Assembly: GCF_003334765.1 (NCBI RefSeq)
Contig: NZ_QOWT01000001.1
Direction: 5' to 3' (one strand)
DNA: 64,000 nucleotides
Origin: Escherichia coli
Lineage (GTDB): Bacteria > Pseudomonadota > Gammaproteobacteria > Enterobacterales > Enterobacteriaceae
Part shown: piece after piece, positions 1 through 64,000 of the stretch
Numbering within the stretch: position 1 is the first letter of the stretch
Layout of the letters: every line of letters starts with the position of its first letter
Position numbers and translations under genes: made by a program
The notes under the pieces: model-generated
What the model was told of the DNA's origin: nothing
Databases searched by the model: none
Seen by the model: only the letters and a program-made list of their open reading frames with translations

Positions 1-972
1 ATGGAAACGAAAAAAAATAATAGCGAATACATTCCTGAGTTTGATAAATCCTTTCGCCACCCGCGCTACTGGGGAGCATGGCTGGGCGTAGCAGCGATGG
101 CGGGTATCGCTTTAACGCCGCCAAAGTTCCGTGATCCCATTCTGGCACGGCTGGGACGTTTTGCCGGACGACTGGGAAAAAGCTCACGCCGTCGTGCGTT
201 AATCAATCTGTCGCTCTGCTTTCCAGAACGTAGTGAAGCTGAACGCGAAGCGATTGTTGATGAGATGTTTGCCACCGCGCCGCAAGCGATGGCAATGATG
301 GCTGAGTTGGCAATACGCGGGCCGGAGAAAATTCAGCCGCGCGTTGACTGGCAAGGGCTGGAGATCATCGAAGAGATGCGGCGTAATAACGAGAAAGTTA
401 TCTTTCTGGTGCCGCACGGTTGGGCCGTCGATATTCCTGCCATGCTGATGGCCTCGCAAGGGCAGAAAATGGCAGCGATGTTCCATAATCAGGGCAACCC
501 GGTTTTTGATTATGTCTGGAACACGGTGCGTCGTCGCTTTGGCGGTCGTCTGCATGCGAGAAATGACGGTATTAAACCATTCATCCAGTCGGTACGTCAG
601 GGGTACTGGGGATATTATTTACCCGATCAGGATCATGGCCCAGAGCACAGCGAATTTGTGGATTTCTTTGCCACCTATAAAGCGACGTTGCCCGCGATTG
701 GTCGTTTGATGAAAGTGTGCCGTGCGCGCGTTGTACCGCTGTTTCCGATTTATGATGGCAAGACGCATCGTCTGACGATTCAGGTGCGCCCACCGATGGA
801 TGATCTGTTAGAGGCGGATGATCATACGATTGCGCGGCGGATGAATGAAGAAGTCGAGATTTTTGTTGGTCCGCGACCAGAACAATACACCTGGATACTA
901 AAATTGCTGAAAACTCGCAAACCGGGCGAAATCCAGCCGTATAAGCGCAAAGATCTTTATCCCATCAAATAA
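1..972 (+). CDS. lpxM: lipid A myristoyl acyltransferase LpxM (MsbB)
   Basis: ORF 1..972, 323 aa ([14 protein letters not shown]...), length and sequence match my recollection of LpxM. Confidence 0.93.
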
Positions 973-995
973 AAAAGCCTCTCGCGAGGAGAGGC
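971..995 (-). terminator. hairpin (cctctc/gagagg) with T-run on minus strand; likely pykA terminator overlapping lpxM stop
   Basis: GC stem 978-983/989-994 with A6 on plus strand at 971-976 (T-run for minus-strand transcript). Confidence 0.5.
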
Positions 996-1061
996 CTTCG
1001 CCTGATGATAAGTTCAAGTTTGCTTCAGAATATTCGAAATCTGTTGAACTATCATTGAACT

Positions 1062-1097
1062 GTAGGCCGGATGTGGCGTTTTCGCCGCATCCGGCAA
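1062..1097. repeat. REP (repetitive extragenic palindromic) element
   Basis: gtaggccggatg...catccggca imperfect palindrome typical of E. coli REP, between convergent lpxM and pykA. Confidence 0.7.
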
Positions 1098-1102
1098 CGT
1101 AC

Positions 1103-2545
1103 TTACTCTACCGTTAAAATACGCGTGGTATTAGTAGAACCCACGGTACTCATCACGTCGCCCTGGGTGACAATCACCAGGTCACCAGACATCAAGTAAC
1201 CTTTATCGCGCAGCAGATTAACCGCTTCGCTGGCAGCTGCTACGCCGTCATTAGCGCTATCAAAGTGCACCGGCGTAACGCCACGATAGAGAGCAGTCAG
1301 GTTCAGCGTACGTTCATGGCGCGACATGGCGAAAATTGGCAGACCAGAGCTGATACGGGAGGTCATCAGCGCGGTACGACCCGATTCGGTCATGGTGATG
1401 ATCGCCGTAACGCCTTTCAGGTGGTTAGCTGCGTACATTGCTGACATGGCAATAGCTTCTTCCACATTGTCGAACTGAACGTCCAGACGGTGTTTAGAAA
1501 CGTTGATGCTCGGGATTTTTTCCGCACCCAGGCAAACGCGCGCCATGGCTGCAACGGTTTCTGACGGATACTGCCCAGCGGCAGTTTCTGCAGACAGCAT
1601 CACAGCGTCAGTACCATCCAGAACGGCGTTTGCTACGTCCATGACTTCTGCACGCGTCGGCATCGGGTTAGTAATCATTGACTCCATCATCTGGGTCGCC
1701 GTGATTACCGCTCGGTTTAGCTGACGCGCACGACGGATCAACGCTTTCTGAATGCCGACCAGTTCCGGGTCGCCAATTTCCACACCGAGGTCGCCACGTG
1801 CAACCATTACCACGTCAGAGGCGAGGATGATGTCATCCATTGCATCCTGGCTGCAAACGGCTTCCGCACGTTCAACCTTGGCAACAATTTTCGCATCACA
1901 TCCTGCATCGCGTGCCAGGCGACGGGCATAGTTCAGATCTTCGCCACAGCGTGGGAAGGAGACAGCCAGGTAATCTACGCCAATCAACGCCGCAGTCTTA
2001 ATGTCTGCTTTGTCTTTTTCGGTCAGCGCTTCAGCCGACAAACCGCCGCCAAGTTTGTTGATACCTTTATTGTTGGAGAGGGGACCACCGACGGTGACTT
2101 CGGTGAACACTTTCATGCCCTGAACTTCCAGTACTTTTAACTGGACGCGACCATCGTCCAGCAGCAGGATGTCACCAGGCACGACGTCAGCAGGCAGGCC
2201 TTTGTAGTCGATACCGACTTTTTCTTTGTCGCCTTCACCTTTACCCAGGTTGGCGTCGAGCAGGAATTTATCCCCAATATTGAGGAAAACTTTGCCTTCT
2301 TTAAAGGTGGATACACGGATTTTGGGCCCCTGGAGGTCACCCAGAATAGCCACATGACGCCCCAGTTTTGCGGCAATCTCACGAACTTTATCCGCGCGCA
2401 TTTTGTGATCTTCAGGCGAGCCGTGAGAAAAGTTCATACGTACAACGTTGGCACCCGCCGCGATAACTTTTTCAAGATTATTATCGCGATCTGTTGCTGG
2501 GCCTAACGTGGTAACGATTTTTGTTCTGCGAAGCCTTCTGGACAT
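1103..2545 (-). CDS. pykA: pyruvate kinase II
   Basis: ORF-track frame 1103..2686; start placed at internal ATG 2543-2545 ([23 protein letters not shown]...) giving 480 aa; pyruvate kinase family sequence. Confidence 0.9.
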
Positions 2546-2672
2546 GTAATACTCCGTTGACTGAAACAACCAGGTGTTGCTTGAACATGAAATCCGAATG
2601 AAATAACGCCGCGATGGCGATAAATTAATCTCATTCGGATGTCGTATAAGATTAGGACAGTGACAGTCGTTT

Positions 2673-3542
2673 TTAGCGATCGTCACTTAAATTAAGTAAC
2701 TGCTTATCAAAACGCGATTCCTTCAGCGCTTCTTTGACCCGCTTCAAGTTATCTCTGAATTTTGCACCGCGTCGCAAAGTAAATCCTGTCGCCAGCACAT
2801 CTATCACGGTCAGCTGTGCAAGTCGAGAAACCATGGGCATATAAATGTCAGTATCTTCCGGTACGTCGAGGGTAATTGCCAGCGTTGCTTCCCGGGCGAG
2901 CGGGGTACCCGCAGAGGTGAGGGCAATCACCATGGCGTCGTTTTCGCGTGCCAGCTGCGCCAGCTCGACCAGATTTTTTGTTCTTCCAGTGTGAGAAATC
3001 AGCACCACCACGTCTCCGTCGCTACAATTCATACAACTCATGCGTTGCAGCACGATATCATCGGAGTACACCACCGGAACATTAAAACGAAAGAACTTAT
3101 TCATCGCATCGTGGGCAACGGCGGCTGAAGAGCCTAATCCGAAAAAGGCGATTTTTTTTGCCTGAGTGAGCAAGTCGACGGCGCGGTTGATGGCAGATTT
3201 ATCCAGTGAATGACGGACATGATCAAGCGTTGCCATTGCGGACTCAAATATTTTCCCTGTGTATGATTCAACGCTGTCATCTTCATTGACATTGCGATTA
3301 ACATAGGGAGTGCCATTCGCCAGACTCTGTGCCAGATGAAGTTTAAAATCAGGAAAACCGCGCGTGTCCATGCTGCGACAGAAACGATTCACCGTCGGTT
3401 CGCTAACATTGGCTTCCAGTGCCATAGCAGCAATACTCGAATGGATCGCGTTATCGGGCGAAGCCAGAATGACCTCGGCAACTTTGCGCTCTGATTTGCT
3501 CAAATGTTCCAGCTGAGACTGGATTTTTTCCAGCATATTCAT
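2673..3542 (-). CDS. hexR: RpiR-family transcriptional regulator HexR
   Basis: ORF 289 aa ([30 protein letters not shown]...), HTH plus SIS domain architecture, divergent from zwf. Confidence 0.9.
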
Positions 3543-3815
3543 GATGTAAAGAGACTCACGGGTAATGACGATTTCCGCACTGAAAGAAATCGAAATGCAG
3601 TTTTGTCAGATATTACGCCTGTGTGCCGTGTTAATGACAAAAGCAGATAAAAAAGTTGTTATTTTTTTTCATAACATGATCAGTGTCAGATTTTTACCCA
3701 ATGGAAAACGATGATTTTTTTATCAGTTTTGCCGCACTTTGCGCGCTTTTCCCGTAATCGCACGGGTGGATAAGCGTTTACAGTTTTCGCAAGCTCGTAA
3801 AAGCAGTACAGTGCA

Positions 3816-3833
3816 CCGTAAGAAAATTACAAG
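3816..3833. promoter_or_regulatory. candidate HexR operator in hexR-zwf divergent promoter region
   Basis: imperfect palindrome GTAAgaaaaTTAC about 50 nt upstream of zwf start; HexR is known to repress zwf. Confidence 0.3.
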
Positions 3834-3879
3834 TATACCCTGGCTTAAGTACCGGGTTAGTTAACTTAAGGAGAATGAC

Positions 3880-5355
3880 ATGGCGGTAACGCAAACAGCC
3901 CAGGCCTGTGACCTGGTCATTTTCGGCGCGAAAGGCGACCTTGCGCGTCGTAAATTGCTGCCTTCCCTGTATCAACTGGAAAAAGCCGGTCAGCTCAACC
4001 CGGACACCCGGATTATCGGCGTAGGGCGTGCTGACTGGGATAAAGCGGCATATACCAAAGTTGTCCGCGAGGCGCTCGAAACTTTCATGAAAGAAACCAT
4101 TGATGAAGGTTTATGGGACACCCTGAGTGCACGTCTGGATTTTTGTAATCTCGATGTCAATGACACTGCTGCATTCAGCCGTCTCGGCGCGATGCTGGAT
4201 CAAAAAAATCGTATCACCATTAACTACTTTGCCATGCCGCCCAGCACTTTTGGCGCAATTTGCAAAGGGCTTGGCGAGGCAAAACTGAATGCTAAACCGG
4301 CACGCGTAGTCATGGAGAAACCGCTGGGGACGTCGCTGGCGACCTCGCAGGAAATCAATGATCAGGTTGGCGAATACTTCGAGGAGTGCCAGGTTTACCG
4401 TATCGACCACTATCTTGGTAAAGAAACGGTGCTGAACCTGTTGGCGCTGCGTTTTGCTAACTCCCTGTTTGTGAATAACTGGGACAATCGCACCATTGAT
4501 CATGTTGAGATTACCGTGGCAGAAGAAGTGGGGATCGAAGGGCGCTGGGGCTATTTTGATAAAGCCGGTCAGATGCGCGACATGATCCAGAACCACCTGC
4601 TGCAAATTCTTTGCATGATTGCGATGTCTCCGCCGTCTGACCTGAGCGCAGACAGCATCCGCGATGAAAAAGTGAAAGTACTGAAGTCTCTGCGCCGCAT
4701 CGACCGCTCCAACGTACGCGAAAAAACCGTACGCGGGCAATATACTGCGGGCTTCGCCCAGGGCAAAAAAGTGCCGGGATATCTGGAAGAAGAGGGCGCG
4801 AACAAGAGCAGCAATACAGAAACTTTCGTGGCGATCCGCGTCGACATTGATAACTGGCGCTGGGCCGGTGTGCCATTCTACCTGCGTACTGGTAAACGTC
4901 TGCCGACCAAATGTTCTGAAGTCGTGGTCTATTTCAAAACACCTGAACTGAATCTGTTTAAAGAATCGTGGCAGGATCTGCCGCAGAATAAACTGACTAT
5001 CCGTCTGCAACCTGATGAAGGCGTGGATATCCAGGTACTGAATAAAGTTCCTGGCCTTGACCACAAACATAACCTGCAAATCACCAAGCTGGATCTGAGC
5101 TATTCAGAAACCTTTAATCAGACGCATCTGGCGGATGCCTATGAACGTTTGCTGCTGGAAACCATGCGTGGTATTCAGGCACTGTTTGTACGTCGCGACG
5201 AAGTGGAAGAAGCCTGGAAATGGGTAGACTCCATTACTGAGGCGTGGGCGATGGACAATGATGCGCCGAAACCGTATCAGGCCGGAACCTGGGGACCCGT
5301 TGCCTCGGTGGCGATGATTACCCGTGATGGTCGTTCCTGGAATGAGTTTGAGTAA
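3880..5355 (+). CDS. zwf: glucose-6-phosphate 1-dehydrogenase
   Basis: ORF 491 aa ([34 protein letters not shown]...), canonical G6PD N-terminus, RBS aaggag upstream. Confidence 0.95.
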
Positions 5356-5434
5356 TATCTGCGCTTATCCTTTATGGTTATTTTACCGGTAACATGATCT
5401 TGCGCAGATTGTAGAACAATTTTTACACTTTCAG

Positions 5435-5468
5435 GCCTCGTGCGGATTCACCCACGAGGCTTTTTTTA
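5435..5468 (+). terminator. intrinsic terminator downstream of zwf
   Basis: stem gcctcgtg/cacgaggc followed by T7. Confidence 0.75.
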
Positions 5469-5589
5469 TTACACTGACTGAAACGTTTTTGCCCTATGAG
5501 CTCCGGTTACAGGCGTTTCAGTCATAAATCCTCTGAATGAAACGCGTTGTGAATCATCCTGCTCTGACAACTCAATTTCAGGAGCCTTT

Positions 5590-7401
5590 ATGAATCCACA
5601 ATTGTTACGCGTAACAAATCGAATCATTGAACGTTCGCGCGAGACTCGCTCTGCTTATCTCGCCCGGATAGAACAAGCGAAAACTTCGACCGTTCATCGT
5701 TCGCAGTTGGCATGCGGTAACCTGGCACACGGTTTCGCTGCCTGCCAGCCAGAAGACAAAGCCTCTTTGAAAAGCATGTTGCGTAACAATATCGCCATCA
5801 TCACCTCCTATAACGACATGCTCTCCGCGCACCAGCCTTATGAACACTATCCAGAAATCATTCGTAAAGCCCTGCATGAAGCGAATGCGGTTGGTCAGGT
5901 TGCGGGCGGTGTTCCGGCGATGTGTGATGGTGTCACCCAGGGGCAGGATGGAATGGAATTGTCGCTGCTAAGCCGCGAAGTGATAGCGATGTCTGCGGCG
6001 GTGGGGCTGTCCCATAACATGTTTGATGGTGCTCTGTTCCTCGGTGTGTGCGACAAGATTGTCCCGGGTCTGACGATGGCAGCCCTGTCGTTTGGTCATT
6101 TGCCTGCGGTGTTTGTGCCGTCTGGACCGATGGCAAGCGGTTTGCCAAATAAAGAAAAAGTGCGTATTCGCCAGCTTTATGCCGAAGGTAAAGTGGACCG
6201 CATGGCCTTACTGGAGTCAGAAGCCGCGTCTTACCATGCGCCGGGAACATGTACTTTCTACGGTACTGCCAACACCAACCAGATGGTGGTGGAGTTTATG
6301 GGGATGCAGTTGCCAGGCTCTTCTTTTGTTCATCCGGATTCTCCGCTGCGCGATGCTTTGACCGCCGCAGCTGCGCGTCAGGTTACACGCATGACCGGTA
6401 ATGGTAATGAATGGATGCCGATCGGTAAGATGATCGATGAGAAAGTGGTGGTGAACGGTATCGTTGCACTGCTGGCGACCGGTGGTTCCACTAACCACAC
6501 CATGCACCTGGTGGCGATGGCGCGCGCGGCCGGTATTCAGATTAACTGGGATGACTTCTCTGACCTTTCTGATGTTGTACCGCTGATGGCACGTCTCTAC
6601 CCGAACGGTCCGGCCGATATTAACCACTTCCAGGCGGCAGGTGGCGTACCGGTTCTGGTGCGTGAACTGCTCAAAGCAGGCCTGCTGCATGAAGATGTCA
6701 ATACGGTGGCAGGTTTTGGTCTGTCTCGTTATACCCTTGAACCATGGCTGAATAATGGTGAACTGGACTGGCGGGAAGGGGCGGAAAAATCACTCGACAG
6801 CAATGTGATCGCTTCCTTCGAACAACCTTTCTCTCATCATGGTGGGACAAAAGTGTTAAGCGGTAACCTGGGCCGTGCGGTTATGAAAACCTCTGCCGTG
6901 CCGGTTGAGAACCAGGTGATTGAAGCGCCAGCGGTTGTTTTTGAAAGCCAGCATGACGTTATGCCGGCCTTTGAAGCGGGTTTGCTGGACCGCGATTGTG
7001 TCGTTGTTGTCCGTCATCAGGGGCCAAAAGCGAACGGAATGCCAGAATTACATAAACTCATGCCGCCACTTGGTGTATTATTGGACCGGTGTTTCAAAAT
7101 TGCGTTAGTTACCGATGGACGACTCTCCGGCGCTTCAGGTAAAGTGCCGTCAGCTATCCACGTAACACCAGAAGCCTACGATGGCGGGCTGCTGGCAAAA
7201 GTGCGCGACGGGGACATCATTCGTGTGAATGGACAGACAGGCGAACTGACGCTGCTGGTAGACGAAGCGGAACTGGCTGCTCGCGAACCGCACATTCCTG
7301 ACCTGAGCGCGTCACGCGTGGGAACAGGACGTGAATTATTCAGCGCCTTGCGTGAAAAACTGTCCGGTGCCGAACAGGGCGCAACCTGTATCACTTTTTA
7401 A
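5590..7401 (+). CDS. edd: phosphogluconate dehydratase (Entner-Doudoroff)
   Basis: ORF 603 aa ([31 protein letters not shown]...), IlvD/Edd family. Confidence 0.95.
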
Positions 7402-7437
7402 GACGACAAATTTGTAATCAGGCGAGAGAAAACTCTG

Positions 7438-8079
7438 ATGAAAAACTGGAAAACAAGTGCAGAATCAATCCTGACCACCGGCCCGGTTGTACCGGTTATC
7501 GTGGTAAAAAAACTGGAACACGCGGTGCCGATGGCAAAAGCGTTGGTTGCTGGTGGGGTGCGCGTTCTGGAAGTGACTCTGCGTACCGAGTGTGCAGTTG
7601 ACGCTATCCGTGCTATCGCCAAAGAAGTGCCTGAAGCGATTGTGGGTGCCGGTACGGTGCTGAATCCACAGCAGCTGGCAGAAGTCACTGAAGCGGGTGC
7701 ACAGTTCGCAATTAGCCCGGGTCTGACCGAGCCGCTGCTGAAAGCTGCTACCGAAGGGACTATTCCTCTGATTCCGGGGATCAGCACTGTTTCCGAACTG
7801 ATGCTGGGTATGGACTACGGTTTGAAAGAGTTCAAATTCTTCCCGGCTGAAGCTAACGGCGGCGTGAAAGCCCTGCAGGCGATCGCGGGTCCGTTCTCCC
7901 AGGTCCGTTTCTGCCCGACGGGTGGTATTTCTCCGGCTAACTACCGTGACTACCTGGCGCTGAAAAGCGTGCTGTGCATCGGTGGTTCCTGGCTGGTTCC
8001 GGCAGATGCGCTGGAAGCGGGCGATTACGACCGCATTACTAAGCTGGCGCGTGAAGCTGTAGAAGGCGCTAAGCTGTAA
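7438..8079 (+). CDS. eda: KDPG / KHG aldolase
   Basis: ORF 213 aa ([40 protein letters not shown]...), immediately downstream of edd. Confidence 0.95.
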
Positions 8080-8085
8080 AAGTCA

Positions 8086-8115
8086 AAATGCCCGATCGAG
8101 GATCGGGCATTTTTG
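8086..8115. terminator. bidirectional intrinsic terminator between convergent eda and purT
   Basis: stem atgcccgatc/gatcgggcat flanked by A-run upstream and T-run downstream. Confidence 0.75.
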
Positions 8116-8134
8116 TAGCGTTTTTTTGCCGGGT

Positions 8135-9313
8135 TTAACCCTGTACTTTTACCTGTCCGGCGGCGTGCTTCGCGCGTTCAATGGCGTCAACAACACTCTC
8201 TGCAGTAGCCAGTGCCACCCCCAGACGACGGCTGCCATCAATTTCCGGCTTACCAAATAAACGAATCTGCAAATCTGCGCCTACGGCATTCTGCACATTA
8301 TCAAACGTGACATTCTGACTGGTCAGTTGTGGCAGAATAACGGCAGAAGCTGCAGGACCATACTGACGGATCCCGCCAACCGGAAGTCCGAGGAAGGCAC
8401 GTACATGCAGGGCAAACTCTGAGAGATCTTGAGAAATTAACGTCACCATCCCGGTATCATGTGGACGAGGGGAGACCTCACTGAAAATCACCTCATCACC
8501 ACAGACAAATAGCTCGACACCAAACAACCCATAACCGCCCAGTGCCAGCACCACTTTACGGGCAATCTCCTGCGCACGTTCAAGGGCAAGCGGGCTCATT
8601 TGCTGTGGTTGCCAGGATTCACGGTAGTCGCCATCTTCCTGGCGATGACCTACTGGTGCACAGAAATGGACGCCATCCACCGCGCTGACGGTTAGCAGGG
8701 TAATTTCGAAGTCAAACTTAACGACGCCTTCAACAATTACGCGGCCCGCTCCGGCGCGACCGCCTTGCTGAGCGTACTTCCATGCCTGAGCAAGTTGCTC
8801 TGCAGAACGAATAAACGTCTGCCCCTTGCCGGAAGAGCTCATCACCGGTTTTACAATACAGGGATAGCCAATGTCAGCAACCGCCTCGCGGAAAAGGCTT
8901 TCGCTATCGGCAAAACGATAAGTGGAAGTGGGCAGCTGCAGCTCTTCTGCCGCCAGGCGACGGATACCCTCGCGATTCATCGTTAATTTCGTTGCGCGAG
9001 CGCAGGGGACAACATTCAGTCCTTCCTCTTCAAGTTGGATCAGCATATCGGTGGCAATAGCTTCGATCTCCGGCACGATATAATGTGGTTTTTCCAGTTC
9101 AACCACACGGCGTAATGCATCACCATCAAGCATATTAATGACATGGGAGCGATGCGCGACATGCATGGCTGGTGCGTCGGCATAGCGATCGACGGCAATC
9201 ACCTCTACGCCGAGACGCTGACACTCGATTGCCACTTCTTTACCCAGTTCACCGGAGCCTAATAACATCACGCGAGTTGCTGCCGGACGCAGCGCAGTGC
9301 CTAATAACGTCAT
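8135..9313 (-). CDS. purT: formate-dependent phosphoribosylglycinamide formyltransferase (GAR transformylase 2)
   Basis: ORF 392 aa ([30 protein letters not shown]...), ATP-grasp family. Confidence 0.95.
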
Positions 9314-9350
9314 AACGAATATCCCCTGATTAATTCCGCGCGCAGTATAA

Positions 9351-9366
9351 ACGAAAACGTTTGCGT
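9351..9366. promoter_or_regulatory. PurR operator (pur box) upstream of purT
   Basis: ACGAAAACGTTTGCGT, 15/16 match to the PurR palindrome ACGCAAACGTTTGCGT, in the purT promoter region. Confidence 0.65.
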
Positions 9367-9409
9367 GTGTCTTTATTGCTGATGTTGATTTCTCAACCGA
9401 AAAGAAATA

Positions 9410-9429
9410 TACTGTATAAAATCACAGTT
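9410..9429. promoter_or_regulatory. LexA box (SOS box) upstream of yebG
   Basis: TACTGTATAAAATCACAGTT, CTGT-N8-ACAG with consensus flanks, about 20 nt upstream of yebG start. Confidence 0.8.
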
Positions 9430-9446
9430 ATTATGAGAGGCTGCAA

Positions 9447-9737
9447 ATGGCGGTTGAAGTTAAATACGTAGTCATTCGTGAGGGCGAAGAGAAAATGTCG
9501 TTTACCAGCAAAAAGGAAGCCGATGCTTATGACAAAATGCTTGATACGGCGGATCTGCTTGACACCTGGCTGACAAATTCTCCAGTGCAAATGGAAGACG
9601 AGCAACGTGAAGCCCTTTCGCTATGGCTGGCAGAACAAAAAGATGTGCTGAGCACCATTCTGAAAACCGGCAAATTACCGTCCCCACAGGTCGTCGGTGC
9701 TGAATCCGAAGAGGAAGATGCCTCACACGCGGCCTGA
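9447..9737 (+). CDS. yebG: SOS-inducible protein YebG
   Basis: ORF 96 aa (MAVEVKYVVIREGEEKMSFTSKKEADAYDKMLD...), LexA box directly upstream. Confidence 0.9.
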   Translation: MAVEVKYVVIREGEEKMSFTSKKEADAYDKMLDTADLLDTWLTNSPVQMEDEQREALSLWLAEQKDVLSTILKTGKLPSPQVVGAESEEEDASHAA

Positions 9738-9755
9738 AGCAACTTGCGCTCCTGA

Positions 9756-10160
<405 letters not shown>

Positions 10161-10186
10161 TGGCTTCTGATAATTCGATTGACTGT

Positions 10187-10272
10187 TGGCGGATGCGGCG
10201 CGAGTGCCTTGTCCGCCCCAGAACGCACCACAATCGTAGGCCTGAGAAGACGCAACAGCGTCGCATCGGGCA
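10187..10272. repeat. BIME: two REP elements in yebF-yebE intergenic region
   Basis: ggcggatgcggcg...gtccgcc and gtaggcctgagaagacgcaacagcgtcgcatcgggc REP-type palindromes. Confidence 0.65.
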
Positions 10273-10486
10273 ATCAGCATCAAACAATGCCACTCAAAAC
10301 GACAAACTACTTTCACCTAAAATACCCTTATCACCTGATATACAGTAAATACCTTACCTGGCGCGAATTTCTTTGAATAACGGCCTACCGCCCCGCTTAT
10401 TTGCGCATCTTTTGTCTCGATATACATTTTCTGACATCCTCATCCGCTATGCTACAGGCACTAAAAATGGTTATTGAGGAGCAAAT

Positions 10487-11146
10487 ATGGCTAACTGGTT
10501 AAATCAACTGCAATCCCTGCTTGGGCAAAGCAGTTCTTCTACCTCCTCGTCTGCGGATCAGGGATTGGTCAAACTGTTAGTGCCAGGCGCATTAGGCGGA
10601 CTGGCTGGGCTGCTGGTCGCAAATAAATCAGCACGTAAACTTCTTACGAAATATGGCACCAACGCGTTACTGGTTGGCGGCGGAGCGGTAGCGGGTACGG
10701 TGCTGTGGAATAAATACAAAGATAAAATTCGCGCGGCGCATCAGGACGAACCGCAGTTTGGCGCGCAAAGTACGCCGCTGGATGAGCGTACAGCACGTTT
10801 GATCCTTGCGCTGGTCTTTGCCGCTAAAAGTGATGGTCATATTGATGCCAAAGAACGTGCGGCAATCGACCAGCAATTGCGTGGAGCCGGCGTGGAAGAG
10901 CAGGGGCGTGTACTCATTGAGCAGGCAATCGAACAACCGCTGGATCCACAACGCCTGGCTACCGGGGTCCGCAATGAAGAAGAGGCGCTGGAAATCTATT
11001 TCCTGAGTTGCGCGGCTATTGATATTGACCATTTTATGGAACGCAGTTACCTGAATGCACTGGGTGACGCGCTGAAAATCCCCCAGGATGTTCGTGACGG
11101 CATTGAACGCGATCTCGAACAGCAAAAACGCACTTTGGCGGAATAA
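10487..11146 (+). CDS. yebE: DUF533 inner-membrane protein YebE
   Basis: ORF 219 aa ([38 protein letters not shown]...). Confidence 0.9.
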
Positions 11147-11327
11147 TTCCGCTCTCTGGATAGCCTGAAGTTGACTATTTCGGGCTATCCAGAATCGCAC
11201 AGCCATTTGAACAGGCTGATTTTCTCTGTCTGCATAACATTCGATATCCGCGCCATTACCTGTCATCATCTAAGCAATGACTCCCCTGTTTCGCTTGCAT
11301 CCCCGGTGAGTTTTGCCACCCTTATAA

Positions 11328-14074
<2,747 letters not shown>

Positions 14075-14097
14075 GGCATGCTCCAGGCCGAAAAAGC

Positions 14098-14754
14098 CTA
14101 GCGTAATGGAATGATATCGCCTTGCCAACCCTGTGATGAACGCTGACCGACTAACAATAATGAACCACGATCGGCGCGAACGATGAGACGACCATATTCA
14201 TCCCATAGTGCACTGTTACCACGGGCATTTGCCATCAGCACGGCAATCGAGTACTGATGTGAAAAAAATTGTAAGCGACGGGCCGACGCCAGCAGGTCGG
14301 GTTCTCCCAGACATTGCCCTGTAGTAAACAGTGAACAGGTCGGGTCCATATCCATACCTTGCGGTTGTTCATCGACCACCGTGATGGTTCTGGAACGACG
14401 GCCCAGACATGCACCATGACTCTGATGGTAGATCCCAGGCGTTTTTCGCCACGGTGCGAACACCGCAATTCCACGAATAAAGCGATCGTTATATTCAACG
14501 GGAAGGCCGGCAATGATGGTCATTCGCCAGGTCGTTGCGGCATAACAAAGCGGGTCTAACAGTGAGAGATCGGGTGGGGCAGGAAGGGCACGTCGCGAAT
14601 AATCACACCCCAGTAAAGAAAGCGATGGAAAAACTAACAGCTGACATTGTTGCCTGGCGGCGGCCCTCACAAACTCCAGATGATGAGCTACCTGTTCGGT
14701 GAGTGAGGTTTTACGAGGCTCATATTGCGCTGCTGCAACTTTCCAGAACGACAT
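14098..14754 (-). CDS. yobB: carbon-nitrogen hydrolase (nitrilase-superfamily) protein YobB
   Basis: ORF 218 aa (MSFWKVAAAQYEPRKTSLTEQVAHHLEFVRAAARQQCQLLVFP...). Confidence 0.85.
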   Translation of the reverse strand: MSFWKVAAAQYEPRKTSLTEQVAHHLEFVRAAARQQCQLLVFPSLSLLGCDYSRRALPAPPDLSLLDPLCYAATTWRMTIIAGLPVEYNDRFIRGIAVFAPWRKTPGIYHQSHGACLGRRSRTITVVDEQPQGMDMDPTCSLFTTGQCLGEPDLLASARRLQFFSHQYSIAVLMANARGNSALWDEYGRLIVRADRGSLLLVGQRSSQGWQGDIIPLR

Positions 14755-14855
14755 AATGACTTCCTTTTCAAAATGACTGCAAATTATGAGTGCGGTTTAG
14801 AAAATACTCATAATTTAGCAGGCGTTATGTAAGAAAGTGTAACTCTGTATAAGTT

Positions 14856-15086
14856 TTATTTAAGTTTGGGCTCGTAAGGTAAACGTGACAGATTGACCGA
14901 AGCCAAACGGTGGGCAATAAGCCGCTCGCGAAACCAGCTGCGCAAATGTTCAGGCTGTTCACGTTCAACCGCTTCAGCGATCACCGGCATATTGTAGCGT
15001 TCTTTAAATGCCACCCCGGCCGCCGCCAAATCGACATTCACTTTATCCATTTCTGTTTGATCCAGTTTAGCCAGATTCTTCAGCAT
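14856..15086 (-). CDS. holE: DNA polymerase III theta subunit
   Basis: ORF-track frame 14856..15173; start placed at ATG 15084-15086 ([56 protein letters not shown]...) giving 76 aa. Confidence 0.88.
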
Positions 15087-15224
15087 TCTTAATCTCCTCA
15101 TCATTCGCGGGCAAAAGTTACTAAGAGTGAGCCAGGATGGCAAGCCGGAATTGATGATCCTCGACTCAGACATTAGACAAGGTTATGCTCTGTAAAAAAG
15201 TTATTACAAAAAGGAATAGATAAT

Positions 15225-15599
15225 ATGGCTTCAACTGCACGCTCCCTTCGCTACGCGCTGGCAATCCTGACCACTTCGTTGGTGACACCTTCCGTCTGGG
15301 CACATGCGCATTTAACGCATCAGTATCCTGCGGCAAACGCGCAAGTGACAGCTGCACCGCAGGCAATCACTTTAAACTTCTCGGAAGGTGTTGAAACAGG
15401 ATTCAGTGGTGCAAAAATCACGGGGCCAAAAAACGAAAATATTAAAACATTACCGGCGAAGCGAAATGAGCAGGACCAAAAGCAACTGATTGTTCCACTG
15501 GCCGATTCGCTGAAACCCGGAACCTACACCGTTGACTGGCATGTTGTTTCGGTGGACGGGCATAAAACGAAAGGACACTACACCTTTAGCGTGAAATAA
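15225..15599 (+). CDS. yobA: periplasmic copper-binding protein CopC-family (YobA)
   Basis: ORF 124 aa with signal peptide and HxH-containing CopC-like sequence (WAHAHLTHQYPAANAQV...). Confidence 0.88.
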   Translation: MASTARSLRYALAILTTSLVTPSVWAHAHLTHQYPAANAQVTAAPQAITLNFSEGVETGFSGAKITGPKNENIKTLPAKRNEQDQKQLIVPLADSLKPGTYTVDWHVVSVDGHKTKGHYTFSVK

Positions 15600-15602
15600 A
15601 TC

Positions 15603-16475
15603 ATGCTGGCGTTTACCTGGATCGCGCTGCGATTTATCCATTTCACCTCGCTGATGCTGGTTTTTGGCTTCGCAATGTACGGTGCCTGGCTGGCCCCCTT
15701 GACGATTCGTCGCTTGCTGGCGAAGCGTTTTCTGCGTTTACAACAGCACGCTGCCGTCTGGAGTTTGATCAGTGCCACTGCAATGCTCGCCGTTCAGGGC
15801 GGGTTGATGGGAACGGGATGGACAGATGTATTTTCGCCAAACATTTGGCAGGCTGTTTTGCAAACGCAGTTTGGTGGCATCTGGTTATGGCAAATTGTTC
15901 TCGCCCTCGTAACGTTGATCGTCGCCCTTATGCAACCGCGGAATATGCCACGTTTGCTGTTTATGCTCACTACCGCGCAATTTATTCTGCTGGCGGGAGT
16001 GGGGCATGCGACGCTGAATGAAGGGGTAACAGCGAAAATCCATCAGACTAATCACGCGATTCACCTGATTTGTGCGGCGGCGTGGTTTGGGGGATTACTG
16101 CCGGTGCTCTGGTGTATGCAACTCATCAAAGGCCGTTGGCGACACCAGGCTATTCAGGCGCTGATGCGTTTTTCCTGGTGCGGGCATTTTGCGGTGATCG
16201 GCGTACTGGCAAGCGGCGTGCTTAATGCATTGTTGATTACCGGATTTCCCCCCACGCTTACGACTTACTGGGGCCAACTCTTATTGCTCAAAGCCATCCT
16301 GGTGATGATTATGGTGGTCATTGCGCTGGCTAATCGTTATGTTCTTGTACCGCGCATGAGGCAGGATGAAGATCGTGCGGCACCCTGGTTTGTGTGGATG
16401 ACTAAACTCGAATGGGCGATAGGTGCGGTAGTGCTGGTGATCATCAGCCTGCTTGCGACTCTCGAACCTTTTTGA
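15603..16475 (+). CDS. yebZ: CopD-family inner-membrane protein (YebZ)
   Basis: ORF 290 aa, multi-pass hydrophobic, directly downstream of yobA (4-nt gap). Confidence 0.88.
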   Translation: MLAFTWIALRFIHFTSLMLVFGFAMYGAWLAPLTIRRLLAKRFLRLQQHAAVWSLISATAMLAVQGGLMGTGWTDVFSPNIWQAVLQTQFGGIWLWQIVLALVTLIVALMQPRNMPRLLFMLTTAQFILLAGVGHATLNEGVTAKIHQTNHAIHLICAAAWFGGLLPVLWCMQLIKGRWRHQAIQALMRFSWCGHFAVIGVLASGVLNALLITGFPPTLTTYWGQLLLLKAILVMIMVVIALANRYVLVPRMRQDEDRAAPWFVWMTKLEWAIGAVVLVIISLLATLEPF

Positions 16476-16487
16476 TGGATTACGAAA

Positions 16488-16829
16488 ATGATGAAAAAAA
16501 GTATTCTGGCGTTTCTGTTACTCACCAGTTCTGCAGCGGCGCTGGCTGCACCGCAGGTGATTACCGTCAGTCGTTTTGAAGTGGGTAAAGACAAATGGGC
16601 GTTTAATCGCGAAGAGGTGATGCTGACTTGCCGACCGGGTAATGCTTTGTATGTTATTAATCCGAGTACCCTCGTGCAGTATCCTTTAAACGATATCGCA
16701 CAAAAGGAAGTTGCCAGTGGGAAGACCAATGCCCAACCCATTTCGGTGATTCAGATTGATGATCCTAACAATCCCGGCGAAAAAATGAGTCTGGCACCGT
16801 TTATAGAACGAGCTGAAAAACTCTGTTAA
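16488..16829 (+). CDS. yebY: DUF2511 periplasmic protein YebY
   Basis: ORF 113 aa with signal peptide ([20 protein letters not shown]...), third gene of yobA-yebZ-yebY. Confidence 0.88.
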
Positions 16830-16868
16830 TTACCTAAAATAGCCTTTTGATTTCCAATAAAAAAACCG

Positions 16869-16910
16869 CCTCAGTTCTTTCACCAGAACGGGCGGTTTTT
16901 AACATTTCAG
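16869..16910. terminator. bidirectional intrinsic terminator (yebY 3' end / RyeA 3' end)
   Basis: stem ccgcc...ggcgg flanked by A7 upstream and T5 downstream. Confidence 0.6.
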
Positions 16911-16973
16911 CTGATGACCACCACGCTTTTTATTGACCATTTTGCACGCAAACTGGAAAACCTGGCGTCGTCA

Positions 16974-16981
16974 TCTATTCT
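16974..16981 (+). promoter_or_regulatory. sigma-S type -10 element of sdsR
   Basis: CTATTCTT resembles the sigma-S extended -10 (CTATACT), about 7 nt upstream of the inferred SdsR 5' end. Confidence 0.45.
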
Positions 16982-16987
16982 TAAAGG

Positions 16988-17090
16988 GCAAGGCAACTAA
17001 GCCTGCATTAATGCCAACTTTTAGCGCACGGCTCTCTCCCAAGAGCCATTTCCCTGGACCGAATACAGGAATCGTGTTCGGTCTCTTTTT
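16988..17090 (+). ncRNA. sdsR: small RNA SdsR (RyeB)
   Basis: GCAAGGCAACUAAGCCUGCAUUAAUGCC...ACCGAAUACAGGAAUCGUGUUCGGUCUCUUUUU matches my recollection of SdsR, ending in an intrinsic terminator. Confidence 0.8.
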
Positions 17091-17224
17091 ATCTGTTAAA
17101 AGCCAGAAGCATTTCCTTCGCTGACTTTATAGTCAACCATAACACACACTCTACTGTCTGAGTCCAGCGTTTTTTAACATTCTTGTTAAGATTATGTGAT
17201 CTTTAGCGCGGGAGGAAAATATTG

Positions 17225-17881
17225 ATGAAACAGCCTGCGCCCGTTTATCAGAGAATTGCGGGTCATCAATGGCGACATATCTGGCTTTCTGGCGATATAC
17301 ACGGTTGTCTTGAGCAGTTGCGCCGCAAATTATGGCATTGTCGTTTTGATCCGTGGCGAGATTTACTTATCTCAGTGGGAGACGTTATCGATCGTGGGCC
17401 GCAAAGTTTACGTTGTCTGCAGTTACTGGAACAACATTGGGTTTGTGCGGTAAGAGGCAATCATGAACAGATGGCGATGGATGCGCTGGCATCCCAGCAG
17501 ATGTCTTTGTGGTTGATGAATGGCGGCGACTGGTTTATTGCGCTGGCAGATAATCAACAGAAACAAGCGAAAACGGCGCTGGAAAAATGTCAGCATTTGC
17601 CCTTTATTCTTGAAGTACACAGTCGCACCGGCAAGCATGTTATTGCTCATGCCGATTATCCAGATGATGTTTATGAATGGCAAAAGGACGTTGATTTGCA
17701 TCAGGTCTTGTGGAGCCGCTCGCGATTAGGTGAACGCCAAAAAGGGCAGGGAATTACAGGTGCTGATCATTTCTGGTTTGGTCATACACCGTTGCGACAT
17801 CGCGTGGATATTGGCAACCTGCATTATATTGATACCGGTGCTGTCTTTGGGGGCGAACTGACTCTTGTGCAATTGCAATAA
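17225..17881 (+). CDS. pphA: serine/threonine protein phosphatase 1 (PrpA)
   Basis: ORF-track from TTG 17222; ATG at 17225 (MKQPAPVYQRIAGHQWRHIWLSGDIHGC...) gives 218 aa; metallophosphoesterase GDxHG and GNHE motifs. Confidence 0.9.
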   Translation: MKQPAPVYQRIAGHQWRHIWLSGDIHGCLEQLRRKLWHCRFDPWRDLLISVGDVIDRGPQSLRCLQLLEQHWVCAVRGNHEQMAMDALASQQMSLWLMNGGDWFIALADNQQKQAKTALEKCQHLPFILEVHSRTGKHVIAHADYPDDVYEWQKDVDLHQVLWSRSRLGERQKGQGITGADHFWFGHTPLRHRVDIGNLHYIDTGAVFGGELTLVQLQ

Positions 17882-18073
17882 TTAAAAATCACCGTACTCC
17901 TGTGCAGGTCGCCAGAAACCATCTATAAAATCCTCAATCGGAAAACAACCGCCCTGGCGGATCCGTTGATCGCTCATAGAATAAAGACACTGCTGTTCCG
18001 TGTTGTAGACATCCACAACAATATCTTCACAACCGCCATCCAGGTAGCAAACAAAAAGTACCAGCGCGAACAT
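17882..18073 (-). CDS. yebW: small protein YebW
   Basis: ORF-track frame 17882..18157; start placed at ATG 18071-18073 (MFALVLFVCYLDGG...) giving 63 aa; stop codon abuts pphA stop. Confidence 0.7.
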   Translation of the reverse strand: MFALVLFVCYLDGGCEDIVVDVYNTEQQCLYSMSDQRIRQGGCFPIEDFIDGFWRPAQEYGDF

Positions 18074-18177
18074 TTCATCCCCGAAGTGTGGTGCCGTACC
18101 GTTAAGTTTAGGAGAGATTTTACAACGGGGGAATAACCAGGACAAATAACCCGCCATGCCGACGGGTTCTTTTTGGA

Positions 18178-18414
18178 TCAGGCAAGACGCATAATCCAGG
18201 CATCAGATTGTTGATCGTAACGGGTACGGTAAAGGACAGAGTGTTCGCCATTTAGCAGGGCAGGGATACTGGTTTCAGCATCCCAGGCATCCAGTTGCAT
18301 ACATAAATCGGGGTCAGATTTACAAGGAATGGTTAACGTTCGATCACCTGGCGATTCACCGTGTAATTCGCCGTCGTCGATTTCAAAAGCGCCTATGCGC
18401 ACACTGGTTTTCAT
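18178..18414 (-). CDS. yebV: small protein YebV
   Basis: ORF-track frame 18178..18429; start placed at ATG 18412-18414 (MKTSVRIGAFEIDDGELHGE...) giving 78 aa. Confidence 0.8.
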   Translation of the reverse strand: MKTSVRIGAFEIDDGELHGESPGDRTLTIPCKSDPDLCMQLDAWDAETSIPALLNGEHSVLYRTRYDQQSDAWIMRLA

Positions 18415-18531
18415 CTTCGTGCTCTCCATTTAGCTGCCGATTGTGGTACGACCAGTCCGATCGCACCATTTTTCAGCCTAGTTGAGGCAGCCGAATGTGC
18501 CAGTCAAAAAGTGCGCTTTTTTTGTGCGCTG

Positions 18532-19971
18532 TCAGGCGTTACCGGTAAAAAGTTTCCCATCGCGCACCAGTTCACGCGGATAGCTGTTTTTCAATCGCGA
18601 ACCAATCCGTTTGGCTAAACCAATCGGTTGATGCTGGAAAGTAACCAATACATCATCCGCCACTGGCGCGGCTTGCGGGTAAACATCGCGCCCGCGATAC
18701 CACTCCTCCGCTTCCTGCGGTGTCAGCTCGAATGCATTCATATTATCGGGTGAGGCAAGAGCAATAACCGCTTCATGCTGCCAGCGATAACCTTTGTTGT
18801 GCGTCTCGGCAAGTTTAATCCCCAACCGAGAAAATCGGACTTTACCGATCAGGGCTTCAATGCCCACCGGGAACAACCACAGTTCTTTGTCACGCTGCCA
18901 GAGGCGCAGGTTTTCATCCCAGTTTAAGCCAACACCTGTAGCCGCCTGACGAATTTGTCCAGCTTCGCGATCTTTCACCGGGCTGAACGGAAAATTACCG
19001 ACTTTGTATTTGGGGGCGGGTAAGGCGGGAATCGCCTGAGTTTTACGCAGACGAGCAACGAAGAAGCCTTCGCAGTCGTAAATTTGTGGGAAAACATGCA
19101 AAAAGCCTTCTTCGGTCAGCGCTTTGTTTGCACCAGGGAAGAGATCGCCAAGTGGTAAAAACTCTACTGCGTCGGGGTAAGTCTCTTTCAGCCACAGGCA
19201 AACGGCTTCGTTTTCTTCCTGGTTTAAGGTACAGGTCGAGTAAACCAGCGTACCACCAGGACGTAATGCATGAAAGGCGCTGTCGATAAGCTCCCGTTGT
19301 GTAGCTGCGATTTCCTGATTGCTTTCTGGTGACCAGTTTTTTAGCGCATCGGGATCTTTACGCACCACGCCTTCGCCAGAGCAGGGAGCGTCCAGCAAAA
19401 TGGCATCGAACATTTCTGGCACTGCCGCACCAAACACGCGGCCATCAAAATGTGTGAGCGCAACATTACTGATACCACAGCGGCTGATATTGGCATGTAA
19501 CACTTTTACCCGACTGGCGGAAAACTCATTGGCAAGGATTGCCCCTTCGTTATTCATCCGCGCGGAAATTTGCGTCGTTTTGGAGCCAGGCGCGGCAGCG
19601 ACATCCATCACCCGCTGTGGTGCATTACCGTCAGCAAACAAGGCGGCAACAGGCAACATTGAACTGGCTTCCTGAATATAAAACAGGCCACTTAAATGCT
19701 CGGCGGTACTACCCAATGGCAATGCATCTTCATTGTCGCGTTCAATCCAGAAACCTTCTTCACACCACGGAATTGGCGTAAGCGTCCAGCCATAAGGAGC
19801 GGTTAATTGCAGGAAATCAGCAACGGAGATTTTCAGCGTATTAACGCGAATGCTGCGGCGCAACGGGCGCTGACAGGCGGCAAGAAAATCATCAAATGAG
19901 AGCGTCGAAGGCATCGCTTCGCGCATTTGTGTCAGAAAGGCGTCCGGGAAATAAACGGTGTGTTGGGCCAC
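18532..19971 (-). CDS. rsmF: 16S rRNA m5C1407 methyltransferase
   Basis: ORF-track 18532..19977 (481 aa); annotated-length 479 aa would start at GTG 19969-19971 ([12 protein letters not shown]...); NOL1/NOP2/Sun family. Confidence 0.88.
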
Positions 19972-20050
19972 GAGCATGTACCACTGGCAAAAAAACAGGC
20001 GCGCAGTTTAGCATAAACGCTCCGGCGCAGGCACGCCGGAGCAGTGGGCA

Positions 20051-22684
20051 TTATTTGGGAAGCGCAGTTCCCCATTCACGCCACTCTTTCGGTTCACTTT
20101 CCTGCAACAGGAAGTGTTTGCCTTCCTGGGCTTTCGGTGCCAGTGGCGTACCCGGAGGCGTGGCGAAGGCGATGCCGCCACGGATAAACTGGTTAAAGGT
20201 GCCGGTTTTCACTACGCCGCCCGTCAGACCAAAGTCCAGACTGTAACCCGATGCCAACCAGAAGACGGAATTGTTACGCACCAGGTGTTGATAGCGTTTA
20301 CTGATGCGCATCGCAATCATCACGCGATCTGACAATGTCCCCAGCGTCATTCCTGTAACCGTACCGACTTCCAGACCACGGAACAGCACAGGCGTACCGA
20401 TGCCTAACGAACCGGCTTCCGGCGCTTCAACAATAATGCTTAAGCCATCCAGGTAACGCGAATCAGTAATGGTGGCCTCTTGTAATTCAAAGTCGCGGCG
20501 AGGATTGCCCCGGCCTGGTTCGACGTTGATATACGGCTGGAGGATAGTATCAAGATGCTCAACGCCAGCTGCCGAAATTTGCGGTGTGACCACTGAGAAG
20601 CGCGTACCACCGCGAGCAAAGGTCTGGACATATTCCGGGTAAAGTACCGCCTTTGCCTGTACTTCATTGCGTGCGGTAATCAGATCCAGCGTCTGGATTT
20701 GCCCGATATCAATACCGAGATAGCGAATTGGCATCCCGACCGCCAGTTTTCCGGCATCGAAAGCGTGAAGCGTAATCTGCCCGCCAACCGCACGGGCCGC
20801 TGTTTCGGAAGCATACAGAATACGCTTATCGCCTTTACGCTGACTGGCGCTGGCACCGCTGAGGTTGTCGAAGCTAATGGCTCCCTTTAATGCTCTGGAG
20901 AGCGGGGATGCCTGTACGGTCAGACCACTACCATTCAGCTGAACTTTCGCCCCGCCTTCTGCCCAGAACACGCTATTGCTGGTCAGAAGGTTGCGATACT
21001 CCGGCTTAATATGCAGATCGATATCAAACGCGTTAGCTCGCGGACGCACGGTAATCACTTCACCAACTTCAAATTTACGGTACAGCACTACCGATCCTGC
21101 CTGCACATCCGGCAGCGTCTCTGCACTCAAACTCACGGTTGTGGTGGGTAAATCGCTAAGGCTGTTCTCCAGCGCTTTTTCCAAATTGGCATACAGTGGA
21201 TAGCTGGCTTTCATCTCACCTTTATCGCCCGGCAGAATACGTATCCCGCCATTGATCCATTCTGAGGCGCTGGCACCGAGAAACTCAACGCCATCCAGCC
21301 CCACCTTCACATCGACACGGCTGTTGACGACAAATTTGCTATCGCCTTTTACCAGTTCGCGATGCTGAGGCTCGATGGCGACGGTAAAGGTGACGCCTTT
21401 GCTGGTGAGTTTACGATCGATAACCTGGCCTACCTGCACGCCGTGAAGAATGAGCGGCTGACCCGCATCAATACCGTAACTTTCCGGCGCGGTCAGGGTC
21501 AGCGTCAGAACATCAGGTTCATGCAGCAGTGCTTTTTCGCCTGGCACAACAACGAACTCTTTGCGTGGCTCGCCATCGCCGGGCACCAGCTCGAAGGTTT
21601 TGCCGGTCAGCAGGGCGCTGAGATTAGCATCGCTAAGGGATAATTTCGGGTTGCGTAATTCGATGCGGGTATTTTCACGAAGCAGGGTAACGACGCTGGG
21701 ATCAACGGTCATTTCCCCTGTGACTTTACCACCAGGATTTAAATCCAGTTTAGTCAGCTGTCCGACTTCCAGCCCCTGATACATTAACGGCGTCGAGTCG
21801 GCGGTTAATCCGGCCCCACTCGGCAGTTCCAGTTTTATTATTACGCCACGCTGGCTGTGGGCCAGATCTTCATACAGACCAAAGGTATCTTCCGCCTCGG
21901 CAGGTTTCGACTCTTCTGGTGAATCGAAGGCAATCGCACCGTTAACCAGTGCCGCCAGGCTTTCCAGTTTCACCTTCGCGCCACTGATACTGACGTTGGC
22001 ATCAACGCCGGAAACGTTCCAGAAACGGCTACCTTTTTTCACCAGATCGGTAAAACGCCGCTCGATCAGGACATCAATCACCACGCCTTGCTTGTTGGGA
22101 TTGATGGCATAGTCGTAGACTTTTCCCACCGGGATCTTGCGGAAATAGACCAATGAACCGCTGTTCAGCGAACCGAGATCGGGGGCTTGCAGGTGGATCA
22201 TCAGATCGCCATTGTCCAGCCGATATTTCGGTTGGGTATCGAGTGCGACAAAGTGATCCTGCTCTTTACCTTTACCCGGCATCATGCCGATATAGTTCCC
22301 ACCGACGAGGGCGTCCAGCCCGGAGACACCTGCCAACGATGCTTTTGGCGTCACCAGCCAGAACTGAGTCTCTTCGCGCAGCGCATCTTTCATATCGGAC
22401 TTGATGCTGACCTTGACTTCAATCTTACGAAGATCGTCGCTGAGGCTGATATCCTGCACTGTTCCGACTTCAACGCCCTGATAACGAACAGGCGTACGGC
22501 CTGGAACAATACCATCCGCCGACATAAAGTCGATGGTGACGGTATTACCCCGGTCCTGATAACTGTCCCAAATCAGCCAACTGGCAATCATTAGCGCGAT
22601 GAACGGCAGCAGCCAGAAAGGTGAGATACGGCGTTTATTTTTAATCTGCGCTTCAGTCGTCGAAGCGGGCGTTTCCTGACTCAT
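20051..22684 (-). CDS. letB: MCE-domain lipophilic envelope-spanning tunnel protein LetB (YebT)
   Basis: ORF-track frame 20051..22726; start placed at ATG 22682-22684 ([28 protein letters not shown]...) giving 877 aa with multiple tandem MCE-like repeats. Confidence 0.9.
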
Positions 22685-23936
22685 GTGCATCCCAAAGTAA
22701 GCGGCTGTCCAGCCATTCCACAGCAAGAATAGTCAAAATTACCGCTGCGCCGAAATAAAACGCAGCCGGTCCCATAGTAAAAGCGAGGATCTGATCGCGA
22801 TTAATCAGCGACATGGTTAAAGATATGACAAACAGGTCGAGCATCGACCAGCGACCAATCCAGGTCACCATCCGCAGTAACAGAATGCGTGTGCGTAAAC
22901 CTTGCTGGCATTTAAAATGAATGCTCAACAGTAAAGTGAACATGACGATCACTTTAGTAAACGGTACCAGAATACTGGCGATAAACACGATTCCTGCAAC
23001 CGCAATGTTGCTACTTGCCAGCGACATAATTCCGGAAAGAATTGTATCTTCCTGCCGTCCTCCGTTCAGATAAATGATAGAAATAGGCAACAGGTTGGCA
23101 GGTAACAATAAAACGATTGACGCTAACAGCGCCGCCCAGCATTTTTGCAGACTATGACGGCGACGCAGGCGTAGCGGGATATGGCAACGCGGGCAGCGAC
23201 CACGCTGATCTGGATAGCCGGTAAAATGGCACCCAAGACAGACACGAAGTTTCTCGTCCCTACGCGTAGCGGGGCGCTGCGGATAAAATCGCTCCCACAG
23301 TTCTTCGACATTAAGATGTGACAACGTCACCGTCGTTAAAATCACCAACGCCACAAAAGAGAACAAGCCGACACCAGCCTGGATATGGGCATAATCCTGT
23401 ACCTTTATAGAAGCAACGCCAATGCCGACCAGGTAGATATCGAGCATTACCCACTCTTTAAGTCGCTCAAGCATCAGCAGTACCGGACGTAAATTCATTC
23501 CCAGTCGGTTACCAAACCATAAATAAGCTATGGAGGTCACCAGAATGAGCGGGGCACCAATAACGCAGAAAAAGACCATCGACCCCGTTATCGCATCGCC
23601 CTGTTTGGTCATTTGCCAGATGCCTTGCATAACGTTGGCGTCAATACGAATGCCTAACAGCCAGATATGCAACAGCGGTTCGCCCCAGGCAAACGGCATA
23701 AGCAACAGCATGGTGAAGGCCATTGCCGCCAGGCGCGTTAGCGACCAGTCGCGCCCGTCACGAATTTTTGCCTGACAGCGCGGACAATAGGCACTTTGAT
23801 GAGAATTTATCTCGGGCAGGCTAAACAGCATGTCACATTGCGGGCAACGTTGGTAATCACCACGCGGCAGTTCCTCGCCGATTGCCCTCACTGTTATCTT
23901 TTTTGTCGGCGTAATTTGTGGTGTGTTAAGAGCCAT
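22653..23936 (-). CDS. letA: PqiA-family inner-membrane protein LetA (YebS)
   Basis: ORF 427 aa with CxxC zinc-ribbon pairs and multi-pass membrane segments; overlaps letB start by 32 nt. Confidence 0.9.
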
Positions 23937-24065
23937 GACGTGCCAAATGTAATAAGAATTAACATTAATCTTAACCCATGATGGGAATGATCTTGAGCAT
24001 TAACGCATTTAATGCTTATTTTAATAGGCTGGCAGATCCAGGTAAGACAACCAAGTGATTATATA

Positions 24066-24563
24066 ATGAACAAAACAGAATTTTACGCGGATTTAAATCG
24101 CGACTTTAACGCGCTGATGGCGGGAGAAACCAGTTTTCTGGCAACGCTTGCGAACACCAGTGCGTTGTTATATGAGCGTCTCACTGACATAAACTGGGCA
24201 GGTTTTTATTTGCTTGAGGACGATACACTGGTACTCGGACCATTTCAGGGCAAAATTGCCTGTGTCCGGATACCCGTCGGGCGCGGCGTGTGCGGCACTG
24301 CGGTTGCCCGCAATCAAGTGCAGCGTATCGAGGATGTTCATGTGTTTGACGGGCATATTGCCTGTGATGCGGCGAGTAATTCTGAAATTGTTCTGCCGCT
24401 GGTGGTGAAAAATCAGATTATTGGTGTTCTCGACATCGATAGTACCGTCTTCGGTCGCTTTACAGACGAGGACGAGCAAGGCTTACGTCAGCTTGTGGCA
24501 CAGCTTGAAAAAGTGCTTGCAACGACGGATTACAAAAAATTCTTTGCGAGCGTCGCAGGATAA
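24066..24563 (+). CDS. msrC: free methionine-(R)-sulfoxide reductase (GAF domain)
   Basis: ORF-track frame from 24012; start placed at ATG 24066 (MNKTEFYADLNRDFNALMAGE...) giving 165 aa. Confidence 0.85.
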   Translation: MNKTEFYADLNRDFNALMAGETSFLATLANTSALLYERLTDINWAGFYLLEDDTLVLGPFQGKIACVRIPVGRGVCGTAVARNQVQRIEDVHVFDGHIACDAASNSEIVLPLVVKNQIIGVLDIDSTVFGRFTDEDEQGLRQLVAQLEKVLATTDYKKFFASVAG

Positions 24564-24659
24564 TCAACGGATAACGTAGCATTTACTGATAGCGTCATTA
24601 TAATGACGCCTGTTCATGCCTGCGCTTGTTGGCTACGTCCGTTGTAATCAGGAAATTTC

Positions 24660-25358
24660 ATGGAAAATCAACCTAAGTTGAATAGCAGTAAAGAAGTAAT
24701 CGCGTTTCTGGCCGAACGTTTTCCCCACTGTTTCAGTGCGGAAGGTGAAGCGCGTCCGCTGAAAATCGGTATTTTTCAGGATTTGGTCGATCGTGTTGCT
24801 GGGGAAATGAACCTGAGCAAAACGCAATTGCGATCCGCTTTACGTCTCTACACTTCGAGCTGGCGTTATCTTTACGGTGTTAAACCCGGCGCAACGCGTG
24901 TCGATCTTGACGGCAACCCATGCGGTGAGCTGGACGAGCAACATGTAGAGCATGCTCGCAAGCAGCTTGAAGAAGCGAAAGCGCGTGTTCAGGCACAGCG
25001 TGCTGAACAGCAAGCGAAAAAACGCGAAGCTGCCGCAACTGCTGGTGAGAAAGAAGACGCACCGCGCCGCGAACGCAAGCCACGTCCGACTACGCCACGC
25101 CGCAAAGAAGGCGCTGAACGTAAACCTCGTGCGCAAAAGCCGGTAGAGAAAGCGCCAAAAACAGTAAAAGCACCTCGCGAAGAACAGCACACCCCGGTTT
25201 CTGACATTTCAGCTCTGACTGTCGGACAAGCCCTGAAGGTGAAAGCGGGTCAAAACGCGATGGATGCCACCGTATTAGAAATCACCAAAGACGGCGTCCG
25301 CGTCCAGCTGAATTCGGGTATGTCTTTGATTGTGCGCGCAGAACACCTGGTGTTCTGA
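24660..25358 (+). CDS. proQ: RNA chaperone ProQ
   Basis: ORF 232 aa ([43 protein letters not shown]...), FinO-like N-domain with basic linker. Confidence 0.93.
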
Positions 25359-25377
25359 AACGGAGGCCGGGCCAGGC

Positions 25378-34934: not shown

Positions 34935-35393
34935 TTATTGAGTTGAAACGAGAAGCTTATAAATTTTTTCCAGATCGTCGATATTTCGAACGCGGATTAA
35001 CAGCCGACGCTGTTCTAATTGCATCACCAACACGCCATCTTCCGACAAGTTCATCGCTTTGATTCGGCTATATTCAATCCAGACATTGGCGAAGAAAAAA
35101 CCTTTTTGTTTAAAGATGATCTTCGGAACGCGGATCCAGAATATATAAAAACCCATCAGAGCCAGTGCGCTTAATAACCATGTCGTTATTAACGCACCAT
35201 GATTCGTGACGTTGTTATAGATAAGAATGACAATCAATCCGACGAAGATAACGCTATCGATGCGACCACGCCGGAGCAAAGGAATTGCCAGCAGGGTGGG
35301 GCCGTTACGGCGGGGCATGATGAACTGATCGTAGATCGCGAAGGCCAGGAGTGCGGCGATGAAAAGAATCAGTACCAGGTCCGTGATTGTCAT
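34935..35393 (-). CDS. yobD: DUF986 inner-membrane protein YobD
   Basis: ORF 152 aa ([31 protein letters not shown]...). Confidence 0.88.
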
Positions 35394-35447
35394 TAATCCT
35401 CCAGATAAAAAAACGGGGCCAAAAGGCCCCGGTAGTGTACAACAGTC

Positions 35448-36308
35448 TTACAGTCCCAGCAGGCCGCAAGCGTAACCAGCGATACCGATGACGAAGAAGC
35501 CAACGATGATCCACAGCGGGTTAACTTTTTTGCGCAGTAGCCACATACAAGCAAAGGTCAGCAGCAGTGGTACCAGGCCTGGCATTAACTGGTCCAGAAT
35601 AGTCTGGACAGTAGTAACGTGTTCTTTGCCCGTCTGGTCAGTAATGCGAGAGACAACCAGCGGGATGTTGACATGTGTCCACTTGTTAACCAATGCCCCC
35701 ATGACAAACAGGCCGAGGATAGACGCCCCTTCCGTCAGTTTTTGCAGGAAGCCACCACCCATATCTTTAACGATATCGATACCTTTGGAGTAACCATACG
35801 CTACGCCGTAGTAACGGGTTGCCAGACGCACCAGGTTAAACAGGATGAAGAACAGCAGCGGACCTAACAGGCTGCCGCTCATCGCGATACCGGCACCCAG
35901 TGCTGCAAATACCGGACGTACGGTTCCCCAGAAGATCGGGTCGCCTACACCAGCCAGTGGCCCCATCAAACCGACTTTGATACCGTTGATAGCACCGTCG
36001 TCGATCTCTGCGCCATTAGCACGCTGTTCTTCCAGCGCCAGGGTTACGCCGAGAATCGGCGCAGCCACGAACGGCTGGGTGTTAAAGAACTCCAGGTGAC
36101 GGCGAATAGCTTGTTTACGAGCTTCGTTGTTCTCAGGGTAGAGGCGACGAATTGCCGGTACCATAGAGAAGCAGAAACCCAGTGCCTGCATACGTTCGAA
36201 GTTCCATGAACCCTGGAAGAGGTTAGAACGCAGGAAGACGCCACGAATATCACTTTGAGTGAGTTTTTTCTCGGTGGTAGTTTGAGTTGTATCAACCATT
36301 TCGCTCAC
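35448..36308 (-). CDS. manZ: mannose PTS enzyme IID
   Basis: ORF 286 aa (MSEMVDTTQTTTEKKLTQSDIRGVFLRSNLFQGSWNFERMQALGF...). Confidence 0.93.
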   Translation of the reverse strand: MSEMVDTTQTTTEKKLTQSDIRGVFLRSNLFQGSWNFERMQALGFCFSMVPAIRRLYPENNEARKQAIRRHLEFFNTQPFVAAPILGVTLALEEQRANGAEIDDGAINGIKVGLMGPLAGVGDPIFWGTVRPVFAALGAGIAMSGSLLGPLLFFILFNLVRLATRYYGVAYGYSKGIDIVKDMGGGFLQKLTEGASILGLFVMGALVNKWTHVNIPLVVSRITDQTGKEHVTTVQTILDQLMPGLVPLLLTFACMWLLRKKVNPLWIIVGFFVIGIAGYACGLLGL

Positions 36309-36311
36309 CTG

Positions 36312-37112
36312 TTAGTCCAGTTCGTTATCGAGATCGTTGTTACCAGCTGCCTGAGCAGGCGCACCGGCTACGCGGTTGTATTTCGGGCTAAGTTGGATGT
36401 AGAGCACTGCCATAACAGTACCAATCACACCCAGAGCAACCAGGTTAAAGTTGGTGAATGCTGCGGTTACGAAGCCGAGGTAGAAGAACGGCATCAGGTA
36501 GCCAGCACGCATCATGTTGATAACCATCGCATAACCAACCACCACGATCATGCCACCGGCGATATTCAGACCATTGGTCACCACTTCCGGAATCGCATTC
36601 AGCATGTTCTGTACTTCGCTGGTACCAACAGACAGCGCAACGATGACGGCCGGAATAGCCACACGCATTGCTTGCAGGAACAGAGAAGAAACGTGGATCC
36701 AGGAAATCGCTGTCAGGTTGCCGTTATCAGCAGCCTTATCCGCAGCGTGCTGGAAAGCAACGGTAATAGTACGAACGATGATGGTCAGTACCTGGCCCGC
36801 AGCGGCCAGAGGGATTGCCAGTGCGATACCTGCACCAATGCTCTGATGACCTGCGATAACCAGAATGGTAGAAATGATAGAAGCCAGAGCGGCGTCAGGC
36901 GCAACTGCAGCACCGATGTTCATCCAGCCCAGCGCGATCATTTCCAGCGTACCACCGATAATAATACCGGTTTTCATATCCCCAAGAACGATACCCACCA
37001 GGGTACACGCGATTAGCGGACGGTGAAACTGAAATTCATCGAGGATTGATCCCATACCTGCGATACAGGCTACGATAAATACCAGCACAATTTGAAGAGT
37101 GGTAATCTCCAT
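36312..37112 (-). CDS. manY: mannose PTS enzyme IIC
   Basis: ORF 266 aa, polytopic membrane protein (MEITTLQIVLVFIVACIAGMGSILDEFQFHRPLIACT...). Confidence 0.93.
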   Translation of the reverse strand: MEITTLQIVLVFIVACIAGMGSILDEFQFHRPLIACTLVGIVLGDMKTGIIIGGTLEMIALGWMNIGAAVAPDAALASIISTILVIAGHQSIGAGIALAIPLAAAGQVLTIIVRTITVAFQHAADKAADNGNLTAISWIHVSSLFLQAMRVAIPAVIVALSVGTSEVQNMLNAIPEVVTNGLNIAGGMIVVVGYAMVINMMRAGYLMPFFYLGFVTAAFTNFNLVALGVIGTVMAVLYIQLSPKYNRVAGAPAQAAGNNDLDNELD

Positions 37113-37174
37113 TGTACTTCTCCTGTTTACGTAAGACTTAAGTGTGAAAACTGAGTGATAATCAACACAATACG

Positions 37175-38146
37175 TTACTTATCGATTTTGCTGATCAGAT
37201 CCATCATTTTCAGTTTCGGATCGGTGGAAACCTTACGGACTTCCAGCTCAATACCGCGCGCATTCAGTTTCTTGAACGCCTCGATATCTTTTTCATCAAC
37301 CGAAACCGCGTTATTCACCTGGGTTTTACCCTGACGGAATGCCATACCACCGACGTTAACAGAGGTGATTTTCACGCCGCCTTCAACGAGACGCTCTACA
37401 TCTGTTGGGTTGGTAAATAACAGCATTACGCGTTCGCCAGCATATTTCGGGTTGTTGTAGACGCGAATCATTTTGGCAACATCAACTACGTGTGCTGTTA
37501 CGCCCGGAGGTGCAACCTGGGTGAGCAGTGTCTTACGAACGGTATCCGCAGCCACTTCATCACTAACAACAATAATACGGGAGACATTGGTTTCTTTGGT
37601 CCAGCGGGTGGCGACCTGACCGTGAATCAGACGGTCGTCGATACGCGCAAGGCCAATAACCATGTAGTCGTTTGGCCCCATTGGTTTTGCCGGAGTTGGA
37701 GCCGCTTTTGGTGCTGCGGCAGCGGGTGCTGGCGCGGCTTTTTCAACCGGTTTGGCTTTCAGTGCTTTCACGCCTTCACGGCCTGTTTCTACTGCCAGTG
37801 CCACCAGTTCATCAAAGCTTGGGTCATCATCACGGGCCATTAACGTTTCCACGAGCATTGGAATGTTAACGCCTGCAATGACTTCATAATGCTCTTTGTC
37901 GACGACAATGCGGCTGGCAGCATTGAACGGGCTGCCTCCCCATGTATCAACGAGAAACAGCACGCCTTTAGTGGTGTCGAGTTTTGCCAACTGAGCGTTG
38001 TACTTTTCAATCAGCGTTTCGGCATTTTCACCTGGAACGAAATCGATCCAGCCGACGTTTTCCTGCTCGCCTAACAGCATTTCTGCCGTTTTAAGCAACT
38101 GCTCTGCAGCCCAACCATGTGTGCCTATAACAATAGCAATGGTCAC
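37175..38146 (-). CDS. manX: mannose PTS enzyme IIAB
   Basis: ORF 323 aa (MTIAIVIGTHGWAAEQLLKTAEMLLGEQENVGWIDFVPGENAE...) with Ala/Pro-rich linker. Confidence 0.95.
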   Translation of the reverse strand: MTIAIVIGTHGWAAEQLLKTAEMLLGEQENVGWIDFVPGENAETLIEKYNAQLAKLDTTKGVLFLVDTWGGSPFNAASRIVVDKEHYEVIAGVNIPMLVETLMARDDDPSFDELVALAVETGREGVKALKAKPVEKAAPAPAAAAPKAAPTPAKPMGPNDYMVIGLARIDDRLIHGQVATRWTKETNVSRIIVVSDEVAADTVRKTLLTQVAPPGVTAHVVDVAKMIRVYNNPKYAGERVMLLFTNPTDVERLVEGGVKITSVNVGGMAFRQGKTQVNNAVSVDEKDIEAFKKLNARGIELEVRKVSTDPKLKMMDLISKIDK

Positions 38147-38608
38147 TTGCTACCTCCTTTATTATCGTTAACACCTCAACGTGCCAGATGTATTTTTGAA
38201 TCGTCGTCCACAATCGAATCGATTCAGATAAGGGCTACAACCAAAAACCCCTGCGTTTCGCGATTTATTTTAGATATCGAAAAAATTATTTTATGTGATG
38301 AAGATCCGTAATTTAACTTTCGATTAGCAGAAATTTCGAAAGGTAAAATATCCTTGTTACATTCGTTTGCAAAGGAAGGTAAATCTTTGCCAAATCAGAG
38401 GCGTCTCTGATATGTTTAACTCCCGTTTAACAACCATGGAGTATAGGGCAGTAGCCCGCAGTATGGATCGTCACCGACGTCATTTCAGCATCAGGCCTTT
38501 TAACGCCCGCCTTTCTGGCACTCTATGCCGCACCTTTCGTTTGCATTTTGTCGTTACGCCTGCATTATTTCTGGCGTCGAATAGCTATTCCTTAAGCAGG
38601 AGCTTGTC

Positions 38609-40165
38609 ATGGAATTCTTAATGGACCCCTCAATTTGGGCGGGGCTACTCACGCTTGTTGTTCTCGAAATTGTGCTGGGTATCGATAACCTGGTCTTCAT
38701 CGCCATTCTTGCTGACAAACTGCCGCCAAAACAACGCGATAAAGCGCGTTTGCTGGGGTTATCACTGGCGCTGATTATGCGTCTGGGGCTGCTGTCGCTG
38801 ATTTCATGGATGGTCACGCTGACCAAACCGCTATTTACCGTCATGGATTTCTCCTTCTCCGGACGCGACCTGATTATGTTGTTCGGGGGGATATTCTTGC
38901 TGTTCAAAGCAACAACCGAACTGCATGAACGGCTGGAAAACCGCGATCATGATTCCGGCCACGGTAAAGGCTACGCCAGTTTCTGGGTGGTCGTCACACA
39001 GATTGTCATCCTTGACGCCGTCTTCTCGTTGGATGCGGTAATTACTGCAGTAGGGATGGTTAACCATCTGCCGGTGATGATGGCGGCGGTAGTGATTGCG
39101 ATGGCGGTTATGTTGCTGGCATCCAAACCGCTGACGCGATTCGTTAACCAGCACCCCACGGTGGTGGTGCTCTGTCTGAGCTTCCTGTTAATGATTGGTC
39201 TGAGTCTGGTGGCAGAAGGTTTCGGTTTCCACATTCCGAAAGGTTACCTGTATGCCGCGATTGGCTTCTCGATCATCATCGAAGTGTTTAACCAGATTGC
39301 GCGTCGCAACTTTATTCGCCACCAGTCGACTTTGCCGCTGCGAGCGCGTACTGCCGATGCCATCCTGCGTTTGATGGGCGGGAAACGTCAGGCCAATGTT
39401 CAGCACGATGCCGATAACCCGATGCCGATGCCGATCCCGGAAGGTGCATTTGCCGAAGAAGAACGTTACATGATTAACGGCGTACTGACGCTGGCGTCGC
39501 GTTCTCTGCGCGGGATCATGACGCCGCGCGGTGAAATAAGCTGGGTTGACGCTAATCTCGGGGTCGATGAAATCCGCGAGCAACTGCTCTCTTCACCGCA
39601 CAGTCTGTTCCCGGTATGTCGCGGTGAACTGGATGAAATCATCGGTATTGTACGTGCTAAAGAACTGCTGGTGGCGCTGGAAGAGGGCGTTGATGTGGCG
39701 GCGATTGCTTCGGCGTCTCCGGCGATTATCGTCCCGGAAACCCTCGATCCGATCAACCTGTTGGGCGTGCTGCGTCGTGCTCGCGGGAGCTTTGTTATCG
39801 TGACCAACGAGTTTGGTGTGGTACAAGGTCTGGTCACGCCGCTGGATGTGCTGGAAGCCATTGCGGGTGAATTCCCGGACGCTGACGAAACGCCGGAAAT
39901 CATTACTGATGGTGACGGCTGGCTGGTAAAAGGCGGTACAGATTTGCATGCCTTGCAGCAGGCGCTTGATGTTGAGCACCTTGCCGATGACGATGATATC
40001 GCGACGGTCGCGGGCCTCGTGATCTCGGCAAATGGTCACATTCCCCGTGTGGGCGATGTGATTGATGTAGGGCCACTGCATATCACCATCATTGAAGCCA
40101 ATGATTATCGTGTTGATCTGGTTCGCATTGTTAAAGAGCAACCGGCGCACGATGAAGATGAGTAA
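38609..40165 (+). CDS. yoaE: TerC-family membrane protein with CBS pair and CorC/HlyC C-domain (UPF0053) YoaE
   Basis: ORF 518 aa ([40 protein letters not shown]...). Confidence 0.9.
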
Positions 40166-40168
40166 GCG

Positions 40169-41767
40169 TTAACGTAACGGCATAATGGGCGTGATATGTC
40201 CATTATGCCGGGCGGGCGGCGGTTGGCTGCCCGCCAGCCATTTGGGAAAATCACGTAGCGGCATCGGCTGTGCGTACAAATACCCTTGCAAAATATGCAC
40301 GCCATGACGGCGCAAATACTTCGCCTGTTCTTGCGTTTCCACGCCCTCCGCCACCAGTTCAATATTCAGTCTTTGCCCCAGCGCGATGATGATATCGGTC
40401 ACCGTCGAGTTAACCGCGTCAGAACCTATAGCTGCGGTAAATGACTTATCAATTTTCAGCACGTCAGGACGTAATGTTTCAAGCCAGGAAAACGAGCTGT
40501 TGCCGGTGCCGAAGTCATCAATCGCCAGTTTGACGTTTTTACGATGCAGCTCGCGGGCAATCCGATAATCAACATCCAGTAAGGCATCGCGTTCGGTGAT
40601 TTCGAGGATCAGTTGCTGAATCGGGTGAGCGCTAAACCAGTACTGATTGAGATCTTTTATCAGCACACCACGGCGAAAATGGCTGGGTGCGACGTTAATG
40701 CCAACATGAAACTGACTACTCATCGGGAAAACATGGCGCTGACGAATGGTTTCTGCCATCACATAGCGGGTCAGTGGCACAATTAAATGATGTTCTTCCG
40801 CGATAGGAATAAACACATCCGGTGAAATCCAGCCCTGACGCGGATTGTTCCAGCGCAGCAAAATCTCTACACCAATACATTGCTGGCTGCGCGCATTAAG
40901 CAAAGGCTGACAGAACAATTCGAACTCATGTTGCGCCAGGCCCAGATTGATTTCGCGGGAAAAGCTCATTCGGTAAGCGGTCGCCAGCCAGGCGATGTAG
41001 CCCACCAGTAAACTTAGCAGCACCGCCAGCGGTAATTGTGTTGGAAGATAGTGCCATGCCAGCGCCGTAGCCCCCGGACCATTAACGTTAATGGTAAAAG
41101 GAAAGCGTTGCGAAGAAACCTGATAGTTTTCATTGTCTTCAGGTTGCGGAAGGGAATCTACCAGCCCATTACCATAGAGCAAATGCCGTTTGTCCACCGT
41201 CAGGCTGGCGCTACTGATTTGCGGCAGTTGTGGCTCAAGCAGCATTGCCGTCAGTAAGTCGATGTTAATCATCTCCATGACCCCAGCATTGCTACTGCCC
41301 GCTGCAGGCGTCCATTGAATCAAAACCGGACTGCCTTTAATCAGGGCACGGTCGATCGTCAGGCGTAAAAGTGGTTGCGGTGCAGGAAGTTCAGCCAGAA
41401 TGTCCACGACGGGCACATTGCGATAACCAAAAATGCTGGAGCAATAAAGTGTGCCGTCTTGCACCAGGCCAATGGATCGCACAGTTTGGAGTTTTGCCGC
41501 CTGTTTACGTAATGGCAAATGGGCGACAGAGCAGGGCAGACCAATCAGCGGAAGCAAGACTTCGCTACCTGCCTGTAGGGGAAGCAGTACTTTATCTAAT
41601 TCCTCTACAGCGTGATTGGCGAATTGTACTACCCGTTGTTGATTTAAGTTACGCTGTGAAATAAATCGCACGCTCAGGGTCGAAGCGAGCGTAACGAGTG
41701 CGCAAATCGTACAAACAATCATTCGATTACGACGATAGGTTTTAATGATCCGTTGTGCTTTTTGCAT
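40169..41767 (-). CDS. pdeD: c-di-GMP phosphodiesterase PdeD (YoaD), CSS-motif sensor plus EAL domain
   Basis: ORF-track frame 40169..41797; start placed at ATG 41765-41767 (MQKAQRIIKTYRRNRMIVCTICAL...) giving 532 aa; EAL signature (EITERDAL). Confidence 0.85.
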   Translation of the reverse strand: MQKAQRIIKTYRRNRMIVCTICALVTLASTLSVRFISQRNLNQQRVVQFANHAVEELDKVLLPLQAGSEVLLPLIGLPCSVAHLPLRKQAAKLQTVRSIGLVQDGTLYCSSIFGYRNVPVVDILAELPAPQPLLRLTIDRALIKGSPVLIQWTPAAGSSNAGVMEMINIDLLTAMLLEPQLPQISSASLTVDKRHLLYGNGLVDSLPQPEDNENYQVSSQRFPFTINVNGPGATALAWHYLPTQLPLAVLLSLLVGYIAWLATAYRMSFSREINLGLAQHEFELFCQPLLNARSQQCIGVEILLRWNNPRQGWISPDVFIPIAEEHHLIVPLTRYVMAETIRQRHVFPMSSQFHVGINVAPSHFRRGVLIKDLNQYWFSAHPIQQLILEITERDALLDVDYRIARELHRKNVKLAIDDFGTGNSSFSWLETLRPDVLKIDKSFTAAIGSDAVNSTVTDIIIALGQRLNIELVAEGVETQEQAKYLRRHGVHILQGYLYAQPMPLRDFPKWLAGSQPPPARHNGHITPIMPLR

Positions 41768-41897
41768 GCGGGCCACCCTGTAAGCGTATGGCGACAAACG
41801 CCTGACGCAACAGTGGAAGTGTAGTGGGGAATATTACAGCAGACGAGAAAGCGGGTATAAATTCGCCCATCCGTTGCAGATGGGCGAGTAAGAAGTA

Positions 41898-43262
41898 TTA
41901 GTCACACTGGACTTTGATTGCCAGACCACCGCGTGAGGTTTCGCGGTATTTGGCGTTCATGTCCTTACCGGTTTCGTACATCGTTTCGATGACCTTATCC
42001 AGCGAGACGCGCGGTGCACTGGTGCGGCGCAGAGCCATCCGCGCGGCGTTAATCGCCTTCACAGAGGCAATGGCATTACGCTCAATGCACGGCACCTGAA
42101 CCTGCCCTGCAACCGGGTCGCAGGTTAAACCAAGGTTGTGTTCCATGCCAATTTCCGCCGCCACGCAAACCTGTTCCGGGCTACCGCCCAGCAGTTCTGC
42201 AAGACCCGCAGCAGCCATTGAACAGGCAACACCCACTTCGCCCTGGCAACCAACTTCCGCACCGGAAATAGAGGCGTTCATTTTATACAATGCACCAATC
42301 GCGCCCGCTGCCATAAAGTAACGGGTATAGATGTCCGGGCTGACCGATTCAATAAAGTGGTCATAGTAAGCCAGCACTGCCGGAACGATACCGCAGGCAC
42401 CGTTGGTTGGCGCAGTTACCACACGACCACCGGCGGCGTTTTCTTCGTTAACTGCCAGCGCAAACATGTTTACCCAGTCAATGACATTCATCGGATCGTT
42501 AGACAGTTTATCGCTGGAAACCAGCATCCGGCGCAGGGCAGACGCACGACGTGGCACGCGCAGCGGGCCTGGCAGTACACCTTCGGTGTTCATCCCGCGA
42601 TCGATACATGCCTGCATGGTTTGCCAGACATGCGCGAAATACTCGTCGATCTCTTTCTTGCTGTGCAGCGCCAGTTCGTTCTGCATAGCGAGACCAGACA
42701 GCGAATAGCCGGTTTCATTACAGTACGCGAGCAGTTCGGTGGCAGATTTGAACGGATACGGCACGCTTACTTCGTTGGCAGCATCCTGACCAAAGTGTTC
42801 TTCATCGACGATAAAACCGCCGCCGATGGAATAATAAGTTTTGCTGTAGACGACTTCATCGCCGTTATAGGCGTGGATTTGCATACCGTTTTCATGCAGC
42901 GGCAGGTTGCCGTTATGAAAACGCATCCCGTTGTCGCGCGGGAAATCCACTTCATGCCGTCCCTGTGCCAGCAGCAGACGTTCGCGCTCTTCTACGTCGC
43001 GAATAAAACCGGGAATACTGTCGATATCCACGGTGGCAGGTTCGTTACCTGCAAGACCCATAATAATGGCGATATCGGTGTGGTGGCCTTTACCCGTCAG
43101 CGACAGTGAACCATAAACGTCCACGGCAACGCGAGTAACGCTATCCAGTAAGCCTTTTTCGACCAGATCATCGACGAACTGTTTACCTGCCTTCATAGGC
43201 CCTACGGTATGGGAAGATGAGGGACCAATCCCCACCTTAAACATGTCGAATAGACTAATCAC
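41898..43262 (-). CDS. sdaA: L-serine dehydratase 1
   Basis: ORF 454 aa ([37 protein letters not shown]...). Confidence 0.95.
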
Positions 43263-43445
43263 GATAATACTCCTGACAAGGTGACTGGACTTCCAGTAAC
43301 GAACTAATAACAGCGCATAGTGTAAGAGGGAACGCGGCGACTGGCTTAACTATTCACATGAATTAAACTAATCAAAAACCGCGATTTAACTAATATTGCG
43401 ATGATTGTCTCAAGTAGTGTTTTGTAGATGTAAAGATAAGTATAG

Positions 43446-44024
43446 TCAGGGTTTCACACCAATTTGCAGCGCCAGCTCACGAATTATGCCTGCGGTCATT
43501 CCCCATACAAAATACTGTTCGTACCAGGACAGCCATACCCGATGTGAATCACCACGGCGGTAGATATCTAAAGGGTGATAACGACCCAGATGTAATGCCT
43601 GGGCGAGCGGCATTTCAAACACCGCCGAGACTTCATCTTCACTGGCGCGATACGGCAGATCGGGCGGGATAATGCCGACCACTGGGGTTACCTGGTAGCC
43701 AGTGACGCTATCGACGGGCGGCAGCACGCCGATAACTTCAACGGCGGAAGGCGGTATAGCGACCTCTTCTTCAGCTTCGCGCAGCGCGGCGGCGATAGCT
43801 GATGCGTCCGTGTCATCGACTGCACCTCCAGGGAATGCCACTTGTCCAGCGTGTTTACGCAGATGAATCGAACGCTGAGTCAGCAACAACCCCGGTTGCG
43901 GTCGACGGACGATGGGGATTAACACAGCAGCCTGACGATGATTTAGGGTTTCCCGGTTAATTTGCGGGCGCAAAAGTTGAAAGCGCGATAAAAAATCATC
44001 AAGCGTCAGGCTACGGTATTCCAC
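43446..44024 (-). CDS. nudL: Nudix hydrolase NudL (CoA pyrophosphatase-like)
   Basis: ORF 192 aa with Nudix box ([22 protein letters not shown]). Confidence 0.9.
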
Positions 44025-44027
44025 GTC

Positions 44028-45389
44028 TTACTTCTCCAGTTGCTTCAGGATACGATTAACTTTATCAAAAGTTTCCTGATATTCCGCTTCTTCCTGGCTA
44101 TCGGCGACAATTCCACCGCCCGCAGAGCAGAAAATTTGTCCGTTAATGGCAGTCAGCGTGCGGATAGTAATACTGGTATCCATGTTGCCGCAAAAGCTCA
44201 AATAGCCAATGCTGCCGCACCAGGCATTGCGTCGCTGCGGTTCCAGTTCGTCGATAATTTCCATAGCCCGTACTTTCGGAGCCCCGGTTATTGAGCCACC
44301 AGGAAAAGCTGCGCGCAGCAGATCGCTGGCGTGTAACTGTTCTGGTAGTTGCGCCGTTATGGTGCTGACCAGATGATGCACGGCAGGGAAGGGTTCCACC
44401 ACGAACAGCTCTGGTACTTTTACCGAACCTGCTACGGCAACACGACCGATATCATTACGCATTAAATCGACAATCATCAGATTTTCGGCACGATCTTTCG
44501 CTGAGTTCGCCAGTTTTACTGCTTGTTTGCTATCTTCCTGAGGATCGGGCAGGCGTGGTAGCGTGCCTTTAATCGGGCGGGTCTGGATTTCACTATTATC
44601 ACAAAGAATAAACCGCTCTGGCGAAAGGCTTAAAATTGCACCCTGTTCAAGACGTAAAAAAGCGCTAAATGGCGCGCGGTTGGCCTGATTAAGCTGAAGG
44701 AATGCCTGCCATTCATCGCCAGAATAGGTCGCATGAAAACGTTGGGCGAGATTCACCTGATAGCAATCACCGCTGTGCAGATATTCCTGTACCTGGCGAA
44801 ATTTTTCGCCGTACTGCTCGCGGGTCATATTGGATTGCCAGTCGGAAGTGAGCGTGAAATCTTCCTGCGGCGAGAATTGCTGGCTTTCCAGCCAGGCCCG
44901 ACGGGCATTGACATCATTATGACTCAGCAAAGAAACTGTATGACGCTGGTGGTCGACAATGAGCGCCCAATCGTAGATACCCACTGCCATATCCGGCAGA
45001 ACGATATCTTGTTCCGCAATTTCTGGCAGTGACTCAAAACGGCGGCCCAGATCGTAGCCAAACAACCCCAGTGCGCCGCCCTGAAATGGCAAATCTTCGT
45101 TATGCGTTGGGCGAATGTCTGCGCGATCCAGCACCTGCTGGAGCACCTGTAGCGGGTCATCAGTGGTCGTTGTGCGTTTTTCGCTTTCACTAACAACGGT
45201 TTCTTTACCGAAAGTGGTTAAAGTGCAAATCGGCTCGGCGACCACAATATCAAAGCGGCTATACGGATGATCGGCATAGCCGGAGTGTAAAAGCATCGCC
45301 CACGGCAGGTGGCTTAAGCGGGAGAAATAAAATTCAGCGGCGTCCTGACGCCAGGGTAAAGTAATCACAGCGGGAGATAACGTCTTCAT
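44028..45389 (-). CDS. pabB: aminodeoxychorismate synthase component I
   Basis: ORF 453 aa, chorismate-binding enzyme family (MKTLSPAVITLPWRQDAAEFYFSRLSHLPWAMLLHSG...). Confidence 0.93.
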   Translation of the reverse strand: MKTLSPAVITLPWRQDAAEFYFSRLSHLPWAMLLHSGYADHPYSRFDIVVAEPICTLTTFGKETVVSESEKRTTTTDDPLQVLQQVLDRADIRPTHNEDLPFQGGALGLFGYDLGRRFESLPEIAEQDIVLPDMAVGIYDWALIVDHQRHTVSLLSHNDVNARRAWLESQQFSPQEDFTLTSDWQSNMTREQYGEKFRQVQEYLHSGDCYQVNLAQRFHATYSGDEWQAFLQLNQANRAPFSAFLRLEQGAILSLSPERFILCDNSEIQTRPIKGTLPRLPDPQEDSKQAVKLANSAKDRAENLMIVDLMRNDIGRVAVAGSVKVPELFVVEPFPAVHHLVSTITAQLPEQLHASDLLRAAFPGGSITGAPKVRAMEIIDELEPQRRNAWCGSIGYLSFCGNMDTSITIRTLTAINGQIFCSAGGGIVADSQEEAEYQETFDKVNRILKQLEK

Positions 45390-45462
45390 CAGTCCTGACT
45401 CTACTGGCTATGTGCCGGGTAGCATGAAATAATTAGCGCCAACAATTTAGCAGGAGTTAACA

Positions 45463-45642
45463 ATGTTTGCAGGTTTACCTTCACTCACCCATGAACAGCA
45501 GCAAAAAGCTGTCGAGCGGATCCAGGAACTGATGGCACAAGGGATGAGCAGCGGCCAGGCAATCGCGCTGGTGGCAGAAGAGCTGCGTGCCAACCACTCC
45601 GGCGAGCGAATCGTGGCGCGTTTTGAGGATGAAGACGAGTAA
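45463..45642 (+). CDS. yoaH: UPF0181 small protein YoaH
   Basis: 59-aa ORF ([59 protein letters not shown]) with RBS AGGAG; not in ORF track (<60 aa). Confidence 0.85.
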
Positions 45643-45696
45643 CACACTAATCCGTATCGATTTCGTTATAGAAGCCGATGATCATTTGATTGTGAG

Positions 45697-45735
45697 AAAA
45701 AGGACGCTTTTTATATGTGATTAAAAGCGTCCTGA
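45697..45735. terminator. bidirectional hairpin between convergent yoaH and yoaC
   Basis: stem aaggacgctttt/aaaagcgtcct around an 11-nt loop, with flanking A/T runs. Confidence 0.55.
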
Positions 45736-45761
45736 CCCATTTATGCTGATATAAATTTAAC

Positions 45762-46061
45762 TCAGACCAGTGCTTTTAGTTCTTCCTGCATATATGTTGA
45801 AAAGTATTCAGGATTTTTAATCACAGAACGTTCACCTGTCTCCATTTTTTTTGCCCATCCAACCATTTTTTCCGTGAACCCAGGGTTCCAGCCTTCCTGG
45901 TCAGCTCGCGCCGTAATATCAGCGGCACTCGCGGGTACTCCCAGTTCTTTTAAATATTTAAAGATTCCCTTCGCCGTGCTTTCATTCATCGAACTTGGTG
46001 TTGGCGCTGATACATCCATGGCACCAATGAAATCCAGGGCTTTATCTATTACAGCAGGCAT
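45762..46061 (-). CDS. yoaC: DUF1889 protein YoaC
   Basis: ORF-track frame 45762..46121; start placed at ATG 46059-46061 (MPAVIDKALDFIGAMDVSAP...), which has an AAGGAT RBS 7 nt upstream; 99 aa. Confidence 0.75.
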   Translation of the reverse strand: MPAVIDKALDFIGAMDVSAPTPSSMNESTAKGIFKYLKELGVPASAADITARADQEGWNPGFTEKMVGWAKKMETGERSVIKNPEYFSTYMQEELKALV

Positions 46062-46482
46062 ATTCTTATCCTTAAAATTAACCATGTTATCGATAAGGCT
46101 ATATATGACCTTAATTTGCATCTAATATCAAAGGGATTATAACGATATGGCACGAGTTAACCTGTTGACATTCAGGTGTTTTAAAGGTAGCAGCTCATGG
46201 TGTGTTATCCAGTAAGATGGAGAAATTTAACGGTCAGTCCGCACGCTATAACCAGATTGTTCAGCTAAGAAAGAAAACCAGAGTTGCTAATCAAAGGGCG
46301 AACACAACGGCATGTTTATGTTTATTTATATAGTTAGTTTTATAGATAAAATTGAAATTATAAATATAAATAATGAATTAGCAGAAGCATCAACAGTAAT
46401 ATCTTATTCTCTGGTCGATTTATGTAAAACCGACCAGTATTATCGATAAATTATCGTCTGACTTATTTTGCTTCGATAAAGC

Positions 46483-46827
46483 TTACACCGCAGCCACAAT
46501 CTTAATTTCAACTTTATACTTCGGGTTCATCAAACCCGCTTGTACCGTGCAGCGCACCGGCGCATGACCCGCGACAACCCAGGCATCCCACGCTTTATTC
46601 ATCGCCGCGAAGTCGTTTTTATCGGCCAGGAAAATGGTGGCATCCAGAATGCTCGATTTATTGCTGCCCTGTTTTTCCAGCACGGCGTCAATCTGTGCCA
46701 GCGTGTTGGCGGTTTGCTCAAAGGCATCGGCGTCGAGGTTTTCCGGTACACCAGTGTAGTAGAGCGTGTTGTTGTGGATTACTACATCAGACCAGCGGGC
46801 TTCAGCATCGATACGAACGATAGTCAT
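46483..46827 (-). CDS. yoaB: RidA/YjgF-family protein YoaB
   Basis: ORF-track frame 46483..46875; start placed at ATG 46825-46827 (MTIVRIDAEARWSDVVIHNNTLYYTGVPEN...) giving 114 aa. Confidence 0.85.
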   Translation of the reverse strand: MTIVRIDAEARWSDVVIHNNTLYYTGVPENLDADAFEQTANTLAQIDAVLEKQGSNKSSILDATIFLADKNDFAAMNKAWDAWVVAGHAPVRCTVQAGLMNPKYKVEIKIVAAV

Positions 46828-46932
46828 CATTTTGTCCTCATTATACTTCCATTTTCGTGCTGCAAAGACTGCCACAATGTGAGGTCGCCGTCACCACTTC
46901 AACTGGCGAAAGCGCCCTCATCCTGACATAAT

Positions 46933-46952
46933 CCCTGTTCAAATCAACAGGG
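46933..46952. promoter_or_regulatory. candidate LexA box overlapping yoaA RBS
   Basis: ccCTGTtcaaatcaACAGgg, CTGT-N8-ACAG core ending 9 nt before the yoaA GTG start. Confidence 0.5.
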
Positions 46953-46958
46953 GGTAGT

Positions 46959-48869
46959 GTGACGGACGATTTTGCACCAGACGGTCAGCTGGCGAAAGCG
47001 ATACCAGGCTTTAAGCCGCGAGAACCACAGCGACAGATGGCGGTAGCCGTCACCCAGGCGATAGAAAAAGGCCAGCCGCTGGTGGTGGAAGCAGGAACCG
47101 GTACGGGCAAAACCTACGCTTACCTGGCTCCTGCGCTGCGGGCGAAAAAGAAAGTCATTATCTCGACCGGCTCAAAAGCGTTGCAGGATCAGCTCTACAG
47201 CCGCGATTTGCCAACAGTCTCAAAGGCATTGAAATATACGGGCAACGTGGCGCTGCTGAAAGGGCGCTCAAACTACCTCTGCCTCGAACGTCTCGAACAG
47301 CAGGCGCTGGCGGGGGGCGATCTGCCGGTACAAATCTTAAGCGATGTGATCCTGCTGCGCTCCTGGTCTAATCAAACAGTCGATGGTGATATCAGCACCT
47401 GCGTCAGCGTGGCGGAAGATTCACAGGCGTGGCCGCTGGTCACCAGCACCAACGACAACTGTCTTGGCAGCGACTGCCCGATGTATAAAGATTGCTTTGT
47501 GGTCAAAGCACGTAAAAAAGCGATGGACGCCGATGTGGTGGTGGTAAACCATCATCTCTTTCTGGCGGATATGGTGGTTAAAGAGAGTGGATTTGGCGAA
47601 CTGATCCCGGAAGCGGACGTCATGATCTTCGACGAAGCCCACCAGCTACCGGACATTGCCAGCCAGTATTTTGGTCAGTCACTCTCCAGTCGACAACTGC
47701 TCGACCTGGCAAAAGACATCACCATCGCCTACCGCACCGAATTAAAAGACACCCAGCAGTTACAAAAGTGCGCTGATCGTCTTGCCCAGAGTGCGCAGGA
47801 TTTTCGTCTGCAACTCGGTGAGCCAGGTTATCGCGGTAACCTGCGTGAGCTGTTAGCTAATCCGCAAATTCAGCGGGCATTTTTACTGCTCGATGACACC
47901 CTGGAACTTTGTTATGACGTGGCGAAACTGTCACTGGGGCGTTCCGCCTTGCTGGATGCGGCATTTGAGCGCGCCACGTTGTATCGCACACGGCTGAAGC
48001 GGCTAAAAGAGATCAATCAGCCGGGCTACAGCTACTGGTACGAATGCACTTCGCGCCATTTTACTCTGGCTCTCACGCCGCTCAGCGTGGCGGATAAATT
48101 CAAAGAGTTAATGGCGCAAAAACCCGGTAGCTGGATCTTCACCTCAGCAACGCTGTCGGTGAACGACGATCTGCATCATTTCACCTCGCGGCTTGGCATC
48201 GAACAGGCCGAGTCGTTGCTGTTGCCCAGCCCATTTGATTACAGCCGCCAGGCGTTACTCTGTGTGCCGCGCAATCTGCCGCAAACCAACCAGCCAGGTT
48301 CTGCTCGCCAGTTAGCGGCAATGCTGCGACCGATCATCGAAGCTAACAACGGTCGTTGTTTTATGCTTTGTACCTCGCACGCCATGATGCGCGATCTGGC
48401 CGAGCAGTTCCGCGCTACCATGACGCTTCCTGTATTGTTGCAGGGGGAAACCAGCAAAGGGCAACTGTTGCAGCAATTTGTCAGCGCCGGTAATGCGCTT
48501 CTTGTGGCAACCAGCAGTTTCTGGGAAGGGGTGGACGTGCGTGGCGATACATTGTCATTGGTAATTATCGACAAATTGCCGTTTACCTCGCCGGATGATC
48601 CACTGTTAAAAGCGCGCATGGAAGATTGTCGTTTGCGCGGTGGCGACCCGTTCGATGAAGTGCAACTACCAGATGCCGTCATTACTCTCAAACAGGGGGT
48701 AGGGCGACTGATTCGCGACGCCGACGATCGTGGCGTGCTGGTGATTTGTGACAATCGGCTGGTGATGCGTCCTTACGGCGCGACGTTTCTCGCCAGTCTG
48801 CCGCCCGCGCCACGCACCCGTGACATTGCCCGTGCGGTTCGTTTCCTTGCGATACCATCCTCCAGGTAA
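46959..48869 (+). CDS. yoaA: DinG-family ATP-dependent DNA helicase YoaA
   Basis: GTG-initiated ORF 636 aa (MTDDFAPDGQLAKAIPGFKPREPQRQMAVAV...), Walker A AGTGTGKT, Fe-S Cys cluster, DEAH box. Confidence 0.92.
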   Translation: MTDDFAPDGQLAKAIPGFKPREPQRQMAVAVTQAIEKGQPLVVEAGTGTGKTYAYLAPALRAKKKVIISTGSKALQDQLYSRDLPTVSKALKYTGNVALLKGRSNYLCLERLEQQALAGGDLPVQILSDVILLRSWSNQTVDGDISTCVSVAEDSQAWPLVTSTNDNCLGSDCPMYKDCFVVKARKKAMDADVVVVNHHLFLADMVVKESGFGELIPEADVMIFDEAHQLPDIASQYFGQSLSSRQLLDLAKDITIAYRTELKDTQQLQKCADRLAQSAQDFRLQLGEPGYRGNLRELLANPQIQRAFLLLDDTLELCYDVAKLSLGRSALLDAAFERATLYRTRLKRLKEINQPGYSYWYECTSRHFTLALTPLSVADKFKELMAQKPGSWIFTSATLSVNDDLHHFTSRLGIEQAESLLLPSPFDYSRQALLCVPRNLPQTNQPGSARQLAAMLRPIIEANNGRCFMLCTSHAMMRDLAEQFRATMTLPVLLQGETSKGQLLQQFVSAGNALLVATSSFWEGVDVRGDTLSLVIIDKLPFTSPDDPLLKARMEDCRLRGGDPFDEVQLPDAVITLKQGVGRLIRDADDRGVLVICDNRLVMRPYGATFLASLPPAPRTRDIARAVRFLAIPSSR

Positions 48870-48926
48870 TTTGTTACGGAGTATGGTATGATGCGCGCCT
48901 TTTTATTGATCTAAGCACGAAGACCC

Positions 48927-49622
48927 ATGCGAATTCTGGCTATCGATACCGCGACAGAGGCCTGCTCTGTCGCCCTGTGGAACGACGGTACTGTCAACGC
49001 TCATTTTGAGCTTTGCCCTCGTGAACATACTCAACGAATCTTACCGATGGTGCAGGATATCCTGACCACCAGCGGAACTTCCCTGACTGATATTAACGCT
49101 CTGGCTTACGGGCGCGGCCCCGGTAGCTTTACTGGCGTGCGCATTGGTATTGGCATCGCGCAAGGGCTGGCGCTTGGCGCGGAATTACCGATGATTGGCG
49201 TCTCCACGCTAATGACGATGGCGCAAGGGGCGTGGCGCAAAAACGGCGCAACCCGCGTGCTGGCAGCCATTGACGCGCGAATGGGCGAAGTTTACTGGGC
49301 CGAATATCAGCGTGATGAAAACGGTATCTGGCACGGTGAAGAAACCGAAGCCGTACTCAAACCCGAAATCGTCCATGAACGAATGCAACAGCTTTCCGGC
49401 GAATGGGTGACGGTAGGGACGGGCTGGCAAGCTTGGCCGGATCTCGGTAAAGAGAGCGGGCTGATTTTGCGCGATGGCGAAGTGTTACTGCCTGCTGCTG
49501 AAGATATGCTGCCGATTGCGTGTCAGATGTTTGCTGAGGGTAAAACGGTGGCGGTGGAACATGCCGAACCGGTTTATTTACGTAACAACGTCGCATGGAA
49601 GAAACTTCCGGGCAAAGAATGA
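48927..49622 (+). CDS. tsaB: tRNA t6A37 threonylcarbamoyltransferase subunit TsaB (YeaZ)
   Basis: ORF 231 aa ([21 protein letters not shown]...). Confidence 0.93.
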
Positions 49623-49661
49623 ATCTTAAGAGTATGCCCTGAGAAAAAAAGGAGTCGCACC

Positions 49662-50243
49662 ATGGCGGTTCAAAAGAATGTTATCAAAGGCATACTGGCA
49701 GGTACGTTTGCGCTAATGCTGAGCGGTTGTGTCACTGTGCCGGACGCCATTAAAGGCAGCAGTCCCACGCCGCAACAAGATTTAGTTCGGGTGATGAGTG
49801 CGCCGCAGCTGTACGTTGGTCAGGAGGCACGCTTTGGTGGCAAAGTGGTTGCGGTACAAAACCAGCAAGGGAAAACTCGCCTGGAAATTGCTACCGTACC
49901 GCTGGACAGCGGAGCCAGACCGACGCTGGGAGAACTTTCTCGCGGTCGCATTTATGCCGATGTGAACGGTTTTCTGGACCCGGTGGATTTCCGTGGACAA
50001 CTGGTTACGGTAGTCGGGCCAATCACTGGTGCGGTTGACGGCAAAATCGGCAATACGCCCTATAAATTTATGGTGATGCAAGTAACGGGTTACAAACGTT
50101 GGCATTTAACCCAGCAGGTGATTATGCCGCCTCAGCCGATTGATCCATGGTTTTATGGCGGTCGTGGCTGGCCCTATGGCTACGGCGGATGGGGCTGGTA
50201 TAATCCCGGCCCCGCGAGAGTACAAACAGTTGTAACTGAATAA
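49662..50243 (+). CDS. yeaY: Slp-family outer-membrane lipoprotein YeaY
   Basis: ORF 193 aa with lipoprotein signal peptide (LSGC lipobox). Confidence 0.88.
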
Positions 50244-50272
50244 TTGCTTGTTTTTAAAGAAAAAGAAACAGC

Positions 50273-50289
50273 GGCTGGTCCGCTGTTTC
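50273..50289. promoter_or_regulatory. FadR operator (distal site) upstream of fadD
   Basis: GGCTGGTCCGCTGTTTC matches the FadR motif CTGGTC-N-G..TGTT; overlaps a hairpin downstream of yeaY. Confidence 0.5.
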
Positions 50290-50358
50290 TGCATTCTTAC
50301 GGTAAAGATAAAAATAAATAGTGACGCGCTTCGCAACCTTTTCGTTGGGTAATTATCA

Positions 50359-50375
50359 AGCTGGTATGATGAGTT
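50359..50375. promoter_or_regulatory. FadR operator (proximal site) upstream of fadD
   Basis: AGCTGGTATGATGAGTT, FadR-like CTGGT...TGAGTT, about 70 nt upstream of fadD start. Confidence 0.5.
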
Positions 50376-50447
50376 AATATTATGTTAACGGCATGTGTAT
50401 CATTTGGGGTTGCGATGACGACGAACACGCATTTTAGAGGTGAAGAA

Positions 50448-52133
50448 TTGAAGAAGGTTTGGCTTAACCGTTATCCCGCGGACGTTCCGACGGAGATCAA
50501 CCCTGACCGTTATCAATCTCTGGTAGATATGTTTGAGCAGTCGGTCGCGCGCTACGCCGATCAACCTGCGTTTGTGAATATGGGGGAGGTAATGACCTTC
50601 CGCAAGCTGGAAGAACGCAGTCGCGCGTTTGCCGCTTATTTGCAACAAGGGTTGGGGCTGAAGAAAGGCGATCGCGTTGCGTTGATGATGCCTAATTTAT
50701 TGCAATATCCGGTGGCGCTGTTTGGCATTTTGCGTGCCGGGATGATCGTCGTAAACGTTAACCCGTTGTATACCCCGCGTGAGCTTGAGCATCAGCTTAA
50801 CGATAGCGGCGCATCGGCGATTGTTATCGTGTCTAACTTTGCTCACACACTGGAAAAAGTGGTTGATAAAACCGCCGTTCAGCACGTAATTCTGACCCGT
50901 ATGGGCGATCAGCTATCTACGGCAAAAGGCACGGTAGTCAATTTCGTTGTTAAATACATCAAGCGTTTGGTGCCGAAATACCATCTGCCAGATGCCATTT
51001 CATTTCGTAGCGCACTGCATAACGGCTACCGGATGCAGTACGTCAAACCCGAACTGGTGCCGGAAGATTTAGCTTTTCTGCAATACACCGGCGGCACCAC
51101 TGGTGTGGCGAAAGGCGCGATGCTGACTCACCGCAATATGCTGGCGAACCTGGAACAGGTTAACGCGACCTATGGTCCGCTGTTGCATCCGGGCAAAGAG
51201 CTGGTGGTGACGGCGCTGCCGCTGTATCACATTTTTGCCCTGACCATTAACTGCCTGCTGTTTATCGAACTGGGTGGGCAGAACCTGCTTATCACTAACC
51301 CGCGCGATATTCCAGGGTTGGTAAAAGAGTTAGCGAAATATCCGTTTACCGCTATCACGGGCGTTAACACCTTGTTCAATGCGTTGCTGAACAATAAAGA
51401 GTTCCAGCAGCTGGATTTCTCCAGTCTGCATCTTTCCGCAGGCGGTGGGATGCCAGTGCAGCAAGTGGTGGCAGAGCGTTGGGTGAAACTGACCGGACAG
51501 TATCTGCTGGAAGGCTATGGCCTTACCGAGTGTGCGCCGCTGGTCAGCGTTAACCCATATGATATTGATTATCATAGTGGTAGCATCGGTTTGCCGGTGC
51601 CGTCGACGGAAGCCAAACTGGTGGATGATGATGATAATGAAGTACCACCAGGTCAACCGGGTGAGCTTTGTGTCAAAGGACCGCAGGTGATGCTGGGTTA
51701 CTGGCAGCGTCCCGATGCTACCGATGAAATCATCAAAAATGGCTGGTTACACACCGGCGACATCGCGGTAATGGATGAAGAAGGATTCCTGCGCATTGTC
51801 GATCGTAAAAAAGACATGATTCTGGTTTCCGGTTTTAACGTCTATCCCAACGAGATTGAAGATGTCGTCATGCAGCATCCTGGCGTACAGGAAGTCGCGG
51901 CTGTTGGCGTACCTTCCGGCTCCAGTGGTGAAGCGGTGAAAATCTTCGTAGTGAAAAAAGATCCATCGCTTACCGAAGAGTCACTGGTGACTTTTTGCCG
52001 CCGTCAGCTCACGGGATACAAAGTACCGAAGCTGGTGGAGTTTCGTGATGAGTTACCGAAATCTAACGTCGGAAAAATTTTGCGACGAGAATTACGTGAC
52101 GAAGCGCGCGGCAAAGTGGACAATAAAGCCTGA
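50448..52133 (+). CDS. fadD: long-chain fatty-acid-CoA ligase
   Basis: ORF-track frame from 50382; annotated-length 561 aa starts at TTG 50448 ([22 protein letters not shown]...); AMP-binding signature [12 protein letters not shown]. Confidence 0.88.
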
Positions 52134-52153
52134 GCGTTAAGTCAGTCGTCAGA

Positions 52154-52178
52154 CGCCGGTTAATCCGGCGTTTTTTTT
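52154..52178 (+). terminator. intrinsic terminator downstream of fadD
   Basis: stem cgccgg/ccggcg followed by T8. Confidence 0.85.
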
Positions 52179-52202
52179 GACGCCCACTAAAGAGAAAACA
52201 AT

Positions 52203-53330
52203 TTGAATTACCAAATGATTACCACGGACGATGCGCTGGCTTCTTTGTGTGAAGCCGTCCGTGCCTTTCCGGCGATAGCCCTGGATACTGAATTTGTTCG
52301 TACGCGCACTTATTACCCGCAGCTGGGGTTGATTCAACTTTTCGATGGCGAGCATCTGGCGCTAATCGATCCACTCGGGATCACCGACTGGTCACCGCTG
52401 AAAGCGATCCTGCGCGATCCGTCCATCACAAAATTTCTCCATGCAGGCAGTGAAGATCTGGAAGTGTTCCTCAATGTCTTTGGCGAATTACCACAACCCT
52501 TGATTGACACGCAAATCCTTGCTGCCTTCTGCGGACGCCCGATGTCATGGGGTTTCGCTTCCATGGTGGAAGAGTATTCCGGCGTTACGCTGGACAAGAG
52601 TGAATCGCGCACCGACTGGCTGGCCAGACCGCTGACCGAACGTCAGTGTGAATACGCAGCGGCGGATGTCTGGTATCTGTTACCGATCACCGCCAAGCTT
52701 ATGGTAGAAACGGAGGCCTCCGGCTGGCTACCTGCGGCGCTGGATGAATGCCGCCTGATGCAAATGCGTCGTCAGGAAGTCGTTGCGCCGGAAGATGCCT
52801 GGCGTGATATCACCAATGCCTGGCAATTACGCACACGCCAACTGGCCTGTCTGCAACTGTTAGCCGACTGGCGACTGCGCAAGGCGCGAGAGCGCGATCT
52901 GGCGGTGAACTTTGTCGTGCGTGAAGAGCATTTGTGGTCGGTAGCGCGTTATATGCCGGGAAGTTTAGGCGAACTGGACAGCCTGGGTTTATCCGGTAGC
53001 GAAATCCGCTTTCACGGTAAAACGCTGCTAGCGCTGGTGGAAAAAGCGCAGACATTGCCGGAAGATGCCTTACCGCAGCCGATGCTTAACCTGATGGACA
53101 TGCCGGGTTATCGTAAAGCGTTTAAAGCGATTAAGTCGCTGATTACTGACGTGAGCGAAACGCATAAGATCAGCGCCGAATTGCTGGCATCGCGTCGGCA
53201 AATCAACCAACTGCTGAACTGGCACTGGAAACTGAAACCGCAGAACAATTTGCCGGAGCTGATTTCCGGCTGGCGTGGTGAGCTGATGGCGGAAGCATTA
53301 CACAATTTATTGCAGGAATATCCGCAGTAA
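52203..53330 (+). CDS. rnd: ribonuclease D
   Basis: ORF 375 aa beginning at TTG (MNYQMITTDDALASLCEAVRAFPAIALDTEFVR...), DEDDy exonuclease plus HRDC. Confidence 0.9.
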   Translation: MNYQMITTDDALASLCEAVRAFPAIALDTEFVRTRTYYPQLGLIQLFDGEHLALIDPLGITDWSPLKAILRDPSITKFLHAGSEDLEVFLNVFGELPQPLIDTQILAAFCGRPMSWGFASMVEEYSGVTLDKSESRTDWLARPLTERQCEYAAADVWYLLPITAKLMVETEASGWLPAALDECRLMQMRRQEVVAPEDAWRDITNAWQLRTRQLACLQLLADWRLRKARERDLAVNFVVREEHLWSVARYMPGSLGELDSLGLSGSEIRFHGKTLLALVEKAQTLPEDALPQPMLNLMDMPGYRKAFKAIKSLITDVSETHKISAELLASRRQINQLLNWHWKLKPQNNLPELISGWRGELMAEALHNLLQEYPQ

Positions 53331-53336
53331 AATCTT

Positions 53337-53381
53337 CCGAAGCCGGACTGGGCGCGCTCAGCGCCACATCCGGCTTCGGCA
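53337..53381. repeat. REP-like palindrome between convergent rnd and cntB
   Basis: ccgaagccggac...gtccggcttcgg long inverted repeat. Confidence 0.55.
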
Positions 53382-53383
53382 AA

Positions 53384-54349
53384 CTACAAATCCAACACCA
53401 GGCGTTTACCCTTCGCACGCGAACAACAGATCAACATACTTTGCTGGCTGGCACGCTCTTCATCGCTAAAATATTGATCCCGATGGTCAGCTTCACCTTC
53501 CAGTATTGCTGTTTCGCAGGTTCCGCATACCCCTTCACGACATAAACATTCCACTTTCGCGGCTTTATTATTTTCAATAACCTGCAAAATAGTCATCTCT
53601 TCCGGCACCACAAACTCTTTTCCGGAACGGGCAAGCACCAGGGTAAATGCATCGCCGGTTTTGTCTTCGATAGCAAATTGCTCAAAGTGCAGCGTATCGG
53701 CGGCGATGTCCAGACGCGCAGCTTCACTTCTTACCGCTTCAATTAGCGCCTCGGGGCCACAGGTATAAACGTGTGTGCCAGGTTCGATATCCGCCAATAA
53801 TCGCGCTAATTCCAGTCGTGTTCCGGTTGATGAATGATGCAAATGGACTTTCTCAGCCTGCGGATGCTGGACTAGCTCATCACGAAATGCGCAACTTTCT
53901 GGATTTCGCGAGCAGTAATGTAGCTGCCAGTCGACGTCGCTGTGTTGCAGCTCTGCCATGTGCGACAGGAAAGGGGTGATACCAATACCGCCCGCGATAA
54001 ACAGATGCTTTCTGGCTGAGGGAATTAGCGCAAACAGGTTATTAGGCGTTGAAATCGTTAACCGATCGCCCACTTTTACCTGCTGATGCAAAAAGCGGGA
54101 ACCGCCGCGCGAGTTTTCCTCCAGCCGAACGGCAATCTGATAACAAGAGGTGTCATGCGGCGAACTCAGTAGTGAATACGCATTGCTGTACTGGTTATCA
54201 CCATCGCTCATCTGCACAATGACGTGACTTCCTCCGGTAAACGCAGGTAATGGTTTGCCATCGGTTGCCACCAGCGTGAAGCGTTTCACCTGTTCGGTAA
54301 GGGGTTCAACCTGGCTCACCTGTACTTCAAACATTTGATAGTCTGACAT
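53384..54349 (-). CDS. cntB: carnitine monooxygenase reductase subunit (ferredoxin-NAD reductase, FNR-like plus 2Fe-2S)
   Basis: ORF 321 aa (MSDYQMFEVQVSQVEPLTEQVKRFTLVATDG...), C-terminal CxxxxCxxC...C ferredoxin motif; K-12 name yeaX. Confidence 0.88.
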   Translation of the reverse strand: MSDYQMFEVQVSQVEPLTEQVKRFTLVATDGKPLPAFTGGSHVIVQMSDGDNQYSNAYSLLSSPHDTSCYQIAVRLEENSRGGSRFLHQQVKVGDRLTISTPNNLFALIPSARKHLFIAGGIGITPFLSHMAELQHSDVDWQLHYCSRNPESCAFRDELVQHPQAEKVHLHHSSTGTRLELARLLADIEPGTHVYTCGPEALIEAVRSEAARLDIAADTLHFEQFAIEDKTGDAFTLVLARSGKEFVVPEEMTILQVIENNKAAKVECLCREGVCGTCETAILEGEADHRDQYFSDEERASQQSMLICCSRAKGKRLVLDL

Positions 54350-54404
54350 TGCTGTACTCCATCAAAAATCAGCCCAGCGGCGGAAAATACCGCCGCCGAT
54401 GTCA

Positions 54405-55529
54405 TTAGTCCTTAAACACCTGCGCCAGCAGATTATGGAAATGGGCGATACCATGTTCGGAAATGCCACTACCGCTACTGTCGGCCATGATGCGCCCCTG
54501 ACCACGATAGCCACGCGATTTCAGCCCTTTCTGTACGCTTTCAACCAGACGTAAATCTTCCGGACGGAACACATCGCGATACCACTCAATCAGCGATTTT
54601 TGCTCGTCGGTTAACTCTTCATTGGTGAAGTAAATATCGTAGTTTTGCAGGGTAGTTTCAGAATCCACCGGGAATTCATAAATGACCGTCATCATCCCTT
54701 TGATCGGGGTGACGTTCAGCATCGTGCACGGCCACAGCCAGAAACCGTGGAATGCCGCATCCGTACCCTCTTCAAATTTAAACGACTGTTCGGACGGTTT
54801 GGCGAAACCGTATTGCAGCGTCCAGTTACCGTGCATGGTGTGCCAGTAACGATCAACCTGTACGGAGTCGGAGAAACCTGGATGCGCCGGACCACAGTGA
54901 TAGCACTCGAGATAGTTATCGACAATGTTCTTCCAGTTGGCAGGCGTGCGGGTGGTAAAGCGGGCCGCCAGTTTCAGATCGTGGACTTCCGGGCAGGCTT
55001 CCAGCACTTTCGCGCCCAGGCCGGGTAATTGATCTTCTACGCTGGTGGCGTTGGGGTCCATGTTGATGAAGACGAATCCGGCATATTCTTCCAGACGCAC
55101 CGGAACCAGTTGCGCTTTGTCGCTATCGAAATTGGCGACGTTTTCGCAGTTACGTGCATGGGCCAGGTTGCCATCGAGTTTGAATGCCCATGCGTGATAC
55201 GGGCAGGTAATCACATTTTTTGCTTTTCCTTCACCGCTCAACAACTGATGACCACGGTGCGGACACACGTTATAGAACGCGCGCAAAACCTTATCACGAC
55301 CGCGTACCAGCACGATGCTTTCGCCAATGATCTCACGCGTCACATAATCATTGGCATTCGCCAGTTCGCTGCTGTGAGCGACGCAAATCCAGCTTTTGGC
55401 GAAGACGTTCTCTTTTTCGTGTTCAAACGCGTTCTGATCGGTATAAAAACGGGCAGGAATGGTCCACGCCTCTTGCGGGTTAGCGCAAAAATTTTCGGGT
55501 AGTACAAAGTCAGGGCTCAGATTGCTCAT
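54405..55529 (-). CDS. cntA: carnitine monooxygenase oxygenase subunit (Rieske 2Fe-2S)
   Basis: ORF-track frame 54405..55649; start placed at ATG 55527-55529 (MSNLSPDFVLPENF...) giving 374 aa; Rieske CPHRG...CPYHAW motif; K-12 name yeaW. Confidence 0.88.
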   Translation of the reverse strand: MSNLSPDFVLPENFCANPQEAWTIPARFYTDQNAFEHEKENVFAKSWICVAHSSELANANDYVTREIIGESIVLVRGRDKVLRAFYNVCPHRGHQLLSGEGKAKNVITCPYHAWAFKLDGNLAHARNCENVANFDSDKAQLVPVRLEEYAGFVFINMDPNATSVEDQLPGLGAKVLEACPEVHDLKLAARFTTRTPANWKNIVDNYLECYHCGPAHPGFSDSVQVDRYWHTMHGNWTLQYGFAKPSEQSFKFEEGTDAAFHGFWLWPCTMLNVTPIKGMMTVIYEFPVDSETTLQNYDIYFTNEELTDEQKSLIEWYRDVFRPEDLRLVESVQKGLKSRGYRGQGRIMADSSGSGISEHGIAHFHNLLAQVFKD

Positions 55530-55560
55530 AGGGATACCTTTATCGTTAGGATGATGGCGC

Positions 55561-57006
55561 TCAGTTGTCGCCTTTGAATACGGTTCCCGCAGGGAGCACT
55601 GGCGTTTTTTCCAGGGCTTCAACCGGTGTCTGCGGGAGATAATGTTCAACTTGATGAGCCGGAATGTCGGCGTAATCCTGTTTCAGCCAGCGAATAAACC
55701 CGCCGACTTTCACCAGTAAAATGACGAGGAAGGGAAGGGCTGTGAGCACGACGGTGGTTTTCATCGTTTCCAGCGAAGCACCGGTAAACAAGATGGAAAG
55801 CGGGATCAGAGTGATCACCACGCACCAGAAAAGACGCAGCCCACGGTCAGGATCGTCACCTTCCTGGAGATTACGCGTACTGGTCGCCGCCATGGTGTAG
55901 GCCACTGCATCCATATGCGAGGCAAGGAAAATAATCATCACGCCCAGGTATGCGGCGAGGAACAATTTACCGGCTGGCAACGACATCAGAACTTGCTGTA
56001 CAGCTGTTTCGCCGCCCAGTGTTTCCAGCACCTGTGGGACGTTGATTACGCCATTGATAAACTGATGAATGGCATAGCTTTCCATTACGCCAAAGAAGAA
56101 CCAGCAACCGACGGTGCTGCCGAGGATCAGTCCCCAGATAACTTCTTTAATCTTACGACCGCGGGAAACGCGGGTGACAAACATTGCTACGCCAGGGGTG
56201 TATGAGATCCACCACAGCCAGTAGAAAACGGTCCAGTTGCGGGTAAATGAACCATCGCCAAGCGGATCGGTGAATAAGCTCATTTGCAGGAAGTTTTGCG
56301 TGGTCAGGCCGATGGCATTGATGATGCTGTTGGTAATAAATTCGGTTGGGCCGACAATCAGCACCAGTAATGGCAGCAGGAACGCGCCCCAGCCAACCAT
56401 TTTGCTCAGACGTTGCAAACCGTTGTTGATACCAATCCACGAGCTTAGGCAAAAAATGCCGCCGGAAAGCAGGATCACAAATGCCTGCACGGTGAAGTTA
56501 TCGGGTAAACCGGTCAGCGCGGAAAGCCCACGGGTAAAGGTTGCTGCGGTAACAACAAGGGAAATGGTCAGTGCGCCGACAGTGGCGATCAGGAACATCA
56601 AATCGACCAGTTTTCCCCATGGGCCTTGCGGGCGAACGCCGGTAATAGCAGCAATAATGCCGGAAAGGCTCAGACCTTTGTTTTTCCGCACATGAAAGTG
56701 ATAAGCCATGATTAATGAGGCCAGCGTATAAGTTGCCCAGGCGCTGATGCCCCAGTGGAAGAAAGAGTAGGGAACGCTAAATTCGAGTGCCTGTTGTGAA
56801 CGCGGTGCGATATTTAATCCAGGTGTTTGATAATAATAGGCCCATTCAGCAACCCCCCAATAAAGCGTAGAAGAACCTAAACCGGCACAAATAAACATAA
56901 ACAGCCAGGAGAGCGTGCTGTATTCCGGTTTTCCTTCGCCAAGACGAATATTGCCGTATTTACTGGTGGCTAAATAAATCACCAGTCCCATTGCCAGCAA
57001 AACCAA
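55561..57006 (-). CDS. yeaV: BCCT-family transporter YeaV
   Basis: ORF 481 aa beginning at TTG 57004-57006; an in-frame ATG 5 codons downstream is an alternative start. Confidence 0.8.

Positions 57007-64000: not shown

Follow-up and report, generated by a model that had tools for sequence, protein, structure and literature searches.

The yeaY–fadD locus

The DNA analyzed here, termed the window, is a stretch of 64,000 nucleotides from Escherichia coli, which includes the genes tsaB, yeaY, fadD, and rnd. All four are carried by the + strand of the window, which corresponds to the minus strand of the K-12 chromosome. The segment from 49600 to 50700 is matched by all 5,426 complete E. coli genomes and differs from K-12 MG1655 at 2 of 1,101 positions. 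A window position p corresponds to K-12 coordinate 1889951 + (50243 − p). The genes and features on which the argument depends are the following.

49662–50243, + strand: yeaY coding sequence, encoding an Slp-family lipoprotein, the upstream co-oriented gene (ORF list; RefSeq annotation of identical E. coli loci; K-12 b1806)
50264–50290, + strand: yeaY 3' stem-loop, the probable terminator hairpin (inverted repeat, RNA fold, RNAalifold, covariation)
50273–50289, + strand: distal FadR operator, site 2, about −115 to −99 (published EMSA probes)
50288–50299, + strand: yeaY RNA 3' terminus, with peaks at 50295 and 50297 (TRS Supplementary Data 2, 3, and 4 of PMC10687069)
50302–50349, + strand: CRP-cAMP binding region (published EMSA probe, fadD-CRP-site primer of PMC3460868, matched to the window)
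50359–50375, + strand: proximal FadR operator, site 1, −29 to −13 (published EMSA probe, PWM, conservation)
50388, + strand: fadD transcription start site (literature position converted arithmetically, the K-12 TTG at 1889746 being window 50448)
50448–52133, + strand: fadD coding sequence, encoding long-chain-fatty-acid--CoA ligase, TTG start, 561 aa (K-12 b1805, 1888061–1889746, mapped to the window; ORF end 52133)

The fadD start site was placed 60 bp 5' of the start codon (PMC3460868). A mechanical list of open reading frames opens fadD at an ATG at 50382 (583 aa); annotation and literature agree on the TTG at 50448 (561 aa). The longer frame is an ORF-calling artefact, since the published TTG follows a start site at about 50388. 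A promoter-like site returned by a sequence scan at 50374–50403 is likewise at odds with the published start site and was set aside. The fadD CRP site has been described as a Class I site lying between the two FadR sites, with an ArcA site adjoining the distal one (PMC3460868). The CRP region is strongly conserved among the loci compared below, and its likely core, which we infer to be the AGTGA-N6-TCGCA at 50320–50335, would be centered at about −60.5. At the other end of the gene, the sRNA sroD (Rfam RF00370, 115 bits) was found at 52092–52177 on the + strand, overlapping the fadD 3' end and its terminator, where Adams et al. report strong 3' ends at K-12 1888017 and 1888020.

FadR operators upstream of fadD

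Both fadD operators were already known, from work of 1992 and 2012. The names O_D1, at −13/−29, and O_D2, at −99/−115, are presumably those given to them by Black et al. in 1992. FadR is described as a dimer, and the consensus of its operators, aaCTGGTCnGACC(T/A)Gtt, is an imperfect palindrome (PMC9329746). The first-pass annotation of this DNA had proposed that two 17-mers upstream of fadD fit this motif, and that the distal one is part of a perfect stem directly after yeaY. The sequence confirms the positions of all three elements, the proximal 17-mer AGCTGGTATGATGAGTT at 50359–50375, the distal 17-mer GGCTGGTCCGCTGTTTC at 50273–50289, and the stem. The EMSA probes of Feng and Cronan contain both 17-mers verbatim (PMC4259882, PMC3460868); the proximal one is site 1 and the distal one site 2 in PMC3460868, and these numbers are swapped in the 2014 primer table (PMC4259882). 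According to these authors, the sites agree with earlier DNase I footprints (PMC4259882, PMC3460868). In vitro, FadR binding was seen at both sites and was abolished by oleoyl-CoA, the affinity for the distal site being more than 10-fold below that for the proximal one, and the two sites together confer “only modest repression” (PMC3460868). A literature search for a FadR ChIP-exo study found none.

The FadR scoring called for in the annotation was carried out with a position weight matrix (PWM) built from five other published sites only, those of fadL1, fadL2, fadBA, fabA, and fabB. The proximal operator scored 13.7 bits, third among 127,968 window positions, and matches the 17-bp consensus, as had been claimed for both sites. 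For the distal operator the outcome was less clear: it scored 2.3 bits, 129th among the same positions and within the top 0.1%, a low rank that arises because its left half, GGCTGGTCCG, alone resembles the consensus. About 0.4 hits of this score are expected by chance per 200-bp intergenic region when both strands are counted. By sequence alone the distal site is therefore not significant, and its status as a FadR site rests on the published experiments.

The two operators also differ in position. By arithmetic from the start site, the proximal one fills the spacer between the −35 and −10 elements, which fits repression, whereas the distal one (−115 to −99) lies outside the core promoter and start site. 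To compare relatives, one genome per species was scanned with FadD, yielding 80 Enterobacterales loci. In 77 of these a CTGGT-containing 17-mer occupies the proximal operator position, at the same distance from fadD, and 54 of the 77 are AACTGGTACGCTGAGTT, in genera ranging from Citrobacter to Pectobacterium and Yersinia. The proximal site is the main, conserved, and near-universal fadD operator. Apart from the proximal operator, the PWM revealed no conserved FadR site in the intergenic regions of the 80 loci; the third-best intergenic hits in relatives were mostly below 4 bits and their positions were not conserved. Enterobacter sp. 10-1 provides an exception, in that TTCTGGTCTGATAAGAA (7.6 bits) lies immediately 3' of its hairpin, about −154 from the fadD start. 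The loop of that hairpin is CCAGT, without CTGGT, and TTCTGGTCTGATAAGAA may be an independent second FadR site at a similar promoter distance.

Three other FadR-like sequences in the window scored within the range of the proximal operator or above it. The best hit, CTCTGGTCTGACTTCAA at 32028–32044 (+ strand; 17.8 bits), exceeds both fadD sites; it corresponds to minus-strand positions 1908150–1908166 of K-12, about 95 nt past the yebO stop codon in the long intergenic region yebO-yobF/cspC, a site that is not known as a FadR target. The second in the window, CACTGTTCCGACTTCAA at 22457–22473 (+ strand; 15.0 bits), lies in letB just past the letA/letB junction, and the fourth, CACTGGTCTGAGTTAAA at 45756–45772 (− strand; 13.6 bits), lies between yoaC and yoaH, whose ends converge there, both placements having been made by the K-12 coordinate map.

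The hairpin downstream of yeaY

The hairpin begins 21 nt past the yeaY stop codon, which ends at 50243. Its two arms, 50264–50274 and 50280–50290, are 11 nt long and 100% complementary, and enclose the 5-nt loop CTGGT at 50275–50279. The 10-bp stem described in the annotation (gaaacagcgg/ccgctgtttc) thus gains one A-T pair, and six of the resulting 11 pairs are GC. The RNA has a predicted folding energy of −17.2 kcal/mol (z = −5.15), and none of 200 shuffled sequences was as stable. The distal FadR 17-mer is made up of two nucleotides of the 5' arm, the loop, and ten nucleotides of the 3' arm. The 64-kb window contains a single copy of the motif ACAGCGG-N5-CCGCTGT, which speaks against a REP-like repeated element, and a search of Rfam found no known RNA family at the hairpin, its only match being sroD at the fadD 3' end.

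Past the stem, the + strand tail GCATTCTTAC contains four T residues in eight, fewer than a U-rich tract calls for. A scan for terminator-like sequences was positive for the E. coli hairpin on the − strand only, where a clean T-run, TTTTTCTTTAA, lies 3' of the stem; this outcome arises because the U-tract of the + strand has decayed and because the A-rich flank conserved 5' of the stem appears as a T-run on the other strand. With only four T in eight, the E. coli hairpin may terminate inefficiently, or exonucleases may trim the RNA back to it, giving the 3' end.

The annotation had sought a yeaY 3' end at about 50290, and published maps provide one close by. A “Primary” yeaY 3' terminus is listed on the K-12 minus strand at 1889895–1889906, with peaks at 1889899 and 1889897 (PMC10687069), which convert to window positions 50295–50297, 5–7 nt past the last paired base. 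This terminus appears in two sheets of re-analyzed published data (PMC10687069), which by their order are probably the RNAtag-seq of Barsheshet and the Term-seq of Dar and Sorek. The table of RNAtag-seq/Term-seq data from the same study prints the hairpin fold with the yeaY terminus, which also appears in its 3'-UTR table (PMC10687069). The yeaY 3' end is thus already in public 3'-end maps. In the Term-seq tables of Adams et al. no 3' end is called between K-12 1888020 and 1893787, so that detection is dataset-dependent; the TERMITe supplements have no entry for the yeaY–fadD locus, and the TRS lists contain no 3' end at 18899xx on the K-12 plus strand (PMC10687069). Together with the published EMSA binding, these 3'-end maps bear out the proposal that one set of bases has two roles, in a 3' hairpin of yeaY and in a site for FadR. 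The words “terminator” and “hairpin” each occur 0 times in the text of PMC3460868.

Conservation and covariation of the hairpin

The yeaY gene lies upstream of fadD in 79 of the 80 Enterobacterales loci, the intergenic region usually being about 204 nt long, and in almost all 80 a hairpin is found about 20 nt past the yeaY stop codon. In Yersinia, Serratia, Pantoea, Erwinia, Pectobacterium, and others, this hairpin is a canonical GC stem of unrelated sequence followed by a T-run on the + strand. A strict terminator-like scan was positive on the + strand in 63 of the 80 loci, and among Enterobacteriaceae its failures were confined to the clade of E. coli and Citrobacter.

The core ACAGCGG-N5-CCGCTGT aligns without gaps in 53 Enterobacteriaceae, representing 48 distinct sequences, and RNAalifold independently found the same stem as the consensus structure of these 53. 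Stem positions pair in 98.1% of alignment cells, as compared with 39–68% when the 3' partners were slid as a control. Three outer pairs covary, with double compensatory changes of the types GC/CG/UA and AU/GC; cells changed on both sides numbered 26, against 7.7 ± 2.7 in shuffled alignments, and the covariation score was reached by none of 500 shuffles. The standard pairs that depart from Watson-Crick geometry comprise 14 G.U and no A.C on the + strand, an A.C there being a G.U on the − strand. Since the stem is invariant or covarying and its wobbles are of this kind, selection appears to act on RNA of the yeaY strand, and the wobble pattern argues against both a minus-strand RNA and a DNA palindrome as the conserved entity. 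The six inner pairs are invariant over the 48 distinct sequences. Such invariance is uninformative with respect to structure, and could reflect an additional constraint at the DNA level.

No part of the element is less conserved than the loop. The 48 distinct sequences contain 18 different loop pentamers, and identity at the middle position falls to about 30–40%, the stem forming an island of 100% identity. CTGGT is the loop in 8 of the 48, and CTGGTC is found near the hairpin in 10 of the 80 loci; the distal site is accordingly not a conserved one. CTGGT loops are found in Escherichia, Citrobacter amalonaticus, Pluralibacter, a Kosakonia, Phytobacter, Entomohabitans, and one Buttiauxella, while other loops include CTCAG in Enterobacter, CTCGT in Citrobacter youngae, and CTTGT in Raoultella. 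The recurrence of CTGGT in several scattered genera might reflect some selection for the FadR half-site. The fadD sites have been called “largely conserved” in Citrobacter, Klebsiella, and Enterobacter (PMC3460868). As judged from these alignments, that remark is true of the distal site for its stem bases only, and not for the FadR-specific CTGGT.

The tract that follows the stem also varies among genera. Most have five to seven T in eight on the + strand, as compared with three or four in Escherichia and Citrobacter, where the tract has decayed (TGCATTCT, as against TGTTTTTT in Enterobacter). Where Enterobacter has the U-tract TGTTTTTTTACGG, at the positions equivalent to 50291–50299, E. coli has TGCATTCTTACGG and Citrobacter TGCATTAACGTGG. 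This decay might reflect the gain of the ArcA site adjoining the distal FadR site. Within E. coli, the element is nearly invariant, 5052 of 5426 genomes being at least 99% identical over 111 nt.

Interpretation and alternatives

The explanation that accounts best for these observations, and that we hold with considerable confidence, is that the hairpin is the terminator or 3'-end hairpin of yeaY, that the distal operator is a weak and lineage-specific site arising from its loop and 3' arm, and that the proximal operator is the main one. The hairpin, its covariation and strand, the variability of its loop, and the conservation of the proximal operator come from the present analysis, and FadR binding and the mapping of the 3' end come from the literature. 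According to this explanation, the stem-loop at 50264–50290 would work as + strand RNA, either as a terminator of the Rho-independent type or as a hairpin that defines the 3' end of the yeaY transcript, and would be ancestral in Enterobacterales. In E. coli, the loop CTGGT and the first bases of the 3' arm would form, as duplex DNA, one good FadR half-site, CTGGTCCG, and because there is only one, FadR would bind weakly. Repression of fadD would be exerted mainly through the proximal operator, where FadR would block RNA polymerase until long-chain acyl-CoA frees it. The terminator and operator signals need not conflict, because one is read in RNA and the other in duplex DNA. Overlap with the yeaY terminator hairpin would explain why the distal site has a low affinity, is oddly placed, contributes little, and is missing from most relatives. 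Rather than a conserved part of fadD control, the site is most likely auxiliary or fortuitous, weak and confined to certain lineages, and it probably contributes little in vivo. Its overlap with the hairpin looks incidental, or at most weakly recruited.

The alternative that survives best, although we consider it unlikely, concerns how the 3' end is made. In this explanation, the E. coli yeaY terminus is produced by exonuclease trimming back to a protective hairpin, transcription itself ending farther downstream, either in a Rho-dependent manner or after polymerase has read through into the promoter region of fadD. Dar and Sorek are said to have found in 2018 that Rho-dependent transcripts are trimmed to stem-loops, as such an explanation would have it. 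The decay of the U-tract in E. coli and Citrobacter (three or four T in eight, versus five to seven in most other genera), the failure of the strict + strand scan in just this clade among Enterobacteriaceae, and the lack of a called 3' end in the tables of Adams et al. are all consistent with trimming. However, the mapped end lies 5–7 nt past the stem, a normal distance for intrinsic release, and the 11-bp stem with its UUUCU...UUCUU tail may still terminate in part. Furthermore, the U-tract is canonical in the orthologues of most genera, which makes the element a terminator by descent.

A second alternative, which we regard as rather doubtful, holds that E. coli has recruited the distal site as a functional auxiliary operator, at which FadR cooperates with the proximal site, through local concentration or looping, or modulates CRP or ArcA, thereby tightening fadD repression. 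FadR does bind the distal site in vitro and is released by acyl-CoA, the ArcA site adjoins it, the CRP site separates it from the proximal operator, and CTGGT loops recur in several genera. The FadR sites are 86 bp apart center to center, or about 8.2 helical turns. Near-invariance of the element within E. coli (5052/5426) is also what an operator would predict, but is equally explained by the hairpin. Against recruitment stand the more than 10-fold lower affinity, the modest repression despite two sites, and the absence of the distal site from most relatives in which the proximal operator and the same spacing are preserved. Moreover, tetramerization of FadR or looping is not described in the FadR-fadD papers cited here, and a 2022 review, which describes −100 as a “surprising” location for a repressor, notes the want of an in vivo test (PMC9329746).

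A more elaborate proposal, to which we give little credence, is that FadR bound at terminator DNA with a decayed U-tract acts as a fatty-acid-sensitive roadblock or insulator. If this were true, FadR would stop polymerases reading through from yeaY before they reach the fadD promoter when fatty acids are absent, acyl-CoA would release FadR and let read-through add to fadD expression, and the same 17 bp would constitute a regulated terminator-plus-roadblock module. The CTGGT loop and decay of the U-tract showed no association, the loop being present in 3 of 12 distinct sequences with four or fewer T in eight and in 5 of 36 with better tracts.

It is still less probable that the hairpin terminates an antisense or divergent transcript of the − strand, or acts bidirectionally. 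The E. coli consensus scan is positive on that strand only, owing to the T-run TTTTTCTTTAA, and most relatives have an A-rich run ahead of the stem, but ordinary intrinsic terminators commonly carry an A-tract on the 5' side of the stem, where it pairs with the U-tract. No − strand gene or known transcript runs into the hairpin, fadD and yeaY both being on the + strand, and the TRS lists hold no K-12 plus-strand 3' end at 18899xx. Each of the 14 wobbles is a G.U when read on the + strand, and the opposite strand would have an A.C mismatch in its place. A minus-strand terminator was rejected on these grounds, which are the wobbles, the lack of a convergent gene, and the lack of an opposite-strand 3' end.

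Least credible of all is the idea that the inverted repeat is a palindromic binding site for FadR or another regulator and the RNA hairpin incidental; the imperfect palindromy of FadR operators and the invariance of the inner stem would suit it, but it was rejected because the symmetry center of the hairpin (50277) is offset by 4 bp from that of the FadR 17-mer (50281), the 3' arm is unlike a FadR right half-site, G.T is tolerated in 14 cells as a mismatch in a DNA palindrome but a valid pair in RNA, and distant genera have hairpins of unrelated sequence at the same place.

Implications

Control of fadD by FadR through two sites is textbook E. coli biology, so that the discovery value of this analysis is small; the operators and the 3' end were known before, and what is new here is the comparative analysis. 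The comparison suggests a simple reason for the puzzling site near −100, namely that it is a by-product, or a recent recruitment, of the conserved terminator hairpin of yeaY. The stem bases of that hairpin would give the operator its apparent “conservation,” while the FadR-specific bases lie in a freely varying loop. A caution follows for the reconstruction of regulons, in that conservation of a transcription factor site that lies over an RNA structure is not the same as conserved binding.

Comparison with known systems

The two sites are the published fadD operators, as they consist of the same bases and, counted from a start site 60 bp before the TTG, fall at −29/−13 and −115/−99. The yeaY hairpin resembles known intrinsic terminators in being a GC-containing stem-loop shortly past a stop codon with an A-rich 5' flank, in having an RNA 3' end 5–7 nt past a stem that covaries on the transcribed strand, and in the U-tracts of its orthologues. 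It differs in that the U-tract of the E. coli copy is degraded (GCAUUCUUA), such that it fails a simple test for a terminator on its own strand. The lac operon offers a likeness for the arrangement as a whole. There, O3 is an auxiliary upstream operator that overlaps the end of lacI, and the LacI tetramer loops O1 and O3 together. As in lac, fadD has a weak second operator about 90–100 bp upstream of the main one, located on the 3' end of the preceding co-oriented unit. In contrast to LacI, FadR is described as a dimer for which looping is not reported in the FadR-fadD papers cited, and the element that the second operator overlaps at fadD is a 3' UTR terminator hairpin rather than coding sequence.

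Follow-up and report, generated by a model that had tools for sequence, protein, structure and literature searches.

At which codon does translation of rnd, the gene for RNase D, begin in Escherichia coli, and do the signals around the terminator just upstream of it control that step? A sequence-only reading of this locus had proposed that rnd initiates at a UUG shortly after the fadD terminator, and that a rare initiation codon next to a terminator hairpin implies tight, structure-dependent translational control. We analyzed the locus within the 64,000-nt stretch of E. coli DNA referred to here as the window. The window sequence is 100% identical to that of E. coli K-12 at the fadD-rnd junction, and the coordinate map was fixed by NC_000913.3, in which fadD ends at 1888061-1888063 and rnd starts at 1887991. 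Features are listed in Table 1. The interval originally singled out, 52154-52210, spans the 3' part of the hairpin through codon 3 of rnd; the full feature extends over about 52086-52217.

Table 1. Positions of sequence features at the fadD-rnd junction (window coordinates)
Feature	Position	Strand	Evidence or remark
Frozen synonymous block A, fadD codons CGA GAA, -45 to -40 of the predicted rnd promoter	52086..52091	+	Zero synonymous variation in 76 distinct sequences
SroD sRNA (Rfam RF00370), last 42 nt of fadD plus terminator hairpin	52092..52177	+	cmscan, Term-seq
Predicted rnd promoter -35 hexamer GTGACG (4/6 vs TTGACA), within the fadD CDS	52096..52101	+	Frozen block CGT GAC GAA, 52095-52103
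Predicted rnd promoter -10 hexamer GACAAT (4/6; A2 and T6 present)	52119..52124	+	Codons GAC AAT invariant wherever the residues are kept
TSS of rnd (monocistronic operon), on the T of fadD's TGA stop	52131	+	SMRT-Cappable-seq, RegulonDB
Outer helix 5' arm CGUCA, pairs with 52178-52182	52147..52151	+	Covariation
Intrinsic terminator stem-loop, core GACGCCGG / UUAAU / CCGGCGUU	52151..52173	+	Pattern scan, fold energy, covariation
U8 tract, terminator tail and published U-rich translational enhancer in read-through rnd mRNA	52171..52178	+	Conservation, Term-seq, reviews
Outer helix 3' arm UGACG, bulges U52173-U52177	52178..52182	+	Covariation, fold
In-frame TAA closing the rnd frame upstream	52188..52190	+	In-frame translation
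Weak Shine-Dalgarno AAGAG, 8 nt before UUG	52190..52194	+	Conservation, duplex energy with 16S 3' end
UUG initiation codon of rnd	52203..52205	+	Comparative start-codon counts, onset of 3-base periodicity
rnd CDS (RNase D, 375 aa plus stop)	52203..53330	+	ORF list, 1YT3, NF008089, NC_000913.3
In-frame AUG (Met5)	52215..52217	+	Start in most RefSeq/PGAP annotations; most likely an internal residue

Initiation codon of rnd

In the list of open reading frames, the 375-aa rnd frame (MNYQMITT...) is opened by TTG. In-frame translation places stops at 52131, 52161, and 52188, and because the last of these, a TAA, stands only five codons upstream, TTG 52203 is the first possible start. The sole other candidate is the in-frame ATG at codon 5, which would give a protein of 371 aa. 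What is found is an in-frame UUG with a Shine-Dalgarno (SD) sequence 8 nt ahead of it and with any earlier start impossible. The two candidates predict different N-terminal peptides, NYQMITTDDALASLCEAVR (with or without Met) for the UUG form and MITTDD... for the ATG form.

Start codons were compared across 69 distinct Enterobacteriaceae fadD-rnd junction sequences. The rnd start codon is TTG in 65 of them, GTG in 4, and ATG in none. All positions from -7 to -1 before the TTG vary freely, and a three-base periodic constraint sets in at TTG 52203. Codons 2 to 4 change only at third positions (in 19, 27, and 23 of the 69 sequences, respectively), which indicates that these codons are under coding constraint. 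Farther upstream, the AGAGA of the SD region is invariant or nearly so, and its duplex with the 16S 3' end has a predicted energy of -2.9 kcal/mol in E. coli (mean of -3.7 kcal/mol over the 69 sequences). Distant rnd orthologs start at GTG, GTG, GTG, TTG, and ATG; one distant ortholog, L085, is ambiguous in that it is called at an upstream ATG and a GTG occupies the homologous position. Position 3 keeps its aromatic residue (Tyr/Phe) in RNase D representatives down to about 35% identity. Within E. coli, 61-mers containing the TTG match exactly in 5392 of 5426 genomes, and the ATG version of either major haplotype had no match among the same 5426 genomes. A T6-ATG variant in Enterobacter supplies an ATG upstream of the TTG; it was rejected as a start, as it lacks both conservation and an SD sequence and in some cases is out of frame or soon meets a stop.

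Translation from AUG 52215 would instead produce a 371-aa RNase D and reduce the TTG to a mere upstream Leu-type leader triplet. That codon is canonical and is present in 68 of the 69 sequences, but it is ATT in the remaining one (L049), and its place is taken by Leu or Phe in distant orthologs that begin with GTG or TTG at the homologous position. No SD sequence lies within range of it in any of the 69 sequences (about 0 kcal/mol), the SD pairing preceding the TTG instead, and both the purely third-position variation of codons 2 to 4 and the retention of Tyr/Phe3 in distant orthologs speak against an N terminus at residue 5. Of 8 complete E. coli RefSeq genomes sampled, 7 place the rnd start at ATG5, and 371 aa is the length of 12 of the 15 listed cluster members, whereas the curated K-12 record (NC_000913.3, rnd CDS 1886864..1887991), UniProt, and the Protein Data Bank all use the UUG start. 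RNase D of the window is identical to chain A of PDB 1YT3, itself the 375-aa form, at 375 of 375 residues. Of the two protein profiles, TIGR01388 aligns from residue 5 (546 bits, cut-off of 299, residues 5 to 372), as a start at AUG5 would have it, and the NCBIfam equivalog NF008089 spans residues 1 to 375 (751 bits, cut-off of 516). The supplement of the TetRP initiation-profiling study has no rnd entry. Speaking against the UUG, a small hairpin, AUUUG/CAAAU, is predicted at 52201-52216, and in one folding context it leaves the UUG only 3% unpaired. Taken as a whole, an RNase D that begins at AUG5 appears very improbable, while minor dual initiation at that codon may occur. N-terminal sequencing in the 1988 NAR paper on rnd is said to have agreed with the UUG. 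Sequence comparison confirms a start at UUG 52203 and not at the ATG that follows four codons later, in agreement with the curated K-12 record, with 1YT3, and with the original reading. Automated (PGAP-type) annotation most likely places the rnd start four codons short.

Promoter and transcription start site

The rnd gene appears to be driven by its own weak sigma-70 promoter, lying in the last 40 nt of fadD and composed of GTGACG as the -35 and GACAAT as the -10 element. At 8 of 12 consensus positions and a spacing of 17 nt, this predicted promoter fell below the 9/12 threshold of the promoter scan and hence was not listed by it. Both hexamers coincide with frozen synonymous sites of fadD. 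Ten fadD codons show zero synonymous variation, and 8 of these cluster in the last 16 codons of the gene (P = 2e-12), where they underlie the predicted -35, -10, and -45 positions of the rnd promoter. The block around -45 (block A) could be an UP-like element or a factor-binding site. SMRT-Cappable-seq reports operon b1804 with a transcription start site (TSS) at 1888063 on the reverse strand, marked "same" as that in RegulonDB. This corresponds to window position 52131, which is 7 nt downstream of the -10 hexamer and leaves a leader of 72 nt. With the fadD stop TGA at 52131-52133, rnd transcription begins on the stop codon of the upstream gene.

A different arrangement, in which rnd is expressed mainly from transcripts that run on from fadD and its UUG is used by coupling or reinitiation after fadD, is suggested by the two genes being adjacent, co-oriented, and in the same reading frame. 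All 78 Enterobacteriaceae loci whose sequence extends upstream of rnd keep this synteny, as do some distant loci. However, 69 nt separate stop from start, with two more in-frame stops and a stable hairpin in between, termination at the U-run is strong, and SMRT-Cappable-seq has the rnd operon beginning at 1888063 and fadD as a separate unit. Orthologs that have no fadD upstream (L084 and L086) still begin with GTG or TTG. The constructs of Zhang and Deutscher reportedly started at 52131, without the fadD promoter and ORF. We give this arrangement almost no credence and retain transcription of rnd from its own predicted promoter.

A terminator in the rnd leader

The hairpin and T8 form a working terminator that is common to the fadD mRNA, SroD, and the rnd leader. 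Its DNA sequence is AGACGCCGG-TTAAT-CCGGCGTTT, giving 9 pairs, 6 of them G-C, around a 5-nt loop, with a predicted stem energy of -15.3 kcal/mol. A simple pattern scan for terminators found 1 where 1.2 were expected in shuffled sequence and is not significant alone. Despite this, the element is real, because Term-seq ends, a match to the Rfam sroD model, and covariation of the stem all identify it. Term-seq 3' ends at 1888017, 1888018, and 1888020 (window 52177, 52176, and 52174, or T4 to T7) have 38,000 to 52,000 reads, and the data set labels this site as the primary 3' end for sroD as well as for fadD. The GC-rich stem-loop is immediately followed by the U-tract inside which these transcripts end in vivo. 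Most of these abundant ends may derive from fadD transcripts. Across 69 distinct Enterobacteriaceae sequences, the stem is 99.3% paired and includes two compensatory pairs (C-G to U-A and G-C to A-U). T8 or T6AT is found in 69 of 69 sequences, 11 to 12 nt ahead of AAGAG.

The sequence-only reading had placed this T8 about 25 nt before rnd, and the distance is exactly 24 nt (52179-52202). It was also right to see a working terminator there. To call it the fadD terminator beside rnd was incomplete, as with the TSS upstream at 52131 the element sits inside the rnd 5' UTR and is the 3' end of SroD as well. An assignment of the hairpin to rnd instead of fadD was rejected, since L084 and L086 lack both hairpin and U-run and keep GTG or TTG; from these two cases only, the terminator appears to travel with fadD. 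The 72-nt rnd leader thus carries the full intrinsic terminator, and RNase D is encoded only by transcripts that read through it; in the proposed mechanism, rnd's own promoter would be attenuated accordingly.

SroD was recognized over its full length (model positions 1 to 86) by RF00370 in cmscan, with 115.2 bits against a gathering score of 50. To our knowledge, no target or function of SroD has been described. A sigma-70 promoter for its 5' end at 52092 was sought and rejected, as there is no conserved -10 hexamer at the right distance, and processing of the fadD mRNA is the more likely origin. Because this 5' end lies upstream of the rnd TSS, SroD is better explained as a product of the fadD 3' end than as the rnd leader. 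In overlapping the last 42 nt of fadD and ending at its terminator, it resembles those 3'-UTR-derived sRNAs whose terminator is also that of the mRNA upstream.

An additional helix brackets the hairpin and the U-run. This outer helix is paired in 84.9% of cells compared to 29 to 50% in slid controls, and 4 of its 5 pairs show changes on both sides. Variants of the 3' arm are of six kinds, found across genera, and in every kind pairing with the cognate 5' arm is kept or improved. Its predicted pair probability is 0.2 to 0.76 depending on the folding context, and its formation requires that transcription has passed the terminator. The idea that it frees the SD from the U-run was tried and rejected: arm mutants and the compensatory double mutant, folded in silico for the 69 species, shifted SD accessibility only marginally and inconsistently (0.65 versus 0.59 to 0.64 on disruption and 0.67 on restoration). 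We tentatively suggest, while thinking it rather doubtful, that the outer helix is a functional part of the rnd leader that turns the spent fadD/SroD terminator into a platform, e.g., for S1 or Hfq binding or for 5'-end stabilization, which would set RNase D dosage together with the non-AUG start. If true, this would be an undescribed dual-use terminator-enhancer module.

Translational control of rnd

Several properties of the leader point to rnd expression being limited at translation. The read-through rnd mRNA has an intrinsically poor ribosome-binding site, made up of the UUG start and the weak AAGAG. In reporters, UUG gives 6- to 8-fold less expression than AUG. The U8 tract, about 12 nt upstream of the SD, acts as a ribosome-recruiting, probably S1-dependent enhancer, a role taken from the literature: in reviews citing Zhang and Deutscher (1992), rnd is a UUG gene, its U-run is a U-rich translational enhancer in vivo, and the effect is credited to the U-run as a ribosome-binding enhancer and not to the stem. 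In predicted folds of read-through leaders, U52173-52177 are unpaired with a probability of 0.55 to 0.73, in line with a single-stranded enhancer tract. The net outcome would be a low level of an exoribonuclease that depletes tRNA when overproduced, and the UUG may have been kept by selection to hold RNase D expression down.

The earlier proposal of translational control survives in this form, as a limit set by the UUG and the weak SD; its structure-dependent part is not supported, given that 30 nt lie between the end of the hairpin and the start codon and that folding predicts a mostly unpaired SD (0.75 to 0.95 in the ensemble). The stem itself is said to have been dispensable in the 1992 PNAS experiments of Zhang and Deutscher. 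A hairpin or alternative leader fold that gates the UUG and SD, as in a riboswitch, thermosensor, or attenuator, would be consistent with the conserved and covarying outer helix, with the complementarity of the U-run to the purine-rich SD region (the two are paired in some minimum-energy folds), and with a Term-seq 3' end within the 5' UTR, which is attenuator-like. Nevertheless, RNAalifold recovered the terminator stem alone, with no antiterminator or anti-SD fold in the leader, only 20 nt ahead of the stem leave no room for a sensor, and disruption or restoration of the outer helix in silico barely altered SD accessibility. No Rfam cis-regulatory family matched the fadD-rnd leader region, and an alternative pairing between GCGUUAAG and the U-run, specific to E. 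coli, was discarded because the partner sequence is not conserved. The literature likewise credits the positive effect to the U sequence. We consider such gating unlikely, and with 20 nt from TSS to stem and no conserved antiterminator, nothing found here shows tight or conditional control. The combined explanation of a UUG start, a weak promoter proper to rnd, a terminator in its leader, and a poor ribosome-binding site enhanced by U8 is the one in which we have high confidence.

The rnd upstream region has been described previously (Zhang and Deutscher, NAR 1988; JBC 1989 264:18228; PNAS 1992 89:2605). As cited in later papers, that work presents the same locus, with a UUG start, a promoter and an SD separated by a GC-rich hairpin and eight U residues, and a U-run on which translation depends, and nothing essential is different here. 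The UUG start of rnd after the fadD terminator is a correct but ordinary observation that was already known, having been published in 1988 to 1992. The present analysis adds conservation statistics across genera, a promoter footprint in the synonymous sites of fadD, a connection to SroD and Term-seq ends, the covarying outer helix, and the discrepancy of RefSeq start sites.

Other systems share parts of this arrangement. A/U-rich, S1-dependent enhancers, such as that of the fepB leader with its GUG start, and ACA/CA-rich ones are described as pyrimidine- or A/U-rich single-stranded tracts that raise 30S binding next to a weak non-AUG ribosome-binding site; in contrast to these, the rnd tract is at the same time the U-tail of a functioning intrinsic terminator. 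The AUU of infC (IF3) is, like the rnd codon, a rare and inefficient start that is conserved where the product level must be set, but infC is autoregulated, with IF3 discriminating against its own AUU. We know of no feedback of RNase D on its own UUG, and our data suggest none. Leader-terminator attenuators and leader-derived Sro RNAs likewise have a terminator between TSS and ORF and abundant short terminated RNAs, but attenuators differ in that no antiterminator or sensor is detectable in the rnd leader.

The practical point is one of annotation, with an ATG in automated pipelines and a UUG in curated records. The fadD-rnd junction is a compact case of overlapping signals, in which the synonymous sites of fadD accommodate a predicted promoter for rnd and a single terminator is shared by an mRNA, an sRNA, and the rnd leader. 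RNase D is a tRNA-directed exoribonuclease whose overexpression reduces both tRNA pools and the rate of growth. The rnd gene, in which a U-rich enhancer compensates for a weak ribosome-binding site with a UUG start, is therefore a textbook case of dosage control at the level of translation.

The rnd start codon at the fadD junction

The rnd ORF was described in the sequence-only reading as opening at a TTG shortly past the fadD terminator, and this is accurate, with 24 nt between the T-run and the TTG. Because the rnd frame has upstream in-frame stops at 52131, 52161 and 52188, the last of which bars an earlier start, TTG 52203 is the earliest start possible, and codon 5, an in-frame ATG (52215), is the sole alternative. 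Over 601 nt spanning the site, the sequence has 100% identity to E. coli K-12, and it is single copy in 5426/5426 complete E. coli genomes, where it is annotated as fadD and rnd. The rnd product is identical across 375 residues to E. coli RNase D (PDB 1YT3), and a profile search matched it to NCBIfam equivalog NF008089 over residues 1 to 375. In the curated MG1655 record, rnd occupies 1886864..1887991, i.e., from the TTG, and the fadD stop is at 1888061-1888063, which fixes the window-to-genome coordinate map. The UUG start itself has long been published.

Features of the fadD-rnd junction (window coordinates)
Feature	Position	Strand	Basis or remark
Frozen block CGA GAA (fadD)	52086-52091	+	No synonymous variation; CGA is a rare Arg codon
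Frozen block CGT GAC GAA (fadD)	52095-52103	+	No synonymous variation
Candidate sigma-70 -35, GTGACG	52096-52101	+	17-nt spacer to -10
Frozen codon AAA (fadD)	52113-52115	+	No synonymous variation
Frozen block GAC AAT (fadD)	52119-52124	+	No synonymous variation
Candidate sigma-70 -10, GACAAT	52119-52124	+	7 nt ahead of mapped start site
fadD stop TGA	52131-52133	+	Sequence
Outer helix arms CGUCA / UGACG	52147-52151 / 52178-52182	+	Covariation
Hairpin AGACGCCGG-TTAAT-CCGGCGTTT	52151-52173	+	Sequence, pattern scan
T8 run, hairpin tail	52171-52178	+	Sequence
AAGAG (Shine-Dalgarno [SD]-like)	52190-52194	+	11 nt past T-run, 8 nt ahead of TTG
TTG start of rnd ORF	52203-52205	+	ORF of 375 aa, end 53330

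Eighty Enterobacteriaceae rnd loci were taken, of which 79 include the start codon and usable upstream DNA (L053 begins inside rnd), giving 69 distinct junction sequences. The start position is TTG in 65/69, GTG in 4/69 and ATG in none (0/69). All changes in codons 2, 3 and 4 are at the third base (19/69, 27/69 and 23/69 sequences), while each of the 7 bases ahead of the start is variable, so coding constraint begins exactly at the TTG. Pairing with the 16S rRNA 3' end is -2.9 kcal/mol ahead of the TTG (mean, -3.7) versus ∼0 kcal/mol ahead of the codon-5 ATG, a contrast that holds in 69/69 sequences. In one species (L049), codon 5 is ATT. Two major 61-nt TTG haplotypes together cover 5392/5426 E. 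coli genomes by exact match, and ATG versions of both had no match among the 5426. A 1988 rnd sequencing paper reportedly included N-terminal sequencing in agreement with UUG.

Six distant orthologs (46 to 54% identity) start at GTG (three), TTG (one) or ATG (one), the sixth being ambiguous (in L085 the call is an upstream ATG, and the homologous position holds GTG). In place of Met5, all six carry Leu or Phe, and aromatic residue 3 recurs in representatives down to ∼35% identity. Two of these orthologs without fadD upstream (L084, 2420-2540; L086, 1890-2045) start at GTG or TTG, and neither has the hairpin or U-run. The non-AUG start seems to predate and outrange its association with the terminator.

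A small predicted hairpin at 52201-52216 (+), AUUUG-AAUUAC-CAAAU, pairs the UUG with codons 4 and 5, leaving the start 3% unpaired in one fold. It is kept by a CAG variant (G-U pair) and broken in GTG-start species, a pattern confounded with coding constraint.

Annotation of the start site

RefSeq/PGAP starts rnd at the ATG (371 aa) in 7/8 sampled complete E. coli genomes (L001 and L089 to L094), whereas the TTG (375 aa) is the start in NC_000913.3, UniProt RND_ECOLI and PDB 1YT3; 371 aa is also the length of 12/15 named protein-cluster members. The older TIGR01388 profile starts at residue 5 of RNase D, which may be the reason for the ATG call. Judged from these sequence comparisons, the 371-aa model is most likely too short at its N terminus. 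A systematic start-site error for rnd in RefSeq is probable, a modest by-product of the analysis.

In Enterobacter spp. (L025 to L029, L032 and L035), a T6-A-T run creates an ATG right past the terminator (ttttttATGggc), ∼27 nt ahead of the rnd start and, in some, in frame with no intervening stop; a gene caller picked its equivalent in L085 (1648). Since this ATG lacks an SD and is not conserved, we rejected it as the rnd start, and it is probably an annotation trap. Neighboring fadD is also annotated from a TTG (50448-50450 [+], TTG AAG AAG GTT TGG, with GGTGA upstream), so that two adjacent genes share this rare start; a longer in-frame fadD ORF opens at ATG 50382.

Terminator, SroD and the outer helix

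Published Term-seq data contain abundant 3' ends at genome positions 1888017, 1888018 and 1888020 (38,000 to 52,000 reads, three conditions), labeled as primary for both fadD and the sRNA gene sroD, 27 to 29 nt upstream of the rnd ORF. These positions are T7, T6 and T4 of the T8 run. In the 69 sequences, the stem is 99.3% paired and has two pairs in which both partners changed; the hairpin and T-run are a working terminator. The Rfam sroD model (RF00370) matches 52092-52177 (+) at 115 bits (gathering score, 50). SroD begins (52092) within fadD, of which it covers the final 42 nt, and stops at the T-run. This 5' end is 39 nt ahead of the rnd transcription start and has no conserved -10 hexamer at a suitable distance, so SroD resembles a 3' fragment processed from fadD mRNA. 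One terminator is common to fadD, SroD and the rnd leader. A further Term-seq 3' end (genome 1887883, ∼36,500 reads, one condition) falls 108 nt into the rnd ORF at codon 37 (window ∼52311, +); it could reflect processing, or premature (Rho-dependent?) termination tied to poor translation. Elsewhere in the window, Rfam models matched the overlapping antisense sRNAs SraC/RyeA (-) and SdsR/RyeB (+) at 16950-17094 and a cspA-type thermoregulator leader at 32583-33043 (+, 135 bits).

A covarying outer helix, a previously unreported detail and a modest by-product, joins the five bases before the hairpin to an arm beginning at the last U of the T-run. The paired fraction of cells in an unbiased MAFFT alignment is 84.9%, versus 29 to 50% with a slid partner; both sides change at 4/5 pairs, and in all six 3'-arm variants (TGACG, TGGTG, GGGTG, GGACG, TGGCA and TGCCG), pairing with the cognate 5' arm is kept or improved. 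Only read-through RNA can contain the helix, in which U52173-52177 would be bulged out. It was not seen by eye in two more distant fadD-rnd loci. The idea that it shields the SD from U-run pairing gave a negative test result.

Promoter and translational control of rnd

GTGACG-17 nt-GACAAT was picked as the best sigma-70 candidate ahead of the conservation and start-site data; it scores 8/12, just short of the promoter-scan threshold. In a codon-wise scan of fadD in 74 to 76 distinct Enterobacteriaceae sequences, 10/475 degenerate codons at conserved residues lacked synonymous variation; eight of the 10 fall in the final 16 codons (hypergeometric P = 2e-12), compared to only 2/461 among the remaining comparable codons. 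The eight coincide with the predicted -35 and -10 and with about -45 of the rnd promoter. For rnd, listed as the single-gene operon b1804, SMRT-Cappable-seq reported a reverse-strand start site at 1888063, marked "same" as in RegulonDB. This corresponds to window position 52131, 7 nt past GACAAT, and a promoter of rnd itself precedes the hairpin. Within a leader of 72 nt, the terminator and U8 consequently occupy +21 to +48, an architecture that Zhang and Deutscher are said to have described. The frozen sites could, in part, also act for SroD, whose 5' end is unpaired over 52092-52105; this is compatible with a promoter role. That the promoter shows up in frozen synonymous sites is a modest by-product.

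The proximity of UUG and terminator had been read as tight, structure-dependent translational control. Expression is indeed set at translation, and the ribosome-binding site is inherently weak (UUG and a 3-bp SD core), but the structure dependence is wrong or unsupported. Leader folding, RNAalifold and leader length gave no indication that structure gates rnd conditionally: the SD is predicted to be 75 to 95% unpaired, RNAalifold returned the terminator stem alone, and only 20 nt separate the transcript start from the stem.

In a reporter study that cites rnd work among its precedents, UUG was 6- to 8-fold weaker than AUG or GUG. Reviews cite rnd as UUG initiated, with a translational enhancer, and describe its U-rich region as binding 30S subunits and raising rnd translation in vivo. 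RNase D overexpression lowers tRNA pools and growth rate. The logic of rnd is most likely constitutive low dosage: a weak promoter and a leaky leader terminator, together with a poor start codon that may be held by selection, as switching between TTG and GTG but never ATG in 79 Enterobacteriaceae loci suggests, and a U-tract that would give just enough ribosome recruitment.
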